From the IMG/VR virus record IMGVR_UViG_2974580128_000001: 64,000 nucleotides of DNA. One strand, written 5' to 3'. The notes beneath the pieces were generated by a model. That model saw only the letters and a list, made by a program, of their open reading frames with translations. It did not search any database and was not told the origin of the DNA. The translations under genes and the position numbers were made by a program. The DNA comes from a virus. Lineage: Duplodnaviria > Heunggongvirae > Uroviricota > Caudoviricetes > Herelleviridae. Every line of letters begins with the position of its first letter. The stretch's first letter is position 1. Below, piece by piece: positions 1 through 64,000 of the stretch.

Positions 1-221
1 CTAATGTTTTAGTAACAGATGGTGACAAAGAGGTACTAAAATTTATTAAAAATATCGGTTTAATTAGAGCTGATAAATCTTTTGGGTTAGATGTGGCAAT
101 TGAAGCAGGAGAAAAAGTAACCCTTACAGATGGACGTTCTTCCACTATCTTGGAATGTATTTTCTATTACACAGGAGATACAAAAATTGATGAAATTGAA
201 CAATTCTTAGAACAAAACTAA
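1..221 (+). CDS. 3' end of a hypothetical protein (partial, runs off the window start)
   Basis: Frame 3 open from position 3 (NVLVTDGDKEVLKF...EQFLEQN) to TAA 219-221. Confidence 0.7.
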   Translation, partial: NVLVTDGDKEVLKFIKNIGLIRADKSFGLDVAIEAGEKVTLTDGRSSTILECIFYYTGDTKIDEIEQFLEQN

Positions 222-233
222 TATTTCCTGATT

Positions 234-298
234 AAAAAGAAGCTTTTTTTTACTTGTGCTATATTAACACTGCACAGGAAAAGAGAGCTTCTTTTTTT
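234..298 (+). terminator. Long hairpin/terminator with a promoter -10 in its loop
   Basis: AAAAAGAAGCT (234-244) pairs with AGCTTCTTTTT (286-296); inner CTTGTGC/GCACAGG; T-run follows. Confidence 0.65.
257..266 (+). promoter_or_regulatory. Putative late promoter TGCTATATTA (endolysin 1)
   Basis: Same decamer recurs before structural/lysis genes; resembles the TGTTATATTA late motif of Kayvirus. Confidence 0.7.
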
Positions 299-324
299 GT
301 GACTTTTTTATAGGAGGTTGCAAG

Positions 325-1581
325 ATGGCAGGAGAAGTATTTAGTAGTTTGATTACAAGTGTTAACCCTAATTTGATGAACGCAGGTAGTCGTAACGGTA
401 TTGCTATTGACCGAATTATTCTACATCACAACGCAACAACAAATAAAGATGTTGCTATGAACACATGGTTATTAGGTGGTAGCGCAGGTACATCTGCTCA
501 CTATGAATGTACACCAACAGAGATTATTGGATGTGTCGGTGAACAGTACTCAGCATTCCATGCCGGAGGAACTGGTGGCGCAGATATTCCTAAGATTTCT
601 AACCCTAACCAACGTTCAATCGGTATTGAAAATGTAAATTCAAGCGGTGCTCCTAACTGGTCAATAGACCCTCGTACAGTTACAAATTGTGCTCGATTAG
701 TGGCAGATATTTGTAAACGTTATGGGATTCCATGTGACCGACAACATGTCTTAGGACATAACGAAGTGACTGCAACAGCATGTCCCGGAGGAATGAACGT
801 AGACGAAGTAGTACGTCAAGCAAAACAGTTTATGGCAGGTGGAAACAGCAGTACAGCTACAGCCACTCGTCAAGCATTCTTCGATGTTGTGAACGTAAAC
901 TCTGGTGCATTTAATGTGCAAGGATGGTTCATCCCTAGCAAGTCTACAAAAGGACAATCTATTTGGTTGTACTTTATGGACAAGAAAACGAATAAAGAAA
1001 TTGCTCGTTTCCAAGGTAAACGTGTAGTTCGTGAAGACGTTAAGAAAGTATATCCATCTAACCCTAACGGAGCAGATGTTGGTTTTAACGTTGATGGTGC
1101 AACTCCACAAAGTCTTATGGGCAAAGACTATTACTTCTTGTTACGTTACAACAACGATAACAAAGAAGAACTTTTCGTAACAGATAAAGTCTTTAAAGCA
1201 CCTGCACTAGTTAACCGTGGTTGCCTAGACGTAATTAGAGGTGACAAAGGTCAGGTTACTTTACATGGATGGCATTTATCTTCCAAACGTAGAAACTCTG
1301 ACAAACACTTCTTGTTCATCATGGATAAGAAAACGAATAAAGAAATTGTGCGTTTTGACGTTACAAAATCTTCATTCAAAGCTTCCCCAGATATTCAAAA
1401 ATTGTATGACGGTACAATTGCACAACGAACTAATTGTAGATTTGCTTTTGCTCATGCACTGGATGCTAAATCCCCTGCACGTGGTAAAGACATCTATATT
1501 TTAAGTCGTTACTGCTCTGACCCTGCGGGGAACAACGGGATTTCCGACCAGTTACAACTTGGTGGAACTCACAAATTGTAA
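325..1581 (+). CDS. Endolysin: Amidase_2 N-acetylmuramoyl-L-alanine amidase with two C-terminal repeat domains
   Basis: IILHH, SAHY, SIGIE, GHNEV..TACPG amidase motifs; N-terminus closely like Lys170/phiEF24C ORF9 as recalled; RBS GGAGG. Confidence 0.93.
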   Translation: MAGEVFSSLITSVNPNLMNAGSRNGIAIDRIILHHNATTNKDVAMNTWLLGGSAGTSAHYECTPTEIIGCVGEQYSAFHAGGTGGADIPKISNPNQRSIGIENVNSSGAPNWSIDPRTVTNCARLVADICKRYGIPCDRQHVLGHNEVTATACPGGMNVDEVVRQAKQFMAGGNSSTATATRQAFFDVVNVNSGAFNVQGWFIPSKSTKGQSIWLYFMDKKTNKEIARFQGKRVVREDVKKVYPSNPNGADVGFNVDGATPQSLMGKDYYFLLRYNNDNKEELFVTDKVFKAPALVNRGCLDVIRGDKGQVTLHGWHLSSKRRNSDKHFLFIMDKKTNKEIVRFDVTKSSFKASPDIQKLYDGTIAQRTNCRFAFAHALDAKSPARGKDIYILSRYCSDPAGNNGISDQLQLGGTHKL

Positions 1582-1590
1582 CATTATATT

Positions 1591-1618
1591 GACCTACCTT
1601 CTGGTGGGTCTTTTTTAT
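1591..1618 (+). terminator. Intrinsic terminator
   Basis: GACCTACC-TTCT-GGTGGGTC followed by TTTTTT. Confidence 0.85.
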
Positions 1619-1631
1619 TACTGTAATATAA

Positions 1632-1648
1632 TGTAAAGGAACTGTAAT
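1632..1648 (+). promoter_or_regulatory. WalR/VicR-type direct-repeat box
   Basis: TGTAAA-GGAAC-TGTAAT matches TGTWAH-N5-TGTWAH; more TGTAAH hexamers at 1577, 1622, 1665. Confidence 0.6.
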
Positions 1649-1677
1649 ACTATAGGACTAACTTTGTAACACTAATT

Positions 1678-1687
1678 TGCTATATTA
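1678..1687 (+). promoter_or_regulatory. Putative promoter TGCTATATTA (LysM gene)
   Basis: Recurrent decamer about 50 nt upstream of the start. Confidence 0.7.
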
Positions 1688-1738
1688 GTTCCTGTAAGCA
1701 ACACATAAAACTAAAACAACCCAAAGGAGAACGACAAC

Positions 1739-2347
1739 TTGAAGAAAACGACAATTGCAACATTAGGACTTTTAGGACTAGGACTATCATTAGGATTGGG
1801 AGCTAAAGCTCACGCAGACGAAATCCAAGAAAATGGACAAACTTACTGGCAAGTAGAATCCGGGGATACATTATCAACTATTGGTAATCGTTACGGAATT
1901 GATTTTAACTTAATTCACCAAGCAAACTCAGACAAAGTTTCAGATGCTAACTTGATTTATGTTGGGGACAAACTATTATTACCATTAAACGGTGAAGTTC
2001 AAGCTCCTGTAGCTCAACCAGTGCAAGAAGCACCAGTTGTAGAACAAGCGCCTGTAGTAGAAGAAACACCTGTAGTTGAACAGGCACCAGTTGTTCAAGA
2101 ACCAGTAGAACAAGCTCCTGCCGTTACATCTAACTCAGCAAAAGAATGGATTGCACAAAAAGAATCTAGCGGTTCTTACTCAGCAACTAACGGACGTTAC
2201 ATTGGACGTTACCAATTAGATGCTTCATACTTAAACGGTGACTACTCACCAGAAAACCAAGAACGTGTAGCAGATGCTTATGTTGCAGGACGTTATGGTT
2301 CATGGGAAAATGCACAAGCTTTCTGGTTAGCTAACGGTTGGTACTAA
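1739..2347 (+). CDS. Secreted LysM protein with Apf/spr0096-like lysozyme-fold C-terminal domain
   Basis: Signal peptide ending AHA; LysM (VESGDTLSTI...ANLIYVGDKL); PVVEQA linker; C-terminus IAQKESSGSY..GRYQL...WLANGWY; RBS AAAGGAGA, TTG start. Confidence 0.9.
   Translation: MKKTTIATLGLLGLGLSLGLGAKAHADEIQENGQTYWQVESGDTLSTIGNRYGIDFNLIHQANSDKVSDANLIYVGDKLLLPLNGEVQAPVAQPVQEAPVVEQAPVVEETPVVEQAPVVQEPVEQAPAVTSNSAKEWIAQKESSGSYSATNGRYIGRYQLDASYLNGDYSPENQERVADAYVAGRYGSWENAQAFWLANGWY
2003..2119 (+). repeat. Degenerate ~18-bp coding tandem repeat (PVVEQA/PVVEET linker)
   Basis: CCAGTTGTAGAACAAGCG, CCTGTAGTAGAAGAAACA, CCTGTAGTTGAACAGGCA, etc. Confidence 0.85.
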
Positions 2348-2368
2348 AATAATAAATACTAACAGATT

Positions 2369-2402
2369 AAAAAAAGACTCTCTTTTTAGGGGGTCTTTTT
2401 CT
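2369..2402 (+). terminator. Intrinsic terminator
   Basis: AAAAAGACTCT...GGGGGTCTTTTT hairpin with T-run. Confidence 0.75.
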
Positions 2403-2404
2403 TA

Positions 2405-2414
2405 TGCTATATTA
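2405..2414 (+). promoter_or_regulatory. Putative late promoter TGCTATATTA (lysin 2)
   Basis: Recurrent decamer right after the terminator. Confidence 0.7.
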
Positions 2415-2450
2415 TAACTGTAACTTAAAAACAAACAGGAAGTGATAGCT

Positions 2451-3395
2451 ATGAGTAACATTAACATGGAAACCGCAATTGCGAACATGTACGCTCTAAA
2501 AGCACGAGGTATTACTTACTCAATGAACTACTCCCGAACAGGTGCAGATGGCACAGGGGATTGCTCTGGTACTGTCTATGATTCTTTACGTAAGGCAGGG
2601 GCTAGTGATGCAGGTTGGGTACTTAACACAGATAGTATGCACAGTTGGCTAGAAAAAAATGGTTTTAAACTGATTGCACAAAATAAGGAATGGTCAGCTA
2701 AACGTGGAGACGTTGTTATCTTTGGTAAAAAAGGTGCAAGTGGTGGTTCCGCAGGTCACGTGGTTATCTTCATTAGTAGTACACAGATTATTCACTGTAC
2801 ATGGAAATCAGCAACGGCTAACGGTGTTTACGTAGATAACGAAGCAACTACTTGTCCATATAGCATGGGTTGGTATGTGTATCGTTTAAACGGTGGAAGC
2901 ACTCCTCCAAAACCAAACACTAAGAAAGTAAAAGTACTTAAACACGCTACCAACTGGTCTCCATCAAGTAAAGGTGCAAAAATGGCAAGTTTTGTCAAAG
3001 GCGGTACATTTGAAGTTAAACAACAACGACCAATTTCTTATTCTTACTCTAATCAAGAATACTTGATTGTAAATAAAGGAACAGTACTTGGATGGGTTCT
3101 TTCCCAAGACATTGAAGGTGGATATGGTTCAGATAGAGTTGGGGGAAGCAAACCTAAACTACCTGCCGGATTTACGAAGGAAGAAGCTACGTTTATTAAT
3201 GGTAATGCTCCTATTACTACTCGTAAGAATAAACCAAGCTTATCTTCTCAAACAGCTACACCATTGTATCCGGGACAATCTGTAAGATACCTTGGTTGGA
3301 AATCTGCTGAGGGATACATCTGGATTTATGCAACAGATGGACGTTACATCCCTGTACGACCTGTAGGTAAGGAAGCATGGGGTACATTTAAGTAA
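2451..3395 (+). CDS. plyV12: PlyV12-like endolysin (Amidase_5/NlpC-P60-type catalytic domain plus SH3-type binding domains), 314 aa
   Basis: MSNINMETAIANMYALKARG..DCSG..GHV; ends EAWGTFK; length and sequence match PlyV12 as recalled; ATG 2451 preferred over GTG 2442 from RBS spacing. Confidence 0.9.
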   Translation: MSNINMETAIANMYALKARGITYSMNYSRTGADGTGDCSGTVYDSLRKAGASDAGWVLNTDSMHSWLEKNGFKLIAQNKEWSAKRGDVVIFGKKGASGGSAGHVVIFISSTQIIHCTWKSATANGVYVDNEATTCPYSMGWYVYRLNGGSTPPKPNTKKVKVLKHATNWSPSSKGAKMASFVKGGTFEVKQQRPISYSYSNQEYLIVNKGTVLGWVLSQDIEGGYGSDRVGGSKPKLPAGFTKEEATFINGNAPITTRKNKPSLSSQTATPLYPGQSVRYLGWKSAEGYIWIYATDGRYIPVRPVGKEAWGTFK

Positions 3396-3403
3396 CATGA
3401 CTT

Positions 3404-3429
3404 AAGAGGGCTAAATAGCCCTCTTTTTT
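3404..3429 (+). terminator. Intrinsic terminator
   Basis: AAGAGGGCT-AAAT-AGCCCTCTT-TTTT. Confidence 0.9.
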
Positions 3430-3430
3430 G

Positions 3431-3440
3431 TGCTATATTA
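3431..3440 (+). promoter_or_regulatory. Putative late promoter TGCTATATTA (portal operon); second extended -10 TGGTATACT at 3482-3490
   Basis: Recurrent decamer. Confidence 0.7.
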
Positions 3441-3524
3441 AATTAGTAGACAGTGATGAAAAATTGTTACAGGGCTACCTGTGGTATACTTAAACTAGTA
3501 CAAATGCTTGGGAGGTAAGAATAC

Positions 3525-3869
3525 GTGGCATACTTACAGGACGATACATGGCAAGCAGTAAAACAGTTAGCTAAACAAAACGGTTTTGTAGGAGACTGGA
3601 TTCTAATTATTCACCTCTACTATGAAAACGGTGGAAACAATGTACAAGTTCATACTGCTATAGACAATAAAAATTACCGCATACTACGAATCTTAGATAA
3701 CAAACAGGTTTTATTAGTTGATAGAGAAGGGAACGTTGCTGTAGAGGACTATGAAGTAGTCAATGACAGTCAGAAAGGTTTCTTTTATAGTGATATGCAC
3801 AAAGTCGAACTAACACTTCCGGAAGGTTGTAGCTTCAACGGTAAACAAAGAATAAAAATTTATATATGA
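3525..3869 (+). CDS. Conserved hypothetical protein preceding the portal
   Basis: GGAGG RBS, GTG start; syntenic position in Herelleviridae. Confidence 0.8.
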   Translation: MAYLQDDTWQAVKQLAKQNGFVGDWILIIHLYYENGGNNVQVHTAIDNKNYRILRILDNKQVLLVDREGNVAVEDYEVVNDSQKGFFYSDMHKVELTLPEGCSFNGKQRIKIYI

Positions 3870-3885
3870 GGTAGGTGTAATCAAG

Positions 3886-5574
3886 TTGCCAAAATGGTTA
3901 GATAAAGTGTTGGGTGTAGAAGAAGATACTGACATCGTTAAAAGCGAAGAAGTCTACCAAACCTTGCTTAAAGAAATTCAAGCACAGCCGTTAACAGAAA
4001 CGGTAGAGAAAGGTATGAATGGTAAACCAGTAGCATACATGCAACCTATAATTGGTGACATGTCAGTAAACCCCGGATTTAAGACAAAACCTTCTATTAG
4101 AAATTCTCAGGATTTACACAAAATGTTGAAGAAGTTTGGTAATAATATCATTCTTAATTCAATTATTAATACACGGTCAAATCAGGTATCTATGTATTGT
4201 AAACCTGCAAGAAACTCTGAGACAGGTGTAGGTTACGAGGTTCGGCTGAAAGATATTGAACAAGAGCCATCCACACATGACATTGCAAATATTAAAAGAA
4301 TTGAAAGCTTTTTAGAAAATACCGCAGTATTCAAAGACCAAAATAGGGATAATTTTACTGCTTTTTGTAAGAAGATGGTACGTGCAACTTATATGTATGA
4401 CCAAGTTAACTTTGAGAAGGTATTCGATAAAGATGGTAATTTTATCAAATTTGATACCGTAGACCCCACAACAATCTTCTTAGCTACTAACGGTAAAGGA
4501 AAGATTATTGAAAAGGGAGAACGATTTGTACAAGTACTAGACAATCGAATCGTAGCTAAGTTTAACGAACGTGAAATGGCTTTTGCTGTTCGTAACCCAC
4601 GTGCTGATATTGAAGTAGGTCAGTACGGTTATCCAGAACTAGAGATTGCCTTGAAGCAGTTTATTGCACATGAAAACACCGAGACGTTTAATGACCGATT
4701 CTTCTCTCACGGAGGAACAACACGTGGTATCTTACATGTTAAAGCAGGACAACAACAAAGTCAGCAAGCATTAGATATTTTCCGTAGAGAATGGAGAAGT
4801 TCTTTATCAGGTATTAATGGTTCATGGCAAATCCCAGTAGTATCCGCAGAAGACGTTAAGTTCGTTAACATGACACCATCTGCTAATGATATGCAGTTTG
4901 AAAAATGGTTGAACTATTTAATCAATGTAATTTCTGCGTTGTATGGGATTGACCCTGCTGAAATTAACTTCCCGAATAATGGAGGAGCAACTGGTTCTAA
5001 AGGTGGTTCTTTAAACGAAGGTAACTCAAAAGAGAAAATGCAAGCTTCCCAAAATAAAGGGTTACAACCATTATTACGCTTTATTGAAGACACTGTAAAT
5101 ACTTTCATTATTGCTGAGTTTGGAGACAAGTATCAATTCCAATTTAGAGGTGGAGACCTAAGTGCTCAATTAGACAAGATTAAGATTCTTGAAGCAGAAG
5201 TTAAAGTGTTTAAAACAGTTAATGAAGCACGTGCTGAAAAAGGGTTGGAACCAATTAAAGGTGGAGACGTAATCTTAGACGGTGTTCTAATTCAATCCAT
5301 CGGTCAGTTAATGCAACAAGAACAATTTAACTATCAAAAACAACAGGATAAGCTTAATAGGCTCTTAGAGCTTTCTGGTGGCGAAGCAGATGATTCTAAT
5401 GGAATTAGCTTCCAAGACAAACAACAGGGCTTAGATGGCACCTCAGCTAGCGTAAATGGCAAAGGAGAGTCATCTGTTGGTAAAGATGGACAAATTAAAG
5501 GTAAGGGCATAACTAACACCAATTCTGCTAAACAAGGTATGAAAGGTGACAAACCTAACGACTGGCAAAAATAA
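3886..5574 (+). CDS. Portal protein
   Basis: YGYPELE, FFSHGGTTRGIL, SAEDVKFVNM, DPAEINFP motifs of Twort-like portals; synteny. Confidence 0.93.
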   Translation: MPKWLDKVLGVEEDTDIVKSEEVYQTLLKEIQAQPLTETVEKGMNGKPVAYMQPIIGDMSVNPGFKTKPSIRNSQDLHKMLKKFGNNIILNSIINTRSNQVSMYCKPARNSETGVGYEVRLKDIEQEPSTHDIANIKRIESFLENTAVFKDQNRDNFTAFCKKMVRATYMYDQVNFEKVFDKDGNFIKFDTVDPTTIFLATNGKGKIIEKGERFVQVLDNRIVAKFNEREMAFAVRNPRADIEVGQYGYPELEIALKQFIAHENTETFNDRFFSHGGTTRGILHVKAGQQQSQQALDIFRREWRSSLSGINGSWQIPVVSAEDVKFVNMTPSANDMQFEKWLNYLINVISALYGIDPAEINFPNNGGATGSKGGSLNEGNSKEKMQASQNKGLQPLLRFIEDTVNTFIIAEFGDKYQFQFRGGDLSAQLDKIKILEAEVKVFKTVNEARAEKGLEPIKGGDVILDGVLIQSIGQLMQQEQFNYQKQQDKLNRLLELSGGEADDSNGISFQDKQQGLDGTSASVNGKGESSVGKDGQIKGKGITNTNSAKQGMKGDKPNDWQK

Positions 5575-5600
5575 ATAGAGGGTGTTACCCCCTCTATTTA
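5574..5600 (+). terminator. Hairpin/terminator after the portal
   Basis: AAATAGAGGG-TGTTAC-CCCTCTATTT. Confidence 0.75.
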
Positions 5601-5628
5601 CAATTGTCCAACTGTTTAGTGGTAGTTC

Positions 5629-5638
5629 TGCTATATTA
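5629..5638 (+). promoter_or_regulatory. Putative late promoter TGCTATATTA (protease-scaffold)
   Basis: Recurrent decamer. Confidence 0.7.
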
Positions 5639-5674
5639 AAAACAGATGTAAGTTTAGGTGGTGAATGAACAAAG

Positions 5675-6463
5675 ATGCAAGAGAAGTATAATATTTTCGT
5701 TCCCATTGACGTAGCAGGTTCCGTAGAGAAATCTGAACAGGCAAACGATGGTGAATGGTACGTACAGGGTTATGCTACAACGCCTGACCTTGACTTGCAA
5801 GGAGACATTATTTTACCACAGGGAATTGACATTTCTTACTTTGTTACTAAAGGGTGGGTAAACTACGAACATAAACAAGATGCAGAATACATTATTGGTG
5901 TACCAACTGACAACTGTTATGTAGACCTTAATAAAGGTTTGTTCGTGGAAGCTAAACTTATGAAAGAAAGCAAGTATGCTCAATCAATGTGGCAGTTAGC
6001 TAATACCATTCAAAAATCAGGAATCTCACGTCAGTTAGGTTTCTCAATTGAAGGGGCAGTTACAAGTCGAAATGCAAGAGACAATCGTATTATTGAGGGT
6101 GTAGCTATCAGAAACGTAGCATTAACTACACATCCTGCTAACCCACAAGCTACGTGGGAAACACTTGTTAAGTCTTGGACAACAGGGTATGGAATTACTC
6201 CTGAGACACAGACAGATGCAGGAGCATTACGTAGAGAGATGTTTAAAGAAGACATCACAAATCTAACATATGCAGTGAAGACAGTAGCTAAGTTGTATGG
6301 TAAAAAACCCGAAGATAAAGAGTTTATATTACGTGAAGTTGCTAAGAGTTTTGACCAAGAAACCTCTGAACCAGAGTTAAGTGCATTTATGTTACAATTA
6401 ACTAGAGGGGTTTCCTTACAGGAAGCTAACAACTTCATTGAAAGTAGAAAGGAGCTAAAATAG
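5675..6463 (+). CDS. Prohead protease
   Basis: GYATTPDLDLQGD, NYEH, LGFSIEG, VALT..PANP motifs (HK97/S78-like). Confidence 0.92.
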   Translation: MQEKYNIFVPIDVAGSVEKSEQANDGEWYVQGYATTPDLDLQGDIILPQGIDISYFVTKGWVNYEHKQDAEYIIGVPTDNCYVDLNKGLFVEAKLMKESKYAQSMWQLANTIQKSGISRQLGFSIEGAVTSRNARDNRIIEGVAIRNVALTTHPANPQATWETLVKSWTTGYGITPETQTDAGALRREMFKEDITNLTYAVKTVAKLYGKKPEDKEFILREVAKSFDQETSEPELSAFMLQLTRGVSLQEANNFIESRKELK

Positions 6464-7473
6464 TGTCTAAAACAATTAATGACATTATCGAAGATTTCGA
6501 TTCAAAAGTGAATGTACAGGAAGTATCTAAATCTATTGAAGATGAAAATGTAGAGCCTGTACAGGAAGAACAAATTGAAACACCAGAAGCTGTTGAAGAA
6601 GGTGTAGAAAATGACAAGCCGGAAGAACAGCCTGTTGAAGCTGAGGAAGTTAAAGAGGATGTTGAACCAGAATCCGAACCTACTGAATCAGATGAAAAAC
6701 CAGAAACAGAATCCGAAGTCGCAGAAGAAGCTACTGAACCAGAAGTGGAAAAAGTAGAAAAATCTGATAAAGAATCCGATAAAGAAGATGAGGAAAAAAA
6801 ATCTTCTGATGACGAGGACGACAAAGCGGATAAAAAGGATAAGAAAGATAAAAAAGCTGACAAAGAAGATAAAGATGAAAAAGATGAAGACAAAGAAGAT
6901 GTTAAAAAATCTGATGAGTCCGAAGACGTAGAAAACGTTGAAAAATCTGTTATTTCTTCCCAAGATATTGTCGGTGGATTCGAAGCTGTATTCAAAAATA
7001 TGGCAAACCTTTTTGAAACTCAAAAATCTTTAACTGATACTATTACAGAATTAAAATCTGAAATCGTAAGCTTACGTGAAGCTCACACACAAGCTATCAC
7101 AATGAATACAGAAGATGTTAACAAATCTATTCTTGTAGATAAAGTTGATGGAGTATCAGTAGAAGGTAAAGCAGTAGGATTTGTTTCTAAATCTGTAGAT
7201 GTAGAAGCAGATGTGACTTCTGAACAAGAAGATGTTGTTGAAGTAGTAGTAGAAGGTGCCGAACAAGAAGAAGCTCCGGCTAAATCTGATGAAGAACAAT
7301 TGTTTGACAGTGTTCGTGGAATCCGTGATGACTTAATGAGCACGTATACTCGTGTTGCAAGTAACGGACAAGCCCCTCGTGGTGAGTTAGAAGAAATTCG
7401 TCAATTATGGGGACGTATTAAATCCCAAGACGAACTAGCTCGTGCACAAGCATTCATTGATAAATACAAATAA
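6463..7473 (+). CDS. Highly acidic putative scaffolding protein
   Basis: E/D/K-rich low complexity; between protease and capsid; many xxKS sites; TAGTG stop-start overlap. Confidence 0.75.
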   Translation: MSKTINDIIEDFDSKVNVQEVSKSIEDENVEPVQEEQIETPEAVEEGVENDKPEEQPVEAEEVKEDVEPESEPTESDEKPETESEVAEEATEPEVEKVEKSDKESDKEDEEKKSSDDEDDKADKKDKKDKKADKEDKDEKDEDKEDVKKSDESEDVENVEKSVISSQDIVGGFEAVFKNMANLFETQKSLTDTITELKSEIVSLREAHTQAITMNTEDVNKSILVDKVDGVSVEGKAVGFVSKSVDVEADVTSEQEDVVEVVVEGAEQEEAPAKSDEEQLFDSVRGIRDDLMSTYTRVASNGQAPRGELEEIRQLWGRIKSQDELARAQAFIDKYK

Positions 7474-7506
7474 ATTTACTAAAAGGTAAATTTTTTTAAG
7501 GTGTAC

Positions 7507-7516
7507 TGCTATATTA
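7507..7516 (+). promoter_or_regulatory. Putative late promoter TGCTATATTA (capsid)
   Basis: Recurrent decamer. Confidence 0.75.
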
Positions 7517-7532
7517 TAGTCAGAACCAATGA

Positions 7533-7576
7533 GAGACCTGACATTTCCCCCCTGAACCTCCACAGGGTCAGGTCTC
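7533..7576 (+). promoter_or_regulatory. Structured 5' leader of the capsid mRNA
   Basis: GAGACCTGAC (7533-42) pairs with GTCAGGTCTC (7567-76); inner CCCTG/CAGGG. Confidence 0.65.
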
Positions 7577-7616
7577 ATCTTTGAGAGGAATAAAAATGAA
7601 AGGTGATTTATATATA

Positions 7617-9017
7617 ATGCCAGAAGACAAAAAACAAGAAGCTAAATTAAATCCCGTTCAGGAACAAGTAATCAAAGGATTTACAACTGGTTATGGTATT
7701 ACTCCTGACACGCAAACTGATGCGGCGGCTTTAAGACGAGAATTTCTAGATGACCAAATTACTATGCTTACATGGGCAGAAGGAGATTTGTCATTCTATC
7801 GTGACATCACAAAACGCCCTGCTACATCTACAGTAGCTAAATATGACGTATACCTAGCACACGGTAAAGTAGGACATACACGTTTCGTTCGTGAAATCGG
7901 TGTAGCTCCAATTTCTGACCCAAGCTTACGTCAAAAAACTGTTAACATGAAATACGTTTCTGATACTAAGAACATGAGTATCGCAACTGGTTTAGTTAAC
8001 AACATCGAAGACCCAATGCAAATCTTAACAGACGATGCTATCTCTGTTGTTGCTAAAACAATCGAATGGGCTTCTTTCTACGGAGATGCTGACTTATCTG
8101 AAAACCCAGAACGTGACTCCGGTCTAGAATTTGACGGTTTAGTTAAATTAATTGACAAACATAACGTTATTGATGCTAAAGGTGAAAGCTTAACAGAAGC
8201 ATTACTTAACCAAGCTTCCGTATTAATCGGTAAAGGTTATGGTACTCCAACTGATGCTTACATGCCAATCGGTGTACAAGCTGACTTCGTGAACCAACAA
8301 CTTGACAAACAAGTTCAAGTTATCCGTGACAACGGTCAAAATGTAACAATGGGATTCAACGTTCAAGGGTTCAACTCTGCACGTGGTTTCATTAAATTAC
8401 ATGGTTCAACAGTAATGGAATTAGAACAAATCTTGGATGAATACCAAATGGTTAGTCCTAATGCTCCACAAAAAGCTACTGTTCAAGCAACTGTAGAAAC
8501 TGACAAGAAAGGTACATTCCGTCCAGAAGACATTGCTACTCCTGCTGAGTACAAAGTAGTTGTAGTATCTGACGATGCAGAATCTGCTCCATCTGACGTG
8601 GCTACTGCTACAATTGCTAACGCTACTGACGGTGTTAAATTAGCAATCACTATCAACAGCATGTATCAAGCTCGTCCTCAATACGTAGCTATCTACCGTA
8701 AAGGACATCAAACAGGATTGTTCTACCAAATCGCACGTGTACCTGCAAGTAAAGCAGAAAACAACGTAATCACTTTCTACGATTTGAACCAACAAATCCC
8801 TGAAACTGCTGACGTATTCGTAGGTGAATTGACTCCATCTGTAGTTCACTTGTTCGAATTACTACCAATGATGCGTTTACCATTAGCTCAAATGAACGCT
8901 TCTGTAACATTCGCAGTTCTATGGTATGGTGCTTTAGCTCTTCGTGCACCTAAGAAATGGGCACGAATCAAGAACGTTAAATACATTCCATCTGGAAACG
9001 TAATTAACGAACGCTAA
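7617..9017 (+). CDS. Major capsid protein precursor
   Basis: K|GFTTGYGITPDTQTDAAALRREFLDDQIT ... LWYGALALRAPKKW typical of Twort/A511/phiEF24C capsids; start 7617 (SD AAAGGTGA) or in-frame 7596. Confidence 0.96.
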   Translation: MPEDKKQEAKLNPVQEQVIKGFTTGYGITPDTQTDAAALRREFLDDQITMLTWAEGDLSFYRDITKRPATSTVAKYDVYLAHGKVGHTRFVREIGVAPISDPSLRQKTVNMKYVSDTKNMSIATGLVNNIEDPMQILTDDAISVVAKTIEWASFYGDADLSENPERDSGLEFDGLVKLIDKHNVIDAKGESLTEALLNQASVLIGKGYGTPTDAYMPIGVQADFVNQQLDKQVQVIRDNGQNVTMGFNVQGFNSARGFIKLHGSTVMELEQILDEYQMVSPNAPQKATVQATVETDKKGTFRPEDIATPAEYKVVVVSDDAESAPSDVATATIANATDGVKLAITINSMYQARPQYVAIYRKGHQTGLFYQIARVPASKAENNVITFYDLNQQIPETADVFVGELTPSVVHLFELLPMMRLPLAQMNASVTFAVLWYGALALRAPKKWARIKNVKYIPSGNVINER

Positions 9018-9053
9018 TCTTAGTTCAACTAAGAAAAATTGAATAGAAAACGG

Positions 9054-9085
9054 AATAGGGAACGGTCTAACTGTTCCCTATTTTT
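9054..9085 (+). terminator. Intrinsic terminator after the capsid gene
   Basis: AATAGGGAAC...GTTCCCTATT-TTT. Confidence 0.9.
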
Positions 9086-9114
9086 ATTATAACGAATTAA
9101 ATGGAGGAATACAA

Positions 9115-9366
9115 ATGTTAAAATCTACAGTATTACAAAATAAAAAAGTGGCAACATCTTTTGGAGAAGCTGAATTTAACCATTTAGGAGAAAGTCATAA
9201 CTTGCCAGAGGAACATCAAAAAGCTTTAGCTGAAAAGGTACCTTATTTGACACACATTCCTGATAAGAAAGAAAATCCTAAAGAGGAAAAAGAAGTAAAA
9301 GAAGAAAAACCAAAAGCTAAAAAAGCACCTGCTAAAGCTAAAACAGCCAAAAAAGATAAAGAGTAG
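9115..9366 (+). CDS. Small hypothetical protein with K/E/A-rich C-terminus
   Basis: GGAGG RBS; syntenic after the capsid. Confidence 0.8.
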   Translation: MLKSTVLQNKKVATSFGEAEFNHLGESHNLPEEHQKALAEKVPYLTHIPDKKENPKEEKEVKEEKPKAKKAPAKAKTAKKDKE

Positions 9367-9377
9367 GAGGTCATCAT

Positions 9378-10274
9378 ATGTACCCAGATTACGGTTATGG
9401 TGATGGCGGAAACCAAGATGTATACCAACCATATGCACATGGTAACCCAAAACATATTGACATTGCAGACCTAGATAAGATTACTCCTGCTGATTACGGT
9501 TGGACTCCCGACACGTTAAAGGCTTACATGTTTGGGGTAGCTGTAGTTAACCCTGAAACAGGTGAACCATTAGGAGATACATTTTATGAACATGTAATTG
9601 ATACAGCAATTGCTAAAGCTGAAAAGAAACTGGATATTGCGATTTTACCTCGTTTAATTCAAGGGGAACATCACGATTTCCACCAATCTGACTTTAACTC
9701 TTACTTATACACGCATGTATTTAAACGACCACTAATTCAAGCTGAAAAGCTACAATTAGAAATTAACGGACGAGGAATCTACCGTTACCCTGCAAACTGG
9801 TGGAAAGTATATACCCTAGCGGGGCATATCCAAATGTACCCAACAGCAATGATGCAAACAGGTACACAATTTGCCTATGATTTTGCATTCTCTGGCTACC
9901 CACAATTAGCAGGTATGCCACCTTCATCTGGTCAAGTAGATGCTCCACAAATGATTCATATTGACTACGTAGCGGGTATGTTACCTCGTAAGAATCGTGG
10001 ATACAACGCTGAGTGGGAGTGCCCTGCTGATTTAGAGCAATTAGTAATCAAATATGCTATTAAGGAAATCTTCCAACAATGGGGACGTTTGATTATTGGT
10101 GCCGGTATTGCAGGAAAATCCTTGTCAATTGACGGTGTAACTGAAAGTATACAAACAACACAATCTGCTATGTATGGTGGTGCATCTGCCGACATTAAAC
10201 AGATTGACGAAGATATTGATAGACTAGAACGTGACTTAGCTTCCTACTTCGGAATGAACCTAGGAATTATTTAA
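9378..10274 (+). CDS. Virion structural protein (head-tail adaptor/neck)
   Basis: GRLIIGAGIAG..LSIDG..E motif; synteny. Confidence 0.8.
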   Translation: MYPDYGYGDGGNQDVYQPYAHGNPKHIDIADLDKITPADYGWTPDTLKAYMFGVAVVNPETGEPLGDTFYEHVIDTAIAKAEKKLDIAILPRLIQGEHHDFHQSDFNSYLYTHVFKRPLIQAEKLQLEINGRGIYRYPANWWKVYTLAGHIQMYPTAMMQTGTQFAYDFAFSGYPQLAGMPPSSGQVDAPQMIHIDYVAGMLPRKNRGYNAEWECPADLEQLVIKYAIKEIFQQWGRLIIGAGIAGKSLSIDGVTESIQTTQSAMYGGASADIKQIDEDIDRLERDLASYFGMNLGII

Positions 10275-10287
10275 GGAGGGATGACTC

Positions 10288-11160
10288 ATGGCTAATGAAC
10301 CAACACGTTTCAGCAGTTCAGGTTCTACAGGTAACCCTAAGCAATACATGAATGTAAGTAGACTAGAGTTTGAAACAAAAGGTATGGATACCTTTGTAAT
10401 GAACCGTGGTATAAACATTCTGTGGGAACGAGCTTGGCTTTGTACATGCCGAAATCCGATGACTCTTGCTCCTGACTCTAATTGCCCTATTTGTAGGGGT
10501 AGAGGTATTGCATATCAACCTGCTGTTAAGGATATAATGATTATCCAAAGTCAAGAAAAAGGTGTATCAAATCAAGATTTAGGGTTGTTCGATTCTGGTA
10601 CAGCTATTGGTACAACTCCAATTGACTCTAAAATTACTTTCCGAGACAGAATTACTGTCCCAGATGTGGAAATATACCAAAGTTTCATTTTTAATGTAAA
10701 TAGTCGTAGATTAGAGACAGGTATGTTTTTAAGCTATGATGTTAAACGGTTAGAGGATGTGTATGGTGACAAAGGGCAAGTCCTTGTGGAGGGTAAAGAC
10801 TTTACGATGGACTATAGCACGAATACTTTTTATCCTAAACAACATTTGTTAAACACGAACATCTCTATCAACATGGCAGTAACATTACGTTATCTGGTTA
10901 TTGATTTACTCAAAGAAAGTCGTTACCAGTACACGAAATTTGGTGTAAAAGAACCGCTGTTTGAGAACCTTCCTAGAAAGCTCCTATTGAAGCGTGAGGA
11001 CATCTTTGTTGATAGTGAGCCTTTTGTATTAGAAGTAGATACGAAGTCTCGTCTAGAGGCACTAGAGAAGGAAAAAGAAGTAACAGAATCTAAGATGGTC
11101 GACCCTAAACGTACAGGTTCAAGTGCGGGAGGATTCTTTGGAGGTAAACTAAATGGCTAA
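10288..11160 (+). CDS. Virion neck protein
   Basis: CTCRNP..CPICRGRG cysteine motif; synteny. Confidence 0.75.
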   Translation: MANEPTRFSSSGSTGNPKQYMNVSRLEFETKGMDTFVMNRGINILWERAWLCTCRNPMTLAPDSNCPICRGRGIAYQPAVKDIMIIQSQEKGVSNQDLGLFDSGTAIGTTPIDSKITFRDRITVPDVEIYQSFIFNVNSRRLETGMFLSYDVKRLEDVYGDKGQVLVEGKDFTMDYSTNTFYPKQHLLNTNISINMAVTLRYLVIDLLKESRYQYTKFGVKEPLFENLPRKLLLKREDIFVDSEPFVLEVDTKSRLEALEKEKEVTESKMVDPKRTGSSAGGFFGGKLNG

Positions 11161-11776
11161 GAAAGGACAACGACCTGCACTGTTCACCAGTCCTAAAGAA
11201 ATGTTAGGTAATCTGACACGAGCAATGGTAGATGAGATTCTATCTGATGCACAAGACCAAGCATTACGTGCAGGTGCTGATGTCCAAAGAATGCCTAATT
11301 ATTTACAGGTAACAGAATCAAGAATGGCTAAGAGCGGTGTAATTGATTTAAAACCGTTCTTCGCTCGTTCTAGTAAGAAGAAGTATAATAAAAAAGGTGA
11401 ATGGTACTTATATATTCCTATTCAAATTAAGACAAGAAAGATGTCTAGAAGATTGTATGACGATTTAAGGTCTTTTCCTACAAATGGTCGTCCTGTAACA
11501 GTTAAGATGGACTATCTTTATGATAGAAGAAAACAAAGTCCCGCTGTACAAAGTATCAACTATAGCCCTAAGTCCAAAAATGTTACAATTATACCAAGAG
11601 AGTGGGGAGAAGGTACACGGAATACATATGTGACATTCCGTACAGTAAATGCCAATTCTCCGGCTAACAGTTGGATAATCAACCGTAGTAAAGTGAACTC
11701 GGACGATATGAGTAAAACAATGTTAGCTAATATCGACAGGTTAATGAAGTGGAAATTGAAGAATTTAGGAGGGTAA
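11153..11776 (+). CDS. Conserved basic structural-module protein
   Basis: TYVTFRTVNANSPANSWI motif; overlaps neighbours. Confidence 0.75.
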   Translation: MAKKGQRPALFTSPKEMLGNLTRAMVDEILSDAQDQALRAGADVQRMPNYLQVTESRMAKSGVIDLKPFFARSSKKKYNKKGEWYLYIPIQIKTRKMSRRLYDDLRSFPTNGRPVTVKMDYLYDRRKQSPAVQSINYSPKSKNVTIIPREWGEGTRNTYVTFRTVNANSPANSWIINRSKVNSDDMSKTMLANIDRLMKWKLKNLGG

Positions 11777-11779
11777 AAG

Positions 11780-12625
11780 ATGATACCAAGTTTAGACACT
11801 TACTTGTATAAAGAATTTGAAGAAAGACTGAGAATTATCTTAGAAGAGTGCTATATTATAGACGAAGCTTTGAAGGAGATAGATTCCCAAGCTTTAGAGA
11901 CATTTAAAAATACTTATTGTTCAATTGACGGTAAGGCTCCAAAGAAAGAAATCGAAATGTCGTATTCTTTCCCACAGGAGAAGCAGAACTTTAATGCTCG
12001 TTATGTGATTACACTAGGTGGGAGTGATGAGGAGAATAAGTCAATGGGTGGTGTACAGGGAGGCTATACTTACCGAGAAGGTGATATAGTTAATGAAGCT
12101 GTTCAACTTGTCCGTAATGGAAAAGATTTAATTATGAACACAACAAAGCCTGTAGCTGATTTTTTGAATAGCCCAGATATTAGTTTTTCAGAAAGCGACC
12201 ATTTCAGAATCGAAAACAACAAGCCTGTATTTGATTATTCCGGTAATGAACACTTAGAAGGTAAATCTTTTAATATTGTTTATACTGTGAAAGAGTCTGA
12301 TGAGGATGTAGCAGGTGTTTACAAAGGGTACCAATCCTCCGATACCGTAAACATTGTCGGAATTAGTACAAATATGGACACTGCCCGCTGTCTAGATGCT
12401 ATCGCAAGATTAATTCTTATTACGATGCGTGACAGCTTAGATGAGAAAACAGGATACATGCTACAGACGTTACACTTTGGAGACATGCAACCTGTAATTG
12501 AATCAGGTGAGACAGTAGTATTTGGTAGACCTTGTACAATCGGGTATAAAGTAACTAATTCTATTAGTTTTGACTTAAACCGACAAATACGAGAAATTAT
12601 TACCAAAAGGAGGATGAAAGCCTAA
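11780..12625 (+). CDS. Putative tail completion/terminator protein
   Basis: MIPSLDTYLY start typical of this syntenic family. Confidence 0.7.
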   Translation: MIPSLDTYLYKEFEERLRIILEECYIIDEALKEIDSQALETFKNTYCSIDGKAPKKEIEMSYSFPQEKQNFNARYVITLGGSDEENKSMGGVQGGYTYREGDIVNEAVQLVRNGKDLIMNTTKPVADFLNSPDISFSESDHFRIENNKPVFDYSGNEHLEGKSFNIVYTVKESDEDVAGVYKGYQSSDTVNIVGISTNMDTARCLDAIARLILITMRDSLDEKTGYMLQTLHFGDMQPVIESGETVVFGRPCTIGYKVTNSISFDLNRQIREIITKRRMKA

Positions 12626-12864
12626 TGGCAAAAGAAACAACAAAGACTAAACAAGAGAGTCCAAAGGAACAACCTAAAAAGGTTCCAAAGCCTAAAGGGT
12701 ACGTTCATGTAGATACATTTTTGGGCTATGCACAAGTACTTTACGGATTAAGTAAGTATCAAGTAGCAGGCTTCAAAGCATTCATGGCAGGGAGAGAGTA
12801 TCAGCACGATGATGCCGACTTTGTTCCGTTTTTGGAAAAGTATATAGGAAAGGAAGTTAAATAA
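12625..12864 (+). CDS. Small conserved protein preceding the sheath
   Basis: TAATG overlap, RBS AGGAGGA. Confidence 0.8.
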   Translation: MAKETTKTKQESPKEQPKKVPKPKGYVHVDTFLGYAQVLYGLSKYQVAGFKAFMAGREYQHDDADFVPFLEKYIGKEVK

Positions 12865-12867
12865 TAA

Positions 12868-14577
12868 ATGGCTGTAGAACAATTCCCAAGAAAAAAAGTG
12901 TCCCGTCCACATACTGAAATTACTGTAGATACTTCTGGTATCGGTGGTGCATCTAACAGTTCTGAAAAAACATTAATGTTAGTAGGTTCTGCTAAAGGTG
13001 GTAAACCAAATACAGTTTATCGTTTCCGTAACTACCAACAAGCTAAAGCTACATTACGTAGTGGTGAACTATTGGATGCTATTGAATTAGCATGGAACGC
13101 TTCTGATGTGAACACTGCATCCGCAGGTGACATTTTAGCATTGCGTGTAGAAAATGCTACTAACGCAACAATCAAAAAAGGTGGTTTAACCATCGCATCT
13201 ACTATTTATGGTTTAGATGCAAACGAAATGCAAGTTGCTTTGGAAGACAATAGTTTAACAAATACTAAACGTCTGACAATTGCATTTGCAAAAGACGGAT
13301 ACAACAAAGTATTCGATAACTTAGGTAAAATCTTCTCTATCAAGTATAAAGGAGAACAAGCACAAGCTTCCTTCACTATTACAGAAGATAGCATTACTAA
13401 GAAGGCAAATAAACTTATTCTAAGTGCAGGTGCTGAGGTTGAAGACCAAACTCCTGTAATGGAGTATAGCTTAGGACAAGGTGTTTACTCTGATACAAAC
13501 GTATTAGTAAGTGCAATCAACAGTTTACCTGACTGGGAAGCTAAACTATTCCCTATCGGAGACAAAAACGTCCCTACTGAAACATTTGATAAAGTAGAAA
13601 AAGCTGATGTTAAAACAGGTGAGAAATATGTTGAAGCTCTAGGCGGAGACATTGCTAAACAATTGGAATATAACGACTACGTAACAGTAGAAATTGACCG
13701 TGCAACTCCAATTCAAGACTTTGCATTAACTAACCTTTCTGGTGGTACAGATGGAACAATCCCAGAATCTTGGGCTGACAAATTCCCTCTATTAGCTAAT
13801 GAAGGTGGTTACTACTTAGTACCATTGACAGACAAACAAGCTGTTCATTCAGAAGCTTTAGCATTTGTTAAAGACCGTACAGACAATGGAGACCCTATGC
13901 GTATCGTTGTTGGTGGTGGAACGAATGAAACAGTTGAAGAAAGTATCGCACGTGCTACAAACTTACGTGACCCACGAGCTTCTGTAGTAGGATTCTCTGG
14001 TACTCGTAAGATGGATGATGGACGTTTGCTTAAATTACCGGGCTACATGATGGCTTCACAAATTGCAGGTATTGCAAGTGGGCTTGAAATCGGTGAAGCA
14101 ATTACGTTCAAACACTTCAACGTAACAACTGTAGACCGTATCTACGAAAGTGGTCAATTAGACATGCTTAACGACAGTGGTGTTATCGCTGTTGAGTATG
14201 TACGTAACCGTACCTTAACTGCATTCCGTATCGTGCAAGACGTTACAACTTACAACGATAAAACAGACCCAGTTAAGAACGAAATGTCTGTAGGTGAAGC
14301 AAACGACTTCTTAGTATCCGAATTGAAGATTGAATTAGATAACAACTTCATTGGAACTAAAGTTGTAGATACAAGCGCAAGCTTGATTAAAAACTTCATC
14401 CAATCATTCCTAGATAAGAAAAAACGTGCTCGTGAAATCCAAGATTACACACCAGAAGAAGTACAAGTTGTTCTTGAAGGGGATGTAGCATCTATCAGCA
14501 TGACTGTAATGCCAATCCGTAGCTTGAACAAGATTACTGTACAACTAGTGTACAAACAACAAATCTTGACAGCATAA
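12868..14577 (+). CDS. Tail sheath protein
   Basis: MAVEQFPRKKVSRPHTEI, GSAKGGKPNTVY, LNKITVQLVY. Confidence 0.95.
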   Translation: MAVEQFPRKKVSRPHTEITVDTSGIGGASNSSEKTLMLVGSAKGGKPNTVYRFRNYQQAKATLRSGELLDAIELAWNASDVNTASAGDILALRVENATNATIKKGGLTIASTIYGLDANEMQVALEDNSLTNTKRLTIAFAKDGYNKVFDNLGKIFSIKYKGEQAQASFTITEDSITKKANKLILSAGAEVEDQTPVMEYSLGQGVYSDTNVLVSAINSLPDWEAKLFPIGDKNVPTETFDKVEKADVKTGEKYVEALGGDIAKQLEYNDYVTVEIDRATPIQDFALTNLSGGTDGTIPESWADKFPLLANEGGYYLVPLTDKQAVHSEALAFVKDRTDNGDPMRIVVGGGTNETVEESIARATNLRDPRASVVGFSGTRKMDDGRLLKLPGYMMASQIAGIASGLEIGEAITFKHFNVTTVDRIYESGQLDMLNDSGVIAVEYVRNRTLTAFRIVQDVTTYNDKTDPVKNEMSVGEANDFLVSELKIELDNNFIGTKVVDTSASLIKNFIQSFLDKKKRAREIQDYTPEEVQVVLEGDVASISMTVMPIRSLNKITVQLVYKQQILTA

Positions 14578-14642
14578 CAGGTCGGGGGCTTTTAGCCCCC
14601 TATACCTTACTAAAAATAATCTAAAATAGGAGTGAAACATAG

Positions 14643-15065
14643 ATGGCTAGCGTTGGAAATCAAACAGTCCACACAGGTAACACAGTTTACTTGATGATTG
14701 GTAACAAAATTATCGGACGTGCACAATCTGCATCTGGTGAACGTCAATATGGTACACAAGGTGTATACGAAATTGGTAGTATCATGCCACAAGAACACGT
14801 ATACTTGAAATATGAAGGTACAATCAACCTTGAACGTATGCGTATGAAGAAAGAAGACTTAGCAAGCTTAGGTATTACTGCTCTAGGTGAAGATATTCTT
14901 CAACGTGACATTATCGACATCGTAATGATGGATAACTTGACTAAAGAAATCGTTGTTGCTTACCGTGGATGCTCTGCTGTATCTTACAGTGAATCATTCA
15001 CAGCTAACGAAATCACTAGTGAGTCCACTCAGTTCACGTACCTAACATCAGCTAAAGTTAAGTAA
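14643..15065 (+). CDS. Tail tube protein
   Basis: MASVGNQTVHTGNTVYLMI..GVYEIGSIMPQEHV; follows the sheath. Confidence 0.93.
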   Translation: MASVGNQTVHTGNTVYLMIGNKIIGRAQSASGERQYGTQGVYEIGSIMPQEHVYLKYEGTINLERMRMKKEDLASLGITALGEDILQRDIIDIVMMDNLTKEIVVAYRGCSAVSYSESFTANEITSESTQFTYLTSAKVK

Positions 15066-15072
15066 GTAGTGT

Positions 15073-15106
15073 AAAATAGACCCTAAAAAATGGGGTCTAT
15101 TTTTTT
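15073..15106 (+). terminator. Intrinsic terminator after the tail tube gene
   Basis: AAAATAGACCC...GGGTCTATTTTTTT. Confidence 0.9.
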
Positions 15107-15116
15107 AGTTTTGGTA

Positions 15117-15145
15117 TTGACAAATTATACATGTATCTATATAAT
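15117..15145 (+). promoter_or_regulatory. Consensus sigma-A promoter TTGACA-N17-TATAAT
   Basis: TTGACA 15117-22, TATAAT 15140-45. Confidence 0.9.
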
Positions 15146-15151
15146 AGGTAT

Positions 15152-15237
15152 TGTAGTTGGTATACATTTTCGAACTTAATCTTTCTTATCTTTATCTTAC
15201 ACATGACCTAGCAGGAGTGCTAGGTCTATTTTTTTTT
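15152..15237 (+). ncRNA. Candidate ~85-nt small RNA
   Basis: Perfect promoter, no RBS or ORF, CU-rich body, terminator GACCTAGCA-GGAG-TGCTAGGTC-TA-T9 (15205-15237). Confidence 0.55.
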
Positions 15238-15263
15238 GCTCTCATAGAGGCAACTAACTAGTG

Positions 15264-15292
15264 TGCTATAATAAGTATAGAATGCTATATTA
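15264..15292 (+). promoter_or_regulatory. Tandem promoters TGCTATAATA and TGCTATATTA (chaperone operon)
   Basis: Motifs at 15264-73 and 15283-92. Confidence 0.65.
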
Positions 15293-15321
15293 ACTTATGA
15301 AAGACATAGGAGGAATAAGTA

Positions 15322-15795
15322 ATGACTGAAAAAGAAAACAAGGTTGATTTCCCTCAGCTTAACATGACTCGTGAACAGCTTATCGAAAAGATTAACCGTG
15401 GGGAAAATCTAACAGACGAAGAAATTAATTTGTTAAAATATCATAATGCAGAAGCAGAGCATAAAGAACTTAACCGAATTATTCCGGGAGTTAACAATGT
15501 ATTCTCAAAACATTATGATTTAAAAGAGTTTGGTATGGAATTTGATATTAAAATTAAAGCACCAAACGTGGTACAACAAGGTAAAATTCAAGCAATGCGT
15601 GAGGCTTACTTAGAAGGTATGGGTATGGCAGTAAGTAACTTTATTTTCCAATGCTACCATACACTAGCTACTATCCGTGTTTGTGGTGTAGAAGTACCTA
15701 AAGAGCTAGAAAAAGATGAAGACATCTATAACATCTACGTCTTAAACATTATCGGGAAGGATTTTGCGGAGTGGTTAAACTCCTTTCGCTACTAA
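15322..15795 (+). CDS. Tail assembly chaperone (G-like)
   Basis: Between tube and tape measure; ends WLNSFRY; RBS AGGAGGA. Confidence 0.85.
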   Translation: MTEKENKVDFPQLNMTREQLIEKINRGENLTDEEINLLKYHNAEAEHKELNRIIPGVNNVFSKHYDLKEFGMEFDIKIKAPNVVQQGKIQAMREAYLEGMGMAVSNFIFQCYHTLATIRVCGVEVPKELEKDEDIYNIYVLNIIGKDFAEWLNSFRY

Positions 15796-16444
15796 TCTCG
15801 AAAGTTTAGGGGGTATAAAAACCCTCGTCAGAAATACATATAGCCGAAACATGTGGGCTATTATGAAAAAATTTAATGTATTACCTAGTGACCCTGCATG
15901 GCAAAATCTAACTCATGAGCAAGTAGAATGGATTTTGTATAACATGGAAAGAGATGTTGAAGAAGAACAACGCAGAGCTAAAGGTCTTGCTCTTGAAGGT
16001 GAATACGAAGACTTGGATGCTTCTTGGTATGATGTACCTCATGAAGAGTTTAACCCTGTACGTGAAGGTCATGATGAAGCTGAGATTGCTCGTAAGCTTA
16101 ATGAAATCACTACAGAAGAGGACATGGCTAAACTTAAAGCTCGTTGGGAAGCTAGTCAGGAAGTCGATGCAATCCGTGCCGAAGGTGGTACAACGATTGA
16201 GGAAGACACAATCAATGAACTTATTGCTAACAATGTACAGAAAGCTATTGAAGAAGCTAAACGTATTGAGAAACATGGTGGTAATAAGTGGGGAGACAAA
16301 ACCCCGATTGAATTAGAGGAGGAGCGTAAGAATCTAGAATTTAAATCTCAGCTTAAGCAAGATGATATTCAAGATGCAATTGCTCTGTTCAATGGAGAAA
16401 AAGATATTGAACCAACATCAGTAGACGATGATTTTGTAATATAG
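15779..16444 (+). CDS. Tail assembly chaperone extension (T-like), probably reached by +1 frameshift
   Basis: +1 frame open from 15779 (after TAA 15776) through LGGIKTLVRNTYSRNMWAIMKKF; no RBS before ATG 15851. Confidence 0.75.
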   Translation, partial: TPFATNLESLGGIKTLVRNTYSRNMWAIMKKFNVLPSDPAWQNLTHEQVEWILYNMERDVEEEQRRAKGLALEGEYEDLDASWYDVPHEEFNPVREGHDEAEIARKLNEITTEEDMAKLKARWEASQEVDAIRAEGGTTIEEDTINELIANNVQKAIEEAKRIEKHGGNKWGDKTPIELEEERKNLEFKSQLKQDDIQDAIALFNGEKDIEPTSVDDDFVI

Positions 16445-16447
16445 GAG

Positions 16448-16474
16448 GGTAGGGTTTTACCCTACCTTTTCTTT
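16448..16474 (+). terminator. Terminator-like hairpin just before the tape-measure RBS
   Basis: GGTAGGGT-TTT-ACCCTACC-TTTTCTTT. Confidence 0.65.
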
Positions 16475-16491
16475 GTAAAGGAAGTGTGGAA

Positions 16492-19400
16492 ATGGCTAAC
16501 AACTATCGGTTTTACGTTGATGCAATGACTGGGGATGCCATTGCAAAATTAGAAGAAGTTAATAAGTTGATGGATAAAATTGACTCTAAGAGTGCAAAAG
16601 GTACCCAGAAGTTTTTCCATACAACTCAAAGAGAAATAGACGAAGCAGTAGCCGATATGCAACGTTTAATTCGAATGAAAAAGGAACTAGATAAGAACTT
16701 CGAAAAACAAAGTTCTATGGCAGAAGCTACAGGTAGCATGACAGATTTTAAACGTGCACGTGCAAACCTAGAACAGTTACAAAGTGAGTTCCAAAAAACA
16801 CAAAACGAGTTCCAAAAGTTAGCAAGCATGAAAGCTAACCCGAACTTTACGAATAAAACAGCTTTGAAAGAACAAAGAGCTTACAGAGAAGAATTGACCG
16901 AGCAGGAAAAAGCTTTACAAGCAATCAAGAAAGCTCAACAAGAATTAAATCGAGTAAACTCTCGTGTAAATCATAGAGCACACCAAGCTACCTCTACAGG
17001 TAGAATGACCTACAATCAATCTGAAAGCATGAAGAAGGATTTAGGTGGTGTTGGGCTATACTCAGATACTCAACGAGAAAATAAAGAACGACAAGCTCAA
17101 CTAAGAGACCAATACCGTAGAAGACAAGAGGAGCTATCACAAGTACGTTCTGATACAAACTTAGATAGACAGGTTCGTAAGAATAGAGAAACATCTATCT
17201 TAGAAGAAATCAAAGGTATCGAACAAGAGATTGAAGCTCGTAAGAAATTTAATCAGACTTTGAATGATACTATTGAGAACTTAAAGTCAAAAACGGAACA
17301 GTTAAACAATAGTAACGTTAAAGTAGAGGCGGATAGGAACTCCACTGCGGGTGTTATAGCTTCTCGTGCCCCATCTATAGCCATCGCAGGTTTAGGCTCT
17401 GCTGTGGCGGCAATAGGGGGCTTATACGCTAAGGGAGCTACTGCGAATGCAGGTATGCGTGATTCAACCATCTCTTTAGGACAACGTACAGGTAACGGAG
17501 ACTTCCGTGCTATTCGTAAAGAAGCCCAAATGATGGGTATTGAAAAGCAACTTGGGTATAAAGGAGCTGATATGCTTCAATTCCAAGAAGATGCGTTAAG
17601 TAATATCGGGTTTACCAATAAAGAAGACCTAACAGCTAATACTAGAGCTTTAGCGGAAGGTTCACGTGCAGTTTCTGTTGATTCTGAAACCTTAAGCGGG
17701 TTTATGAACGACCAAATGCGTAGAGGCGCTGTGAGCGGTAAAGACCAAATTAAAGCGATTCAGGAAGGTTTCTTAGGAGCTATCCAAAAATCTGGTATGG
17801 TAGGTCGTGAAAAAGAGCAGTTAAATGCTTTGAAAACATTAAGTGACCAATCATTTAGTGGACGTAACGGTAGTAATGAGGAACTTAAACAACAAATGGC
17901 TATGCTTACACTGTTGAACAAAACTGGTTCTCGTGCCGTCCAAGGTGAACAGGGTGCCGAGTTAATGACTAGTTTATCAGCGGGTATTCAAGGTAGTGTT
18001 TGGAACAACAAGGCTTCTTTACTACTAGGTAAGGGTAGTCAATACCAAGGTTTAAGTGGTATGTATGACTTAGCAGGTAAACAAGAAGAGGGAGCTACCC
18101 CTGAAAATCTGCAAAAGATTATTGGTAGTGTACAAAAAGCTGTTCCTAATGATGAAAAAGGTCAGAAATATGTCCTTAAAAGTGCTATGCACGAACTATT
18201 TGGTACAAATGCAACTAATGACCAAGTAGATGGTATCATGAAGGCTTACGGTAATGGTAATCTAAATGAAGAAAATATCAATAAGATTATGAATGAAAGC
18301 GAATCTACTGGTAAAGATAAATACAAGAAGAATGCAGAAGATTATACTAACTCGAAAGAGGGTATGGCTAATCGTTCCGAAGCAGTAACTGAGAAACAAG
18401 CTTCCGGTATCAACGACTATGGTGATGCTCTACGAGGAATTAATTCTAAATTAGGAGGAATCCCTCCGGCTATGTATGCTTTAGGTGCAGGTATGGGTGC
18501 CCTAGCAACTGCCTTGATTACTTCGGGAACTATGGGTGGTCTCTCTAGCTTTGTTAAGAACTTGACGAGAGGGACATTCTCTGCCGGAGCTACAACTGCT
18601 ACAACAGCCGGAGCAACTAGTGCAGGTGGTTCATTCTTTAAAGGTGTAGGACAAGCCTTTAAATCAGGTAAGGCTACTGGTGGATGGTCAGCAGGTCTTA
18701 AGAGTGCAGGTACTACAGCTAAAGACTTAGCAGGTGCTAATATTGCCGGAGCTGAAACTATTGCAGGAGCTACGAAAGCAGGTTCTGTAGCAAGTAAATT
18801 TGGTAAAGTAGCAGGTAAAGTAGCGTTACCTATTGCCTTAGTCGGTTCAGCAATTGATATTGCAAGCTCCGATGACAAGGTAAAATCTGTTGGTGAGAAT
18901 GCCGGAGGACTAGCAGGTGGATTTGCCGGAGCTAAATTAGGTGCTTTAGCAGGTACAGCTATTTTACCGGGTGTTGGTACTGTTATCGGGGGTGCATTAG
19001 GTGCTCTTGGAGGTAGCTTAATCGGTAATAAAGCCGGTGGTGGTTTAGTAGACGGTGTTCGTAAGTTCTTTGGTGGAGAGGAAGCCTATGCAGACGAAGT
19101 AGATACAGGTACTTCCGCAGGTGGGCAAGAAACGCTTAAAGGACAAGAGAACAAGTCTGGTAAACAAGAAGAACGAGACATGACGAATAAACGTGTCCTT
19201 TCTGAAAAAACACGTGCTGAGAATAACGCTGAGGAAGCAACTAATTTATCTATCTACTCAAAATTACTTGATAGAGCACAACGAATCCTAAATCAAGCTA
19301 GAAATCAAAATGGTATCTTTGGTAACTCCAAGGGTGCTAACAGTTCTAGTGATAGTGGCGGTATCGGTGACGACCCTGCAAGTAAGGATTTTGGCGGAGA

Positions 19401-20148
19401 CTGGGAAAAAGCCATTCGTCAAGCTTCTAAACAACTTGGGGTAGACGTTACAGACCAAGATGTAGACACATTGCTTAAATTGATTCAAGCAGAGTCTAGT
19501 GGAGATGAAAAAGCTGTCCAACAAATCATTGATGAGAACAACTTTAACGGTTCTGGTGGTGCCAAAGGGCTTCTACAATACATCCAATCTACGTTCGATG
19601 CTTATAAAGTAAATGGACACGATGACATCATGAGTGGTTATGACCAATTACTAGCGTTCTTCAACAATAGCAACTGGCAAAAAGACTTAAATGCTTGGAA
19701 TAATCGTTACCAAAATGGTAGTACGGGTTGGGGTCCAACGGGTAGTAAGACCCATGCGATGGGTGGACATATCACTTCTCCGGAACATGCTTTGCTTGGT
19801 GAGGTGCCGGGACAAGATGAATATGTTATTAACCCACATCAGCCTACAGCTCCTAGATTACTGGCAGAAGCTTCTCGTAAAACTGCACAGAAATTCCGTT
19901 TGTTTGGTAATGGTTCTGGGGACGAATGGTCTTCCCGTATAGGTGGAATTAACTTATCCGGTGGAGGTAGTTCAGCACAAGCACCAACATTAAACAATAC
20001 AAATGACGTTAAAGTTAGCGTAACCGTACAAGGTGGCGGAACTTCTGAAAGTATTGCTAATGAAATTGGTAATAAAACAGCAAGTAAGATTCTTCAATCA
20101 GCCGATGATGCAATGAGTTTCTTTACAAAAGAAATGAAACGAGTTTAA
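16492..20148 (+). CDS. Tape measure protein with C-terminal lytic transglycosylase (SLT) domain
   Basis: Coiled-coil N-terminus, G/A-rich region, AESSGD..AKGLLQYIQSTFDAY SLT motif, AMGGHI..GEVPG motif; ATG 16492 preferred. Confidence 0.92.
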   Translation: MANNYRFYVDAMTGDAIAKLEEVNKLMDKIDSKSAKGTQKFFHTTQREIDEAVADMQRLIRMKKELDKNFEKQSSMAEATGSMTDFKRARANLEQLQSEFQKTQNEFQKLASMKANPNFTNKTALKEQRAYREELTEQEKALQAIKKAQQELNRVNSRVNHRAHQATSTGRMTYNQSESMKKDLGGVGLYSDTQRENKERQAQLRDQYRRRQEELSQVRSDTNLDRQVRKNRETSILEEIKGIEQEIEARKKFNQTLNDTIENLKSKTEQLNNSNVKVEADRNSTAGVIASRAPSIAIAGLGSAVAAIGGLYAKGATANAGMRDSTISLGQRTGNGDFRAIRKEAQMMGIEKQLGYKGADMLQFQEDALSNIGFTNKEDLTANTRALAEGSRAVSVDSETLSGFMNDQMRRGAVSGKDQIKAIQEGFLGAIQKSGMVGREKEQLNALKTLSDQSFSGRNGSNEELKQQMAMLTLLNKTGSRAVQGEQGAELMTSLSAGIQGSVWNNKASLLLGKGSQYQGLSGMYDLAGKQEEGATPENLQKIIGSVQKAVPNDEKGQKYVLKSAMHELFGTNATNDQVDGIMKAYGNGNLNEENINKIMNESESTGKDKYKKNAEDYTNSKEGMANRSEAVTEKQASGINDYGDALRGINSKLGGIPPAMYALGAGMGALATALITSGTMGGLSSFVKNLTRGTFSAGATTATTAGATSAGGSFFKGVGQAFKSGKATGGWSAGLKSAGTTAKDLAGANIAGAETIAGATKAGSVASKFGKVAGKVALPIALVGSAIDIASSDDKVKSVGENAGGLAGGFAGAKLGALAGTAILPGVGTVIGGALGALGGSLIGNKAGGGLVDGVRKFFGGEEAYADEVDTGTSAGGQETLKGQENKSGKQEERDMTNKRVLSEKTRAENNAEEATNLSIYSKLLDRAQRILNQARNQNGIFGNSKGANSSSDSGGIGDDPASKDFGGDWEKAIRQASKQLGVDVTDQDVDTLLKLIQAESSGDEKAVQQIIDENNFNGSGGAKGLLQYIQSTFDAYKVNGHDDIMSGYDQLLAFFNNSNWQKDLNAWNNRYQNGSTGWGPTGSKTHAMGGHITSPEHALLGEVPGQDEYVINPHQPTAPRLLAEASRKTAQKFRLFGNGSGDEWSSRIGGINLSGGGSSAQAPTLNNTNDVKVSVTVQGGGTSESIANEIGNKTASKILQSADDAMSFFTKEMKRV

Positions 20149-20197
20149 GAAAACTAGGGGGACTCGTTCCCCCTTTATTTATTGAAGGAGGTAAACT

Positions 20198-22717
20198 ATG
20201 GCGGTAGAATTACGTTATCCTAGATTTAACCTAGCGTTTTATACAGAAAAAGACGAATATCATATTACGTATGATGCACAGACAGGTGAATCTAATACTT
20301 CTGTAGTAAACAAAGATAATGATTCGGAAGTTTCTAATAACTTTATGATAGAATCCGTTATCAGTTTAACAACAAAAAATTCAATGGAAGATGACAGTGC
20401 TGTCTTTTCTTTTGTTCTAGCCGGAGATGTATACTGGGATAGAATTTTAAAAGCCAATGATGCAGTTGTATTACGGCTTTACCCCGACATAACCAGTGAC
20501 CTACCTGTTAACCCAGTTTTATTAGTTGGGTTAATCTCAGAAGTACGACTTGAAGGAGACTATGGGGAGAACTCTAAGATGTATCGTATTACAGGTCAAT
20601 CATTTGCTAAGGCTTTAATGCAATTTGACCTAGGTGTTATTCAAGAAGTTAGTGTTGTATTAACTGATATTGGTTGGTTACCTGATGATGCCCAAGAGGG
20701 GGTTAAGATGACAGGTAGAAGTGCCAGTCAGCTAGCAGAAGGAATGATGAACCGTTTCTTACAGTATATGAAATTTGACTTTAACGGAGAAGGCTTAGAG
20801 CGCTTTTTAGAATGGGAATTAGACAGTTGGACAGAAGCAGAGCGGTTGATAGATAATACCCCGTATATTAACTATGAGGGTTCCCTAAAACAATTGTTAG
20901 ATGACATCACAGCTAAACCATTTAATGAACTGTTCTTTGATGCTACACCGGGAAACAAATGTCGAATGATTATGCGTAGAACCCCGTTTGATAAAGCAGA
21001 CTGGGAGAATTTAACTACGTATACTGTAACATCTAAAGAAGTTATTTCTGAGTCAGTAGCAACAAATGATACGGAAGCCTACTCTATCTTTAATATTTCT
21101 ATAAATAACCTTTATGGTACAGACTCTATGATGCTCGGTTCTAAACCACAGGTATTCCCTGCTTTAGTTAATAAGTACGGATACAAAAAACTAGAGGTTG
21201 ATAACAAATACTTGCAGGGTGCAATTGTAGATAACAGTGATAATGCAGATAGTGCGGATACAAATACTGACGGTGATACAGAAACGAACGAAGATACCAC
21301 TACAGAAAGACGTACAACTAGAAAAAAAGATACGAATGAATCTAGTGCATTCGACACGACTTACGGTACAGTAATGAACTATCTACGTGGTTACCCATTA
21401 GACATCTTAAGAGTGAAACGTGGTAATGTTCGAGCCAAGATACTTCAAGTAGACAGACGTATTACAGGAACAATGGCAGATAAAATCATTGACCAGTATA
21501 TTACAACACAGAGCTTGACAAAAGAACAGTTCACAGATATAACTGGTATTAATGAAAAGAATGCTAGCAAGGGAAATGGTAAGGAAAAACCTACTTATAA
21601 AAAACTTGTGAAGTTCTTGGAAGATTACAAGGATGAAGCAGAGAACAATGAGACTACCACAATCAAGAATGAACTTATGAATGAGTTCAAATTAACAGAT
21701 AACCAAGCAACATCTATTGCTAGTGAGTTTGTGGCTAATAAAAGCTTGCGTAAAACTCAATATGACGAAATCATGAAAAACAATCCTAGTGATAGTACAA
21801 CGGTATCTGGTTCTGATACAAAATACGTAAAAGAATTTACGAAACGTTTAGCTAACTGGTACTGCGAAAATCCTAACTTCTATAGTGGAGATATTGTAGT
21901 TAAGGGTAGTCCAGAATATCGTTTAGGCGGACGACTATTCGTTATAGACGAACAGAACAACGAATTGTGGGAATACTATATTGAATCTGTAGAGCATACT
22001 TTTTCTTACACGCAAGGATATACGACAACCCTAGGGGTAACTCGTGGTCTTAAAAACGGAGGTAAAGACCGATTCACACACCTTTGGGACAAGTCAGAAG
22101 ACTTCTCAGGAGGTATGTTGGGTGAAAAGACCTTAGAAGCTTTACTAGAAGAGCAAGAAAAGAAAAACAATGAAAACAATAGTAATTCTGGCTCTAGCGG
22201 TGGCTCAAGTGGTAGCACAAACCCATCGAATATTCCGGGAGGTACAGTAGCAATGAAAGCTGTAAACTGGGGGCGTTCTCATTCTAAAACAGAATCTTCC
22301 TTTAGGTCTGCATACGACTGGGGAGGCGGACGTACAGGTAGAGACCCATTTGAAAGCTCACCTATTGCTACAGACTGTTCGTCATTTGTATGGTGGTGTT
22401 TTAAACATGCAGGTGTAGAATTGAATGGTGGAGCAACTGGGATGACTACATGGAGTATTATTGCGGATACGAAACTTGAAACAATAGCTACCCGTGGTCA
22501 AAAGAACTCTGCTATTTTTGATAAGATGAAGGCAGGAGACATTATCTGGTTCCGTAACTGTGAACATATTGGAATTTACTGTGGTGAAGGAAAAATGGTT
22601 GCATGTAATGGTTCAGGTAATATGAATGAAAGTCCTACAGCAGGTATTATTGTGTCAGATATGACAAGTGGATACTGGTGGGATACATTCGATGGAGATG
22701 TAAAAAGATACAATTAA
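20198..22717 (+). CDS. Baseplate hub / tail-associated lysin with C-terminal NlpC/P60 domain
   Basis: YDWGG..DCSSFVWW..GDIIWF..HIGIY; synteny after the tape measure. Confidence 0.9.
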   Translation: MAVELRYPRFNLAFYTEKDEYHITYDAQTGESNTSVVNKDNDSEVSNNFMIESVISLTTKNSMEDDSAVFSFVLAGDVYWDRILKANDAVVLRLYPDITSDLPVNPVLLVGLISEVRLEGDYGENSKMYRITGQSFAKALMQFDLGVIQEVSVVLTDIGWLPDDAQEGVKMTGRSASQLAEGMMNRFLQYMKFDFNGEGLERFLEWELDSWTEAERLIDNTPYINYEGSLKQLLDDITAKPFNELFFDATPGNKCRMIMRRTPFDKADWENLTTYTVTSKEVISESVATNDTEAYSIFNISINNLYGTDSMMLGSKPQVFPALVNKYGYKKLEVDNKYLQGAIVDNSDNADSADTNTDGDTETNEDTTTERRTTRKKDTNESSAFDTTYGTVMNYLRGYPLDILRVKRGNVRAKILQVDRRITGTMADKIIDQYITTQSLTKEQFTDITGINEKNASKGNGKEKPTYKKLVKFLEDYKDEAENNETTTIKNELMNEFKLTDNQATSIASEFVANKSLRKTQYDEIMKNNPSDSTTVSGSDTKYVKEFTKRLANWYCENPNFYSGDIVVKGSPEYRLGGRLFVIDEQNNELWEYYIESVEHTFSYTQGYTTTLGVTRGLKNGGKDRFTHLWDKSEDFSGGMLGEKTLEALLEEQEKKNNENNSNSGSSGGSSGSTNPSNIPGGTVAMKAVNWGRSHSKTESSFRSAYDWGGGRTGRDPFESSPIATDCSSFVWWCFKHAGVELNGGATGMTTWSIIADTKLETIATRGQKNSAIFDKMKAGDIIWFRNCEHIGIYCGEGKMVACNGSGNMNESPTAGIIVSDMTSGYWWDTFDGDVKRYN

Positions 22718-22741
22718 CCTCGTTAATAGCGAGGTTTTTTG
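22716..22741 (+). terminator. Intrinsic terminator
   Basis: AACCTCG-TTAATAG-CGAGGTT-TTTT. Confidence 0.8.
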
Positions 22742-22766
22742 TTGTAAAAAACAAAACTAGTATGTG

Positions 22767-22776
22767 TGCTATAATA
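22767..22776 (+). promoter_or_regulatory. Putative promoter TGCTATAATA
   Basis: Extended -10 after the terminator. Confidence 0.65.
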
Positions 22777-22815
22777 TTAAGTAGAGACACATACAAGAGA
22801 AAGGATGGTATCAAC

Positions 22816-25800
22816 TTGGCAGGAGGACGTAGATTTCAGGCAGGGTTAGGTTCCGAACATAAAAGATTATACAAAGAAGGACAACAAATTAATACTTTGT
22901 TACTAGCCCAAGTTATCCAAGTTAATTATAAATACAATACAGTTGATTTACTAGCATTACAGCATAAAGAAGTTTTCCAAAACTCCTATGCCAATGAAGG
23001 TAGATTTTCTGCTCGTTTACCAATGGAATTTGGTGGACGAAACCTTGCAGGACAACCATATGGTCAAGTAAACCCTATTGCCGTTGGTACTGTTGTCCTA
23101 GTAGGTTTTATTAACTCTGATAAAGACATGCCGATTGTTATTAGTGTATACAATAACAACGATGTAAATAAACAATTATCCCGTACACGTTTTGCTAATG
23201 CAGACCCTACAGATATGGCTTTAGCGGGACAAATGTATCAAAAATTTAGTTTGTACCCATCTTTAACTTACGATAGTATTGATGGGGATGGTAACCGAGT
23301 AGTTACATTCTCTGGTAAATCATTTATTGCATTCGATACAAAAGACATGCAAAACTCTCCAATGACAGATGCTAGTTACGGTTCTCGTTATGAAGACTTA
23401 GGAACATCTTACTATAACGATGGAGAACTAATTGAACCGATGAAAGGTCGAGCACCTAATGTGTTGTTCAAGCACCAAGGTATTCTTGACGATGATAATA
23501 AACCCGATACACATAATTTCATGATTCACATTAACCCAGATGGAACATACCGTACATCTATGATGGATACGGAACAAGACTGGCGGACAATGTTTGAGAT
23601 GACACCGGAGGGTAAAATCCGTTTACGTAGACAAGGGGATACTGTACGTCTAAACGATGGTTTTGAAATTGGTGAACTAGGTATTAATGAAGAAGGTATC
23701 GTTTACTTACGTAATGGGGACATGGACTTAGAAGTTCGTGAAGATGGTATCTACTCCCAAGGTAAACTAATCACAGAAAATATCAATCTTGATGATATTT
23801 ATGAAAAATTAGCTAATGTTACTTTTGAAATTAATAAGACAAATGAGTCCTTACAAATTTTAACTGAGAAATCAGAACTACAAGATGGTAAGATTGTAAA
23901 TCTAGAAACAGAGATTACAATTGTAGCCGGAAAAGTAGAATCTAAAGTAAGTGCAACAGAAGTACAAGACATGATTGATAGCTCTATTGTAGACATGACG
24001 GATGCTATTAAAAAAGCCCAAGAAGATGCAGATAGAGCAAATCAAGTTATTTCTGATATGGCTAGTGATAATCGCTTGGCTCCTAGTGAGAAGCTAGACT
24101 TACTAAAAGAGTGGGACATCATCAAGAATGAGTATCCAACTTATTTAGCACAAGCTGAACTATACGAAGTAGATAGTACAACTTATACTGCTAAGTATAA
24201 AGCTTTAGAAACATTTGTTACTCCTTTATTGGAAGACATGGAAGCTACTAGTGTAGTAGATGGTTCTATTATGCGTAAAACATTTAGTGCATATTACACA
24301 GAACGAATCAATTTACTAAATGCAATCACTAAAGGGTTAAAAGATGGTTTAGAAGAGGCAATGAAGAAAGCTTCTCAGGCTTCTGTAGATGCTACACAAG
24401 CTTTAGCTGATTCTGCACAGGCACAAATTGATGCAAACAATGCAAAACAATTGATTGCAGATATTGCTAGTGACGGTAAGCTGACTGCTTCTGAAAAGTA
24501 CCAATTGAAAAAAGAATGGGATGTTATTGTTAAGGAGTATCCTACAACAATTGCCCAAGCAACAAAGTACAAAGTAAATACAGATAACTATACTGCTAAG
24601 TATAAAGCTTTAGAAACATTTGTCACTCCTTTGTTTGCGAATATGGATGAAACAAGCGTAGTTAACGGGGAACAACTACGTGCAGTATTTTCTGATTACT
24701 ATGCTGTAAAGATTACTTTATTAAAAGAAATCACAGATATTGCTCGTGATGAATTGACTGATTATGGTAACCGTATTACTGTAGCAGAAACAAAAATCAC
24801 ACAAACATCCGAAGCTATTACGTTAATGGCTTCCCGAGTGGAAACTGTTGAAAATAATGTTAAAACAAACACAGCTCAATTGAAAGTACAAGCAGACCTA
24901 ATTAGTCAGAAAGTAACTGCTAGTGAAGTAAAAGATGCTATTGATAATGCAATTGATAACATGTCTATTGGTGGTTCTAACTTATTTGTAATCAAAACGC
25001 AAACAGCAGGACTATTGAATGAAAATAATGGTACTGTAGGAACAGCCGTAGATAAATCTGTAGTATCTAACTATATCAAGGTAACAGCTAAAATGCCTTA
25101 TGTAGCTTCTTTATATGGAAACACAGGGACAAACAGTATTATCATTGCATGGTATGACACAAGCAAAACGTTTATCTCTGGTCAAGCTGTAGCTGATTCT
25201 GGTGATTTCCATAAAACTTATGTTGCACCAGAAAACGCAGTATATGCTCGTTTAAGCTATAAAAAAGCTGATACTGTTAAAATGAAATTTGAAGTAGGTA
25301 CGAAGCCAACTGATTACAGCCCGTCATGGGATGATATTAAAGGTGACCAGACTGCTTTAGAGGAATACATTAAACAGGTAGAGGAACAAGCTAAACAAGC
25401 ACAACAAGAAGCAGAAAACGCCAAGAATGAAGCAGAAAATGCAAATAGTGCTATTGCTGATATGTCTAATGACAATATGTTAACAGCAAATGAGAAACAA
25501 CAAATTTTACTACAATGGGAAGAAATTAAAACGGAATATCCAATTAATTTAGACCAAGCAACTAAATTTGGTGTTTCTGCTACGCAGTATACAACAGCGT
25601 ACAATGCGCTAAAAACATATTTAGACCCATTATTAGCAGATATGACAACAACTTCTGTAATTGTTGGTTCTACTATGCGCAGTACATTTAATACGTACTA
25701 CGACCGTAGAACAACATTGCTTAATCGTGTAGCTGAACTAGCTAAACAAGTAGCTGACCAAGCTAAGGATACAGCAGACAAAGTAGACGATGACTTAAAC

Positions 25801-28800
25801 AACATTGGTGGGTACAACTACATCGGATTCTCTTCCGGAGACCATATGTATCCTCGTTTAATGATTAAGAACATTGGTTACTACTATGTACCTTCTATGG
25901 GGAGTGCAGAATTTGTAGATGACATGGTATGTTTAAAGCCAAAAACAACAGAAAAGAAAGTTCAGTATGAAATTGGCTCCTCATCAGCTAACATATCCGG
26001 TGTTGGTTTAGCAAATTATCGGATGAAAGAAGTTAAAACAGGTCAATGGTTGACTGCTTCTGCAAACTTAAAAGTTGTTGGTACTGGTAAAGCATATATT
26101 ACTATCTTTACTTTAGAGAACGGCTCTTGGCAATTTTCACTAAGTGATGTGGTTACAGCAAGTCAAGGAGTAACTCGTGTAGTAGCTCAAAGAAAAGTGA
26201 CAGACCAAACACAAGGGGTATTCATACGCATCAGTGGAGATATTATTGATGAAGTTCATTTTGGTAATACACAACTTGAAGTTGGTATTCGCTCTACCCC
26301 TTGGAAGAAATCAGATATTGACATTCAAGAAGACATCAACAATGTTGCGGACGATATTAAAGATTATATTGGTGCTCGTTCTGATAACTTAATCACAAAT
26401 GGTTTTGGTGAATTGGGGAACAATACGAACATTGGTGGTATCTTTGATGGTGCTGATAGGATTGTAGGTAAAGGTTCCTTCCGTCAAGAAGAAGGAAACA
26501 AATCACTATTATTCAGTGAACACATTGTTATTGACAATAAGAAAGTTTATAACTTTGATTACTACATGCACACATTAAAAGGTGTTGGTAGAAGTTACGC
26601 AATGATTGCCCCGTATGACGTAGACGGGAAACGTATCACATTTCCTTCTCTCGGGGGACGAAACTACAACTCTGTTACCCCTGTTAAATTTACAAAACTA
26701 GCAAAACCACTTAAAGTCGGAGATACAGAGGTTTTTGTAGAAGATGCTAGTCTATGGAACGGACAGGCACCGCAAGACTACCAACGTAGTATTATCATGT
26801 GGGGTTATAAAAACTCGTTCGGCTATACTTATCCCGATGGAACGTATAGTCAGCTAATGCAGATGAAGACATATGATATTGGTGCAGTTGACACCATAGC
26901 TAACAAGATTACGTTAAACAAGCCATGGGCAGTTGCAAACCCAAATAGTTCAGATGGGATTTTCCCAGTAGGGCATACACTTAGCCCAACTTCTGACGGT
27001 TCCACATATCTATATTTGAATGGTCACGTAAATATACAAGTACCTACTACGTACACCAAGTACAGCCATTTGATTAGTGGCTCTTCTGAGTTTGCTAATA
27101 CAACGCTTATCCCAGTAGAAACAGGTTCTATCCAACTTGGATTCTTGTTGAACCGTGATACAACAGGTGAAAAATCTTGGCTAAACGGTTTACGTCTACG
27201 TGATTATACAGATACGTATAAGCTAAACGATGACGTTAGAGAAACACAAGAAAATGTGGATAAAGCCCAAGCAGATGCAGATAAAGCCCAAGCAGATGCA
27301 GATAAAGCTAACCAGTCAATTGCTGATTTATCTAATGATAATCTAGTTACTCCTAACGAGAAACTAGATTTGAAAAAAGAGTGGGAAATCATTGTTGCTG
27401 AAAAACCTAAGAATGATGCTCAGGCAGATAAATTCGGAGTAAGTAAAGTAGCTTACGGTACTGCGTATACTGCTCTAGATACGTATTTAAAACCCATCTT
27501 AGCAAGCACAACAACGAACTCTGCGATTGTTGGACAAACTATGCGGGATACGTTTAAGGCGTATTACACGGCTCGTACAGACCTGTTAAACGCTATTGCA
27601 TCTAAAGCTAAAGAATTGGCTGATAATGCACAAGATACCGCAGATAATATAGCTGTCGGTACTCGTAACCTTTTAATCGGAACACAGGACTTTTCCAAAG
27701 GTAAATATCCGGGTAATGCTAACGTTACCATTACAGATGAAAAGCTATTTGGAAATGCAGTAATGAAGAACGATTACACTACAGGTACCGGATATTCAGA
27801 TATGTACCAAATGACGACCTCAATTATTCCAACAGGAACCCAGTATACACTATCGTTTTATGCAAAGGCAGACCTAGAAGGAACTAAAATGTCTTGTTAC
27901 TTCTACAACCCAAATACTACGACAAGTAGTGTAAACAGTCAAGGTGGCAAACTTAGTTCTAGTGACGGTCGTACTGTATTTGTTTTAAGTACAGAATGGA
28001 CTAAATACTGGGTAACTTGGACACAGACACAGGCAGACAAGCCTAAGTCAGTAATTATTGGTCGTAAGACTGGTGGGGAAGAACCTAACTCTGCTTTCTA
28101 TATGTCTTCTCCTATGATGGTAGAGGGGAACAAACCACAAACGTGGATGAAAGCCCCAGAAGACATTGAAACAGCTATAAACGGTAAAGAAGGTGCATGG
28201 GTTTACTCCCCAACAGCACCAACAAATCCGGCTGTTGGTTTAGTCTGGGTAGACTCTTCTAAAACTCCGAACCAACCAAAACGTTGGGTTGGTGGAGAAA
28301 CTGGATGGGTTGCCTTAACCCCAGAAGAAGTAAAAGATTTACCTTGGGGTGAAGATGGTTCTAGTCTTGCTGACTGGGTAACACAAGCAGAGCAAAAGAT
28401 TTCTTCTGATGCAATCATTAGTACTGTACTAGGTTCTGAGGACTTTACCGGTATTTTTGACTCCAAAGCAAATACAGAAGACTTAAATAACCTTGCTTCT
28501 TACGATGACTTAGATGCTATGCAAGCTGAGTATGAACGTCTGTTAAAAGAAGGGATTGCAGGAATTGACTTCTCACCATATGTAACTAACACAGAGCTAG
28601 AACAATTGAAAGATAGCTTCACTTTCTCTGTTCAACAAGCCGGTGGGGTTAATATGTTGAAAAACTCTCTAGGATTCTCTGGGACAGACTTCTGGCAAGC
28701 CTCTTCTGGTATAGATACTACTCAGAATGAACAGTTGTCTAAATTAGGATTTGGTTCCGGATTTATGATAAACCGAGTTCAAAATGCAACACTAGCTCAG

Positions 28801-29433
28801 ACAATCGAATTACCAGAAGCAAAACAAGGTTTGCAGTATGCTTTATCCTTCTACATGAACGTAGCTACTTTTGGAGATGTCACTGATTTCCAATGTGGGG
28901 CACATATCTACGAAGAAGGTGTGTTGAAGTATACTGTTGGGGTAACAGATGCTACACAAGAAATCCCAAGTGACTATCACTTGTATAAACTTGTATTTGA
29001 ACCAGAGTCTCCGAATACTGTCATTGAATTATTTGTTACAAATGGTGCACAGGCAACTGTAATCATTTCAGGGGTTATGTACAATATTGGTAACATTGCG
29101 TTGAAATGGCAACCATACCCAAGTGAAATCTATAACACGAACGTTAAGATTGATATTAATGGTATTACTGTTAAAAACAATCAGACAGATGGTTATACAA
29201 TGATTACTCCGCAAGAGTTTTCAGGTTACGCAAGGGTTAACGGAGAGATGGAACGTATCTTTACCCTAAATGGTCAGGTAACAGAGGTTAAGATGTTACA
29301 AGCAGAGAAGCGTATTACAATGGAACCTATTTCCGTGTTTGCGATGAACTCTAAAGAAACCAATACAATTGGTTGGGCGTTTGTTGCTTCCGGAGAGGTT
29401 GCACATTCTGCCATAGCATCTCGTACACAATAG
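22816..29433 (+). CDS. Giant modular tail spike/central fibre (~2205 aa) with helical repeats and CBM-like domains
   Basis: TTG 22816 with RBS AAAGGATGG; puncturing-device-like N-terminus; four DxxxDNxLTxxEK repeats; GxRNLL/NMLKNS CBM-like starts. Confidence 0.85.
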   Translation: MAGGRRFQAGLGSEHKRLYKEGQQINTLLLAQVIQVNYKYNTVDLLALQHKEVFQNSYANEGRFSARLPMEFGGRNLAGQPYGQVNPIAVGTVVLVGFINSDKDMPIVISVYNNNDVNKQLSRTRFANADPTDMALAGQMYQKFSLYPSLTYDSIDGDGNRVVTFSGKSFIAFDTKDMQNSPMTDASYGSRYEDLGTSYYNDGELIEPMKGRAPNVLFKHQGILDDDNKPDTHNFMIHINPDGTYRTSMMDTEQDWRTMFEMTPEGKIRLRRQGDTVRLNDGFEIGELGINEEGIVYLRNGDMDLEVREDGIYSQGKLITENINLDDIYEKLANVTFEINKTNESLQILTEKSELQDGKIVNLETEITIVAGKVESKVSATEVQDMIDSSIVDMTDAIKKAQEDADRANQVISDMASDNRLAPSEKLDLLKEWDIIKNEYPTYLAQAELYEVDSTTYTAKYKALETFVTPLLEDMEATSVVDGSIMRKTFSAYYTERINLLNAITKGLKDGLEEAMKKASQASVDATQALADSAQAQIDANNAKQLIADIASDGKLTASEKYQLKKEWDVIVKEYPTTIAQATKYKVNTDNYTAKYKALETFVTPLFANMDETSVVNGEQLRAVFSDYYAVKITLLKEITDIARDELTDYGNRITVAETKITQTSEAITLMASRVETVENNVKTNTAQLKVQADLISQKVTASEVKDAIDNAIDNMSIGGSNLFVIKTQTAGLLNENNGTVGTAVDKSVVSNYIKVTAKMPYVASLYGNTGTNSIIIAWYDTSKTFISGQAVADSGDFHKTYVAPENAVYARLSYKKADTVKMKFEVGTKPTDYSPSWDDIKGDQTALEEYIKQVEEQAKQAQQEAENAKNEAENANSAIADMSNDNMLTANEKQQILLQWEEIKTEYPINLDQATKFGVSATQYTTAYNALKTYLDPLLADMTTTSVIVGSTMRSTFNTYYDRRTTLLNRVAELAKQVADQAKDTADKVDDDLNNIGGYNYIGFSSGDHMYPRLMIKNIGYYYVPSMGSAEFVDDMVCLKPKTTEKKVQYEIGSSSANISGVGLANYRMKEVKTGQWLTASANLKVVGTGKAYITIFTLENGSWQFSLSDVVTASQGVTRVVAQRKVTDQTQGVFIRISGDIIDEVHFGNTQLEVGIRSTPWKKSDIDIQEDINNVADDIKDYIGARSDNLITNGFGELGNNTNIGGIFDGADRIVGKGSFRQEEGNKSLLFSEHIVIDNKKVYNFDYYMHTLKGVGRSYAMIAPYDVDGKRITFPSLGGRNYNSVTPVKFTKLAKPLKVGDTEVFVEDASLWNGQAPQDYQRSIIMWGYKNSFGYTYPDGTYSQLMQMKTYDIGAVDTIANKITLNKPWAVANPNSSDGIFPVGHTLSPTSDGSTYLYLNGHVNIQVPTTYTKYSHLISGSSEFANTTLIPVETGSIQLGFLLNRDTTGEKSWLNGLRLRDYTDTYKLNDDVRETQENVDKAQADADKAQADADKANQSIADLSNDNLVTPNEKLDLKKEWEIIVAEKPKNDAQADKFGVSKVAYGTAYTALDTYLKPILASTTTNSAIVGQTMRDTFKAYYTARTDLLNAIASKAKELADNAQDTADNIAVGTRNLLIGTQDFSKGKYPGNANVTITDEKLFGNAVMKNDYTTGTGYSDMYQMTTSIIPTGTQYTLSFYAKADLEGTKMSCYFYNPNTTTSSVNSQGGKLSSSDGRTVFVLSTEWTKYWVTWTQTQADKPKSVIIGRKTGGEEPNSAFYMSSPMMVEGNKPQTWMKAPEDIETAINGKEGAWVYSPTAPTNPAVGLVWVDSSKTPNQPKRWVGGETGWVALTPEEVKDLPWGEDGSSLADWVTQAEQKISSDAIISTVLGSEDFTGIFDSKANTEDLNNLASYDDLDAMQAEYERLLKEGIAGIDFSPYVTNTELEQLKDSFTFSVQQAGGVNMLKNSLGFSGTDFWQASSGIDTTQNEQLSKLGFGSGFMINRVQNATLAQTIELPEAKQGLQYALSFYMNVATFGDVTDFQCGAHIYEEGVLKYTVGVTDATQEIPSDYHLYKLVFEPESPNTVIELFVTNGAQATVIISGVMYNIGNIALKWQPYPSEIYNTNVKIDINGITVKNNQTDGYTMITPQEFSGYARVNGEMERIFTLNGQVTEVKMLQAEKRITMEPISVFAMNSKETNTIGWAFVASGEVAHSAIASRTQ
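27259..27309 (+). repeat. Exact 21-bp tandem duplication (DKAQADA heptad)
   Basis: GATAAAGCCCAAGCAGATGCA twice plus partial GATAAAGCT. Confidence 0.95.
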
Positions 29434-29435
29434 AA

Positions 29436-29467
29436 AGAGGGAGCCTTATCTGTAAGGCTCTCTTTTG
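29436..29467 (+). terminator. Intrinsic terminator
   Basis: GAGCCTTA-TCTG-TAAGGCTC-TCTTTT. Confidence 0.85.
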
Positions 29468-29475
29468 TTGTGTTG

Positions 29476-29485
29476 TGCTATAATT
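29476..29485 (+). promoter_or_regulatory. Putative promoter TGCTATAATT
   Basis: Extended -10 after the terminator. Confidence 0.6.
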
Positions 29486-29521
29486 ATATTATGAGAAACA
29501 AAACAAGAGGTGAGAAAATAA

Positions 29522-31933
29522 ATGGCTTTAAGCGGTAGTACATACACAGCTTTTGCACGGCATAGGCTTGTGTTAGAATGGGGAGCCTCCCAGAATGTTG
29601 CGGGCAACTACTCTGATGTAAGTATTTGGTTATACTTGCAGTCTATGGATTCCTATGGTGCTTTATATGCTCCTGCTGTTGGACAAGCACAGGTAACAGC
29701 TAATGGGGTTAAGCAAACCGAAAATGCAACATCACAATTGAATGCTTATCAGAAAAAACTATTGCTAGCCAAAGTTTGGCGTGTAAACCATAACGCAGAT
29801 GGTAGCAAGTCTTTTTCTATATCTGCTAGTTATTTCGTAAACGTAACCTATTCAGGTGTTTACTACGGAACAATCTCGATACCGTCATTCTCGGTTTCAT
29901 TAAATAAGATTCCACGTAAAAGTTCGTTAAACCCTGTGCCAGATTTAAATATTCCTAATAAACTAGGGGTAAGTATTACCCGACAAAGTTCTAGTTTTAC
30001 ACATAATTTAACTGTTTGGGTAGCCAATAGAACAAACCCTACATTAGATAATGACTCCCATTGGGTGTATTTAAACAGTATTGAGAACGTAGGTACAAGT
30101 GGTACATTCACATTTAGTGTAGCAAACTTCACAGAAATGTTCAAGAGGATGGGTACAAGTACCGAATGGGTAGGTAAGGTGAAGCTCTGGACGAATGGGT
30201 TAAGCGAGTCAGTGCCGAGCCAACAACGAACCTTCCGAATAAAACCTCCAATGAACGCACAGGCTTCTGGGGGTAAGTTAAAAATAAAAGCAGGAGAAAA
30301 GATTACTGTTAGTCTAAGTAACTTCCAATCTGACGGTAACTTTAAATATACAGGTGTTTTTAACTATCGAGGGGTATCTATACCAGTAGCAACAAATGTA
30401 CATGCAAACTCTATGACACTTACATTAACCCAAGCAAACGTGGATTCTATCTTGAAAGAGTCTCCAGATGATGCAGGAACATGGGGGCAAGTACGAGTAA
30501 CAAGTTACTACAATGGTGTACAATATCGAACTCCTTGGACTGGACAGCATATTGATTGTACCATTCCTAAAGAAGATTATCTACCTGTAATCAACGGAAC
30601 ACCGACTTATACTGACTTAAGTGCCGAAGCTACTAACGTTACCGGAAGTAACCAAGTAGCATTACAAAGTAAGTCTAATATCCGTGTGACTATTCCGGCT
30701 AACTTTGCCACAGGTCAAGGATTCTCAACAATTAAAACCGTGCAAGCTTCATTAGGTGGGGCTACAAAAACCGCTAGCTATAATGCTTCTGGTTTTAACA
30801 TTGATATTGGTGCTCCAAATGAGGGTACTGCTTCCTCATTAGTTGTTACTGTTTTAGACGGTCGAGGATTTAGTACATCTTGGACAAAAACAGTTCAAGT
30901 ATACCCGTATACAAATCCGGATGTTGCTTACACGATTGCTCGTAGAAATAACTTTGAAGTAGACACGGAGTTAACAGTTTCAAGTAGTTGGGCACCTGTT
31001 ACTATCGGTGGTGTAAACAAAAATGCAATTACGTCAGTAACCTACGCAACTAAACGTTCAGGTACAAGTACATGGGGTTCGGAAACACCTGTTACTTTTA
31101 GTACTGATGGTAATAAAGTTACTGTTCCTACCACTGTTGTTCAGATACCTAACGAATATAGTTGGAATTTCCGTCTAACTATTAAGGATAAATTTGGTAG
31201 TTTTTCTAGGGAAGCAAATATTCCTGCTGGAAAACCTATCATGTTTATTGATGCTGTTCGTGAATCTGTAGGTTTTGGTAACTTAACAGGTACAGGAGAA
31301 AGTCGTAACCTTAATGGTGTAATTGAAATTGAACCTGAAAGATACCACGATTCAGGTAAAACAGGTATTCAGATGAACACTAGTGATATATCTGGGTTAA
31401 ACGGGATATTTTTCTCTAATGATGTAATGAATAACCATGGAGAAGGGTTACATTTTATTAAGAGCGGTAAACCGATAAATTCTAATAACCTAGATGATTA
31501 TGACTACATGTACATGCGTGATAGTAGTTTGTATATTAATCAAGATTCACGACCTCTATTTAAAGTTAATAGTAGTGGCTATCAAACTACGTCTAGTCTA
31601 TACTATTATGAACAAAAAATTGCGAGCACTGCAAATTTTGAATCCGCCTTTATAAACTACTCCCGGTGGGGGCAATTAATAGTGGCTAGCGTAGGATTTA
31701 GTCTACTAAAGGACGAAGGTTGGAAAGTTTTAGCTAAACCTCCGGCAGGATTTACGCCGTCTAATGGAGGAGCAACTACACTAAGTTCACAGTCTTACCG
31801 AGGCAATACTGTAGGCATATATGTAAATAATTCTGGTTTTAATATAGTACCCTCCATTGGTTCAGGAAATGCTAAGGGAGACACTTACAGAGGTACACTA
31901 GTGTATTTAACAAATGATAACTACCCTATTTAG
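29522..31933 (+). CDS. Tail fibre / receptor-binding protein, DUF859-like
   Basis: N-terminus LEW..SQNVAGNYSDV..L and KVWRVNHNADGSKSF typical of DUF859 siphovirus proteins. Confidence 0.75.
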   Translation: MALSGSTYTAFARHRLVLEWGASQNVAGNYSDVSIWLYLQSMDSYGALYAPAVGQAQVTANGVKQTENATSQLNAYQKKLLLAKVWRVNHNADGSKSFSISASYFVNVTYSGVYYGTISIPSFSVSLNKIPRKSSLNPVPDLNIPNKLGVSITRQSSSFTHNLTVWVANRTNPTLDNDSHWVYLNSIENVGTSGTFTFSVANFTEMFKRMGTSTEWVGKVKLWTNGLSESVPSQQRTFRIKPPMNAQASGGKLKIKAGEKITVSLSNFQSDGNFKYTGVFNYRGVSIPVATNVHANSMTLTLTQANVDSILKESPDDAGTWGQVRVTSYYNGVQYRTPWTGQHIDCTIPKEDYLPVINGTPTYTDLSAEATNVTGSNQVALQSKSNIRVTIPANFATGQGFSTIKTVQASLGGATKTASYNASGFNIDIGAPNEGTASSLVVTVLDGRGFSTSWTKTVQVYPYTNPDVAYTIARRNNFEVDTELTVSSSWAPVTIGGVNKNAITSVTYATKRSGTSTWGSETPVTFSTDGNKVTVPTTVVQIPNEYSWNFRLTIKDKFGSFSREANIPAGKPIMFIDAVRESVGFGNLTGTGESRNLNGVIEIEPERYHDSGKTGIQMNTSDISGLNGIFFSNDVMNNHGEGLHFIKSGKPINSNNLDDYDYMYMRDSSLYINQDSRPLFKVNSSGYQTTSSLYYYEQKIASTANFESAFINYSRWGQLIVASVGFSLLKDEGWKVLAKPPAGFTPSNGGATTLSSQSYRGNTVGIYVNNSGFNIVPSIGSGNAKGDTYRGTLVYLTNDNYPI

Positions 31934-31942
31934 GAGGAAAAA

Positions 31943-32233
31943 ATGTATACTGTATATAAAATTTTATCGGTGAAAAATGAAAAGGGCAATTGGTATGAAA
32001 TATATGAAATACCGAATGGGATACCAGTACCACCAGACTGTGTTGTTACACCTATTCCTGAAAGTTTAAAGAACCCAAAATATGATTTTGTTAAAGATGG
32101 ATGGGTAGAAGACACAGAAACATTAATTGAATCTTTGCAAAAGGAAAACAAAGAACTAAAGCAAAAAATAGAGTTTAACGAACTGGCTTTAATGGATGCG
32201 ATTAACATGCTATCGAGCATGATTATGAATTAA
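31943..32233 (+). CDS. Small tail-fibre-associated protein (XkdW-like position, C-terminal coiled coil)
   Basis: RBS AGGAGG; VTPIP..LKNPKYDF..GWVE. Confidence 0.75.
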   Translation: MYTVYKILSVKNEKGNWYEIYEIPNGIPVPPDCVVTPIPESLKNPKYDFVKDGWVEDTETLIESLQKENKELKQKIEFNELALMDAINMLSSMIMN

Positions 32234-32251
32234 TTTTAGGGAGGTGATAAC

Positions 32252-32398
32252 ATGTATCCACACTTAGCAATGCTCTATGCAACGTATGTCATGAAAGACC
32301 CTAAAACATGGACGATGGACAAAGTTCCTGCTATGATTCGAGAAGATGTACAAAGAATTGTAGATGAAATGACAAAAAAAGAACAAGTACCCGAGTAG
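32252..32398 (+). CDS. 48-aa CD1375/XkdX-like protein (missing from the ORF track)
   Basis: RBS GGGAGGTGA; MYPHLAMLYATYVMKDPKTWTMDKVPAMIREDVQRIVDEMTKKEQVPE. Confidence 0.85.
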   Translation: MYPHLAMLYATYVMKDPKTWTMDKVPAMIREDVQRIVDEMTKKEQVPE

Positions 32399-32477
32399 TC
32401 TTTCTAACACTAGGGGTTTCCATTGGTTTAGTCGCAGGACTAGCTATTGGGTTCTTCCTATAATGCTCGGGGAGAGG

Positions 32478-32510
32478 AAGAGGGTGGCTTAGGCTGTCCT
32501 CTTTTTTCTT
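32478..32510 (+). terminator. Intrinsic terminator
   Basis: AAGAGGGTGGC-TTAG-GCTGTCCTCTT-TTTT. Confidence 0.8.
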
Positions 32511-32519
32511 AGTTAATTG

Positions 32520-32529
32520 TACTATATTA
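32520..32529 (+). promoter_or_regulatory. Putative late promoter variant TACTATATTA
   Basis: One mismatch to the decamer; after a terminator, before the baseplate genes. Confidence 0.55.
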
Positions 32530-32552
32530 ATGGACGAAAGGACGTGATAAGT

Positions 32553-33254
32553 GTGGGACAATCAGATGGAATGGGTGGAACATTAAAAAGAATTGCTATT
32601 CAAGTCGGAGACGACCCAAACACAGGTTGGTATAGATTTCAAGTTAACCCAACTCAATATAAATACAGCAAACCACACCGTGTAACAATCTTTAAAACAA
32701 AGTCTAACATTATCACTGAGGACTTTGGTAAAGATATTGAAACCATTCAATTCTCCGGTACAACTGGATTTAGAAAAGACTCTAGAGGAATGAACGGTGC
32801 TGATAGATTGAGAGAACTATCTAATTTGATAGATGATTATGCAAATCAAGGTGGTAATGGTAACCGTCCGAAAGTAGAAATGAAGTTCTATAATTTTACT
32901 GATGACCAGTATTTTGTGGTTCATTTAGCCCCAGAAGGTCTCACTATAGAACGTTCTGCGGAACAGCCATTACTATTTACTTATACATTAAGTTTAGTTG
33001 TATTAAGAAAAGCAGGAGAGCCTGCTGAACGTGACCAAGTAAACCCAGAAATTGGGAACAAAAATCCAAGTGTAGGAGACAAGGATAAAGAAACAAGAAA
33101 TGGTATAATTCAAACTCCTGCGCAAATACTACATGAACAGTATAAAAATTCTGTGTTGCCAAATATAGCAGTAAACCCTAGTGGTACATCAGGTGCCTAT
33201 AACTATGGTTTAGTTGAACTAAAAAGATTAATTGGTTACGGAGGTGGTCAGTAA
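32553..33254 (+). CDS. Baseplate/tube-initiator-type structural protein
   Basis: GTG 32553 (MGQSDG); FQVNPTQY..EDFGKDIETIQFSGTTG family signature. Confidence 0.8.
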   Translation: MGQSDGMGGTLKRIAIQVGDDPNTGWYRFQVNPTQYKYSKPHRVTIFKTKSNIITEDFGKDIETIQFSGTTGFRKDSRGMNGADRLRELSNLIDDYANQGGNGNRPKVEMKFYNFTDDQYFVVHLAPEGLTIERSAEQPLLFTYTLSLVVLRKAGEPAERDQVNPEIGNKNPSVGDKDKETRNGIIQTPAQILHEQYKNSVLPNIAVNPSGTSGAYNYGLVELKRLIGYGGGQ

Positions 33255-33790
33255 TGGCAACTGTATATCAATCTGCGGACTTGCTTAGATTCTTTCGTTA
33301 CTTAAATGTAAACGTGCAAGGAGATGTCGTTAGTAATGTCATAGACGACCAACCTAACTTTATTTCAAGATTTTACACACCACACACAAGAGTGAATAAA
33401 ATATCTAGCACCTTATTGGATATTGTGAAAGACAATAACATTAGTGAAACAAACAAAGAGTTATCCAAGGATTCACTAACCTATAAGTTCTTGAAGAGTG
33501 GACTACGATTAACAGCTCCTGACATTTACCAGTTAGCTCAAATCGTAGTACTTGAATCTTTTGCTTTGATTTATGCAATTGAAGAAAAACCTGAAATGTT
33601 CAAAATGATTAATGAATCAGATGTGAAACAAACACGGGAGAACGTAAAATATCTTGTGGACTACTTAGGAGAGAAAAAAGACTATACTGATATTGTAATG
33701 GATTTACACTCTATGGATATTGCCCTTGGTTATATTCAAGAACAGATTCCATTAATTCAAGGAGGGTTACCAGTAAATGGCACGATATAA
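33254..33790 (+). CDS. Baseplate-associated conserved protein
   Basis: TAATG overlap; synteny. Confidence 0.75.
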   Translation: MATVYQSADLLRFFRYLNVNVQGDVVSNVIDDQPNFISRFYTPHTRVNKISSTLLDIVKDNNISETNKELSKDSLTYKFLKSGLRLTAPDIYQLAQIVVLESFALIYAIEEKPEMFKMINESDVKQTRENVKYLVDYLGEKKDYTDIVMDLHSMDIALGYIQEQIPLIQGGLPVNGTI

Positions 33791-34481
33791 AAAACATACA
33801 ATCGTTTATGGAGAAACCATGCAATCTATCGCTCAAATGGAAACAGGTTCAGTAAACGACTGGATAAAAATTGCTGAGTATAACTCCTTGGTTTATCCAT
33901 ACATAGTAGACACTATGCAAGAGAAAATGGCTAACATTGAACATTTAGCAACACCGGGAGATACCTTAGTAATTCCTGTCGAAGCTAACCTACTAGATAT
34001 GGATGTAAGTAATTTAAATCAAAGAGATATGGATTTTCTATTAAGCTTATCTCTAGGTCGTGATTTAGACATGACAAGTGAAACAGAATACTATGAAAAT
34101 CATGGAACAAGTGATGAGGTGTTCTCATTGACCCATAACGGGCACGGAGACCTTAAGACGGCTAGTGGAGCAGATAATATAAGGCAAGCAACTATCTCTC
34201 GTCTAATGACCGCTAAGGGGTCTTTAATGCTACATCCAGAATATGGTAGCAACCTACACCTACTTTTTGGTAAAACAACTATTGAACAAATGAAATTGAT
34301 TAGCTTAGAAGTATGTGAAACTGTATTAAAAGACACTCGGGTAGCTGAATGTGTATTAGTTAGTCATTATATCGAAGAAGACCACTATGTAGGAAACTAC
34401 CGAGCAACCATACAATCAACAAAAGACCAATTTGAGTTTGTGGTGCAAAATGATAGTGTGGGCGCAATTGTTATAGAATAG
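33777..34481 (+). CDS. Baseplate wedge subunit (gp25-like) with LysM-like N-terminus
   Basis: HTIVYGETMQSIAQ; SRLMTAKGSLMLHPEYGS. Confidence 0.85.
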   Translation: MARYKKHTIVYGETMQSIAQMETGSVNDWIKIAEYNSLVYPYIVDTMQEKMANIEHLATPGDTLVIPVEANLLDMDVSNLNQRDMDFLLSLSLGRDLDMTSETEYYENHGTSDEVFSLTHNGHGDLKTASGADNIRQATISRLMTAKGSLMLHPEYGSNLHLLFGKTTIEQMKLISLEVCETVLKDTRVAECVLVSHYIEEDHYVGNYRATIQSTKDQFEFVVQNDSVGAIVIE

Positions 34482-34495
34482 AAAGGAGTATCCCT

Positions 34496-35548
34496 GTGAG
34501 ACTAAAGAAGATTTCAGAAATTTTAGGTAGGCTAATTGACGTAACCATGATTAATACTCATGAGTTAAACGACTTCTCTGTAGGGTCTACAATCCGTTCC
34601 ATTTACGAAGCTGTATCAATGGAACTTGAACAATACTACATCTTAGGAAGAGAAAATATTTTATGGGGTATCGAACAGGGGGTACTCAATGCTTTTGATT
34701 TTAGAAAACGTGAAGCTAAACGGGCTTATGGTATGGTTACCCTAGAATTTCATACCGTAACGCAAACCCCTGTTTATGTGCCGACAGGTACGACCTTTGA
34801 CTCTAGCTTGTCTGGTGCACCTAGTAACTTGACATTTCAAACCATGCAAGACTATGTGATTCCTGCCGGAGTTGTTACTGCTAAAGTAGAGGTTTACTGT
34901 ACAACAGTTGGTTCCCAAGGTAACATTGCCAAAGGAAGAATAAATCGGGTTATTAACAACATCTCTAACCTGAAAAAAGTGTATAATGAATATGACATAC
35001 TTACAGGTACTGACGAAGAAAGTATCGAATCTGTAAAGAAACGTTTCCATGCTTTCGTAGAATCTCGTGGTAGAGCTACAATCAAAGCATTAGATTATGG
35101 TACACGACAAGTCGAAGAAGTATCTGGTGTGTATATCAAAGAGGAAGTTGGTTATGTACGTATTTACGCTCATGACTTAAACGGAGATTTGAAAGACGAA
35201 ACATTAGCTAAGATTAAAACAGCTATTGAAGATTATCGTCCTGCGGGAATTAAATTAGACGTGTTCCCTGTAGTCAAATTAACAGTACCGATTGACGTAA
35301 CAATCACAATTAGTAATAAAAACAGAATTAACACTGCATTAGAAGAACGAATCGAATTAACTATTAGAAACTACTTAAACAGTCGTACAGTATCAGAAAC
35401 ATTGGTAAAAGCTGATTTACTTCAAGCTATCATGAATATTGATGACAACTTAATCTATGACTGTGAAATTAATAATTTGAGTGGTAACTTGGATATTAGA
35501 GACGAGGAGATTATTCGTGCAGGAGACGTAACGATAGAATTAATCTAG
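34496..35548 (+). CDS. Baseplate J-like wedge protein
   Basis: DFSVGSTIRSIYEA, GTDEES, YRPAGI. Confidence 0.88.
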   Translation: MRLKKISEILGRLIDVTMINTHELNDFSVGSTIRSIYEAVSMELEQYYILGRENILWGIEQGVLNAFDFRKREAKRAYGMVTLEFHTVTQTPVYVPTGTTFDSSLSGAPSNLTFQTMQDYVIPAGVVTAKVEVYCTTVGSQGNIAKGRINRVINNISNLKKVYNEYDILTGTDEESIESVKKRFHAFVESRGRATIKALDYGTRQVEEVSGVYIKEEVGYVRIYAHDLNGDLKDETLAKIKTAIEDYRPAGIKLDVFPVVKLTVPIDVTITISNKNRINTALEERIELTIRNYLNSRTVSETLVKADLLQAIMNIDDNLIYDCEINNLSGNLDIRDEEIIRAGDVTIELI

Positions 35549-35559
35549 GAGGTAACATT

Positions 35560-38500
35560 GTGAGTAATTTTTTCAGAAATATACACCCACTCTTGCGAAG
35601 AAGTAAACGTTCGGAGAAGTATGACGATACGAACTTCGCTGTGTTGAATGCGTTAAATTACGAATTAACACAGGCAGAGCAAGAAACCATTGCTAGTAAA
35701 ATACAATCCTCCTTAGAGTCTGCTACAGATACGTACCTAGACACTTGGGGAGATTGGTTCGGGGTGTACCGTAAGGACGGTTGGGACGATGAATATTATC
35801 GTGCACGTATCATACGGGAACTACTTCTTAAGCGTGGTACAATTCCTGCTATCATTGATGCGTTATTGGATTTCCTTAACGACAATGATGCAGTCATCCA
35901 AATCTACGAACCTTGGAGAAACATTTTCTATACAAATAAATCAAAATTAAACGGTGACGACCATTTAATGGGTTACTACTATCGTTTTGCAATTATTGAT
36001 ATTTCAATTGATAGACCGTTTCCTCCTGAAATTGTAGAGATTATTAAGGCTTTCAAACCTGCGGGAGTTTTATTCTATCTAAGATTAGACACAAGTTTAA
36101 ATAAGAATAAAACAACTGTAGAAAGTCCATATGTATATCTAGACGTGACGAATAAGACAGAATTAGAGTTCCTTAATGGTTTATATTATGACCTACGAGG
36201 TAATATTAACCTGTCTGACCAACGTACACAAGTTGTAGAGAACAATATCTTCCATACGAATAACTCTATGTTAAACGGTGAAGATGTACTTGCAGGAGCA
36301 TTTGACCACGGAAGAGGTTACATTCACTTAGCAAGTACAACATTGCTTGATTACACACCAAAACCTACTGACTCTATGAGTGACTTAAAAACAGCTCTAG
36401 GAGAGTCAGGTGCTGACATGTATAATCAGACAAAAGAAAAGGATGGAAGAACAGCTTCTATTCAAGTACCTGCAACAAGGAATGTCCATACGTTATACTC
36501 AAATAGTATAGATTTTGGTGACTATGATTATAGCGGAAACCCTAATGTAGCTGTAACCGATGCAGATACGTTCAAATTAGGAACAGGTGGAACTCTTACC
36601 TATAATAACGGGGAGTACACTGTTTTGATGGATGGGACAGCTAGATTAAGTAAATATAATACCGATGGTAAAAATAGTGTATACTTAGAAGATAAGGTAA
36701 CTTATACAATTTCTTGTGAAATGTATGTTGGTTCTGATTATACCGGAAATGTTGACCAGATATTTGCTAACTATGCGTATCTTGATGGAGGCTATACTGT
36801 ACTGCGAACAACAAGACTCCCTGCGGATGCTCCTAGAGATACTTGGATAACAGTAAAAGGAACATCTACTATGAACTATCAAGGGAGAGTACCTAAAGTA
36901 TTGTACTTTAGTTGGCAAACAATTGCTAGTGATGTTAACCCTACTGGTACACTTAAAATGCGAAATATGAAAATTGAGCGTGGAGAAATTAATACTCCTT
37001 ACCAACCTAATTTATTAGTAGAGCCATTCCAATTATCTAATGTTCCTTTAAATGATAATTTAGGAGACCCAAACGTATCTTTCCCAATTAACACACAAAA
37101 TTCCTACTTAGTGTATGATGGCACCATAAAAGAAAATTGGCAAGCTAACACGGTGTATACCTTAACATTAAAGGGTAAGAAATTAAATACACAGAGTTGG
37201 AAACCGTATATTGATACTAAAAATACTTCCACGCTTAGTAAACCTCTTTTAACTCCTGTGGAGGGGTTACCGAATGTTTGGCGCAGTACATTTATGGTCT
37301 CCCAAAATGATATAGACACCGGACGGGTTCAAAAACAGTTAAGTATCTACCAAGCACCTAGTGCAACAAGGGGTACAGCTTCAATTGAATGGGTGAAACT
37401 TGAAAAAGGTGCTATTGCTACACCACCTATCGAACAGTATGCCTACACAGGTACTCTTGTTTCAGGTACATCTTCTAAAAACCCTAAAGATTATACATGG
37501 GGAAGTTTATCTCCTGTTTTAGGTAAAAAAGCCTATATGGTGTTTGATATTAAGACATTTATCGAAGAAAATTATGCTATAGAATTTGAAAAACTTATTA
37601 CTGACCTAGGAGAAGACCAAGCATTAAATACTGTGTTTGAAAACTTTAACATCTCCACAGCACTTAAGGCTTTAGTAAGTCCAAGTTCACCAATTAATTT
37701 TTCAGTTGAACTATACGATTTTTCTACGAGTGCATGGCACAAACTAAACACGGATAGCTTAGACCTACGTATGCGTACATTCAACTTAGTAGCAAACCGT
37801 ATCACAGACTATCTAAATGATTACAAACTATTATTTGTTCGTTATGTGTTTGATAACGAAACTGATAAAGATGTAACAGTTGAACTAGACATGTTAAATG
37901 TATTGTTCAACTATCGTTTAGGTGACGGATATAGTTTAGGGCTACAAAGTACTGTAGAATGTTTAAGTGAAATTCCGTTAACTGGTATTACCCTTTCTAG
38001 TGATAGTGTTGAAGTTGCTATTGGTGAAACAGCGAAAGTTACTGCTACTCCTGTTCCTGCCAATGCAACTAACAAAAGTTTAGAATGGGAAATAGCAGAC
38101 CCTAAGATTGCTACTGTAGATACTTCTGGTAATATTACAGGAGTAGCTATTGGGGAAACCACATTAACCGTGTATGGTGAAGACAAAACCATTAGTGCTA
38201 CTTGCAGTGTGTCTGTAAAAGCTAGACATACCCTATACTCAAACAGCACCGACTTCGGTGATTATGATTATAGTGGAAATCCTAACTTGCTAAGCAATGT
38301 AACCAATGATAGTTGGACGGCTGAGGGTGCTATGAAGGTGACCGCAGTAGATGATTACCTAGAGTTAGTAAAAGATACTGCTGGACGTTTTGGTACTGCA
38401 AAGATTTATAATATACCAGCATTGCGCTCAGACTCACAATATACTACTTCTTTAGAATTTTATCTTAAGTCAGGCACCTCTGTTGAGGATTTAAAAAAAT

Positions 38501-39237
38501 GTAATATTGCTATCAAAGCAACTAATACAAGTGGGCAAGTTTATTATAGTGTTATTTATATGAATAATATACCGAAGATGGATGAATGGGTTGATTTAAC
38601 AAGTACTTTTACTACAAACACCTATACAGATAATCTTACCGACTGGAAGTTTAGGGTGTATGTCCATCCAGATGTTTCCGCTTCTATGAGAATTAGAAAT
38701 AGCATTAAGATTGAAAAAGGTTCGACGGCTACAGCATATCAACCTAACTTACTTGATGACCCTTACTGGTTGGGTAAAGTTCCTTTAGGTGAGAATATTG
38801 CTAATAAAGATATTCAGTTCCCAATCAAAACCAGTGAATATCTCGCATATATTGCTAGAATGATAGAACCTTTTATTGTAGGAGAAACTTATACAATCAC
38901 CATAAAAGCAACAAAACCCGCTAGTCAAACATTTATGGTTTATAACAGTGGGGAAGGAACTACTTACTATGGAAACCTAAAACCAGTTGAGGGATTGACA
39001 AACGTATGGTCTCTAACATTTACACCAAATAATGTTTCGTCAAGTAATCCTAGCGATTTACGTATTTTTCAATATCCATCATCAACTAAAGGCGATGTTC
39101 AAATTGACTGGTTAAAAATCGAAAAAGGTGACACTAGAACTCCTAACATTGATTCCTATGCTTATCGTGGTACAGTTTTAACTACATCCGAAGAATCACC
39201 AAAAGACCCTAATGCGTATACATGGTCTAGTATCTAA
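35560..39237 (+). CDS. Baseplate wedge / tail protein with duplicated CBM-like cassette and Ig-like (Big_2) domain
   Basis: YLDTWGDWFGVYR, KAFKPAGV N-terminus; VTATPVPANATNKSLEW..SD..IATVD Big_2; two HTLYSNSxDFGDYDYSGNPN cassettes. Confidence 0.85.
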   Translation: MSNFFRNIHPLLRRSKRSEKYDDTNFAVLNALNYELTQAEQETIASKIQSSLESATDTYLDTWGDWFGVYRKDGWDDEYYRARIIRELLLKRGTIPAIIDALLDFLNDNDAVIQIYEPWRNIFYTNKSKLNGDDHLMGYYYRFAIIDISIDRPFPPEIVEIIKAFKPAGVLFYLRLDTSLNKNKTTVESPYVYLDVTNKTELEFLNGLYYDLRGNINLSDQRTQVVENNIFHTNNSMLNGEDVLAGAFDHGRGYIHLASTTLLDYTPKPTDSMSDLKTALGESGADMYNQTKEKDGRTASIQVPATRNVHTLYSNSIDFGDYDYSGNPNVAVTDADTFKLGTGGTLTYNNGEYTVLMDGTARLSKYNTDGKNSVYLEDKVTYTISCEMYVGSDYTGNVDQIFANYAYLDGGYTVLRTTRLPADAPRDTWITVKGTSTMNYQGRVPKVLYFSWQTIASDVNPTGTLKMRNMKIERGEINTPYQPNLLVEPFQLSNVPLNDNLGDPNVSFPINTQNSYLVYDGTIKENWQANTVYTLTLKGKKLNTQSWKPYIDTKNTSTLSKPLLTPVEGLPNVWRSTFMVSQNDIDTGRVQKQLSIYQAPSATRGTASIEWVKLEKGAIATPPIEQYAYTGTLVSGTSSKNPKDYTWGSLSPVLGKKAYMVFDIKTFIEENYAIEFEKLITDLGEDQALNTVFENFNISTALKALVSPSSPINFSVELYDFSTSAWHKLNTDSLDLRMRTFNLVANRITDYLNDYKLLFVRYVFDNETDKDVTVELDMLNVLFNYRLGDGYSLGLQSTVECLSEIPLTGITLSSDSVEVAIGETAKVTATPVPANATNKSLEWEIADPKIATVDTSGNITGVAIGETTLTVYGEDKTISATCSVSVKARHTLYSNSTDFGDYDYSGNPNLLSNVTNDSWTAEGAMKVTAVDDYLELVKDTAGRFGTAKIYNIPALRSDSQYTTSLEFYLKSGTSVEDLKKCNIAIKATNTSGQVYYSVIYMNNIPKMDEWVDLTSTFTTNTYTDNLTDWKFRVYVHPDVSASMRIRNSIKIEKGSTATAYQPNLLDDPYWLGKVPLGENIANKDIQFPIKTSEYLAYIARMIEPFIVGETYTITIKATKPASQTFMVYNSGEGTTYYGNLKPVEGLTNVWSLTFTPNNVSSSNPSDLRIFQYPSSTKGDVQIDWLKIEKGDTRTPNIDSYAYRGTVLTTSEESPKDPNAYTWSSI

Positions 39238-39257
39238 ATAGGAATAGCAGAATAATA

Positions 39258-39316
39258 TGCTATAATATAAATAGGGCACGATGCTGTGCCCTATTTTTTA
39301 ATTGAATGCTATATTA
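39258..39316 (+). promoter_or_regulatory. Promoter TGCTATAATA, terminator, promoter TGCTATATTA
   Basis: Motifs 39258-67 and 39307-16 flank AAATAGGGCAC-GATGCT-GTGCCCTATTT-TTT (39269-39299). Confidence 0.7.
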
Positions 39317-39350
39317 TCTAATGAAACCATAGAAGAAAAGAGGTTATAAA

Positions 39351-39896
39351 GTGGCTATTGCAACTAATAATTCCCGAGTGTATGCTTCATTACAACTTAA
39401 AAATAAAAAAGATAGCATGTACTTAGTTATCGGTAAAACCTCACCTTGGACAAATGAAGATGCCCCACCTGCTACAGACCCTAATACTTCAACATTACAA
39501 GAAGTTGTTGGTTACAAAAAAGTAAGTAAAGCATCTCTATGTCGTGAATACGTTGCAGATGACGAGAACAAGTACCCAGTGATTAGCTACGGTACTCGTA
39601 AATTTACTTTAATACCAGATGAGGATGCTTATAAAGAAAAAGCATGGATGGTATATATCGAATCTGAAATCGTAGGTGACGAATTACCTTTAGGTACATT
39701 TAGACAAGTAGGACTTCACACTGACCTAGTACCAAAAACAGGTGTAGATAAAGATGCGTTACTACCTACAGAAGTAACAAATGCAGGTATTTTACAATTC
39801 TTTGAAAACAGACAACAACAAAACAGAACTGCCGATGTAACAATCCGAGAAAAATTTATCGTTACAATGGAAAACGGCAAAACATTAAAAGCGTAA
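39351..39896 (+). CDS. Baseplate structural protein
   Basis: MAIATNNSRVY..IGKTSPW..E family signature. Confidence 0.85.
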   Translation: MAIATNNSRVYASLQLKNKKDSMYLVIGKTSPWTNEDAPPATDPNTSTLQEVVGYKKVSKASLCREYVADDENKYPVISYGTRKFTLIPDEDAYKEKAWMVYIESEIVGDELPLGTFRQVGLHTDLVPKTGVDKDALLPTEVTNAGILQFFENRQQQNRTADVTIREKFIVTMENGKTLKA

Positions 39897-39912
39897 GAGA
39901 GGATGACAAGCA

Positions 39913-42900
39913 TTGGCAAAAGAAATTACAAATGATGATTTAAAGAAAGCGCCCTACCTTGACCGCTTTGACCCTAACAAGAATAGAACACGAGTGCTAT
40001 TCAAACCGGATAAACCTCTTCAACAAGCAGAACTTAATGAACTACAAGCAATGCAAGATTATGCGTTATCCAATGTAGCAGAGTCCGTGTTCAGTGATGG
40101 GGACATCCAAACAGGTATGGAGTATATTCTTCAAGGAACTACGCTTACTGTTAAAAAAGGTAAAGTATTCCTTGGTGGTAAAATGCGTAACTTTAACGAG
40201 CAAAGTATTGAGATTACCGGTACAGGTACTGAGTATATTGGTGTTAAACTTGTTCAAAAGGTAATTACCGCAGAAGATGACCCAACCTTGTTAGACCAAA
40301 CAAGTGGCGTTCCTAGCCATTTCTCAGAAGGTGCAGACCGTCTAGAGGAAACAGTTGTACTAGGAGTAAACGATGATGAAGCTTCAAACATTTATCGTTT
40401 TGAGAACGGTCAATTATATATTAACCCAGATACACCAGAAATGGACAAAATCAATAAAGTATTAGCAGAACGTACTTATGATGAATCCGGTTCTTATCGT
40501 GTACGTGGATTTGATATGTATACAGAAGTACACCCAACAGACCCTAATAACAAAATCCAATTAGTTATTGACTCTGGACGTGCATATGTACTAGGTTTTA
40601 AAGTAGACAAACCTACAACTACTCGTATTGATATTGATAAATCTCGTGATTTAGAAACAATCAATAACGAAGGTTTCTACTACAGTAACGAAACTCGTTT
40701 AAACAAACTAGGTAACGCACCTGTATCTAGCGTAGACCGTGTAACAGCCCAAGTGGAAGTTGCAAAAGAACAAGTGTCTCGTGGAGTTGTTGGTGGAGGT
40801 ACTGATTACCTTAAAAATACTTCGGTAACAAAAGTTGTTCGTGTATGGACGGAAGGTTCCGGAGCGCACGAATATAGACAGGGAGAAGATTTCCAATTAG
40901 TTAATGGTCAAGCTATCTCATGGGCACCTACAGGGCAAGAACCACCTGCCGGAGGTACCTACTTTGTACAATACGTTTACAACAAAACAATGATTGAAAA
41001 CACTGATTATAAAGTAACTGTTAAAGGTGAAGGAGATAACCGTGAATGGTATATTGACTTTAACGAAATGACAGGTTCTAAACCAGTAGACGAATCATTA
41101 GTTAACGTAGATTACAAATACTTCTTAGCTCGTAAAGACTTAATTGTGTTAGACCATAACGGAAACTTTACTGTTCATAAAGGACAGCCTAACGCAATGC
41201 GTTTAGTAGATTCTCCTAACCATATTGACCCATTGACACTGAATATTGGTACAGTGCTTGTTTACCCAGATTCAAGCACGGCAGAAGCTAAGCAATGGAC
41301 AATCACTCGGTTAACGATGGAAGAGCTACAAAAATTATCTGTACGTGTAGACAATATGGAATACAACCAAGCGGTATTCTATCTTGACCAACCTGCGATG
41401 GCAGGAGAAAACCCAATCTATTTACGTGGGGTATTCTCAGATGCGTTTATCTCTCTTGATAAATACGATACAAGTCATCCAGATGCTACAATTGCCTTTG
41501 ACTTTGATACAGCAGAAATCACACTGCCTTATGCAGAGATTAATAAAACTGTACCATCCATTATCGAAGGTTCTAGTGAAGCACATGTATGGGGACGGTT
41601 AGTAACTGCACCATTTACCGAAGAAGTCGGAATTAGACAACCATTTGCTACAGAAGCAATGAATGTTAACCCATACAATACGTTCAATAAGCAAGGTGTT
41701 CTAACACTAAATCCTAGTGCAGATAACTGGATTGAAGAAGAACGTATCACTATCACCAAAGAAGAAACATCTACAATGACTATTCGTCAATGGTGGAGAC
41801 ACGGTGGAGCTTCTTGGACAAATGATGAAATGAACCTTGTATCTAACGTAGACCTAGACAACGGTATGAATTGGAGCGACCTAAAAGACGACTACCGTAA
41901 GTCTGGATTGTCTGGTACTACACTGTCTAGTGGTGGACAACAAACAAAAGAGTCTATGATTGAGTTCATGAGACAAATTGACGTTGAAATCTACGCTGAG
42001 AACTTAGAGCCAAATGCAAACAACTTAGTTGTGTCATTTGATGGACTACGTGTCCCTGTAACACCATCTTCTGGTTACCGTAAAGGTTCACAAGAGGGTA
42101 CTGGTATGGCAAATGCTGATGGTACGTTCAAAGGTGTATTCAAGATTCCTGCGGGTGTACGCTGTGGTACTCGTGAAGTATCTATTCGAAATGATACGAA
42201 CTTAGCAAGTACAACGTTCACTGCACAAGGAACAATGAAAACTACTGAGGACATCATCATCCGTACTCACGTAACAATTAACCTAGTTGACCCGTTGGCA
42301 CAATCATTCAGCTTCAATACCAACCGTATTGCTACAAGCTTCGATGTGTTCTTCGCTTCTAAGGATAGCAGTACAAACATTATCTGTCAAGTACGTGGTA
42401 TCTCAGAAGGTGGTCAACCAAACAAAACGGTTTATGCAGAACGTGTATTAAAACCTTCTGAAATCAATGTATCTGACGATGCTAGTGTAGCAACTAAGAT
42501 TACATTTGATGACCCATTGATGTGTAAAGCAGGTCAAGAATACTGTTTAGTGTTCATTACTGACTCTGATAAATACACAATGTGGATTGCTACAATGGGA
42601 CAAAACAGAATTGATGACCCAACGCAAAGTGTGAACTCTAACCCTTACTTAGAAGGTGTGCTTTACAGTTCATCTAATGCGAGTGCATGGTCTATTCACC
42701 AAATGTCTGACTTGAAATTTACTGTTTACACAGCTAAATTTAACAAAGAAGCTGTCTTGGAGTTCGATGTAATGAGAAACATCAACGTAGACCGTGTGGT
42801 TCTTATGTCCACATATTTAACTCCTGCGAATACAGGATGTAAATGGGACATGAAGATTGTTCTTAACAATGAACCTTCCGGAACAACCGTCAACGACAAA

Positions 42901-43371
42901 CCTTGGGTTCCAATTGCGAACTATGTAGACTTAGATGTTAACCAGATTGCTCGTGAGGTTAAACTTCGTGCAACGTTTAAAGCAAACCAATATATTTCTC
43001 CAATGCTTGCATTAGACGATATTATGTTTGCCGGTTTCTTAACTGCCTTGAAGGGTAGCTACGTATCTCGTACAATTGATTTATCCGAGGCTCCATACAA
43101 CACTGTTAAGATGTCTTACGAACAGTTTACTCCTGCCGGAACCACTGTTGTTGCAAAATACAGTACTGACGAAGGTAAAACATGGAAGACATTCACTACT
43201 CAGCCTACAACAACACAACGTACGCAAGATTTCGTTCGTGTAGACTACGTTGAGAAGATTAATACGGGTGGAACATTTAAATCCATTAAGTTCCGTCTTG
43301 ACATGACTACCCAGAACTCATTCCTCCGCCCGAGGGTGAGACGCTTAATGACGAATATGACCGACAAATAG
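39913..43371 (+). CDS. Adsorption-associated tail protein (TmpG-like, 1152 aa)
   Basis: PYLDRFDP..VLFKPDKPLQQAELNE; RTYDESGSY; DPLAQSF; length as in Twort-like homologues. Confidence 0.9.
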   Translation: MAKEITNDDLKKAPYLDRFDPNKNRTRVLFKPDKPLQQAELNELQAMQDYALSNVAESVFSDGDIQTGMEYILQGTTLTVKKGKVFLGGKMRNFNEQSIEITGTGTEYIGVKLVQKVITAEDDPTLLDQTSGVPSHFSEGADRLEETVVLGVNDDEASNIYRFENGQLYINPDTPEMDKINKVLAERTYDESGSYRVRGFDMYTEVHPTDPNNKIQLVIDSGRAYVLGFKVDKPTTTRIDIDKSRDLETINNEGFYYSNETRLNKLGNAPVSSVDRVTAQVEVAKEQVSRGVVGGGTDYLKNTSVTKVVRVWTEGSGAHEYRQGEDFQLVNGQAISWAPTGQEPPAGGTYFVQYVYNKTMIENTDYKVTVKGEGDNREWYIDFNEMTGSKPVDESLVNVDYKYFLARKDLIVLDHNGNFTVHKGQPNAMRLVDSPNHIDPLTLNIGTVLVYPDSSTAEAKQWTITRLTMEELQKLSVRVDNMEYNQAVFYLDQPAMAGENPIYLRGVFSDAFISLDKYDTSHPDATIAFDFDTAEITLPYAEINKTVPSIIEGSSEAHVWGRLVTAPFTEEVGIRQPFATEAMNVNPYNTFNKQGVLTLNPSADNWIEEERITITKEETSTMTIRQWWRHGGASWTNDEMNLVSNVDLDNGMNWSDLKDDYRKSGLSGTTLSSGGQQTKESMIEFMRQIDVEIYAENLEPNANNLVVSFDGLRVPVTPSSGYRKGSQEGTGMANADGTFKGVFKIPAGVRCGTREVSIRNDTNLASTTFTAQGTMKTTEDIIIRTHVTINLVDPLAQSFSFNTNRIATSFDVFFASKDSSTNIICQVRGISEGGQPNKTVYAERVLKPSEINVSDDASVATKITFDDPLMCKAGQEYCLVFITDSDKYTMWIATMGQNRIDDPTQSVNSNPYLEGVLYSSSNASAWSIHQMSDLKFTVYTAKFNKEAVLEFDVMRNINVDRVVLMSTYLTPANTGCKWDMKIVLNNEPSGTTVNDKPWVPIANYVDLDVNQIAREVKLRATFKANQYISPMLALDDIMFAGFLTALKGSYVSRTIDLSEAPYNTVKMSYEQFTPAGTTVVAKYSTDEGKTWKTFTTQPTTTQRTQDFVRVDYVEKINTGGTFKSIKFRLDMTTQNSFLRPRVRRLMTNMTDK

Positions 43372-43375
43372 AAGA

Positions 43376-43392
43376 TGTAACTGTAATGTAAC
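43376..43392 (+). promoter_or_regulatory. WalR/VicR-type direct-repeat box
   Basis: TGTAAC-TGTAA-TGTAAC, ending 22 nt before TATACT (43415-20). Confidence 0.55.
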
Positions 43393-43400
43393 ATTTCTAT

Positions 43401-43445
43401 GCCTCTTACTGTGGTATACTTATTGTATACGAAATAGTAGGAGGT
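43401..43445 (+). promoter_or_regulatory. RBS-sequestering hairpin containing an extended -10 (TGGTATACT)
   Basis: GCCTCTTACTG pairs with TAGTAGGAGGT; inner GTATAC-TTATT-GTATAC. Confidence 0.75.
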
Positions 43446-43451
43446 TTTTTA

Positions 43452-44414
43452 ATGGTTAAAGCATTACAATTAGCAGGTACTACATTTGGTAAATGGTACG
43501 TAAAAGAACGAGATACTTCTAAAAAAGGTAGAGCATACTGGATTTGTGAATGCTCTTGTGGAAGAACAGTTCAATCTATTCCGAGCGGTACTCTTACTAC
43601 AGGCTCATCTGTGATGTGTAAACAATGTGCAAATGAGAAATCTTTAGTGGGTAAGACTTTTGGTAGGTTGACCGTCATTAAGGATTCAGGTGAACGAGCA
43701 ACTAATGGTAGTATCCTTTGGGAGTGTAAATGTTCCTGTGGGAAGACAAGCCTTGTCAGGGGTTCAGAGTTGACAGGGGGTCGCACAAAGAGTTGTGGTT
43801 GTTACTCCACGGATGTACTCAAAAAAGTAGCCACTAAGCATGGATTGTCTAAAGTGAACGGAAAACCCACAAAATTATTCCGGGCATGGGCTTCGATGAA
43901 ACAACGGTGTTACAACAAGAACCATGCGAGTTATAAAGATTACGGTGGAAGAGGTATAACCATATGTTCTGAATGGCGTGAAGACTTTGAAGCTTTTCAT
44001 AATTGGGCTATGACTAACGGATTTTCCGATGACTTGTCTATTGATAGAATTGACAATGACAAAGGCTATTCACCAGATAACTGTCGATGGGTAGATGCTA
44101 AAACCCAGATTCGAAATAGACGAAATACAGTTACTTATGAGTGGCAAGGAAAAGAGTATACTCGAGCTGAGTTAAGTAGGTTGACAGGTATAAATGAGCA
44201 AACCATTGCTTCAAGATTGAACAAAGGTTTTTCCCTTGAAGAAGCCCTTTCTTCAAAAATAGGCACTTCTGTATTACTTATGACCTATAAAGGGGAGACT
44301 AAACCTGTCAAACAATGGTGTAAAGAACTAGGATTGAACTATGCAACTGTACGTAACAGACATTATAAGGGTTGGACTGATGAAGAAGCTTTGACTGGTA
44401 TACGTAATAAATAG
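43452..44414 (+). CDS. HNH-family homing endonuclease
   Basis: Two G..FG.L.V...W.C.CSCG repeats; SMKQRCYN..YGGRGI; DRIDNDKGYSPDNCRW; C-terminal HTH-like repeats. Confidence 0.9.
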   Translation: MVKALQLAGTTFGKWYVKERDTSKKGRAYWICECSCGRTVQSIPSGTLTTGSSVMCKQCANEKSLVGKTFGRLTVIKDSGERATNGSILWECKCSCGKTSLVRGSELTGGRTKSCGCYSTDVLKKVATKHGLSKVNGKPTKLFRAWASMKQRCYNKNHASYKDYGGRGITICSEWREDFEAFHNWAMTNGFSDDLSIDRIDNDKGYSPDNCRWVDAKTQIRNRRNTVTYEWQGKEYTRAELSRLTGINEQTIASRLNKGFSLEEALSSKIGTSVLLMTYKGETKPVKQWCKELGLNYATVRNRHYKGWTDEEALTGIRNK

Positions 44415-44426
44415 TCAACCAAGTTG

Positions 44427-44470
44427 AATAGCCTCTATATGCTATACTAGGCATATAGGGGTTATTTTTT
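44427..44470 (+). terminator. 16-bp stem terminator whose loop is a -10 element
   Basis: AATAGCCTCTATATGC-TATACTAG-GCATATAGGGGTTATT-TTTT. Confidence 0.8.
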
Positions 44471-44491
44471 ATGTAAAGGAGACTTATTGAT

Positions 44492-44698
44492 ATGCCAGAA
44501 TCATTTAGACAAAAATCATCAGGAGCTTTAATTTTTAGACCTACAGTTTCTGAGAAAATCCATTCTAACCAGATGAAAGCTCTTGCTAAAGATAAAGAGA
44601 AATTGAACAGAGACATACAAGAGGTTAATAATTTAAAACAAGAATTGACTAAGGAATTAGAAGAAATTAGAGAATTAAAAAACAAGTTAAAAGGATAA
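44492..44698 (+). CDS. Small coiled-coil protein normally adjacent to TmpG
   Basis: RBS AAAGGAG; R..SGALIF.PT..E pattern. Confidence 0.8.
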   Translation: MPESFRQKSSGALIFRPTVSEKIHSNQMKALAKDKEKLNRDIQEVNNLKQELTKELEEIRELKNKLKG

Positions 44699-44828
44699 AA
44701 TGTCCTATTTTAATTTTTTGACCTCCTTATATATTTAATATTATATATTTAACTATTTATCTAAGTTATAAGTATTTATATATTATATATTTATATATAA
44801 GGGAACCAAAAATGGAAAATAGGACATT
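44699..44828. other. Candidate replication origin: AT-rich core inside a long inverted repeat
   Basis: Arms 44699-44734 and 44793-44828; 4 G/C in 74 nt (44727-44800); TTATATATTT three times. Confidence 0.5.
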
Positions 44829-44855
44829 GACATACACTTACAGTACTGGTACAAT
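44827..44855 (+). promoter_or_regulatory. Sigma-A promoter TTGACA-N17-TACAAT (helicase operon)
   Basis: TTGACA 44827-32, TACAAT 44850-55. Confidence 0.85.
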
Positions 44856-44891
44856 AGTATTGTAAGGTGTGAGACATTATTAGGAGGACTT

Positions 44892-46667
44892 ATGAGACTA
44901 GTAATAGATGTAATGCACACTCAGATTAGATTTGATGAAAACGAAGGTAGTCTTCGTAGCACTATACATAGAGTAATGCACGAAGAACTTGGAGTAAAAG
45001 CAGATGGCTATCAATTTAGTCCTGCATATAAATCAGGTTACTGGGATGGTATTATTGATTTTTATAATAAAGACAACGATACATTTCCTACAGGTCTAGT
45101 ACCTAAAGTAGAGGAAATCCTAGGAAGACTACAAACTGCTATGGGTAGTAGAGGTTACATGTTTCAATTTGAGATTATTGATGACAGACCTGACAAATTC
45201 ATGGAAGTTGAAGAAATGGACTCAGAAATTAAATTGAATGGTGACAATGGAGAAATAATTACTCTACGTGACTATCAATATGATTCTGTAAAAAGTATTA
45301 TTGAGAAGCAAACAGGTATTATCAATGTTGCTACTAATGGTGGTAAAACAGAGATTGCTTCTGGTTTAATACAGCAAATCCTACCTGCTTTAGAATCGGG
45401 AGAAAGGATTGCATTCTTTACAAACAGCTCCTCTATCTTCACTCAATCTATCGACCGTATTGAAAAACGATTAGGCATTAAAGTAGGTGCCTTTGGAGCA
45501 GGTAAAAAGGATATTCAACAAGTTACATTTGTGATGATTCCAACAATTACCTCTGCTATTTCAGCAGACCCAGAAGCTAAACTTAAACTTACACCGAAAG
45601 AGCGTATGTACAAAAAGTTAGCTAAAGAGATTGCTCCTAAGTTCCTTACAGGATTTAATCAAAAAGGACTACTTGAAGGTTACATCCGTAACTTCCAAGT
45701 GAAAACAAAAGCTGATTTACAGTTGAAACATGAATTGGAAGAGGCTTACTACAGTTGTGGAACCAACAAACAGGTAGTGATGAAAATGCGTAGTTATCAA
45801 GCTGAGTATGAAAAGGTAGTCGAGAAAAAGAACGGGAAGGTCTTGAAGAAATACAACGAAGCAAAAGAGTTTTTAGAATCTGTTGCTGTTATGATTGTAG
45901 ATGAGGCACACCATACTAGTTCTGATACTTGGTACCAAGCACTAACTGCTTGTTCTAATGCTCAGTATCGTATGGCTTTAACAGGTTCTATTGACATGAA
46001 AAACCATGTGTTATGGCAAAGAATGCAAGCCATTTTTGGTTCCATTACTACCAAGGTATCAAATGACACCTTAATCAGTTTAGGTCACTCTGCAAAACCT
46101 AAAATTACCATTTTCCCAATTATTGCCCCTACAGACATCGAAAACTCCAATTACATGGATGCTTACAAGATGGGGATAGTGGACAATGTATACAGAAACT
46201 CTTTGATTGCTAAACTTACAAAGAAAATGTATGAGAGTGGCAGTGGTGTACTGGTAATTATTAATCGTATTGAACACGGGGAAACGATTAGTGAGTTATT
46301 AGATGCAGAAGGTGTACCACATTACTTCATTCACGGGGAGCTTGATAATGACTTACGTGATGAAAAGTTACAAGAAATGCGTGACGGACATTTGAAGGTG
46401 ATGATTTCCTCAACAATTATTGATGAGGGGGTTGACATCTCCGGTATTGATACCTTAATATTAGGTGCAGGTGGTAAGTCCTTACGTCAAACCTTGCAAC
46501 GGGTAGGTCGTGGCTTACGTAAGAAAAAGACAGGTGAAAACAAGGTATCTGTTTTTGATTTTTACGACTTGACAAATAAACACTTGAAGAAACATTCGGA
46601 AGAGAGAAGAAAAATCTATGAGAAAGAACAATTTGAGATTGTTGACATCCCTCTTCCAACGAAATAA
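44892..46667 (+). CDS. SF2 DNA helicase (UvsW-like)
   Basis: LRDYQ, ATNGGKT, VDEAHH, LTGS, EGVDI, QRVGRGLR. Confidence 0.95.
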   Translation: MRLVIDVMHTQIRFDENEGSLRSTIHRVMHEELGVKADGYQFSPAYKSGYWDGIIDFYNKDNDTFPTGLVPKVEEILGRLQTAMGSRGYMFQFEIIDDRPDKFMEVEEMDSEIKLNGDNGEIITLRDYQYDSVKSIIEKQTGIINVATNGGKTEIASGLIQQILPALESGERIAFFTNSSSIFTQSIDRIEKRLGIKVGAFGAGKKDIQQVTFVMIPTITSAISADPEAKLKLTPKERMYKKLAKEIAPKFLTGFNQKGLLEGYIRNFQVKTKADLQLKHELEEAYYSCGTNKQVVMKMRSYQAEYEKVVEKKNGKVLKKYNEAKEFLESVAVMIVDEAHHTSSDTWYQALTACSNAQYRMALTGSIDMKNHVLWQRMQAIFGSITTKVSNDTLISLGHSAKPKITIFPIIAPTDIENSNYMDAYKMGIVDNVYRNSLIAKLTKKMYESGSGVLVIINRIEHGETISELLDAEGVPHYFIHGELDNDLRDEKLQEMRDGHLKVMISSTIIDEGVDISGIDTLILGAGGKSLRQTLQRVGRGLRKKKTGENKVSVFDFYDLTNKHLKKHSEERRKIYEKEQFEIVDIPLPTK

Positions 46668-46682
46668 ACGAGGAGGTACAAG

Positions 46683-48326
46683 ATGACAAGTCAATGCTTA
46701 ACAAATGAAATTCGAGCACAATATAGTCTAGGCAACGGAATTGTTGAGTTCGTTGAAAGATTAGCTAAAAAAGCACAGCAATGGGGAGAAACATTTGCTA
46801 CCCCTATACGTAAAACAACTGTAGCTGAGGAGATGGGACGTGACACACGTACTGTTACTCGGTATCTAGGACAACTTGAAGAGTTGGGTCTTGTTAGTAC
46901 AGAAGCAAAACGTGGTAGAAATGGAGGAACTGTTGTCGTGTTTAATACTGATATTTTAAATTTTGAACCAACTGATAACCCGATTACTTCGGAGACAAAG
47001 GAAGCTAAGGAGATTCGTGAACGTGTCTTCCCAAAAGCACCAACTCCGAAACCTAAAAGACGGTACCGTACAAAATTAGAGATTGCAGAAGCTCGCATTT
47101 TAGAACAAAAGCAAAAAAGCTTTGAAGAACGCTTAAACGACTTACTTGAACGTACCTTCTTGGATAGAGACTTTTTTGATAATTTCGAAGAACCTCGTTT
47201 GTATTTCCAAGGGTATTTAATTGCACAAATGTACAATGCTTATGCAGTTATTTTCCCAAAGAATAGACACGAGTTCTTTAAAGATATTGATGTGAAAAAA
47301 TCAGAGGAAGGTTTACGTAGTATGAACAAAGCTAAATCATACAACGTGTTACCTGCTCGTTTTGTAGGAACCCCACAGTACAACAAATTTGTTGAAGTAG
47401 CTAGATACTGTAATGAGAATAATATTAACCCATTATCTTATCTAACTGTTCAATTTGAGCGTGCAGAGCATTTAGCCGACATTGGTAAAGCTCGTGTAGG
47501 GGCTATCCCTTATGTAAACACTTTACTGTGTGAAGAAGCTCGTAAAGCTTATTCTGACAATGTAATGTTTTATCGTAAAATGCGTAATAGCTTTAACTTA
47601 TTCGGTATGAGTAGTAGTTCTGTTCCGTATAAAGGGGCTAAATATGAGATTATTGTAGCTCTACGTACTGCGTACGAATTAGATAGAACAACAAGAGATA
47701 CGTTCAACTACTTATTAGATGAATTAGCTAGTGGTGCACAACAATCAGTGAAACAAGCAACCTTGTTAGGTTATTACAACACTACTTTAAATGCTTTATC
47801 AGAAAGTGAGTTAGTAGACGAAGACCAACAATTAATCAGAGATTTCTTAAAAGAGCAAGTATTGTTATATTCACGTAAGAACTCATTGAGCAGTACTATC
47901 TATGCTTTAGCTTTCCCATTACAAATTAACGCTGTTAATTCAGTTGCGACCCTAAAAGGTCTTGACAAAGAGATGTATTACACTTATATTGGTAACATGT
48001 ACAAGGTTACAGATGTTAACGATGATGAATACAACAGTTTCACGGAACGTGGTCGAACAATTGATTTCTCTTACAATGCTAACGATACTTTCTTTAGCAC
48101 AATGCGATTAATTGCAGATTGTAAGGGTCTAGGAGTTCCGGCAGGTAAGCTAGGAAGTGCCTTACAAAAATTCGGTGAAGAAAAAGTTCCGTTAGATACT
48201 TTTGGTATGTTAGATATTGAACGTATCTATGATAAATTGATTGATTCAGATGAGTTAGCCAAAGACCGATATATTCAAGACAAAGATGCAACCATGATGA
48301 GTATGGTTGTGACTGACGAGGGGTAG
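46683..48326 (+). CDS. Rep-like protein with N-terminal HTH
   Basis: KTTVAEEMGRDTRTVTRYLGQLEELGLV..KRGRNGG; syntenic between the helicases. Confidence 0.8.
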   Translation: MTSQCLTNEIRAQYSLGNGIVEFVERLAKKAQQWGETFATPIRKTTVAEEMGRDTRTVTRYLGQLEELGLVSTEAKRGRNGGTVVVFNTDILNFEPTDNPITSETKEAKEIRERVFPKAPTPKPKRRYRTKLEIAEARILEQKQKSFEERLNDLLERTFLDRDFFDNFEEPRLYFQGYLIAQMYNAYAVIFPKNRHEFFKDIDVKKSEEGLRSMNKAKSYNVLPARFVGTPQYNKFVEVARYCNENNINPLSYLTVQFERAEHLADIGKARVGAIPYVNTLLCEEARKAYSDNVMFYRKMRNSFNLFGMSSSSVPYKGAKYEIIVALRTAYELDRTTRDTFNYLLDELASGAQQSVKQATLLGYYNTTLNALSESELVDEDQQLIRDFLKEQVLLYSRKNSLSSTIYALAFPLQINAVNSVATLKGLDKEMYYTYIGNMYKVTDVNDDEYNSFTERGRTIDFSYNANDTFFSTMRLIADCKGLGVPAGKLGSALQKFGEEKVPLDTFGMLDIERIYDKLIDSDELAKDRYIQDKDATMMSMVVTDEG

Positions 48327-48339
48327 GGAGAAAAGCAGA

Positions 48340-49812
48340 ATGAGTCAAATTCACAAACAAACCATTTATAAAGCCATTAGTGAACCTTTGTTCGCAAAGG
48401 ATGTTTTTAGTCGATTACCAATTGAAGATTTTAAAGAGGATGGATACGATATGATTGTATCCACCTTAAATCTTTATTATCGTACACACGATGCTCCGCT
48501 AGAGGAACAAACGTTGTTAACTCTTGTGGAAGACAAAATGTTGAAACAAAACAAAAGTTTAGAAGCACAGCAAGTTGCTTTTAACTTAGTAAGTGACCTT
48601 TACAAATTAGAGGAAGCAGAAACAGATTCAGAAGCAATTAGTGAAAGTGTTCAGAACTATGTACGTAAGACTTTAACACGTGAAGCTATCATGGAAGCTG
48701 TAACGAATGATGGAGCATTAGGTTCTGACCAAAACATTCAGAGCCTTATGGAGTCTTTGCGTGGAATCATGACAATCGACACAGGCGGGCATGGAGCAGA
48801 ACTTTTAGATTTCTTTGCTGATATTGATAAGAAAAAAGAACATCTACGTAATTTACAACAAAACAAATATCCAACAGGTTTCATGGCTATTGATGCTATC
48901 TCTGATGGTGGTTTAGCCCGTGGTGAGGTTGGTATGGTTATTGCACCTACAGGTGGTGGTAAAACTACTTGGGCAGTAAACCAAGCTAGAAATTATGTTG
49001 TACGAGGTTTAAACGTGTTATACGTTCCTTTGGAGGAGAAAATTGACCGTATGATTGTTCGTTTTGAACAGCTTTTATCTCAACAAAGTAAGAACAGTAT
49101 CCTAGTTGATGGGGAGTTAAACGAACAGTTATATGACCAAATTCAACAAGCTTACGGTGCAGGTAAAGAACAATTAAACTGGGGGAACTTATGGATTCGT
49201 AAATACAAACCCCAAGAGCTAACTCCTAGTGGGCTATCTCAATTGATTTCTGACGTAATGATTCGTAAAGGGCAACAAATTGACGTAGTTATTATTGACT
49301 ACCCTGATTTGATGAAGAACCCCCATTCAAGTGGTGGTAACGGAGAGTCAGATGCGGGTGGTAAATTATACGAAGATATTCGTTCAATTGCCCAAGAATA
49401 TGACTTTGTTTGTTGGACTCTATCTCAGTTGAACCGTGCTAGTTATGGTCAAGAAGTGAAGAATGCCGGAGCAATTGAGGGTTCAAAACGTAAAATGAAT
49501 GCGGTAGAACTAATCTTCACACTTAACCAAACACCAGAGGAGTTCCAAAGTGGATTTATTCGTGCTTACGTAGATAAGTTACGTAATAATAGTGGTGTAG
49601 CATATGATAAAATGTTGTACTTTAAAGTTATCCCCGAAACAATGACAATTCGTGATGAAACCCAAGAAGAACGAATGGCTCATGCGAACTTGTTAGAACA
49701 AACAATGGAAGTAGCCAGAGATAACTACAAGAAGGAAAACAATTTTACACCAAAGGATGCCCAAAGTAAAATTAACAACTTAAACGCACAGCTAGCAGGA
49801 GGTCTAAAATAA
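48340..49812 (+). CDS. DnaB-like replicative helicase
   Basis: Walker A APTGGGKTT; IIDYPD; SQLNR. Confidence 0.93.
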   Translation: MSQIHKQTIYKAISEPLFAKDVFSRLPIEDFKEDGYDMIVSTLNLYYRTHDAPLEEQTLLTLVEDKMLKQNKSLEAQQVAFNLVSDLYKLEEAETDSEAISESVQNYVRKTLTREAIMEAVTNDGALGSDQNIQSLMESLRGIMTIDTGGHGAELLDFFADIDKKKEHLRNLQQNKYPTGFMAIDAISDGGLARGEVGMVIAPTGGGKTTWAVNQARNYVVRGLNVLYVPLEEKIDRMIVRFEQLLSQQSKNSILVDGELNEQLYDQIQQAYGAGKEQLNWGNLWIRKYKPQELTPSGLSQLISDVMIRKGQQIDVVIIDYPDLMKNPHSSGGNGESDAGGKLYEDIRSIAQEYDFVCWTLSQLNRASYGQEVKNAGAIEGSKRKMNAVELIFTLNQTPEEFQSGFIRAYVDKLRNNSGVAYDKMLYFKVIPETMTIRDETQEERMAHANLLEQTMEVARDNYKKENNFTPKDAQSKINNLNAQLAGGLK

Positions 49813-50852
49813 TGAAACATATTATTAACTTTTCTGATTTTCATATGCACTTTTTTAAGGACTTCTCTAAGCCAGATGCTGTTTATGTTACTGACCGAGC
49901 AAAAGAGCAAATAAAGGTTCTCGAAGATTTAATGAATTACGCTCGTGAAGTTAAAGGAGATGTTTTATTTAATGGAGACCTGTTTCATAAACGGGTTTCT
50001 ATTGATGTCAGAATATTCAACATGATGTTCGAGGTATTTAGTTCATATCCAGATGTACCAATCATCATGGTTAGTGGTAATCATGATAAGGTAACGAACG
50101 CTCTAGCCTCTGACAGCGCCCTAGAAGCGTTTAATGCTTTACCTAATGTAACTGTCATCTCTACAATGGAAAAGCTTGTACGGGACGAATACACGCTTTA
50201 TGGAGTGAGTTACGGGGAAGAAGTAGATGAAATGAAGGAATGGATTGCAGAAGAGGCTAAGAAGTTAGACCCTAACACAATCAACATACTTTGTGCTCAT
50301 ATCGGTGTTGATGGTTCTTCTACTGGACAGTATTCCCATACACTTAGTGGAGCATTCAAGGTAGCTGACCTGTATCCTGATAATTTTGATATTGTTACGC
50401 TTGGGCACTATCATAAACGACAATTCTTAGGTGGACTATCTAATGTATTTTATGTAGGTAACACCTTACAGACTTCTTTTGCTGATGAAGGTCAAGCTAA
50501 AGGCTTTATGGATATTACCTTAGATGGTAAAGAATGGAGTATGGAATTTGTCAAAGCAAACTATACCCCATTTATGACTGTAACAGCAGATACAGTACCA
50601 GAAGATTTAAGCGGAGCATTTATCCAGTTTGTTGGTAACGTTACTGAAACCGAAGCTGTTAAAAAGCTTAAAGAAAACAATGACCTGTCTAACTTACGAA
50701 TTAAAGTGCAGAAGGACTATTATGTACCTCCACGTATTGAAATTACAGCAGGTTCCACCCCAGAAGAAGTTGTACGAGCATTTACCGATAAGAAATACCC
50801 CGATTTACAGGACAAAGCTTTAGAATGTTTACGTATAGCTACAGAGATATAA
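49812..50852 (+). CDS. Recombination nuclease, SbcD/Mre11/gp47-like
   Basis: SDFH, GDLFH, GNHD, GHYH metallophosphoesterase motifs. Confidence 0.93.
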   Translation: MKHIINFSDFHMHFFKDFSKPDAVYVTDRAKEQIKVLEDLMNYAREVKGDVLFNGDLFHKRVSIDVRIFNMMFEVFSSYPDVPIIMVSGNHDKVTNALASDSALEAFNALPNVTVISTMEKLVRDEYTLYGVSYGEEVDEMKEWIAEEAKKLDPNTINILCAHIGVDGSSTGQYSHTLSGAFKVADLYPDNFDIVTLGHYHKRQFLGGLSNVFYVGNTLQTSFADEGQAKGFMDITLDGKEWSMEFVKANYTPFMTVTADTVPEDLSGAFIQFVGNVTETEAVKKLKENNDLSNLRIKVQKDYYVPPRIEITAGSTPEEVVRAFTDKKYPDLQDKALECLRIATEI

Positions 50853-50867
50853 ATTAATAGATTTTTT

Positions 50868-50893
50868 AAGCCCAGAACATTCTGGGCTTTTTT
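50868..50893 (+). terminator. Intrinsic terminator
   Basis: AAGCCCAGA-ACAT-TCTGGGCTT-TTTT. Confidence 0.85.
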
Positions 50894-50904
50894 GGCATAC
50901 ACCC

Positions 50905-50933
50905 TTGACATGTAAGTGCTTGTAATGTATACT
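50905..50933 (+). promoter_or_regulatory. Sigma-A promoter TTGACA-N17-TATACT
   Basis: TTGACA 50905-10, TATACT 50928-33. Confidence 0.85.
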
Positions 50934-50970
50934 TATGTTAGTAACAGACATACACTTACAGGAGGTAAAA

Positions 50971-52863
50971 ATGTTAAAGTTTAAACGTGTAAGCGCAAAG
51001 AACTATCTCTCTATTGGAGAAGTATCTATCGACTTAGATAATCGAGGGCTTGTTTTAATCGAGGGAATTAATGACACGAACGAAACGTTCCAGAGTAATG
51101 GTTCAGGTAAAAGTACGTTGCTGTCAACTGTCACTTATGCACTATATGGCACTACACCTAGTGGCTTAAAAGCGGATGCTGTAATTAATAGACAGGTCAA
51201 AAAGAACATGTCTGTTATTTTAGAGTTTGAAAAAGACGGTATCCCATATAGAATTGAACGTTATCGTAAACATAGTAAATTTAAAAATACAACGAAGTTA
51301 TTTCAAGGAGATACCGATTTAACACAAAAATCTGTAGCCGATACAGACAAAAAAATCTTAGACATCTTCGGGATTGATTACCTTACATATGCAAATAGCA
51401 TCATGTACGGACAAGGAAATGTAGAAATATTTGCTACTGCTACAGATAAAGGTAAGAAGCAAATATTAGAAAATCTAGCTGATATTGGTGTATACCGATA
51501 TGCACAGGATGTAGCAAAAGAAAAAGAAAAAGAAGCTAATGCCTTAGTAGAAGAACTTGGTAGACAGCACATGACTAAGGTAGCTGAGATAGAAACATTA
51601 AAACAAGTTTATTCTAGCGCATTAGAGCAATATGCTAATACAGAAAGAATGATTGTTGCTCGGAAACAAGAGTATGAAGAAGCCAGAGTAAAGTATACCG
51701 AGGCAGAAGACATGCTCACTCAAATGGAACAAGAAGTAACACCAAAGATTGAACAACTAACTAAAGAGTTGGAAGCTTGTGCAGTTCCAGAAGATAGCTT
51801 TGCAATATCAGAGGAATTGCGAGAACAGCAGGCTAATCTGTTTAAGTTAAATCAAGCAAAAACTACTACACAACAAGCTATTAATAAAGCACAAGTAGAT
51901 TTGAGTAACACTGAGCAAGCTACAAATTGTCAGTTATGTGGTGCACCTCTAGATGCGGAACATCGGCAAAAAGAGATGTTACGATTGCAACAAGAAATTC
52001 AGGAGAAACAAGCTTTCATTACACAATTAGATTCAGCAATTGTTGCTTACTCTGATTTGGAACAGAAAGCTAAAGAAAAACAGGCAAGGGTACAGCAAGA
52101 AGTTAATGAAGTTGTTACAAAACAACGCAATATACAGTCAGCTATTAATGAATTAAACAATCGTTTACGTACGGCTGAAAATGCTGTAGCACTTACACGG
52201 AACAATGTAACTAATCTATCAGGAGCCCTAGCTCACTTAGAGGGCATTCCGAAACCAGAATATGACACGGAAGCGGAAGCTCGTATTAAAGCAGAAATGG
52301 AAGACATTACTAAACGAAAAGAATTAGCAGAACAAGAAGCAAGACAATACCATATTTTAGCACTAGAAGTCTTCTCAAATAAAGGGATTCGTTCGGAGGT
52401 ATTAGACCTAGTAACACCATTCTTAAATGAACGAGCTAACCACTATTTGTCTACTTTATCCGGTTCTGATATTGAAATTAGATTTAGTACACAGACAGAA
52501 AATGCAGACGGAAGTCTAAAAGATAAATTTGATTTAGAGGTAATTAACGGTTCTGGTGGAGACACCTACCAAGCAAACTCTGAGGGTGAGAAGAAGAGAA
52601 TTGATTTAGCTATTTCCTTTGCCATCCAAGACTTGGTACAATCAAAAGCAAACATTGCTGTGAACCTAGGCTTATACGATGAATGTTTTGATGGCTTAGA
52701 TTCTATCGGCTGTGAAAATGTGATTAAGATTTTGAAAGAAAGACAGAAAAACATTAGTAGTATCTTTGTTATTACACATAATGACAATCTCAAACCATTG
52801 TTCGAAAATGTAGTTACTATGCAAAAAACAGAAGGAAATTCCTTCTTAGTTGAAAATAAGTAA
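50971..52863 (+). CDS. Recombination ATPase, SbcC/Rad50/gp46-like
   Basis: ATG 50971 after GGAGG; Walker A NGSGKST; CQLCG hook; SEGEK signature; LYDECFD. Confidence 0.93.
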   Translation: MLKFKRVSAKNYLSIGEVSIDLDNRGLVLIEGINDTNETFQSNGSGKSTLLSTVTYALYGTTPSGLKADAVINRQVKKNMSVILEFEKDGIPYRIERYRKHSKFKNTTKLFQGDTDLTQKSVADTDKKILDIFGIDYLTYANSIMYGQGNVEIFATATDKGKKQILENLADIGVYRYAQDVAKEKEKEANALVEELGRQHMTKVAEIETLKQVYSSALEQYANTERMIVARKQEYEEARVKYTEAEDMLTQMEQEVTPKIEQLTKELEACAVPEDSFAISEELREQQANLFKLNQAKTTTQQAINKAQVDLSNTEQATNCQLCGAPLDAEHRQKEMLRLQQEIQEKQAFITQLDSAIVAYSDLEQKAKEKQARVQQEVNEVVTKQRNIQSAINELNNRLRTAENAVALTRNNVTNLSGALAHLEGIPKPEYDTEAEARIKAEMEDITKRKELAEQEARQYHILALEVFSNKGIRSEVLDLVTPFLNERANHYLSTLSGSDIEIRFSTQTENADGSLKDKFDLEVINGSGGDTYQANSEGEKKRIDLAISFAIQDLVQSKANIAVNLGLYDECFDGLDSIGCENVIKILKERQKNISSIFVITHNDNLKPLFENVVTMQKTEGNSFLVENK

Positions 52864-52876
52864 GGATGGTAATTAC

Positions 52877-53536
52877 ATGAAATTATATTCAGTAGATAAA
52901 GGGCGTAACCTTGGAACGGTACTCGTCCCAACAAATGTAGGCTACACACAACGTTTAGATTTCCCACTTGACACATTGTTTGATTGGTACCCATGTTGCC
53001 CAAGATATGATTACAAGTACAGTGATACACGAGATAAGATGTACATTGTAATGATTGAGGAAAATGAAAAGCTTCCGTTACGTTACAATGTACCACCAAC
53101 AAAAAAACGTGTAAAGTCAAAAACTGCTTGCTTTATTACAAATACTTGGTATAATCAAGAAGTAGCTGACGAAAATAAAAAGTTATTCAGCTTTGCAGAA
53201 AACTATGACATTGTAACACCTAACAAAGAGAATTATACTCTGGAAGACATAAACAAGAGTATTGAACGTGTACAGGACATTTTAGACATGCTGTACACAG
53301 TTCAAGAAAAACAAGTAGAAAAAGACTTGATTGTTCGAGTTGGCACTTTGGAAAAAGAAGCTCCTGATTCAGAAGAATTGAAGGCAGTACATCAGGAAAT
53401 TAAAGAATACATGCAGTTAGACCGAGAGGGAAAAGCTTCACATGTATTAAGCTTATTGCCCCAACATGTCGAAGAGTTATATGCAAACTTTGGAGAAGTT
53501 TACACAATGTTAAATCTAATGAAGAAAGTAGTGTAG
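52877..53536 (+). CDS. Conserved hypothetical protein
   Basis: RBS AAGGATGG before ATG 52877. Confidence 0.75.
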   Translation: MKLYSVDKGRNLGTVLVPTNVGYTQRLDFPLDTLFDWYPCCPRYDYKYSDTRDKMYIVMIEENEKLPLRYNVPPTKKRVKSKTACFITNTWYNQEVADENKKLFSFAENYDIVTPNKENYTLEDINKSIERVQDILDMLYTVQEKQVEKDLIVRVGTLEKEAPDSEELKAVHQEIKEYMQLDREGKASHVLSLLPQHVEELYANFGEVYTMLNLMKKVV

Positions 53537-53539
53537 GAA

Positions 53540-54595
53540 ATGTTCTCAGACCTTCTAACAAATGAACTAGGCATACCAAAAGACATTGAACACGAATTGC
53601 GATATAACTGTCCGTTCTGTGAACCAAATCATGACTATAAATTATACGTCAAGGTTAGTGATGATAATACGAATGGATTGTGGATTTGTTTTAAGTGTGG
53701 TCGTAAAGGTAACCCTATATCGTTTGTAATGGAATACTTTGGTGTCTCTTTTGAAGAAGCATTAGAGATTCTAGAGGGTTATGGTTACAGATTCCAGAAT
53801 AAGAACTACATTCCAAAAGATGATTCATTAACGGATGAAGAGTACTTATTGTTACTACTTGATACTGTAGGGAAACCTAAGACGGTAGAAGAGGAGGAAG
53901 AAGAAAACCTCACGCCCCCTCCTTTACCACAAGGATTCCAACTATTATCACAAAATCTCTACAATCCAGAAGCATACCCATTTTTAGTTTATTGTCATAA
54001 ACGAGGTTTTACTTTAAATGACATTATCCGACACAATATTGGGTATGTACTAGATAGCACAGTCAATCTTCCATCAGGAAGACAGATTAGGTTAAAGAAC
54101 CATTTAGTATTCCTTACACATGGTGACGATGGACAGTATCAGTATTGGAATACACGTGCGATTGCTGATAGCTATATAAAGTCCTTTAATGCACCTAGTA
54201 AGGATGGAGAGTACTCCAAGAAGAATACTATATTCAATCTTAACATTGCGTGTAAAACTCCACAAGTAGTAATTACTGAGGGGGTTCCTGATGCACTAAC
54301 TTTAGGAGAATCTGGTGTAGGCACATTTGGTAAACAGGTTACAGATGCGCAGATTAATTTAATACTTAAGAGTGTTACTCCTGAGCAACCAATTTATGTG
54401 TACCTAGACAAGGATGCAAAGAACGAGATAAAGAAACTTGCAGAGCGTTTGTATGAACGCCATAAAGAAACTTATATTGTTATAAGCCCTACAGACAAAG
54501 ACCCAAACAGTATTGGTAAAGAGAGTGCTTGGGAAATTATTAAGAATCATTCTGTAAAGGCAGACGGTGTAGGTATAATCAAATTGATGTTATAG
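53540..54595 (+). CDS. DNA primase
   Basis: CPFC..CFKC zinc finger; Toprim EGVPDA, DKDA. Confidence 0.93.
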   Translation: MFSDLLTNELGIPKDIEHELRYNCPFCEPNHDYKLYVKVSDDNTNGLWICFKCGRKGNPISFVMEYFGVSFEEALEILEGYGYRFQNKNYIPKDDSLTDEEYLLLLLDTVGKPKTVEEEEEENLTPPPLPQGFQLLSQNLYNPEAYPFLVYCHKRGFTLNDIIRHNIGYVLDSTVNLPSGRQIRLKNHLVFLTHGDDGQYQYWNTRAIADSYIKSFNAPSKDGEYSKKNTIFNLNIACKTPQVVITEGVPDALTLGESGVGTFGKQVTDAQINLILKSVTPEQPIYVYLDKDAKNEIKKLAERLYERHKETYIVISPTDKDPNSIGKESAWEIIKNHSVKADGVGIIKLML

Positions 54596-54604
54596 GAGGT
54601 ACGT

Positions 54605-55486
54605 ATGAGTAATATTAAGTATGAAGTACATTGGGTACATCACCAATTAGGGGTAGACAAAACACACGGTGTATTTGGAACACTAGATAAAGCTGTGCAG
54701 TCCATCTATGATTGGTGGACACAGAATGATTACAATCCACCATATGTTCGTATGTGGACAGTAGACGGTGTAACTACATTGGACTATGGGTTTCACCACA
54801 TGTTTTATAAAATCAAAGAAATAAAGGAGACTAATGAATTGAATCCAGTAGTTAAGTTTACTAAGAGTGAGGGAGCTATTGCTCCAAAACGAGGACGAGA
54901 AGCTGATGTAGCACATGACTTGTTTACAGATAAGGATGCTGTAATTGTACCGGGAAGGCTAGGAGCAACAGTAGTTACTACAGGAATTAGAACAGCTTTT
55001 GACCCTAATTTGTATGGTCTGTTCATCAACCCACGTGGGGGCATGATGAAGTACCCATTAACTCTAGGTAACACACAAGGTGTTGTTGAAGGAGAATACC
55101 GTGGGGATGTCGGACTTCCTCTTAAGAATACTTTCCCTTTACAATTCGGAGAATATACTAACGCTACTCGTGTTTTAGTTATTACCGAAGACGGTAAGCT
55201 TGTAGGAAAACCAGTTAAAGAAGTACGTGAAAGCTATCCAGAATTTGATAAGCTCTATGAAGAACAACTAACTAAATTAGGTAATGAACTGGATTTAATC
55301 TATGACAATATATTTACTGGTGTTACCGAAACCCATGTTGTTGCAGGAACTATCTTTATTCCAAAAGGCACTCGTCTATGTCAAGCATTCTTGCTTCCAC
55401 GTTACGCTACTAATTTTGTTGAAGTAGACGAATTAGATGAAACAGAACGTGGTGAAGGTGCATACGGTTCGTCTGGTGTTAAATAA
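54605..55486 (+). CDS. dut: Trimeric-type dUTPase with ~78-aa N-terminal extension and internal insertion
   Basis: AHDL, PRGG, GVVEGEYRG, RLCQ, ERGEGAYGSSG motifs; internal RBS and TTG at 54839. Confidence 0.88.
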   Translation: MSNIKYEVHWVHHQLGVDKTHGVFGTLDKAVQSIYDWWTQNDYNPPYVRMWTVDGVTTLDYGFHHMFYKIKEIKETNELNPVVKFTKSEGAIAPKRGREADVAHDLFTDKDAVIVPGRLGATVVTTGIRTAFDPNLYGLFINPRGGMMKYPLTLGNTQGVVEGEYRGDVGLPLKNTFPLQFGEYTNATRVLVITEDGKLVGKPVKEVRESYPEFDKLYEEQLTKLGNELDLIYDNIFTGVTETHVVAGTIFIPKGTRLCQAFLLPRYATNFVEVDELDETERGEGAYGSSGVK

Positions 55487-55722
55487 TGGCTAGCCGTATC
55501 CCAGATTTAAAGATGCCACTTCTTTATCTTGTAGGAAATGCTTCTATTGGTACTCGTGAGCGGGGCTGTGATGTAACAGTTACCTTACGAGACTTTTATG
55601 TAGACACCCCTGATGACAAGTTAGAACAACTAATAACTTTGACATACAAAGAAGATAAAATTGAAAATTTTACACGAATTAGTGCAGATAAATGTTCATT
55701 TCGTGTTATACTAGGAGAGTAG
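55486..55722 (+). CDS. Hypothetical protein
   Basis: TAATG overlap with dut. Confidence 0.7.
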   Translation: MASRIPDLKMPLLYLVGNASIGTRERGCDVTVTLRDFYVDTPDDKLEQLITLTYKEDKIENFTRISADKCSFRVILGE

Positions 55723-55725
55723 ACA

Positions 55726-56037
55726 ATGAAAGAATCACCAAGTGTAAAACTTACAGAAACTCATACAGTTACTCTTGTAAACACTGACGTACTTAAAGTA
55801 GGGCAGGTTATTGGCTTTAGGGTTAACAGTCCTAAACAAGTAGGTGCAGAAGTAGTAGATGTTTATTCCGAAGCTGTCGGGGTTATTGAACGTATCTGGT
55901 CAGAACGAATTGAGGTTTTAAACCTGATTACCGGTGGTCGTACAGACCTATGGGCAAATACGTTCGATTGGAGAGAAATTGAAATACTGTCAGATGCGGA
56001 ACATCTGTTGGAGGCGTATAAGAATGGAATTTGCTGA
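55726..56037 (+). CDS. Hypothetical protein
   Basis: RBS AGGAGAG. Confidence 0.75.
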   Translation: MKESPSVKLTETHTVTLVNTDVLKVGQVIGFRVNSPKQVGAEVVDVYSEAVGVIERIWSERIEVLNLITGGRTDLWANTFDWREIEILSDAEHLLEAYKNGIC

Positions 56038-56335
56038 GTATTTCAATAAAATGCAAGAACATTATGCAAAAGGTGAAACTGTTGAGGTAGAAAAGCTTAT
56101 TAAAAGCGATGGTTCAAAACTAGTTACCTATGCTGAGTTTGAGGATGCTTTAGCTACTGTAGCACAGGTAACTACACTTGCTATTGAAGAAGCATTTCAA
56201 GCACAGGAAGCCAAGTTTGGTCTTGTACTAAAAACATTAAGAGAACAAAAAGTTATCTCAGAAGATACTGAAAAAGCTATTCTTGCTGAGTTTAATAATA
56301 TAAATGAACTTATGGAGGACGACATTAATGAGTAA
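56024..56335 (+). CDS. Hypothetical protein
   Basis: ATG 56024 with GGAGG (ORF-track start 55934 too long). Confidence 0.75.
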   Translation: MEFAEYFNKMQEHYAKGETVEVEKLIKSDGSKLVTYAEFEDALATVAQVTTLAIEEAFQAQEAKFGLVLKTLREQKVISEDTEKAILAEFNNINELMEDDINE

Positions 56336-56696
56336 AAAAGCAAAACGTGTAGGATTTATTTCTGAGGAAGATATGAGAACATGGACAGAGTATTTAGCTA
56401 CAGGACGTGTTCATGATAAAAACCATGCAAAACAGTTAGAACGTTTAAGTAAACGTGATATTAGCTTAGGGGACGTAGCTACTATTGTAGATTTCATGTC
56501 AAGACGTAATGATGGTTACATTACTGCTTTAATCGAACAAAATTCTGTTAACGAAAAATTATTTAATAAATTGGGCGTAACAGATGAAATGCGTAATGAA
56601 GCAAAAGCTGAATACGAAGTTGAATTGAAGCAAGCACAGGAAGAAATTAAAAAGTTACAAGAAGAGCTAGCTGAAAAACTACAAAAGGGTGAGTAA
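56328..56696 (+). CDS. Hypothetical coiled-coil protein
   Basis: ATG 56328 with GGAGG. Confidence 0.78.
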   Translation: MSKKAKRVGFISEEDMRTWTEYLATGRVHDKNHAKQLERLSKRDISLGDVATIVDFMSRRNDGYITALIEQNSVNEKLFNKLGVTDEMRNEAKAEYEVELKQAQEEIKKLQEELAEKLQKGE

Positions 56697-57345
56697 TATG
56701 AGCACACATGAGGAATTACGTGAACTTGGTTTAGTTGACGAACAAGGTAGCTTAAAGATAGAAGCTAGAAAAACAATGGAAACTCCGTTACAAGCACTAG
56801 CCGATTTATTAAACGATAAGGTATCCAGTGATTCTGGGGTATACGTAAGCGACTGCTTTCAAAGTGTTATGATTCGGGAGGAAAGACCTTATCGAGTAGT
56901 TAAGGGATTGCATGATATTCCTACGTTGGTATTTTCGGGAACAGTTTACCCATTAGACAGATTAACCTGTTATCCAGACATTCATAATATTAACTATCAG
57001 GATGTAAGTTTATTTAAACCTGTTAAAGAGGAACATGTAGACCAAGTAATTTTCATGGTACAACACCTTTATAATTTGAACAATAGAAACAACAATTTGT
57101 ATATGCAGTTTAAGAGATACCAATGTGGAAAAGTTACCTATGAAGAAATAATGAACACACTTAAGTCTAATATGGAGTTCTGGTCTGTACCTAATTATGT
57201 AGAATCATTAGTTGAAGAGTATTATGTGAACCCACATCTATTCGATGTTAAAACACCTGTAGAACAACTAATTGAACAAGTAGAACTTATTGAGTCTAGA
57301 CGTAAACGTGTTAAAGAAAGGGATGACGAGGGTATCTATGACTGA
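56689..57345 (+). CDS. Hypothetical protein
   Basis: Overlapping in-operon ORF; GTG 56689 or ATG 56698. Confidence 0.75.
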   Translation: MSNMSTHEELRELGLVDEQGSLKIEARKTMETPLQALADLLNDKVSSDSGVYVSDCFQSVMIREERPYRVVKGLHDIPTLVFSGTVYPLDRLTCYPDIHNINYQDVSLFKPVKEEHVDQVIFMVQHLYNLNNRNNNLYMQFKRYQCGKVTYEEIMNTLKSNMEFWSVPNYVESLVEEYYVNPHLFDVKTPVEQLIEQVELIESRRKRVKERDDEGIYD

Positions 57346-58015
57346 TTACAGTGCTGTTGGAAAACGTAGTAAAAATAAAGGTGCCCGGTTTGAACTAGAA
57401 ACAGCTAAAAATTTATCTAAGTGGTGGGGACATGACTTTCACCGTGTCCCTGCTTCTGGTGGCTTACATTGGAAAGGGAGTAACAATGTTGTTGGAGATA
57501 TTGTAGCTCCTATAGAGGCAGGATTTCCTTTTGTTGTTGAATGTAAAAACCGTGAAGAATGGACTATAGAGAACTTATTCCTCAATAATAAAGAAATAAA
57601 AAATTGGTGGGCACAGGTTGTTGGTGATGCTAAAGAATCTGGTAAGATTCCTATGCTTATCTTTACCCGTAATCGTGCTAAAACTTTTGTGATGATGGCT
57701 TACAATGAAGACCTCATCAAAGAAATTGAAGACCGTGGTTACCCTCTTATGGTCTCTAATGTAGAATATGTAGACGGGTATAAAGATACCCATTGTTATA
57801 AAACATTTACTACTGTGTTAGAAGCTATTACAAGCTTTAAACCTCGTAAGAGCCAAGGGGAAGAACATCTACTTCATTATTTTAACCCAAAAGAGTATGA
57901 TTGGCAAAAATCTGGTCTTATCAGAGAAACAAAAAAAATGGAAGAAGCAAAACAACTTGATGTTGAGGAGTCTTTGGACTTACTTGTTAATTCCTATTTA
58001 GAAGGAGAAAAATAA
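57338..58015 (+). CDS. Holliday junction resolvase (PD-(D/E)XK)
   Basis: SKNKGARFE, RVPASGG, GDIV, VECKNRE; ATG 57338. Confidence 0.88.
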   Translation: MTDYSAVGKRSKNKGARFELETAKNLSKWWGHDFHRVPASGGLHWKGSNNVVGDIVAPIEAGFPFVVECKNREEWTIENLFLNNKEIKNWWAQVVGDAKESGKIPMLIFTRNRAKTFVMMAYNEDLIKEIEDRGYPLMVSNVEYVDGYKDTHCYKTFTTVLEAITSFKPRKSQGEEHLLHYFNPKEYDWQKSGLIRETKKMEEAKQLDVEESLDLLVNSYLEGEK

Positions 58016-58380
58016 TGGCAGAAATAAACTTTCCAGAAGCGATTAAAACCTACTATTCTTACTTACGTGTTCCTGATTTAAAAGAACAAGTATCTAGTAT
58101 CTCTATTGATTTTGTAGAGAACTGGACAGGTCAAGAAGAACGGTATGTACTTGATACACTCACTTCTGAAATTAAGCCTCGTTTATACAGCTTAGAAACA
58201 GCGTATATCATTGAGGACTTTTCACTACCGGAAAAAGAAGCTGACGTAAACGTAGATGAATTGAGCAAAGAAGTAGCAGAGTTCTTTAAAAAAGCATCTA
58301 CAGACTTAAAAGAAGCAATTGAGGCATCTAATGACAATCAACCAAGTCATTCAGAAGATACTGAACCGATTAACGATTGA
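58015..58380 (+). CDS. Hypothetical acidic protein
   Basis: TAATG overlap; RBS AAGGAG. Confidence 0.75.
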   Translation: MAEINFPEAIKTYYSYLRVPDLKEQVSSISIDFVENWTGQEERYVLDTLTSEIKPRLYSLETAYIIEDFSLPEKEADVNVDELSKEVAEFFKKASTDLKEAIEASNDNQPSHSEDTEPIND

Positions 58381-58540
58381 CCAATTAGAAGTCACTCCTG
58401 CGATGGTAGATATTGTTCTCGAATATCTACCCGCAGGATTGCTTTTAACAGCCAATAACGAGGGTTGGGATGCGGTAGAGCCTGACCTGCAAGAAGTGGT
58501 TATTTCCAATTTGGAAAAAATGAGAGGAGCATCTAAATGA
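58331..58540 (+). CDS. Hypothetical protein
   Basis: GAGG before ATG 58331. Confidence 0.65.
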   Translation: MTINQVIQKILNRLTIDQLEVTPAMVDIVLEYLPAGLLLTANNEGWDAVEPDLQEVVISNLEKMRGASK

Positions 58541-58959
58541 TTGAATTAAGCAATGTAAATCACCCAAAACACTATACACAGGGAGGTACAGAAGTAATTG
58601 ACGTTATTGAATATTTAACTTCTAAGTACCCCCCATCAATTCGCTACTCATTAGGTAACGTGATTAAATATGTTTGTCGTGCACCGTACAAAGGAAAAGA
58701 GGAAGAAGACTTAAATAAGGGTCATTGGTATTTGAATCGAAGCCAAGAAGACATTACTGCAAGCGTAAGTAAAACTACGTGTTCTATTCCTACTTTTGAC
58801 ATGGAAGCTTTCATCCAAGATACTGCAAAAGGCTATCGTGAAGAACAGCAATCATTCTTTAAATCCATTATGTACATGTTGGACGATACAGAAGGCACTC
58901 CTGTGTTCCGAATATTAAAACTTGTTGAGCGTGACCTTAAGGCTCTTAAAATTGCATAG
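58537..58959 (+). CDS. DUF3310-domain protein
   Basis: VNHPKHY..GGTEVID..GNVIKY..R..KG..EDL.K..WYL. Confidence 0.88.
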   Translation: MIELSNVNHPKHYTQGGTEVIDVIEYLTSKYPPSIRYSLGNVIKYVCRAPYKGKEEEDLNKGHWYLNRSQEDITASVSKTTCSIPTFDMEAFIQDTAKGYREEQQSFFKSIMYMLDDTEGTPVFRILKLVERDLKALKIA

Positions 58960-59018
58960 TTACTACTAGGTAGTACAGAGTTTTACTCCTTTTGCTTGTA
59001 AGGCGTTCCTGTCAGTTA

Positions 59019-59028
59019 TGTTATAATA
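59019..59028 (+). promoter_or_regulatory. Extended -10 TGTTATAATA
   Basis: Intergenic, ~40 nt before ATG 59065. Confidence 0.6.
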
Positions 59029-59064
59029 GAGATAGGAAAACTAAACAGCAAAAGGAGTTTAATT

Positions 59065-59859
59065 ATGAGTAGCACACCTCGAGTAAAGCGGTTAAATATC
59101 TATAATACCGACCGACACTTTAATATAAACTTAATGAAACGTGAAGACATTGCAAGTAAAATTAAAGTGAATCGGTTAAATGAAAAAGAAATTGAGAAAG
59201 AGATGGATGAATTAAGCGAAGTATCGGTTGTCACACCAGTTTGGACAATGAACATGAAGAATGAAAAGTCCTATCTCTTATATCAAGAAAAATATACAAA
59301 TGATACATTGATACAGAAATTATTTAAACATGCAGGTTCTGTTTCTTACTATACAGATACAATTGTACCTTACTATGTTATTGAACAGATTGCTAAAAAT
59401 CTAACAAGTGAAGTAATTTATCCAACAAAACCTAAATATGAAAATAGAGAGATTGAAAATATTCAGCTAGCATTTACGGCTTGTCCTGTAACCATTGATT
59501 GTCCAGTAGTTATTCCAGATGTTAGTCCTTATGACGTTTTATTTGCTTTACACCCCTTAAAAACAAGTGTAGACAAAGTACAAATTTCATTTCCGTGGCT
59601 GTCAGAATCAGAAATATCTGACAGACATAGACGTTATTATCATAAGGTTGGAGACCATTATGAGGTTAAAGCAAAATATAAATATCAATTCTTTAAATAT
59701 GTCCAGACCTCACTATCCATCTGGGCTATGAACATTTGGATTGTTTGTGATAGTGATGAGGATTTTGCCAATGTCGATTACTATGTACAAAAAGAAAAAA
59801 ATAAAAGAAACGTCAATAGAGAACGTGCTCTCCAACGAAAGGAGAAGTCTGATGAGTAA
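59065..59859 (+). CDS. Conserved hypothetical protein preceding the HU-like gene
   Basis: RBS AAAGGAG; synteny. Confidence 0.8.
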   Translation: MSSTPRVKRLNIYNTDRHFNINLMKREDIASKIKVNRLNEKEIEKEMDELSEVSVVTPVWTMNMKNEKSYLLYQEKYTNDTLIQKLFKHAGSVSYYTDTIVPYYVIEQIAKNLTSEVIYPTKPKYENREIENIQLAFTACPVTIDCPVVIPDVSPYDVLFALHPLKTSVDKVQISFPWLSESEISDRHRRYYHKVGDHYEVKAKYKYQFFKYVQTSLSIWAMNIWIVCDSDEDFANVDYYVQKEKNKRNVNRERALQRKEKSDE

Positions 59860-60163
59860 AGATAAAACAATGAACCGGACTGATGTTGCACGTGCCATCT
59901 CTCAATATACAGGTTATCGTATGAAAGACGTGTTAGCTATCTTACAAATGGAAGATGAGGTTATCACACAAGCAATCTCACAAGGAATATCAATTAAAAA
60001 CCATAAATTATGGAAATTGAATATTAAGAAAAAACCTGAGAAGGTCGCATGGGATGGCATTTCTAAGAAGACGTTTATTCAACCAGAAAAATATGTAGTT
60101 AAGTTTGTGCCACTTTCTAGGTTAAAAGAAGCTATAGATACTTACAACGAAGAGAATGACTAA
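59852..60163 (+). CDS. HU/IHF-like DNA-binding protein
   Basis: MNRTDVARAISQYTG..KDV, then arm-like KPEKVAWDG..K and VKFVPL; ATG 59852 after AAGGAG. Confidence 0.85.
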   Translation: MSKDKTMNRTDVARAISQYTGYRMKDVLAILQMEDEVITQAISQGISIKNHKLWKLNIKKKPEKVAWDGISKKTFIQPEKYVVKFVPLSRLKEAIDTYNEEND

Positions 60164-60180
60164 TCATTCTCTTTTTTTTG
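60149..60180 (+). terminator. Intrinsic terminator
   Basis: AAGAGAATGA-CTAA-TCATTCTCTT-TTTTTT. Confidence 0.85.
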
Positions 60181-60183
60181 TCC

Positions 60184-60211
60184 TTGACATACCTTACAAA
60201 AATGCTATACT
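60184..60211 (+). promoter_or_regulatory. Sigma-A promoter TTGACA-N16-TATACT with extended TG (polymerase)
   Basis: TTGACA 60184-89, TGCTATACT 60203-11. Confidence 0.85.
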
Positions 60212-60244
60212 GAAATAGTAGAATTACAGAAGGGGGAAGAGAGC

Positions 60245-63200
60245 TTGAAAATACTGTTCTTACAAGATTATATCAGAGAGACCCATGTACATAACAGTCA
60301 GAATGGACAATATGTAGACTATAAACGTACTGACATGGGTAAAAAGCTTACAAGTTTACTTAACGACATAGGTCTAACAGGTCGTGATTACATGATTGAC
60401 TACGACTATGACCTAATTCCTGAACCACAGAAGGTAAATACTAAAACAGGTAAAGTTATTAAATACAAGGAGCCTGTATTAAAACTCCGGAAAGAACCTG
60501 AAAAACGTCTATTAAAACGATTAATGAAAACAAAACCAGACATCATTATTCCTATGGGAGGAATGGGATGTAAGAACTTATTGAATAGTACTTCTATTAC
60601 GAAAGCACGTGGTGTTCCTGTACAAAAAACAATCACTGATGAAGAAACAGGGGAGTTTTTTGATACATGGATTCTACCAATGTTTAGCATGGAATACCTG
60701 TCAATGAATCCTAATATTGAGAACTTGGTAAAAGCAGACATTTCTACTTTATCTCGTTTTATTGCAGAGGGTGCACAAGCATTCGAGCCAAAGAAAGTCG
60801 AATATGAGCTTGTTATGACAATTGAACGAGTGAAACAAATCTTTGAGTTCTTGTCTCGGTTTAAACCTCTTACTGCATGGGACTTGGAAACAAACAGTCT
60901 ACGTGGAGATGTATTGGGTGCGAAACCACTAGTTATGTCTCTTAGTTGGGAAGAGGGACAAGGTGTTACGATTCCACTAGAACATCATGAATCCCCTTGG
61001 AATGAAGAAGAACTAGCTATTGTATACAATCATTTACAAGCTTTTGTAGCTGATGCACAGCAACCAAAGGTAGGACACAATATCCAGTTTGATATTCGTT
61101 TCTTAATGAACACAAAAGGGTTTGCTTATTTTGAGAATAACCGTGATACATTGATTGGGTACTACTTAATCGTAGCACAGAAAATTGAATCTTCTAAACG
61201 TTTGTCAGACCTTGCTTATGAACTAACTGATATGGGCGGTTATGACAACCCGTTAGAAGACTATAAGAAGAAATACAAGGAAGACTACATTGCTCGTAAG
61301 AAAGCTGAAATTGATGAGTTAAAAGCTTCTGAGAAAGCACGTGTAGATAAGGAATACAAACTAGCACAGGCTAAATACAAAGAAGAAGTGGCAAAAGCTA
61401 AGAAACTAGGTAAGTCTACTAAATCAATTTTGAAACCTGTAAAAGAAAAAGTAGCTGTTCCTTCTAAGACAGAAGTTAAAACTGTGAATGAAATTGATGG
61501 TGGGGACTTTAACTATGATTGGATTCCATTAGAAATTATGCACCCATACGCAAGTGGAGATACAGATTGTTGCTTACGTATTTATAACGTACTATACCAA
61601 CGAATTGCTCCTCATGAAAAGATTCTAGCTCTTTGGACAGACTTCTATCCTAAACTTACACGGACACTTGCTCATCTAGAAGCAGAAGGTATCTTCGTTG
61701 ATAAAGAATATGCGAAAGTTCTTGAAAAGGTATATGCAGAAGAGGAAGAACGTCTTATTGAAGAACTACGTAAGTTCCCTGCTGTTAAAGAGTTAGAAGC
61801 AGAGCACATGGCACTCTATAAAGCAGGTCTAGAAGAATGGAAGAAACCCAAGTCAGAACGAGACGAAGAGGTTGCTAAACTTCGTGATAAATATAAGATT
61901 TCTGATAAGGAAAACAAAGTTAAGTTCAATCCCGGCTCTGCTGTCCATAAAGGAAAAGTTCTTTATAAGATTCTTGGTCTAACATTACCTTATGACAAAG
62001 AGTCCATTAAAGAAAAACCTTTTGATAATGGTGTTCCTGAAAATGAACTAACTTGGGAAGACTACAAGACAGATAAACATGCTTTGGGCTATATCGCAGA
62101 GCACAATGAAGATGCAAAAGAATTAGCAGAAATGCTACTGGAATACTCTAAAGTAAACACCTTGAAGAACAACTTTGCTCAGAAACTTCCGTTACTAGCT
62201 TCAAACAAGGATGGAAAAGTACATGGTTCGTTCAAGATTACTGGTACAGAAACAAGCCGTTTATCTTCTAAAGAACCTAATATGCAACAAGTACCATCTA
62301 AAGTTGGAGACCCTAAACGTTTTGACTATACGTACCCAATTAAGCGTATGTTTAAAACAAGCTTTGAAAACGGAGCTTTATTACAGCTCGACTACTCAGC
62401 CCTAGAAATGCGTATTCTAGCTTTAGTAGCCGGAGACGAAGCGATGACTCAAGCTTTCTTAGATGGAGAGGACTTACACAAATCAACCGCTTCTATTGTT
62501 TGGAAAGTACCTGTATCAGAAGTATCTAAGGATATGCGTAAGAATGCTAAAAGTGTTAACTTTGGTATTGCTTATGGGGAAACACCTTTCTCTATTGCTC
62601 CTAAATTAGGTGTAACACCAGAAGAAGCTGAACGTATCTTTGAAGACTACTTTGCAAACAAACCACGTATTAAATCCTTTATTGATGAAACACATGAGTT
62701 TGTTAAAGAAAACGGATATGTAGATACCTTACAAGGACACCGTAGACTGATTCGTGATGCGTTCTCTAAAGACCGTAACACATTCAATGGTGCTTTACGT
62801 AAGTCAGTAAATACGATTATTCAAGGAACTGGTGCATACTTAACAAACATGTCTCTGGTGTATATTGACGATTATCTAAGAACTAAAGGTATGCAGTCTC
62901 GTATTGCTATTACAGTACATGACTCCATTGTAATTGATTGTCCTCGTGAAGAAGTAGACGAAGTAGCAAAAGTAGCTTGTTTTATCATGGAAAACCTACC
63001 GATTGATTTCTTAACAATTAATTGGAAAGGGGAACAAATGCGATTTCCTATTGTAGCCGATGTAGAAATCGGGGAAAACTACAATGACATGGTAGACTAT
63101 GATGCAGACGAAGTGAACAAATTTGCTTCTTATAAAGGATATGTTAAGTATTACAAAGACCAAGCTAAATTTGAAGACTATAAGAACGCAGGTATGATTA

Positions 63201-63271
63201 GTGAGGAACAAATGGAAGTCGGTATTAATGCAGTTAAGGCTTCTATAGAACAGTACAAACTAATTGTGTAA
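60245..63271 (+). CDS. Family A DNA polymerase with N-terminal UDG-like domain and 3'-5' exonuclease; uninterrupted
   Basis: DLET, HNIQFD, YASGD exo motifs; DYSALEMR, KSVNFGIAYG, VHDS polymerase motifs. Confidence 0.96.
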   Translation: MKILFLQDYIRETHVHNSQNGQYVDYKRTDMGKKLTSLLNDIGLTGRDYMIDYDYDLIPEPQKVNTKTGKVIKYKEPVLKLRKEPEKRLLKRLMKTKPDIIIPMGGMGCKNLLNSTSITKARGVPVQKTITDEETGEFFDTWILPMFSMEYLSMNPNIENLVKADISTLSRFIAEGAQAFEPKKVEYELVMTIERVKQIFEFLSRFKPLTAWDLETNSLRGDVLGAKPLVMSLSWEEGQGVTIPLEHHESPWNEEELAIVYNHLQAFVADAQQPKVGHNIQFDIRFLMNTKGFAYFENNRDTLIGYYLIVAQKIESSKRLSDLAYELTDMGGYDNPLEDYKKKYKEDYIARKKAEIDELKASEKARVDKEYKLAQAKYKEEVAKAKKLGKSTKSILKPVKEKVAVPSKTEVKTVNEIDGGDFNYDWIPLEIMHPYASGDTDCCLRIYNVLYQRIAPHEKILALWTDFYPKLTRTLAHLEAEGIFVDKEYAKVLEKVYAEEEERLIEELRKFPAVKELEAEHMALYKAGLEEWKKPKSERDEEVAKLRDKYKISDKENKVKFNPGSAVHKGKVLYKILGLTLPYDKESIKEKPFDNGVPENELTWEDYKTDKHALGYIAEHNEDAKELAEMLLEYSKVNTLKNNFAQKLPLLASNKDGKVHGSFKITGTETSRLSSKEPNMQQVPSKVGDPKRFDYTYPIKRMFKTSFENGALLQLDYSALEMRILALVAGDEAMTQAFLDGEDLHKSTASIVWKVPVSEVSKDMRKNAKSVNFGIAYGETPFSIAPKLGVTPEEAERIFEDYFANKPRIKSFIDETHEFVKENGYVDTLQGHRRLIRDAFSKDRNTFNGALRKSVNTIIQGTGAYLTNMSLVYIDDYLRTKGMQSRIAITVHDSIVIDCPREEVDEVAKVACFIMENLPIDFLTINWKGEQMRFPIVADVEIGENYNDMVDYDADEVNKFASYKGYVKYYKDQAKFEDYKNAGMISEEQMEVGINAVKASIEQYKLIV

Positions 63272-63328
63272 GTCTTACAAGTTTATTTAAAAAAGTTACA
63301 AAATGATGTTGCCCTAACTTGTAATGTG

Positions 63329-63338
63329 TGCTATAATA
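63329..63338 (+). promoter_or_regulatory. Extended -10 TGCTATAATA
   Basis: Intergenic after the polymerase. Confidence 0.6.
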
Positions 63339-63393
63339 ATAGAGCAGACAGGTTAGGGAATGTCTGTAATACCGGAAAGGAGAATAAGACAGT

Positions 63394-63924
63394 GTGCTAG
63401 ACTTACGAGTGAACGACCTTGAATTTCGTAAGATACGAGTTACCGATGAGAACGGTGAAACAATTGTGTTTGACCTTACAGAGGAACTACAGGTAAACGA
63501 GTTTAGTGTACGCCAAGCGTTCTTAGAACAACCGGCTAAATACACGTATTGGACTTCTTTACTTGAACGCTTACGAATGTACCAAGAAAACTATGAGTTA
63601 CAAGCTGAGAAGCGTAAAGCAGAACTGTATGAGCCTTCTAGAAAGTCTTTGATTGAGCAAGGGGTAACTAAGCCAACAAAAGACCAAATAGAAGCACAGA
63701 TTATGCTTGACGAACAGTACTATGCTCTGAGACAGAACATAATCAGTTTAACATTTAATGTTAGACAAGTGCAATATGTAGTAAAAGCCTTTGAACAAAG
63801 GAAAGACATGTTGATTCAGTATGGTGCAGACTTACGGAGGGATTTCGAGTATAGCCAGAAAGTGTCTATGCCAGACCCGCTAAAAGGTCAAAGGACAAGT
63901 TATAACAATCCATATAACACATAA
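63394..63924 (+). CDS. Conserved coiled-coil protein, possibly UvsY-like recombination mediator
   Basis: Helical; follows the polymerase as in Twort-like phages; function call weak. Confidence 0.65.
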   Translation: MLDLRVNDLEFRKIRVTDENGETIVFDLTEELQVNEFSVRQAFLEQPAKYTYWTSLLERLRMYQENYELQAEKRKAELYEPSRKSLIEQGVTKPTKDQIEAQIMLDEQYYALRQNIISLTFNVRQVQYVVKAFEQRKDMLIQYGADLRRDFEYSQKVSMPDPLKGQRTSYNNPYNT

Positions 63925-64000
63925 CCTTAGAACCTAGTTGAACAACACATAATTCGAGAAACCAAAATAAAAAACAAAAGAATGGAGAAATTAACGTGAA

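Follow-up and report, generated by a model that had tools for sequence, protein, structure and literature searches.

The closest described relatives of the element reported here are the operators of the response regulator WalR (VicR, YycF) in Bacilli. Their consensus, TGTWAH-N5-TGTWAH, was defined in PMC4168254, which also describes a DNase-footprinted, high-affinity VicR site with the spacer AGAAC at S. mutans gcrR and reports that B. subtilis WalR binding is lost when the spacer is 1 bp longer. Targets include LysM genes, namely S. pneumoniae spr0096 (PMC3343019) and S. mutans lysM, the latter by EMSA in work cited in PMC4168254; in the literature consulted, we found no definition of the enterococcal WalR regulon. 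Like the operators of S. mutans gcrR and gbpB, the element considered here has two hexamers in direct repeat, separated by 5 bp, before a gene for a secreted wall protein. Unlike them, it lies in a lytic phage and forms a ladder of four hexamers (10/11/22 bp) in fixed register with a −10 box of the phage late type.

Sites for host regulators are already known in lytic phages. In cyanophages, pstS and further genes preceded by Pho boxes are under the control of host PhoBR, as described from EMSA and expression data in PMC10976474 and work cited there, and Spo0A boxes modulate promoters of the Bacillus phages phi29 and Nf, as described in PMC2731898. Our locus resembles the cyanophage case in that a host-derived gene has a promoter with a site, here predicted, for a regulator of the OmpR/PhoB family; there, however, the signal is phosphate and the host a Gram-negative cyanobacterium, whereas here the candidate signal is cell-wall status, proposed from sequence. 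As in phi29 and Nf, the genome of a lytic phage would contain binding sites for a response regulator of its host, but Spo0A belongs to another family and represses early promoters and replication for spore entrapment, whereas here a single gene is concerned.

Within the same phage family, the Kayvirus gene tgl encodes a secreted IsaA/SceD-like lytic enzyme, which, like the protein studied here, is a wall hydrolase with a signal peptide, is related to host WalR-regulon proteins and is encoded by a single-gene unit. It has a late promoter, pL67, and a weak early promoter, p67. Late promoters of Kayvirus have a long −10 box, TGYTATATTA, without a −35 element and precede late genes; their consensus is TGTTATATTA, and pL67 reads TGCTATATTA (PMC7698491). 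The promoter core is nearly identical to ours (ACTAATT..TGCTATATTA), and two TGTAAT hexamers lie upstream of it. In phage K, however, these hexamers are 9 bp apart and off the 11-bp ladder, and Kayvirus tgl, unlike our locus, has a separate sigma-A promoter 3' of the late box. The paper describing it does not propose control by WalR.

Anatomy of the amidase–LysM interval

The window, the whole 64,000-nucleotide stretch of DNA that was analysed, derives from an EFDG1-like Schiekvirus (Herelleviridae), a lytic Enterococcus phage of the type used in therapy; EFDG1 stood in for its whole genome in genome-wide scans. The features of the locus are as follows.

325–1581, + strand: upstream gene, an endolysin-type N-acetylmuramoyl-L-alanine amidase (ORF; Amidase_2, Pfam PF01510, E = 2e-20)
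1577–1582, + strand: TGTAAC, outside the element, overlapping the amidase stop codon and 5' of the terminator
1591–1620, + strand: intrinsic terminator of the amidase gene (given also as 1591–1610), an 8-bp stem followed by a T run; an annotated terminator in phage 113
1622–1627, + strand: hexamer H1, TGTAAT, starting 59 nt 5' of the first base of the −10 hexamer
1632–1648, + strand: exact TGTWAH-N5-TGTWAH, made up of H2 (TGTAAA, 1632–1637), GGAAC and H3 (TGTAAT, 1643–1648)
1665–1670, + strand: hexamer H4, TGTAAC, 22 bp past H3 and 7 nt 5' of the TG of the −10 box
1678–1687, + strand: TGCTATATTA, long −10 box of the Herelleviridae late promoter class, without −35
1693–1698, + strand: TGTAAG within the conserved block AGTTCCTGTAAG, directly 3' of the −10 box
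1723–1729, + strand: ribosome-binding site AAAGGAG, 9 nt from the TTG start; annotated equivalently in phage 113
1739–2347, + strand: secreted LysM and Apf-like ('transglycosylase') protein of 202 aa, with a signal peptide ending AHA/DE

The product of the last gene contains a LysM domain (Pfam, E = 4e-10) and matches PHROG 4602, 'transglycosylase' (E = 2.5e-64). Its host-like character, asserted in the initial annotation, is borne out by 46–56% identity to homologues from Enterococcus; in the C-terminal domain, identity to an E. faecalis chromosomal paralogue reaches ~93%.

Upstream of it, four hexamers on the same strand start at 1622, 1632, 1643 and 1665, with spacings of 10, 11 and 22 bp, which places them at −59, −49, −38 and −16 relative to the first base of the −10 hexamer. 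These TGTAAH hexamers share one helix face and stand in a fixed register with TGCTATATTA. The initial annotation had reported TGTAAA-N5-TGTAAT at 1632–1648 with flanking TGTAAC hexamers at 1577–1582 and 1665–1670, at distances of 55, 11 and 22 bp. All of these are present on the + strand, the central pair with the spacer GGAAC, but the list had overlooked the conserved TGTAAT at 1622–1627 and the TGTAAG at 1693–1698. Nor does the hexamer at 1577 belong to the array: it shares bases with the stop codon of the amidase gene, precedes the terminator and is not conserved in Kochikohdavirus, and is best read as a chance occurrence.

No canonical −35/−10 promoter was found in the amidase–LysM spacer. 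The box at 1678–1687 has the features of the Kayvirus late class, being long, without a −35 and placed before lysis or structural genes, and identifies the promoter, by its sequence, as a phage late-type −10 box rather than a host-type promoter. Nine identical copies of TGCTATATTA occur in the window, preceding lysis and structural genes (amidase, LysM, CHAP, protease and capsid among others), and the array accompanies only this one; the other eight promoters are without it. The same letters can also be read as an extended −10 (TGn + TATATT) and, judged by sequence, make a good one for host sigma-A as well. The initiating base of Kayvirus late promoters lies 6 nt past the box and is enriched in G (PMC7698491). 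We infer that transcription here probably starts near 1693–1698, within the TGTAAG block, which is conserved in Schiekvirus, Kochikohdavirus and the lineage L117. We regard 1622–1698 as a putative composite promoter-operator of the secreted LysM/Apf-like wall enzyme, a candidate operator whose assignment to WalR we hold to be evenly balanced.

Conservation of the array in phages and hosts

A bare match to the 17-bp WalR consensus carries little information in this DNA. The window has 2 matches against 1.59 expected per 64 kb, EFDG1 has 3 in 147.6 kb against 2 in the reversed control, and E. faecalis has 23 in 2.7 Mb against 32 in the reversed control, most of them intragenic; among the latter, those at an atlA-like gene and at an LCP gene are the only ones of apparent relevance. 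The E. faecalis counts and the mostly intragenic positions make the strict consensus by itself non-predictive. In a pattern scan of IMG/VR, 35 of the 42 matches were unrelated chance occurrences, and the informative ones were confined to LysM loci.

These rates are what one would expect if an AT-rich consensus had been matched by chance in a spacer that is itself AT-rich, and the match kept through close kinship of the phages. Whereas the bare match is at chance level, however, the cluster and its conservation are beyond it. The five TGTAA words in 72 bp form the densest such cluster in the window, both strands considered. We compared the upstream regions of four phage lineages, Schiekvirus, Kochikohdavirus, L117 and L148, whose proteins are 39–60% identical; a Listeria phage fragment, in which the gene begins at the contig end, fell outside this comparison. 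Between the Schiekvirus and Kochikohdavirus consensus sequences, 20 of 20 hexamer positions agree as opposed to 12 of 40 others (p = 1e-7). The four-lineage alignment runs without an indel over ~62 nt, and in it 18/20 hexamer-core positions are invariant versus 4/41 of the remainder (p = 9e-10). Within Schiekvirus, changes are restricted to the sixth hexamer base and the spacers; variation at this base is confined to A, C and T, in the comparison across lineages as well. Hexamer-specific conservation with exact spacing and diverged spacers, across lineages this far apart, makes a chance origin highly improbable. By this pattern, in which the half-sites are constrained while the spacer varies, the hexamers are a selected, conserved operator-like element.

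The initial annotation had named conservation across relatives as a check on its proposal, and the box is indeed kept where the gene is kept, in Brockvirinae as well as in two IMG/VR lineages. All five variants from Brockvirinae and IMG/VR have a consensus-conforming pair, with GGAAC, AGAAC, GGCTA, GTAAT or GGTTC as the spacer. The GTAA core of H1 is invariant in the four lineages, its first base being C in Kochikohdavirus, and H4 reads AGTAAC in L148. The N5 spacing is kept in Schiekvirus, Kochikohdavirus, L117 and L148; it does not hold wherever the element is found, for upstream of the same late −10, phage K tgl and Lactobacillus phage LfeInf show TGTAAT-N3-TGTAAW. The L148 protein has its closest counterpart in a Lactobacillus phage, and this lineage bears six hexamers in phase, with an exact box among them. 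In the phage 113 subclade, the box differs from the footprinted gcrR site of S. mutans at one W position, and its spacer, AGAAC, is identical.

Related arrays precede the homologous genes of the host. Across 77 loci from Enterococcus and Tetragenococcus, the strict consensus occurs upstream of only 2, both in E. asini, and the array was revealed by a tolerant scan combined with a position weight matrix. About 33 of the 77 loci show YGTMAY-N4-TGTYAY-N5-YWTYAC followed by an extended −10, TGnTAAAGT. This triple array is placed at −48, −38 and −27, with the 10/11 spacing seen in the phage and in the same 11-bp register with its own extended −10; in 194 kb of control DNA, the corresponding regular expression matched 0 times. 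The triple array is present at both E. faecalis paralogues, and with up to one mismatch allowed, no other match in that genome has the form of the array. The arrays of enterococcal hosts, TGTMAY / TGTYAY / TTTYAC, are off the TGTWAH consensus; compared with the WalR box, their proximal pair differs at about 3 of 12 positions, with C at position 4.

The phage gene is thus of host origin and, as for a host-regulated auxiliary gene in a lytic phage, a related array is found at its host homologues. The proposal that gene and operator were captured together has gained in part from these comparisons: the operator is conserved and the host arrays are compatible with such a capture, but that WalR is the factor involved is a prediction.

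Candidate regulators of the array

That the 10/11 triple array recurs in the same register at host homologues argues for a host factor, and we consider it likely, judging by sequence features, that the array is recognized by one of the host's response regulators. The phage thus probably ties its LysM/Apf gene to a regulator of its host. The best-fitting candidate is WalR, to which we would give an even chance. E. faecalis has 11 OmpR-type (Trans_reg_C) proteins; one of them, L185, is a YycF/WalR equivalog (433.5 bits versus a cut-off of 340) whose DNA-binding domain matches the solved WalR/VicR domains 2HWV, 2D1V and 2ZXJ. The consensus pair sits at −49/−38 of a −10 hexamer before a gene for a secreted cell-wall protein, and homologues in S. 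pneumoniae and S. mutans are reported members of the WalR regulon. Counting against WalR are the chance-level frequency of its consensus, the off-consensus arrays of Enterococcus, the placement of EF0443 under CroRS, the N3 spacing in phage K and LfeInf, and a promoter of the phage-sigma late class.

EF0443, an E. faecalis LysM gene that is probably the homologue in question, is reported as a CroRS regulon member and as one of the most strongly induced genes under teixobactin and other antibiotics acting on the wall (PMC6506618). This would suit a reading in which another OmpR-family regulator of the host, either CroR, a further envelope-stress regulator or PhoP acting on the opposite strand, binds the array, and the gene follows envelope stress or phosphate. 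The number of OmpR-type regulators in the host leaves room for it, and the host hexamers (TGTCAY, TTTCAC) depart from TGTWAH in a manner reminiscent of the Pho-box hexamers of E. coli. CroR itself is disfavored in that its motif, TTTATTAA, is missing from the array and unconserved nearby. Moreover, L148, with the fullest array, points to a factor shared among Bacilli, whereas S. aureus and B. subtilis are reported to lack CroRS. As for PhoP, TGTAAA-N5-TGTAAA read on the other strand gives a PhoP-type box, and one precedes E. faecalis pstC; in most lineages, however, a TTHACA reading of the array breaks down at the sixth hexamer base, which varies. A regulator of this kind other than WalR is, in our judgment, rather unlikely.

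That phage K and LfeInf have N3 pairs, at a spacing foreign to WalR, ahead of the late −10 of the corresponding gene would instead be expected if the hexamers bound a phage-encoded factor or were an upstream element of one late promoter, the likeness to WalR sites and host arrays being coincidental. So would the late class of the −10 box, and TGTAAG-type words recur in the promoters of this phage's replication genes, from which the initial annotation had drawn its own alternative of a shared phage factor. Two observations weaken that alternative: the genome contains a single copy of the array, and host genes have it too, since throughout the genus homologous genes on uninfected host chromosomes are preceded by the 10/11 array in register with a −10. 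Further against it, only one of the nine late promoters has the array, and EFDG1 encodes no OmpR-type (Trans_reg_C) protein, the fold that was searched for, factors of other folds being possible. We therefore regard a phage-encoded reader as unlikely.

A tentative mechanism and its implications

Under control by WalR, a host response regulator of the OmpR/PhoB family, most probably phosphorylated WalR, would bind the hexamers, with a dimer on H2-N5-H3 and additional contacts at H1 and H4. The bound regulator, which we infer to be of host origin, could then either allow host RNA polymerase to use the −35-less promoter or modulate the late promoter, and output of the wall-remodelling enzyme would track the peptidoglycan and growth status of the host. 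Late in infection, the sigma factor of the phage would act on the same −10. A fuller version, possible but advanced tentatively, is that a lytic Herelleviridae phage plugs a peptidoglycan-remodelling enzyme into WalRK through an 'idealised' copy of the host LysM/Apf operator, in helical register with a single −10 that would serve sigma-A and WalR~P early and phage sigma late; the predicted high-affinity array, once in multiple copies as phage DNA replicates, might titrate WalR away from host autolysin genes.

If a host regulator controls the gene, an Enterococcus phage would use the signalling of its host to sense the state of that host's wall or growth. The WalRK system is not only essential but also a target for drugs. 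Such control would bear on the behavior of the phage toward stationary-phase, biofilm and antibiotic-stressed cells, and would extend the hijacking of host two-component systems from phosphate and sporulation to cell-wall homeostasis in Gram-positive pathogens. Whatever the binder, the phages offer a deeply conserved, gap-free operator-promoter module for study, and a previously unremarked, conserved candidate operator is found at enterococcal LysM/Apf genes, including, probably, EF0443.

Several other candidate elements were considered and set aside. A second exact box, at 43376, borders a mobile HNH cassette and was dismissed as a sign of a regulon. For an early sigma-A promoter within the array, using H4 as TGTAAYAYT or TATAAT at 1627, the −10 candidates are weak or unconserved. 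The CroR motif TTTATT in the terminator tail (1612–1617) is absent from Kochikohdavirus and L117, and the cre-like reading of TGTAAGCAACACA has one mismatch and lacks a palindrome. Finally, the phage is present in four RNA-seq runs of one study, and RNA contigs span all of 1000–2600.

The hexamer array and its setting

The element sits in a 157-bp intergenic spacer, with the following features in and around it:

325-1581, Amidase_2 gene, upstream of the spacer
1591-1610 plus T run, intrinsic terminator ending the amidase gene
1622, 1632, 1643 and 1665, hexamers H1, H2, H3 and H4
1678-1687, + strand, TGCTATATTA 10-mer, long -10 box of the LysM gene
1739-2347, gene for a secreted 202-aa protein (TTG start; signal peptide, LysM domain and Apf-like 'transglycosylase' C-terminal domain), downstream of the spacer
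257, 1678, 2405, 3431, 5629, 7507, 11849, 15283 and 39307, + strand, the copies of TGCTATATTA

The region 1400-2450 is 99.3-99.5% identical to the Enterococcus phages PEf771, TJE2, Bop and EFDG1 (Herelleviridae, Brockvirinae, Schiekvirus); its identity to Kochikohdavirus phages, phiEF24C among them, is about 67-74%. The initial annotation had proposed a box for the host regulator WalR (VicR, YycF), TGTAAA-GGAAC-TGTAAT, which is indeed present at 1632-1648, together with TGTAAC hexamers at 1577 and 1665. Both of these exist, but the one at 1577 is not conserved and precedes the terminator; it was rejected as part of the element and treated as a chance occurrence. TGTAAT at 1622, 10 bp 5' of 1632, and TGTAAG at 1693 had been overlooked.

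As a bare pattern, TGTWAH-N5-TGTWAH is nothing unusual, with 2 matches in the window versus 1.59 expected, 3 in the entire EFDG1 genome, and 23 per 2.7 Mb in one E. faecalis genome versus 32 in the reversed control. What is unusual is the local density: the LysM spacer holds the densest same-strand TGTAA cluster of the window, five within 72 bp. The second exact match in the window (43376-43392; three overlapping TGTAA words, 5 nt past the stop of a tail-protein gene) coincides exactly with the end of homology, at about 43371, to relatives without the downstream HNH endonuclease gene, and is attributed to the border of this mobile cassette, not to a WalR regulon.

Late-class promoter and conservation among phages

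A promoter scan of the spacer returned no canonical -35/-10 promoter. The nine identical copies of TGCTATATTA precede lysis or structural genes, mostly directly after terminators, and the eight other than that of the LysM gene lack upstream TGTAA hexamers. In Staphylococcus Kayvirus, late promoters mapped by RNA-seq have a long -10 box, TGTTATATTA, without a -35, and were ascribed to a phage sigma factor; that of tgl, which encodes a secreted lytic enzyme, is exactly TGCTATATTA (PMC7698491). Since the core ACTAATT..TGCTATATTA is moreover common to the phage K tgl upstream region and the window, the LysM gene is, judged by sequence, served by a late-class promoter of the phage-sigma type. The replication genes at 44-63 kb use another promoter type, TTGACA-17-TATACT.

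When the spacers of eight Schiekvirus and three Kochikohdavirus sequences were aligned, the hexamers and their spacings were found to be kept while the intervening sequence had diverged. The consensus sequences of the two genera agree at 20/20 hexamer positions and 12/40 others (p = 1e-7), and substitutions within Schiekvirus are confined to spacers and the sixth hexamer base, which is always A, C or T. IMG/VR, scanned both by pattern and with protein guidance, supplied two additional lineages: L117, which is Brockvirinae-like (47% protein identity), and L148 (39%), whose nearest protein is from Lactobacillus phage LfeInf. The hexamers and spacing are retained in all four aligned lineages. Their alignment is gap-free over about 62 nt (H1-N4-H2-N5-H3-N16-H4-N7-(-10 box)), with 18/20 hexamer-core positions invariant versus 4/41 elsewhere (p = 9e-10). 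L148 has an extra hexamer at -27, missing from the other lineages, which gives six phased (A/T)GTAAY hexamers.

In L148 (1117-1210 and 2172-2957), a 118-kb IMG/VR contig, the LysM homologue has no in-frame ATG, GTG or TTG after the upstream stop; an ATT or ATC start is possible behind the ribosome-binding site GAAAGTGGG, and a TnpB/OrfB-like gene follows downstream. L149 and L150, IMG/VR contigs of about 80 kb from another phage group, have TGTAAA-N16-TGTAAC about 30-85 nt before a LysM-domain gene and upstream of TGTTATAAT, at -49 and -27 from the -10 hexamer, on the window's 11-bp ladder. A near-identical phage, present as contigs in one 2023 RNA-seq study (runs X1-X4), shows 4 base differences over 1000-2600, 0 of them in hexamers.

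Host homologues and their arrays

The description of the LysM gene as host-like was borne out. Its C-terminal Apf-like domain shares about 93% identity with that of an E. faecalis chromosomal paralogue (window 2135-2344 versus L178:1604-2176) and only about 86% with that of the Kochikohdavirus orthologue, so the gene is truly host-like; in its N-terminal LysM part it is closer to the phage orthologue than to the host. This suggests domain-level exchange between phage gene and host.

LysM/Apf homologues with 46-56% identity occur in many Enterococcus species, Vagococcus and mitis-group streptococci. The strict WalR consensus is nearly absent upstream of them (2/77 loci). It took a tolerant scan and a position weight matrix to bring out a conserved block before about 33 host loci, 19 of which outscore every control sequence: YGTMAY-N4-TGTYAY-N5-YWTYAC, CTATGAAAT, about 9 nt and the extended -10 TGnTAAAGT. 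Its regular expression had 0 matches in the 194 kb of DNA used as control. With the first base of the -10 hexamer as reference point, the host hexamers begin at -48, -38 and -27 and those of the phages at -59, -49, -38 and -16 (plus -27 in L148), placing both on one 11-bp ladder in identical register. With one mismatch allowed, the E. faecalis genome contains nine matches to the host pattern, and the array form with a related gene downstream is found only at two near-identical chromosomal LysM/Apf paralogues. Their flanks consist of transporter genes around one (L027) and a small unrelated opposite-strand gene beside the other (L178). Because the host array is kept genus-wide in uninfected bacteria, it is implied that a host protein reads it.

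The two E. faecalis paralogues (L178:1501-1527 and L027/L175) lie about 16 kb apart, and each has a forward triple array with an inverted N4 hexamer pair (TTACA..GTTACA) about 20-40 bp upstream. One of them is probably EF0443, which is strongly wall-stress-induced; its operator seems to have gone undescribed so far.

Candidate regulators and proposed mechanism

EFDG1 encodes no OmpR-type (Trans_reg_C) domain, versus eleven in E. faecalis. One of the eleven is the YycF/WalR equivalog (433 bits versus a cut-off of 340), and its DNA-binding domain matches the solved domains of E. faecalis VicR, B. subtilis YycF and S. aureus WalR. Every phage lineage has a TGTWAH-conforming pair; the exceptions, a C-initial H1 in Kochikohdavirus and AGTAAC as H4 in L148, fall outside it. 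At a single W position the phage 113 box departs from the high-affinity VicR site footprinted at S. mutans gcrR, with which it has the AGAAC spacer in common (PMC4168254). VicR targets include LysM genes in both S. mutans (PMC4168254) and S. pneumoniae (PMC3343019). The host equivalog, the hexamer fit, the likeness to gcrR and the streptococcal targets make WalR the best candidate for the reader of the array, with about an even chance of being correct. Against it count the enterococcal host hexamers (TGTCAY, TTTCAC), which depart from the consensus, the listing of EF0443 (LysM), probably this homologue, under CroRS, and the TGTAAT-N3-TGTAAW upstream of the same late box in phage K and LfeInf, a spacing expected to suit a WalR dimer poorly. 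A different host OmpR-family regulator, either CroR or another envelope-stress regulator, or PhoP on the opposite strand, appears rather unlikely. EF0443 is indeed listed in the CroRS regulon, and few genes respond more strongly to wall antibiotics (PMC6506618), but TTTATTAA, the motif reported for CroR, does not occur in the array, S. aureus and B. subtilis reportedly lack CroRS, and PhoP fits some lineages only.

A host response regulator, which could equally well be WalR~P as not, would occupy the hexamer ladder and enable sigma-A polymerase to work from the extended -10 that lacks a -35, in the manner of the host genes, or alternatively modulate the late promoter. Output of the secreted wall enzyme would then track host wall and growth status, and late expression would run from the same -10 through the phage sigma; the direction of the regulator's effect and the transcription start are what we infer. 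Kayvirus tgl is likewise a single-gene unit under early plus late control.

At the sequence level, the element stands as real and conserved, and it is unusually clean; WalR is its candidate regulator. A non-exhaustive literature search found no paper that puts forward WalR sites for a phage; in the Kayvirus tgl paper, WalR is named only in connection with the host's isaA and sceD, and a review of enterococcal WalRK gives no direct targets. There are precedents for lytic phage promoters on which a host response regulator acts, namely PhoB at cyanophage Pho boxes, including that of host-derived pstS (PMC10976474), and Spo0A in phages phi29 and Nf (PMC2731898).

Two further sites were noted in E. 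faecalis: an exact WalR consensus between divergent genes, upstream of the one for an AtlA-like glucosaminidase with LysM repeats (L161, G002:C2:301479-301495), and a PhoP-type box, TTTACA-N5-TTTACA, some 100 bp upstream of a pstC-like gene (L170, G002:C6:191399-191415).

Follow-up and report, generated by a model that had tools for sequence, protein, structure and literature searches.

An ORF-less promoter–terminator unit in the tail module of a Schiekvirus is antisense to the phage's immediate-early leaders: a possible anti-leader RNA

What does a complete promoter–terminator unit that encodes no protein do in the middle of the tail module of a large Herelleviridae phage? The unit considered here sits in the 256-nt gap between the tail tube gene and tail assembly chaperone gene 1 of the window, by which we mean the whole stretch of 64,000 nucleotides that was analyzed. 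The window is assigned to an Enterococcus phage of the genus Schiekvirus (Herelleviridae, Brockvirinae), and its segment 14600–15900 is 99.5–99.8% identical to EFGrNG, vB_OCPT_Bop, PEF1, and EFDG1. A preliminary description of this DNA had proposed a small RNA made by host RNA polymerase early in infection, which might seed on purine-rich leaders or act as a decoy for a defence protein, and had named the remnant of a lost moron as an alternative.

Anatomy and setting of the unit

The features that matter for this question are the following.

12868–14577: tail sheath gene (ORF calls and relatives' annotation)
14643–15065, plus strand: tail tube gene, 140 aa (ORF call; annotated as tail tube in iF6, EFP01, and PEf771)
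15073–15110, plus strand: intrinsic terminator of the tail tube gene, 13-pair stem (15073–15103) and T-run, in a variable region that is an insertion hot spot
15117–15145, plus strand: sigma-A type promoter TTGACA-N17-TATAAT, −35 at 15117–15122 and −10 at 15140–15145, 12/12 match
15153–15204, plus strand: predicted transcribed body of 52 nt, ORF-less and mostly unpaired, with a predicted start at 15151–15153
15180–15201, plus strand: antisense seed of 22 nt, reverse complement of the immediate-early leader 5′ end, with an 11-mer core at 15191–15201
15205–15237, plus strand: intrinsic terminator, 9-bp stem, 4-nt loop, and TA plus T9
15262–15272, plus strand: extended −10-like element TGTG-C-TATAAT, without a −35, a possible sigma-A restart promoter
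15283–15292, plus strand: late-promoter 10-mer TGCTATATTA, ahead of the chaperone operon
15322–15795, plus strand: tail assembly chaperone gene 1, 157 aa (annotated so in phage 113, iF6, Porthos, and PEf771)
15851–16444: tail assembly chaperone gene 2 (ORF calls and relatives' annotation)
from 16486: tape measure gene (ORF calls and relatives' annotation)

The promoter begins 14 nt 3′ of the tube-terminator stem, where the preliminary description had placed it, and is the sole zero-mismatch promoter site in the 64-kb window as well as the sole 12/12 match in a 7-kb scan. The other elements then described are found as well: the ~55 nt said to contain no RBS or ORF correspond to the 52-nt body, the CU-rich stretch is a 26-mer at 15175–15200 that occurs as a single copy in the window even if 3 mismatches are allowed, and the 9-bp GC stem with its T-run is a hairpin at 15205–15226, in which 5 of the 9 pairs are G-C and behind which TA plus T9 extends to 15237. 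In the predicted RNA fold, no element other than the terminator hairpin is stable (−17.3 kcal/mol, z −2.2); the body remains open, the seed having a predicted mean unpaired probability of 0.83 in the free RNA. Host RNA polymerase would yield an RNA of ~83–85 nt from the unit, and its anatomy and its conservation among relatives fit the earlier proposal of a discrete ORF-less unit that this enzyme would transcribe into an RNA of ~85 nt.

According to ORF calls, there is no credible ORF on either strand between promoter and terminator. The plus strand offers only ATG ACC TAG, besides short ORFs whose start lies within the promoter or which cross the terminator, and a 35-aa ORF on the minus strand overlaps the variable promoter. 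These small ORFs were rejected on both strands, as they are devoid of an RBS, overlap the variable promoter, or have frames that are shifted by a length polymorphism: the T-run consists of T7, T8, or T9 depending on the relative, so that the frame of any ORF crossing the terminator shifts. A start codon with an RBS, which would define an ORF of the kind expected for a moron, was not found between promoter and terminator. Rfam, searched to E 10, gives zero matches at gathering thresholds, its best sub-threshold candidates having E values above 1 and lying on the wrong strand. ARAGORN detects no tRNA or tmRNA, and Tandem Repeats Finder detects no tandem repeats within 14900–15500. ToxI-like RNAs would be recognized by tandem repeats of ~34–36 nt beside a toxin endoribonuclease gene, and no such arrangement was found; the neighbors of the unit are the tail tube and chaperone genes, with no adjacent toxin ORF. 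The suggestion of a decoy resembling those of type III TA systems is not borne out, as tandem repeats, an Rfam match, and a toxin ORF alongside are all missing.

That separate promoters restart the chaperone operon had also been noted, and two candidates are seen, the extended −10 at 15262–15272 and the late 10-mer at 15283–15292. The former is kept in 16 relatives and in phiEF24C. The latter, TGCTATATTA, occurs 9 times in the window where 0.26 copies are expected, always on the plus strand and nearly always in intergenic regions, and its copies nearly always precede structural or lysis genes. In Staphylococcus Kayvirus, a late −10 box has been mapped by experiment; the 10-mer matches this box and is identical to the pL67 variant (PMC7698491). 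The chaperone operon therefore possesses a late promoter of its own. The unit is best described, then, as one of early type that is separate from the chaperone operon and embedded in a late module.

An antisense match to the immediate-early leader family

When the unit was used to search the EFDG1 genome, antisense matches were obtained, the best of which (20/22, at 1775–1796) lies directly 3′ of a perfect early promoter. When all sigma-A-like promoters of EFDG1 are listed, early genes near the genome ends are seen to be preceded by near-identical cassettes, in which an extended −35, a 17-nt spacer, a −10, and 5–6 nt are followed by a leader starting with the 11-mer TGTAAGATAAA. After this 11-mer, the leader continues with a purine-rich Shine-Dalgarno (SD) sequence, and the ATG is located 22–35 nt from the leader start. 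The small genes driven by these immediate-early cassettes lie within the terminal repeat or close to it, and the ORFs behind sense leader copies, which follow near-consensus promoters, have 50–253 aa; the start sites of early mRNAs were deduced from sequence alone. Positions 15180–15201 of the window form the reverse complement of nt 1–22 of this shared immediate-early leader, and the seed matches two Porthos early leaders at 21/22 positions. The reverse complement of TGTAAGATAAA at 15191–15201, a minus-strand match, is the sole occurrence of the 11-mer in the window. The pyrimidine tract had been thought capable of seeding on purine-rich leaders, and this idea appears to be specifically right, the leaders concerned being the immediate-early ones of the phage itself.

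Exact copies of TGTAAGATAAA on the early-gene strand number 5 in EFDG1, 5 in EFGrNG, 7 in EFGrKN, 9 in Bill, 10 in TJE2, 10 in PEf771, 12 in SHEF13, 12 in Porthos, 12 in EFP01, 12 in 21C1, and 14 in iF6, and on the opposite strand each of these genomes has 1. This lone opposite-strand copy is the ORF-less unit in 11/11 complete Schiekvirus genomes, and the 11-mer read backwards, which served as a control, occurs 0 times in every genome. Unit and leader family co-occur in 11/11 Schiekvirus genomes. The phage phiEF24C, from the sister genus Kochikohdavirus, possesses the same leader family, with 12 copies in one orientation within 95.5–104.5 kb, and has no antisense unit. The same promoter–leader start is also encountered in several unrelated large phage contigs of IMG/VR. 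Since phiEF24C and these contigs share the leader and phiEF24C is without the unit, the distribution indicates that the leader is old and that the antisense unit is an innovation of Schiekvirus.

The predicted duplexes between the body and five EFDG1 early leaders have energies between −23.2 and −32.4 kcal/mol and average −26.4. When the body is dinucleotide-shuffled and paired with the same leaders, the value is −15.1 ± 2.0, and 0/400 shuffles reach the observed mean; 3000 random genomic 50-mers give −11.1 ± 3.5 kcal/mol, with a 1% point at −21.2 and a minimum of −27.9. Among promoter-proximal leaders, 6/77 lie beyond this 1% point, 0.8 being expected. All promoter-associated leader copies of iF6 (13, i.e., 11 distinct cassettes, two of them repeated in the terminal repeat) and of Porthos (11, i.e., 10 distinct cassettes) range from −21.5 to −29.9 kcal/mol. 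On cofolding with early leaders, the terminator hairpin is retained and −17 to −26 kcal/mol are gained. The predicted duplexes start at nucleotide 1 of the mRNA and extend over the SD, several of them as far as the AUG. In silico, the unit thus displays what is looked for in an antisense sRNA, namely accessible complementarity above that given by composition, and leader targets in which the RBS is covered. The complement of the SD G-run is not kept in the body, and the pairing predicted there depends on mismatches and wobbles.

Two other candidate targets were considered and set aside. Trans pairing with the chaperone RBS amounts to −14.2 to −14.7 kcal/mol, and with a rank of only 6 among 40 RBSs this site was not retained as a special target. 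The best non-self duplex in the window (6865–6915, −29 kcal/mol) involves a purine-rich, low-complexity stretch coding for Lys, Asp, and Glu and was judged to be an artefact of composition.

Conservation, origin, and possible roles

The unit is present in 21/21 Schiekvirus records that match the stretch and in none outside the genus; the conservation check in relatives that the preliminary description had called for has thus been run, and the interval from promoter to terminator is kept in Schiekvirus. In 16/16 aligned genomes, the body has a length of 52 nt, and its only changes are 2 singleton substitutions, at 15160 and 15172, both of which fall outside the seed, the latter being invariant in 16 relatives. 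The terminator shows one change among the 16 aligned genomes, the conversion of an A-U to a G-U pair in PEf771. Both promoter hexamers are intact in 14/16 relatives, in the presence of three spacer haplotypes. In TJE2, a different, non-homologous promoter of the same type serves as replacement at about the same distance (one base closer), and EFGrKN has the replacement promoter of TJE2 with a weakened −35. Counting intact and replaced promoters together, 15/16 genomes are covered. Sequence variation ends no more than one or two bases from the predicted start site.

These figures have to be viewed against the surroundings of the unit. In an alignment of 24 kb from five genomes, the block 15153–15402 falls at the 5.6th percentile of 250-nt windows, and 4% of the columns of the body are variable, as compared to 0–7% in other intergenic regions of the structural module. 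The island of low diversity does not end at the late promoter: it also takes in 80 nt at the start of the chaperone gene, where synonymous sites share in the low diversity. The striking local feature is the hypervariability of tube terminator and promoter, with 56–59% variable columns (59% for 15066–15116, five-genome alignment). The conservation of the unit is not exceptional and is not decisive with regard to function, and its use as proof of function was downgraded, other intergenic regions being equally conserved. Divergent homologs were not found by blastn with the label 'distant' or by two scans of IMG/VR, which returned only near-identical Schiekvirus copies; of the remaining 16-mer matches, in contigs without the unit, several are sense-strand copies of the early leader and the rest look like chance. 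As only near-identical homologs are at hand, and unit and leaders are invariant, there is no covariation to read.

Comparison of the gap between tube and chaperone genes among relatives reveals a slot for cargo. In phiEF24C, this gap contains a sigma-A-type promoter, ORF025 (278 aa), ORF026 (48 aa), and a terminator that has its 3′ arm and T-run in common with that of the window, and the same late-promoter block and chaperone gene come next. In iF6, Bill, and phage 113, a gene for a 370-aa homing endonuclease is situated between the tube gene and the unit, and the tube 3′ end with its terminator is duplicated downstream of this insert. EFP01 carries a gene for a different endonuclease of 445 aa, and the upstream terminator has lost its left arm through this insertion. 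In TJE2, there is an 86-aa ORF that possesses a promoter of its own and lacks a terminator. The inserts of EFP01 and TJE2 lack an intact terminator of their own, so their transcripts would end at the terminator of the unit, which, in the light of these relatives, is the standing right-hand boundary of the cargo slot. A Pfam search with the cargo proteins of the slot gave no matches, and according to PHROGs both large inserts are homing endonucleases.

The origin of the body can be approached through the early cassettes themselves. Read as its reverse complement, the whole unit can be aligned with an early cassette between the −35 region and the ATG, the leaders being equally long, and because of this alignment the body is likely derived from an inverted duplication of such a cassette. 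The 3′ arm and T-run of the terminator match the cassette spacer at 16/17 positions, a score that 0/300 shuffles reach, in a stretch that is A-rich. Of the inverted leader, nt 1–22 are 95–100% preserved and the remainder has diverged.

What may the unit do? Our tentative reading, to which we would give somewhat less than an even chance, is that it specifies a trans-acting anti-leader RNA that turns down the early mRNAs of the phage, where we infer the production of the RNA, its pairing, the direction of its effect, and its timing. An RNA of ~83 nt would pair with the segment from the 5′ end to the SD of 5–14 early mRNAs; this pairing would block translation and expose the mRNAs to double-strand-specific RNases, and one RNA might in this way turn down a whole family of early genes. 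The same seed would be present in tube or endonuclease mRNAs that extend into the body by read-through, and these could act alike. Such read-through mRNAs would supply the seed late in infection, and they could solve a problem of timing that the early-type promoter poses.

A sigma-A promoter would fire together with the proposed targets, and the timing logic of such an arrangement is not obvious. Also to be set against an anti-leader RNA are the facts that a neutral inverted fragment of a cassette would give the same geometry, that conservation is at background level, that the complement of the SD has been lost, that the −35 of EFGrKN is weak, and that the sister genus does without the unit. 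In favor of an anti-leader RNA are the promoter, intact or replaced in 15/16 genomes, the exact length, the 22 preserved nucleotides, and the classical sRNA geometry.

A more far-reaching form, possible but rather doubtful, holds that a dedicated anti-leader sRNA silences all immediate-early (host-takeover) mRNAs by means of its single 22-nt seed, maybe those of relatives too, and would be both a temporal switch and a weapon between phages. Kochikohdavirus uses the same leader start, and for this reason the RNA might suppress early genes of co-infecting or superinfecting relatives.

The main rival is an emptied moron slot, in which the cargo was lost and promoter and terminator remain as slot boundaries. 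According to this explanation, which we regard as doubtful and nevertheless take seriously, the body is a neutral scar, an inverted piece of an early cassette, and only the terminator is under selection, shielding the late chaperone operon against transcription of early origin or by read-through; an RNA may still be made. The lost moron already raised in the preliminary description has gained comparative support here, since the slot of phiEF24C consists of a promoter, the two ORFs, and a homologous terminator sharing the 3′ arm and T-run, ahead of the same late block, and it stands as the principal alternative. It is also favored by the upstream endonuclease genes or 86-aa ORF without a terminator of their own, whose transcripts would end here, by the alignment of the whole unit to the cassette and the 16/17 spacer match, both pointing to inverted duplication, by the conservation of the body at local background, and by the damaged −35 that is tolerated in EFGrKN. 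However, an emptied slot does not easily account for hexamers that are intact in 15/16 genomes despite three spacer haplotypes and one whole replacement, nor for the first 22 nt of the inverted leader being kept while the rest diverged. The seed lies exactly in the accessible single strand by the terminator hairpin, which is typical sRNA geometry, and a neutral scar would not be expected to hold exactly 52 nt in every lineage.

If the anti-leader RNA is compared with the remaining explanations, an RNA directed at the host, seeding on purine-rich host leaders or acting as sponge or decoy for a host RNA-binding or defence protein, appears improbable. A long, accessible, pyrimidine-rich single strand would suit such a role, and phage K has been reported to make small non-coding RNAs whose host targets are predictions only (PMC9241854). 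Yet the 18-nt core is absent in both orientations from all Enterococcus species-representative genomes, tandem repeats, a toxin partner, and an Rfam family are missing, and the match to the leader family of the phage already explains the sequence. Outside the Enterococcus representatives, the core has 23 matches, a number consistent with chance.

Even less probable, in our view, is a role in cis on the chaperone operon. The CU tract of read-through transcripts might mask the chaperone RBS, in which case only transcripts from the late promoter would be translated, or the unit might be an antiterminator platform similar to lambda pR′/6S. The order promoter, leader, terminator, and gene is indeed the classical layout of an attenuator, and in both the minimum-energy and the centroid fold of 15153–15345 the segment 15174–15193 pairs with the chaperone SD region. 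This fold, however, is no better than that of shuffles (z −1.2), the chaperone RBS is only the 6th of 40 in trans (−14.2 kcal/mol), and no alternative antiterminator helix is evident. Moreover, phiEF24C operates the same operon without such a leader, and the operon has its own late promoter 3′ of the terminator, so that read-through is not required for the late genes. Finally, a motif acting at the DNA level, the 11-mer at +1 being an operator and its inverted copy an extra roadblock or titration site, would agree with the fixed position of the motif relative to the −10 in every early cassette and is nonetheless highly improbable, as the similarity spans 22 nt and the whole leader length, beyond the size of an operator, the copy is located ~40 nt 3′ of the start of the unit and by the terminator, which is odd for an operator, and a partner half-site is lacking.

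Significance and relation to known systems

How large virulent phages of Gram-positive bacteria end the early phase of host takeover is poorly understood, and in the case of the Herelleviridae the discussion has been confined to sigma-factor switching and candidate repressors (PMC7698491; PMC9241854). If the anti-leader reading is true, one RNA matched to every cloned early cassette would constitute a simple post-transcriptional shutoff, and a rare case of a concrete target set for the sRNA of a lytic phage. To our knowledge, published catalogs of phage sRNAs mostly come without targets. Our literature search encountered no paper on Schiekvirus transcription and no RNA data for any Schiekvirus. 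Schiekviruses are under study as therapeutic phages against E. faecalis and E. faecium; an anti-leader RNA might provide a handle for engineering, and might be a factor to consider where phages of a cocktail share the leader. Even as nothing but a scar, the unit would document how early cassettes, homing endonuclease genes, and morons remodel a hot spot in a conserved tail module.

Among transcriptomes of the Herelleviridae, small non-coding RNAs without convincing targets have been reported (PMC9241854; PMC12282133; PMC10383478), for example those detected by RNA-seq in phage K of the Staphylococcus genus Kayvirus (PMC9241854) and the highly transcribed non-coding loci of the Listeria phage CKA15 (PMC12282133). 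Like the unit of the window, these RNAs are ORF-less and belong to Herelleviridae, and some of them originate from early promoters of the sigma-70 type. They share no sequence similarity with the unit, however, their targets are weak predictions, and none is reported to be antisense to a family of early leaders.

Other phages offer counterparts for single aspects of the proposal. The oop RNA of lambda and the sar RNA of P22 are cis-encoded antisense RNAs transcribed opposite a single target gene. They resemble the unit in being short, terminator-ended phage RNAs from constitutive promoters of the host type that regulate phage genes by pairing, whereas the targets predicted for the unit are multiple and lie 55–75 kb away. 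Closest in mechanism are CI of P4 and C4 of P1/P7, phage RNAs that pair with repeated complementary sites in the leader of their own early operon and bring about early shutdown. In both cases a single-stranded segment faces repeated sites in early leaders, as is predicted for the window. CI and C4 belong to temperate or plasmid-like elements and are processed from the transcript of the target operon; their target sites number one or two, and their main effect is premature termination or RBS masking of one operon. In contrast, the phage of the window is obligately lytic, and its unit has its own promoter and terminator within the tail module and 5–14 dispersed predicted targets.

Closest in function is RegB of T4, an endoribonuclease that recognizes GGAG and shuts off early mRNAs by cleavage in Shine-Dalgarno sequences. 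A joint inactivation of early mRNAs via a shared sequence in the RBS region is also what is proposed here. While RegB is a protein nuclease, the candidate of the window would be an antisense RNA that reads the 5′-terminal 11–22 nt of the leader. In architecture, the closest likeness is to the PeSL cassettes of T4-type phages, reportedly described by Arbiol, Comeau and Krisch in 2010, in which a stem-loop and an early promoter are said to flank shuffled small ORFs. In the window, too, the terminator stem-loop is followed after 14 nt by a consensus early promoter, in a slot whose ORF content varies among relatives. PeSLs are understood as recombination and regulatory boundaries for which no RNA of their own is known to have been proposed, whereas the unit of the window possesses a conserved body that is complementary to other transcripts.

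Additional genes near the unit in Schiekvirus relatives

In relatives of the phage, two distinct free-standing homing endonuclease genes are inserted in the gap that separates the ORF-less unit from the tail tube gene, their products being assigned to PHROG 559 and intron-encoded nuclease families, and in TJE2 an ORF of no known family is present with its own promoter. Their positions within the respective locus records (L-numbers) are as follows.

iF6 L002 1916-3028, Bill L006 1353-2465 and phage 113 L001 1-337: 370-aa homing endonuclease gene, the same in all three
EFP01 L009 1152-2489: 445-aa homing endonuclease gene
TJE2 L003 2076-2336: 86-aa ORF

The iF6-type insert comes with a second copy of the tube terminator and of the final ~30 nt of the tail tube gene, and the EFP01 insert carries its own promoter and has cost the upstream terminator its left arm. 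In TJE2, the unit has a replacement promoter, which lies after the 86-aa ORF. That replacement promoter is retained in EFGrKN (L015 850-905) with a damaged -35 and no 86-aa ORF, an arrangement that would fit deletion of the ORF.

Early-leader sequences outside the early cassettes

A further conserved copy of the 11-mer that begins the early leader, the reverse complement of which lies in the unit (15191-15201), occurs in EFDG1 (10389-10399; L032/L034), iF6 (5358) and Porthos (6217). This copy lacks a -35 upstream and is followed by a hairpin and T-run. It sits directly ahead of the RBS of a minus-strand gene, and the 5' UTR of the minus-strand mRNA would therefore include the antisense 11-mer as well. 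Within the window, the CU tract of the unit (15175-15200) has its best predicted duplex with 6865-6915 (-29 kcal/mol), in a 336-aa ORF after the prohead protease; this purine-rich, low-complexity stretch coding for Lys/Asp/Glu was rejected as a target and judged an effect of composition.

The -10, 5-nt gap and leader start of the Enterococcus early cassettes recur in unrelated large IMG/VR phage contigs (L051, L054, L061, L071, L072, L074, and L079, 20-217 kb; also L087 170-250). In one of these contigs, G003, the 11-mer forms an inverted pair 57 nt apart (114670/114738), and the leader could therefore fold back onto its own 5' end.

Late promoters and invariant blocks

Among five Schiekvirus genomes, the longest invariant runs are four, the first three of which each hold a late promoter and the 5' end of the following gene.

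7462-7987: late promoter block
11759-11910: late promoter block
15244-15383: late promoter block
22743-22901: invariant run

These three blocks suggest that strong constraint, or else repeated gene conversion, acts on late promoters together with their leaders. Late promoters in this phage are marked by the 10-mer TGCTATATTA, found nine times in the window, always on the + strand (257, 1678, 2405, 3431, 5629, 7507, 11849, 15283, and 39307), versus 0.26 copies expected. The 10-mer is identical to the mapped late -10 box of Kayvirus (PMC7698491), and thus late sigma specificity appears to be common to different genera of the Herelleviridae.

Follow-up and report, generated by a model that had tools for sequence, protein, structure and literature searches.

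A conserved hairpin masks the ribosome-binding site of a putative homing endonuclease in an Enterococcus Herelleviridae phage and may contain a promoter of its own

Results

A putative homing endonuclease gene follows a late tail gene

The window, by which we mean the whole stretch of 64,000 nucleotides analyzed here, is viral DNA whose region around position 43401 is 97-99% identical to Enterococcus Herelleviridae phages (Brockvirinae, Schiekvirus) such as 163, iF6 and EFDG1. Genes around the nuclease ORF lie on the + strand throughout (Table 1). Upstream of the nuclease gene is a long tail gene, called TmpG in an earlier note on this DNA, whose product is annotated in relatives as an adsorption-associated tail protein. 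It is the final member of a late unit that begins at a late box (39307-39316) and runs through the genes starting at 39351 and 39913. On the other side of the nuclease gene, the small phrog_1074 gene is followed by a gene for a UvsW-like helicase, which has a canonical sigma-A promoter. An Rfam scan of 43200-44900 found no relevant family and returned only a sub-threshold chance match to rRNA.

Table 1. Features of the nuclease locus and of a second gene with a similar leader
Feature	Position	Strand	Basis or remark
Tail gene	39913..43371	+	Pfam DUF4815, E 1.7e-219
Mobile cassette, 1043 bp (leader and nuclease ORF)	43372..44414	+	Absent exactly there in relatives
Tandem repeats TGTAAC-TGTAA-TGTAAC in the cassette leader	43376..43392	+	Sequence
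Outer-stem 5' arm (anti-SD)	43401..43412	+	ViennaRNA fold
Promoter-like extended -10 (TG, one base, TATACT, TA)	43412..43422	+	Match to the CKA15 early motif
Inner stem-loop, 6-bp perfect palindrome, 5-nt loop	43414..43430	+	ViennaRNA fold
Outer-stem 3' arm, including SD GGAGG (43440-43444)	43434..43445	+	Sequence and ViennaRNA fold
Six-T run, SD-to-ATG spacer and possible terminator U-tract	43445..43450	+	Sequence
Free-standing putative homing endonuclease, 320 aa	43452..44414	+	phrog_374 'HNH endonuclease', E 4.6e-102
Native tail-gene terminator, GC-rich, now 3' of the cassette	44426..44467	+	Terminator scan
68-aa gene	44492..44698	+	phrog_1074; adjoins the tail gene in cassette-free phages
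Core gene 59065	59065..59859		phrog_1054

The assignment of the protein as a nuclease is putative and rests on PHROG and GenBank labels; sequence searches of Pfam, NCBIfam and the PDB gave no HNH match. Its invariant core consists of the segments MKQRCYNK, IDRID and NCRW, in this order, and has no histidine at the position usual for the general base. In an AF2 model (pLDDT 83.7), two N-terminal cysteine-rich beta domains are followed by a central domain and two C-terminal helix-turn-helix (HTH)-like repeats. For the central domain, PacI (Z 5.2, rmsd 5.4 A over 99 residues) and I-HmuI (Foldseek E 0.21) are weak structural matches; fold searches with the full-length model gave no clear match. 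The window contains no paralogue of the gene elsewhere.

The hairpin belongs to a mobile cassette

The nuclease ORF is present in about 29 records and is precisely missing from seven related phages (PEf771, phiSHEF16, vB_Edu_21C1, PEF1, Bill, TJE1 and EFGrNG), by which we identify 43372-44414 as a mobile cassette that contains the hairpin described below. Reading PEf771 base by base, we found that the stop codon of its tail gene leads straight into what, in the window, lies behind the nuclease stop codon. This places the junction exactly, to within a shared AAATAG that is present at both ends. Because the insertion spans 43372-44414, leader, hairpin, SD and ORF move as one unit. When phages with and without the cassette are compared, the final ~40-60 bp of the tail gene form a mosaic, a pattern typical of the flanks of homing sites. 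Mobility of the gene is well supported by the pattern of presence and absence.

In PEf771, a sequence identical to the terminator at 44426-44467 sits directly after the tail gene. From this comparison we identify it as the tail gene's native terminator, displaced downstream by the insertion. Its loop contains a late-type box (44440-44449) with one mismatch to the consensus. We considered whether the leader hairpin arose by duplication of this native terminator and rejected the idea: the two align locally with a score of 16, a value that 265 of 1000 shuffles reached or exceeded, and which is not significant.

A two-tier hairpin locks the Shine-Dalgarno sequence in long leaders

Between the two genes, a two-tier hairpin (12 + 6 bp) spans positions 43401-43445, with a minimum free energy of -22.5 kcal/mol and a z-score of -4.66 (ViennaRNA); none of 200 dinucleotide shuffles matched its stability. 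In the outer stem, 43401-43411 pairs with 43435-43445 through eight Watson-Crick and three G.U pairs, to which ViennaRNA adds a twelfth, U43412-A43434. In the inner stem, 43414-43419 pairs with 43425-43430 around the loop UUAUU. The pairing of an anti-SD arm with the SD and the GTATAC inner stem had been proposed in the earlier note, and the sequence agrees with that proposal base for base, as does the fold. The note had also placed a -10 element inside the stem, where we find a -10-like hexamer: within the 5' half of the hairpin, TG at 43412-43413 comes before TATACT at 43415-43420. The ATG at 43452 lies past the T run.

This arrangement buries the SD. Among 47 pairs of SD and start codon on the + strand of the window, the nuclease SD ties for the lowest predicted probability of being unpaired (0.001, against a median of 0.49), and the background of masked SDs in the window is 3 of 47. 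We folded long against short leaders, as the earlier note had suggested. Every long leader tested, with 5' ends from 43100 to 43401, gave the same value of 0.001, whereas 5' ends from 43410 to 43431 gave 0.28-0.65, which is the normal range for genes of the window. In silico, the SD is therefore locked on RNA that reads through from the tail gene, as had been claimed, and is freed from 43410 onward. These analyses confirm that the hairpin and its SD lock are real, non-random, conserved and cassette-borne, and that long and short leaders differ in silico.

The masking fold is kept in all leader variants

Seventeen cassette-bearing loci yielded nine distinct leader sequences, which fall into three variants: A (the window, EFDG1 and members of Kochikohdavirus), B (phage 113, Porthos and EfsSzw-1) and C (vB_OCPT_Bob). 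Upstream of the hairpin, variant A can barely be aligned with B and C, and the lengths differ. Common to all three are the anti-SD core CCTCYTAC, the SD arm, and the inner stem with a TATA[C/A]T hexamer. TGTAA-type units, arranged as tandem repeats in the leader of the window, are also found in variants B and C. Translational coupling to the tail gene was considered and rejected because its stop codon (43369-43371) is distant from the stem, lying 30 nt before it in variant A and further away in B.

Variants B and C fold like A, with z-scores of -5.5 and -5.2, respectively. We counted the pair changes by hand, as a MAFFT alignment of the leaders failed to register the inner stems. The nine distinct sequences display one compensatory change, at the apical pair of the inner stem, which is C-G in A and A-U in the other two variants. 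Three further changes are one-sided and compatible with pairing (C-G to U.G once and G.U to A-U twice), and none disrupts the hairpin. The pattern agrees with selection for structure, if thinly, given a single double change. In variant C, only UU and then a C follow the stem, and additional pairing extends over the AUG. That this variant lacks most of the U-run, yet has its AUG paired, suggests that translational masking, rather than termination, is the function kept in all variants.

Conservation of the inner stem could be explained equally well by a palindrome in the DNA. The inner palindrome at 43414-43430 overlaps the -10-like hexamer and is a candidate operator, to which a dimeric or tandem-HTH protein could bind, perhaps the nuclease, which would then repress its own gene by analogy with I-TevI. 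The 6-5-6 inverted repeat is symmetrical in all variants and made of Watson-Crick pairs only; by contrast, the outer stem has G.U pairs, which are workable in RNA alone. The two HTH-like repeats of the protein model are in line with such an operator, as is the precedent of I-TevI, for which autorepression has been described (PMC2988022). Against these points stands that covariation does not tell a DNA palindrome from an RNA stem. We regard the operator as improbable, though compatible with the other readings discussed here.

Masking does not appear to be a trait of the nuclease family at large. Of the distant homologues whose start could be assigned, only two (L026 and L033) mask the SD, and partial analogies to masking are seen in L014/L022 and L021; this rate is not clearly above the 3 of 47 in the window, and we rejected a family-wide trait. 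In all three Kayvirus homologues examined, the SD is free. In two of the three, the stretch immediately before the nuclease gene holds first a terminator, then a promoter-like box and then the SD; the third has no terminator-like hairpin just upstream. Kayvirus and distant phage homologues mostly display the serial layout of terminator, promoter and SD, with no masking.

The hairpin contains a box that matches the early-class -10 motif

Upon comparison with mapped promoters, we noticed that the box at 43412-43422 fits the TG-x-TATACTTA core of the Herelleviridae early extended -10 motif. It reads as the core TGxTATACTTA and matches 11 of 13 positions of the early -10 motif of Listeria phage CKA15, whose early promoters, mapped by ONT-cappable-seq, consist of ATGxTATACTTAA and a TTGAC-type -35 (PMC12282133). 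Late promoters lack a -35 both in CKA15, where they read TDTGCTATATTA (PMC12282133), and in Kayvirus, where they read TGTTATATTA and transcription starts 6 bp past the box (PMC7698491). In the window, TGCTATATTA has nine exact copies, which lie on the + strand from 257 to 39316 and nearly always follow a terminator closely, and we identify it from this distribution as the late box of the window's phage. The nuclease box matches TGCTATATTA at 7 of 10 positions and was not found when one mismatch or fewer was allowed, and we rejected it as a late promoter. In sequence, it matches the early sigma-A-type extended -10 class.

The 11-mer TGxTATACTTA has two copies in 128 kb (both strands), both on the + strand and intergenic, the other lying at 3482. 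The looser TG-N-TATA[A/C]T is found 13 times on the gene strand of the window versus twice on the opposite strand, mostly between genes. The bare hexamer TATA[A/C]T is common in this AT-rich genome, with 59 copies on the + strand of the window.

The spacing mapped in CKA15 predicts A43427 as the +1 nucleotide, which lies beyond the anti-SD arm. The earlier note had proposed an RNA that starts near 43427 and lacks this arm, and the promoter-like extended -10 speaks for such a start. Three observations speak against it. First, a TTGAC -35 is absent 16-18 bp upstream, where the hexamers are CATTTC, ACATTT and ATTTCT; a promoter scan gave no match at the nuclease box, and no leader variant has a -35. 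Second, the TG of variants B and C sits right next to the hexamer, out of register for an extended -10, leaving only TATAAT conserved. Third, hexamers of this kind are, as noted, common in the genome. The equivalent start in B and C falls on the 3' arm of the inner stem, in the same place as in A. Weighing these features of the sequence, we give a real transcription start within the hairpin slightly better than an even chance.

If the box were inactive, the lock could be opened by RNA processing, for example by RNase III or RNase Y/J cutting the stem of the read-through RNA. Processing-activated translation occurs in other phages. The missing -35 and the stem, which is 18 bp (12 + 6) long and nearly continuous, speak for processing. 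Against it, an internal loop breaks the helix, and a -10-like box matching a mapped promoter class sits at the right distance. We consider opening by processing the least probable of the alternatives weighed here, slightly behind the operator.

The hairpin has the anatomy of a terminator

The earlier note stated that no terminator follows the tail gene. We could not confirm this: a 12-bp stem followed by U6 is terminator anatomy, and the depositors of phage 113 (GenBank MZ147816.1) marked the corresponding hairpin as a terminator that overlaps the RBS. We found no separate terminator between the stop codon at 43371 and the hairpin. Four to six further U follow the stem in variants A and B, and two in C. 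With its interrupted stem, the hairpin went undetected by a simple pattern-based scan for terminators. The other terminators of the window have short, continuous, GC-rich stems and loops of 3-8 nt, whereas the nuclease hairpin is 45 nt long with an AT-only top. A d'Aubenton-Carafa-type score, which we do not rely on since the boundaries of the comparison stems were rough, was marginally positive for the hairpin. Judging from this anatomy, partial termination is likely in variants A and B, though not as the conserved core function.

The same anatomy bears on the supply of read-through RNA. Tail mRNA reading into the nuclease gene, which the earlier note took to be abundant, may instead be scarce, given that the hairpin resembles an intrinsic terminator. 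In a Kayvirus, late transcription passes through at least one terminator (PMC7698491), so an SD lock would still matter behind a leaky terminator.

The hairpin might then be an intrinsic terminator and nothing else, either carried by the cassette or acquired after insertion, with the SD placed in its 3' arm through compactness and with no internal promoter; traces of nuclease would come from rare read-through RNA when the stem breathes. The 12-bp basal stem with six T directly after it, the annotation in phage 113, the displacement of the native terminator by the insertion, the terminator that immediately precedes the nuclease gene in two of the three Kayvirus homologues, and the absent -35 are all as expected of such a terminator. 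It accounts less well for variant C, which keeps the stem with only UU before a C and extends the pairing to the AUG, or for a two-tier, AT-topped hairpin that is unlike the other terminators of the window and escaped the scan. Moreover, a gene that is intact in ~29 phages needs a route of expression. We therefore consider it rather unlikely that the hairpin is solely a terminator, though clearly less so than for processing or an operator.

A core gene of the same phage has a similar leader

The SD that ties with that of the nuclease as the least accessible of the 47 belongs to core gene 59065. Here, a 12-bp helix of anti-SD and SD closes a structure of ~75 nt (dG -38.8, z -5.06), inside which a box at 59019-59028 fits the published motif TGYTATAWTA (PMC12282133). 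In phiEF24C, a phage of a different genus, both arms differ in sequence yet pair (z -5.7), and the box is retained. By our own count, three compensatory pairs distinguish the helices of the window phage and phiEF24C. On comparison of these sequences, gene 59065 shows a T4-style layout with stronger covariation than the nuclease hairpin. With the same layout present at a core gene, the phage lineage appears to use the device elsewhere.

Discussion

Relation to known RBS hairpins

The earlier note had likened the hairpin to those of T4 and Aeh1 homing endonuclease genes, a precedent that is real. In I-TevI, I-TevII, I-TevIII and segB of T4 and in mobE of Aeh1, early and middle transcripts have their SD folded away, whereas it is exposed on RNA from a late promoter that lies within the structure (Gott 1988; Gibb and Edgell 2007, 2009, as reviewed in PMC2988022). 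The nuclease locus is alike in having a homing endonuclease gene within a polycistronic unit, a consensus SD ~7-8 nt before the AUG that lies in a very stable hairpin on transcripts from upstream promoters, and a promoter, here predicted, that is positioned to yield a transcript without the 5' arm. It differs in that the hairpin has a U-tract and may terminate transcription, and in belonging to Herelleviridae of a Gram-positive host. The timing is different as well. In T4 and Aeh1 the bypass promoter is late and the masked RNAs are early or middle, whereas at the nuclease locus a late unit lies upstream and the box matches the early sigma-A class. Of the T4 logic that the earlier note transferred to this locus, the SD lock carries over. 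The late unlocking does not, since the predicted box matches the early sigma-A type, not the late one, and lacks a -35.

The device is not confined to mobile genes. T4 uses the same RBS hairpin in the non-mobile late genes soc, e, 39, 25 and 26 (PMC2988022). There, too, long transcripts hide the SD and the transcript from an internal promoter exposes it, and the nearest parallel in the window is gene 59065; these T4 genes are core phage genes, whereas the nuclease hairpin belongs to a mobile cassette. McPheeters reportedly studied this device on T4 lysozyme in 1986.

Termination has precedents, too. Intrinsic terminators limit the transcripts of the T4 mobE and segF endonucleases (PMC2988022). 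As proposed here, a terminator restricts the amount of endonuclease-containing transcript; in mobE and segF it lies inside the 5' coding region, whereas our candidate lies in the leader and shares its 3' arm with the SD. In a related case, the intron homing endonuclease ksaI of a Kayvirus has its own early promoter within a late gene (PMC7698491). Like the nuclease described here, it is a Herelleviridae homing endonuclease in a late gene context with an early promoter of the sigma-70 type, which for the nuclease is a prediction; unlike it, ksaI resides in an intron and has no described SD-masking hairpin. The earlier note knew of no report of the hairpin-bypass scheme in enterococcal Herelleviridae, and in the literature searched we found no report of it in Herelleviridae. 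The mechanism is thus of a kind already known from T4, and its example in Herelleviridae is new as far as the literature searched goes.

A nested control module

These observations suggest how transcription and translation may be layered at this locus. A homing endonuclease cassette entered right behind the stop codon of the late tail gene, pushing that gene's terminator downstream, and would have brought with it a nested 5' control module within one 45-nt hairpin. On RNA of the tail operon, the 5' arm would pair with the nuclease SD and block the entry of ribosomes, as folding and conservation indicate. The stem and U6, judged by their anatomy, would probably terminate part of the tail transcripts and so replace the displaced terminator. 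The extended -10 in the 5' half of the hairpin, though it lacks a -35, would probably start a short mRNA at about A43427. Because the anti-SD arm is missing from it, this mRNA would be neither terminated nor masked, and we infer that it would be the only translatable form. With the box in the early class and the upstream operon late, the nuclease would be made in low amounts from its own weak promoter and would stay silent on abundant late tail RNA. If the box is active, the likely reading of the locus is therefore a T4-like logic with its timing reversed.

Taken as a whole, the nested module, in which an SD lock, a probable terminator and an internal early-class promoter are combined on a homing cassette, strikes us as evenly balanced between right and wrong. 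A more far-reaching version would have one hairpin serve all three functions and possibly an autorepressor's operator as well, in an idiom that is general in Brockvirinae and was adopted by the mobile element. That version we hold to be doubtful, if a little more probable than a hairpin that only terminates.

If true, the nested module would extend to the Herelleviridae of Gram-positive hosts the T4 paradigm, in which RNA structure holds selfish nucleases almost silent and a private promoter alone expresses them, and a mobile cassette could carry all the signals that leave transcription and translation of its host operon undisturbed. Its layout would be a compact natural part that holds terminator, promoter and translational lock together, and its predictions are cheap to test. 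Schiekvirus and Kochikohdavirus are candidates for therapy against Enterococcus, and expression of the nuclease bears on marker exclusion and on recombination within phage cocktails.

Late-type boxes and terminators

Of the nine exact copies of TGCTATATTA in the window, nearly all are intergenic and lie directly 3' of terminators in the structural module (see the table). The copies match the late promoters mapped in Listeria phage CKA15 (PMC12282133) and, apart from one change, the late promoters of Kayvirus (PMC7698491). They look like the late promoter set of the window phage. Two places, 39258-39316 and 15264-15292, each have a promoter-like TGCTATAAT box with a TGCTATATTA box behind it. 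The TGCTATAAT box at 39258 directly precedes a terminator (39269-39296), so that its predicted transcript would contain this terminator.

The native terminator of the tail gene carries a late-type box in its loop and is identical in sequence in PEf771, a relative that lacks the nuclease cassette. Because the start predicted from this box falls in the 3' arm of the terminator, transcripts arriving from upstream would stop there, and the new transcript, serving a 68-aa gene, would escape termination.

Coordinates of regulatory features in the window
Feature	Position	Strand	Remarks
Tandem units TGTAAC-TGTAA-TGTAAC	43376-43392		nuclease cassette leader
TGCTATATTA copies	257, 1678, 2405, 3431, 5629, 7507, 11849, 15283, 39307	+	exact match
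Native tail-gene terminator with late-type box in loop	44426-44467		box 44440-44449, one mismatch
Anti-SD:SD structure with box	58985-59064		upstream of gene 59065-59859; fold

The nuclease cassette and its relatives

In the cassette leader, the tandem units finish about 22 nt upstream of the -10 hexamer, and TGTAA-type units are present in leader variants B and C too. Comparison of the tail-gene end (window 43310-43371) with three other loci (L001, L002 and L038) shows that the final 40-60 bp of the gene are mosaic, both among the cassette variants (A, B and C) and in phages that lack the cassette. This pattern agrees with co-conversion tracts around a homing site, or with target-site immunity there.

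The 'HNH' label of the nuclease itself (P0001, 43452-44414) found no supporting match in Pfam, NCBIfam or PDB sequence searches, and its invariant core, IDRID...NCRW, is without a histidine at the usual general-base position. In the predicted model, both the N-terminal Cys-rich beta domains and the C-terminal HTH-like units are duplicated.

A homologue with 40% identity is encoded on an unrelated IMG/VR viral contig (L021). There, at about 1915-1958, a GGTATAC/GTATACC hairpin ends at the ATG of the homologue and carries the same TGGTATACT box in its 5' arm; the likeness may reflect convergence or a shared design. Distant paralogues of the window nuclease occur in vB_OCPT_Bob (L053, about 1430-1460) and phiM1EF22 (L052), in surroundings that look like group I intron sequence. 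The SD (Shine-Dalgarno sequence) of the vB_OCPT_Bob paralogue lies within a small 5-bp hairpin (ACTCC ... GGAGT).

In EFDG1, an endonuclease-bearing insertion interrupts the DNA polymerase gene (L037, 37243-41000); in the window this gene (60245-63271) is one uninterrupted ORF of 1008 aa. This is a further case in the phage group of a mobile element that is present in some members and absent from others.

A predicted SD lock on a core gene

Gene 59065-59859 (phrog_1054, function unknown) is a core gene. A long-range helix of 12 bp pairs its SD with an anti-SD (dG -38.8, z -5.06) and encloses an extended -10 box of the TGYTATAWTA class (59019-59028). In the phiEF24C counterpart the arms have diverged in sequence with pairing kept, through about three compensatory pairs. 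A non-mobile gene of this phage thus has a predicted T4-style SD lock.
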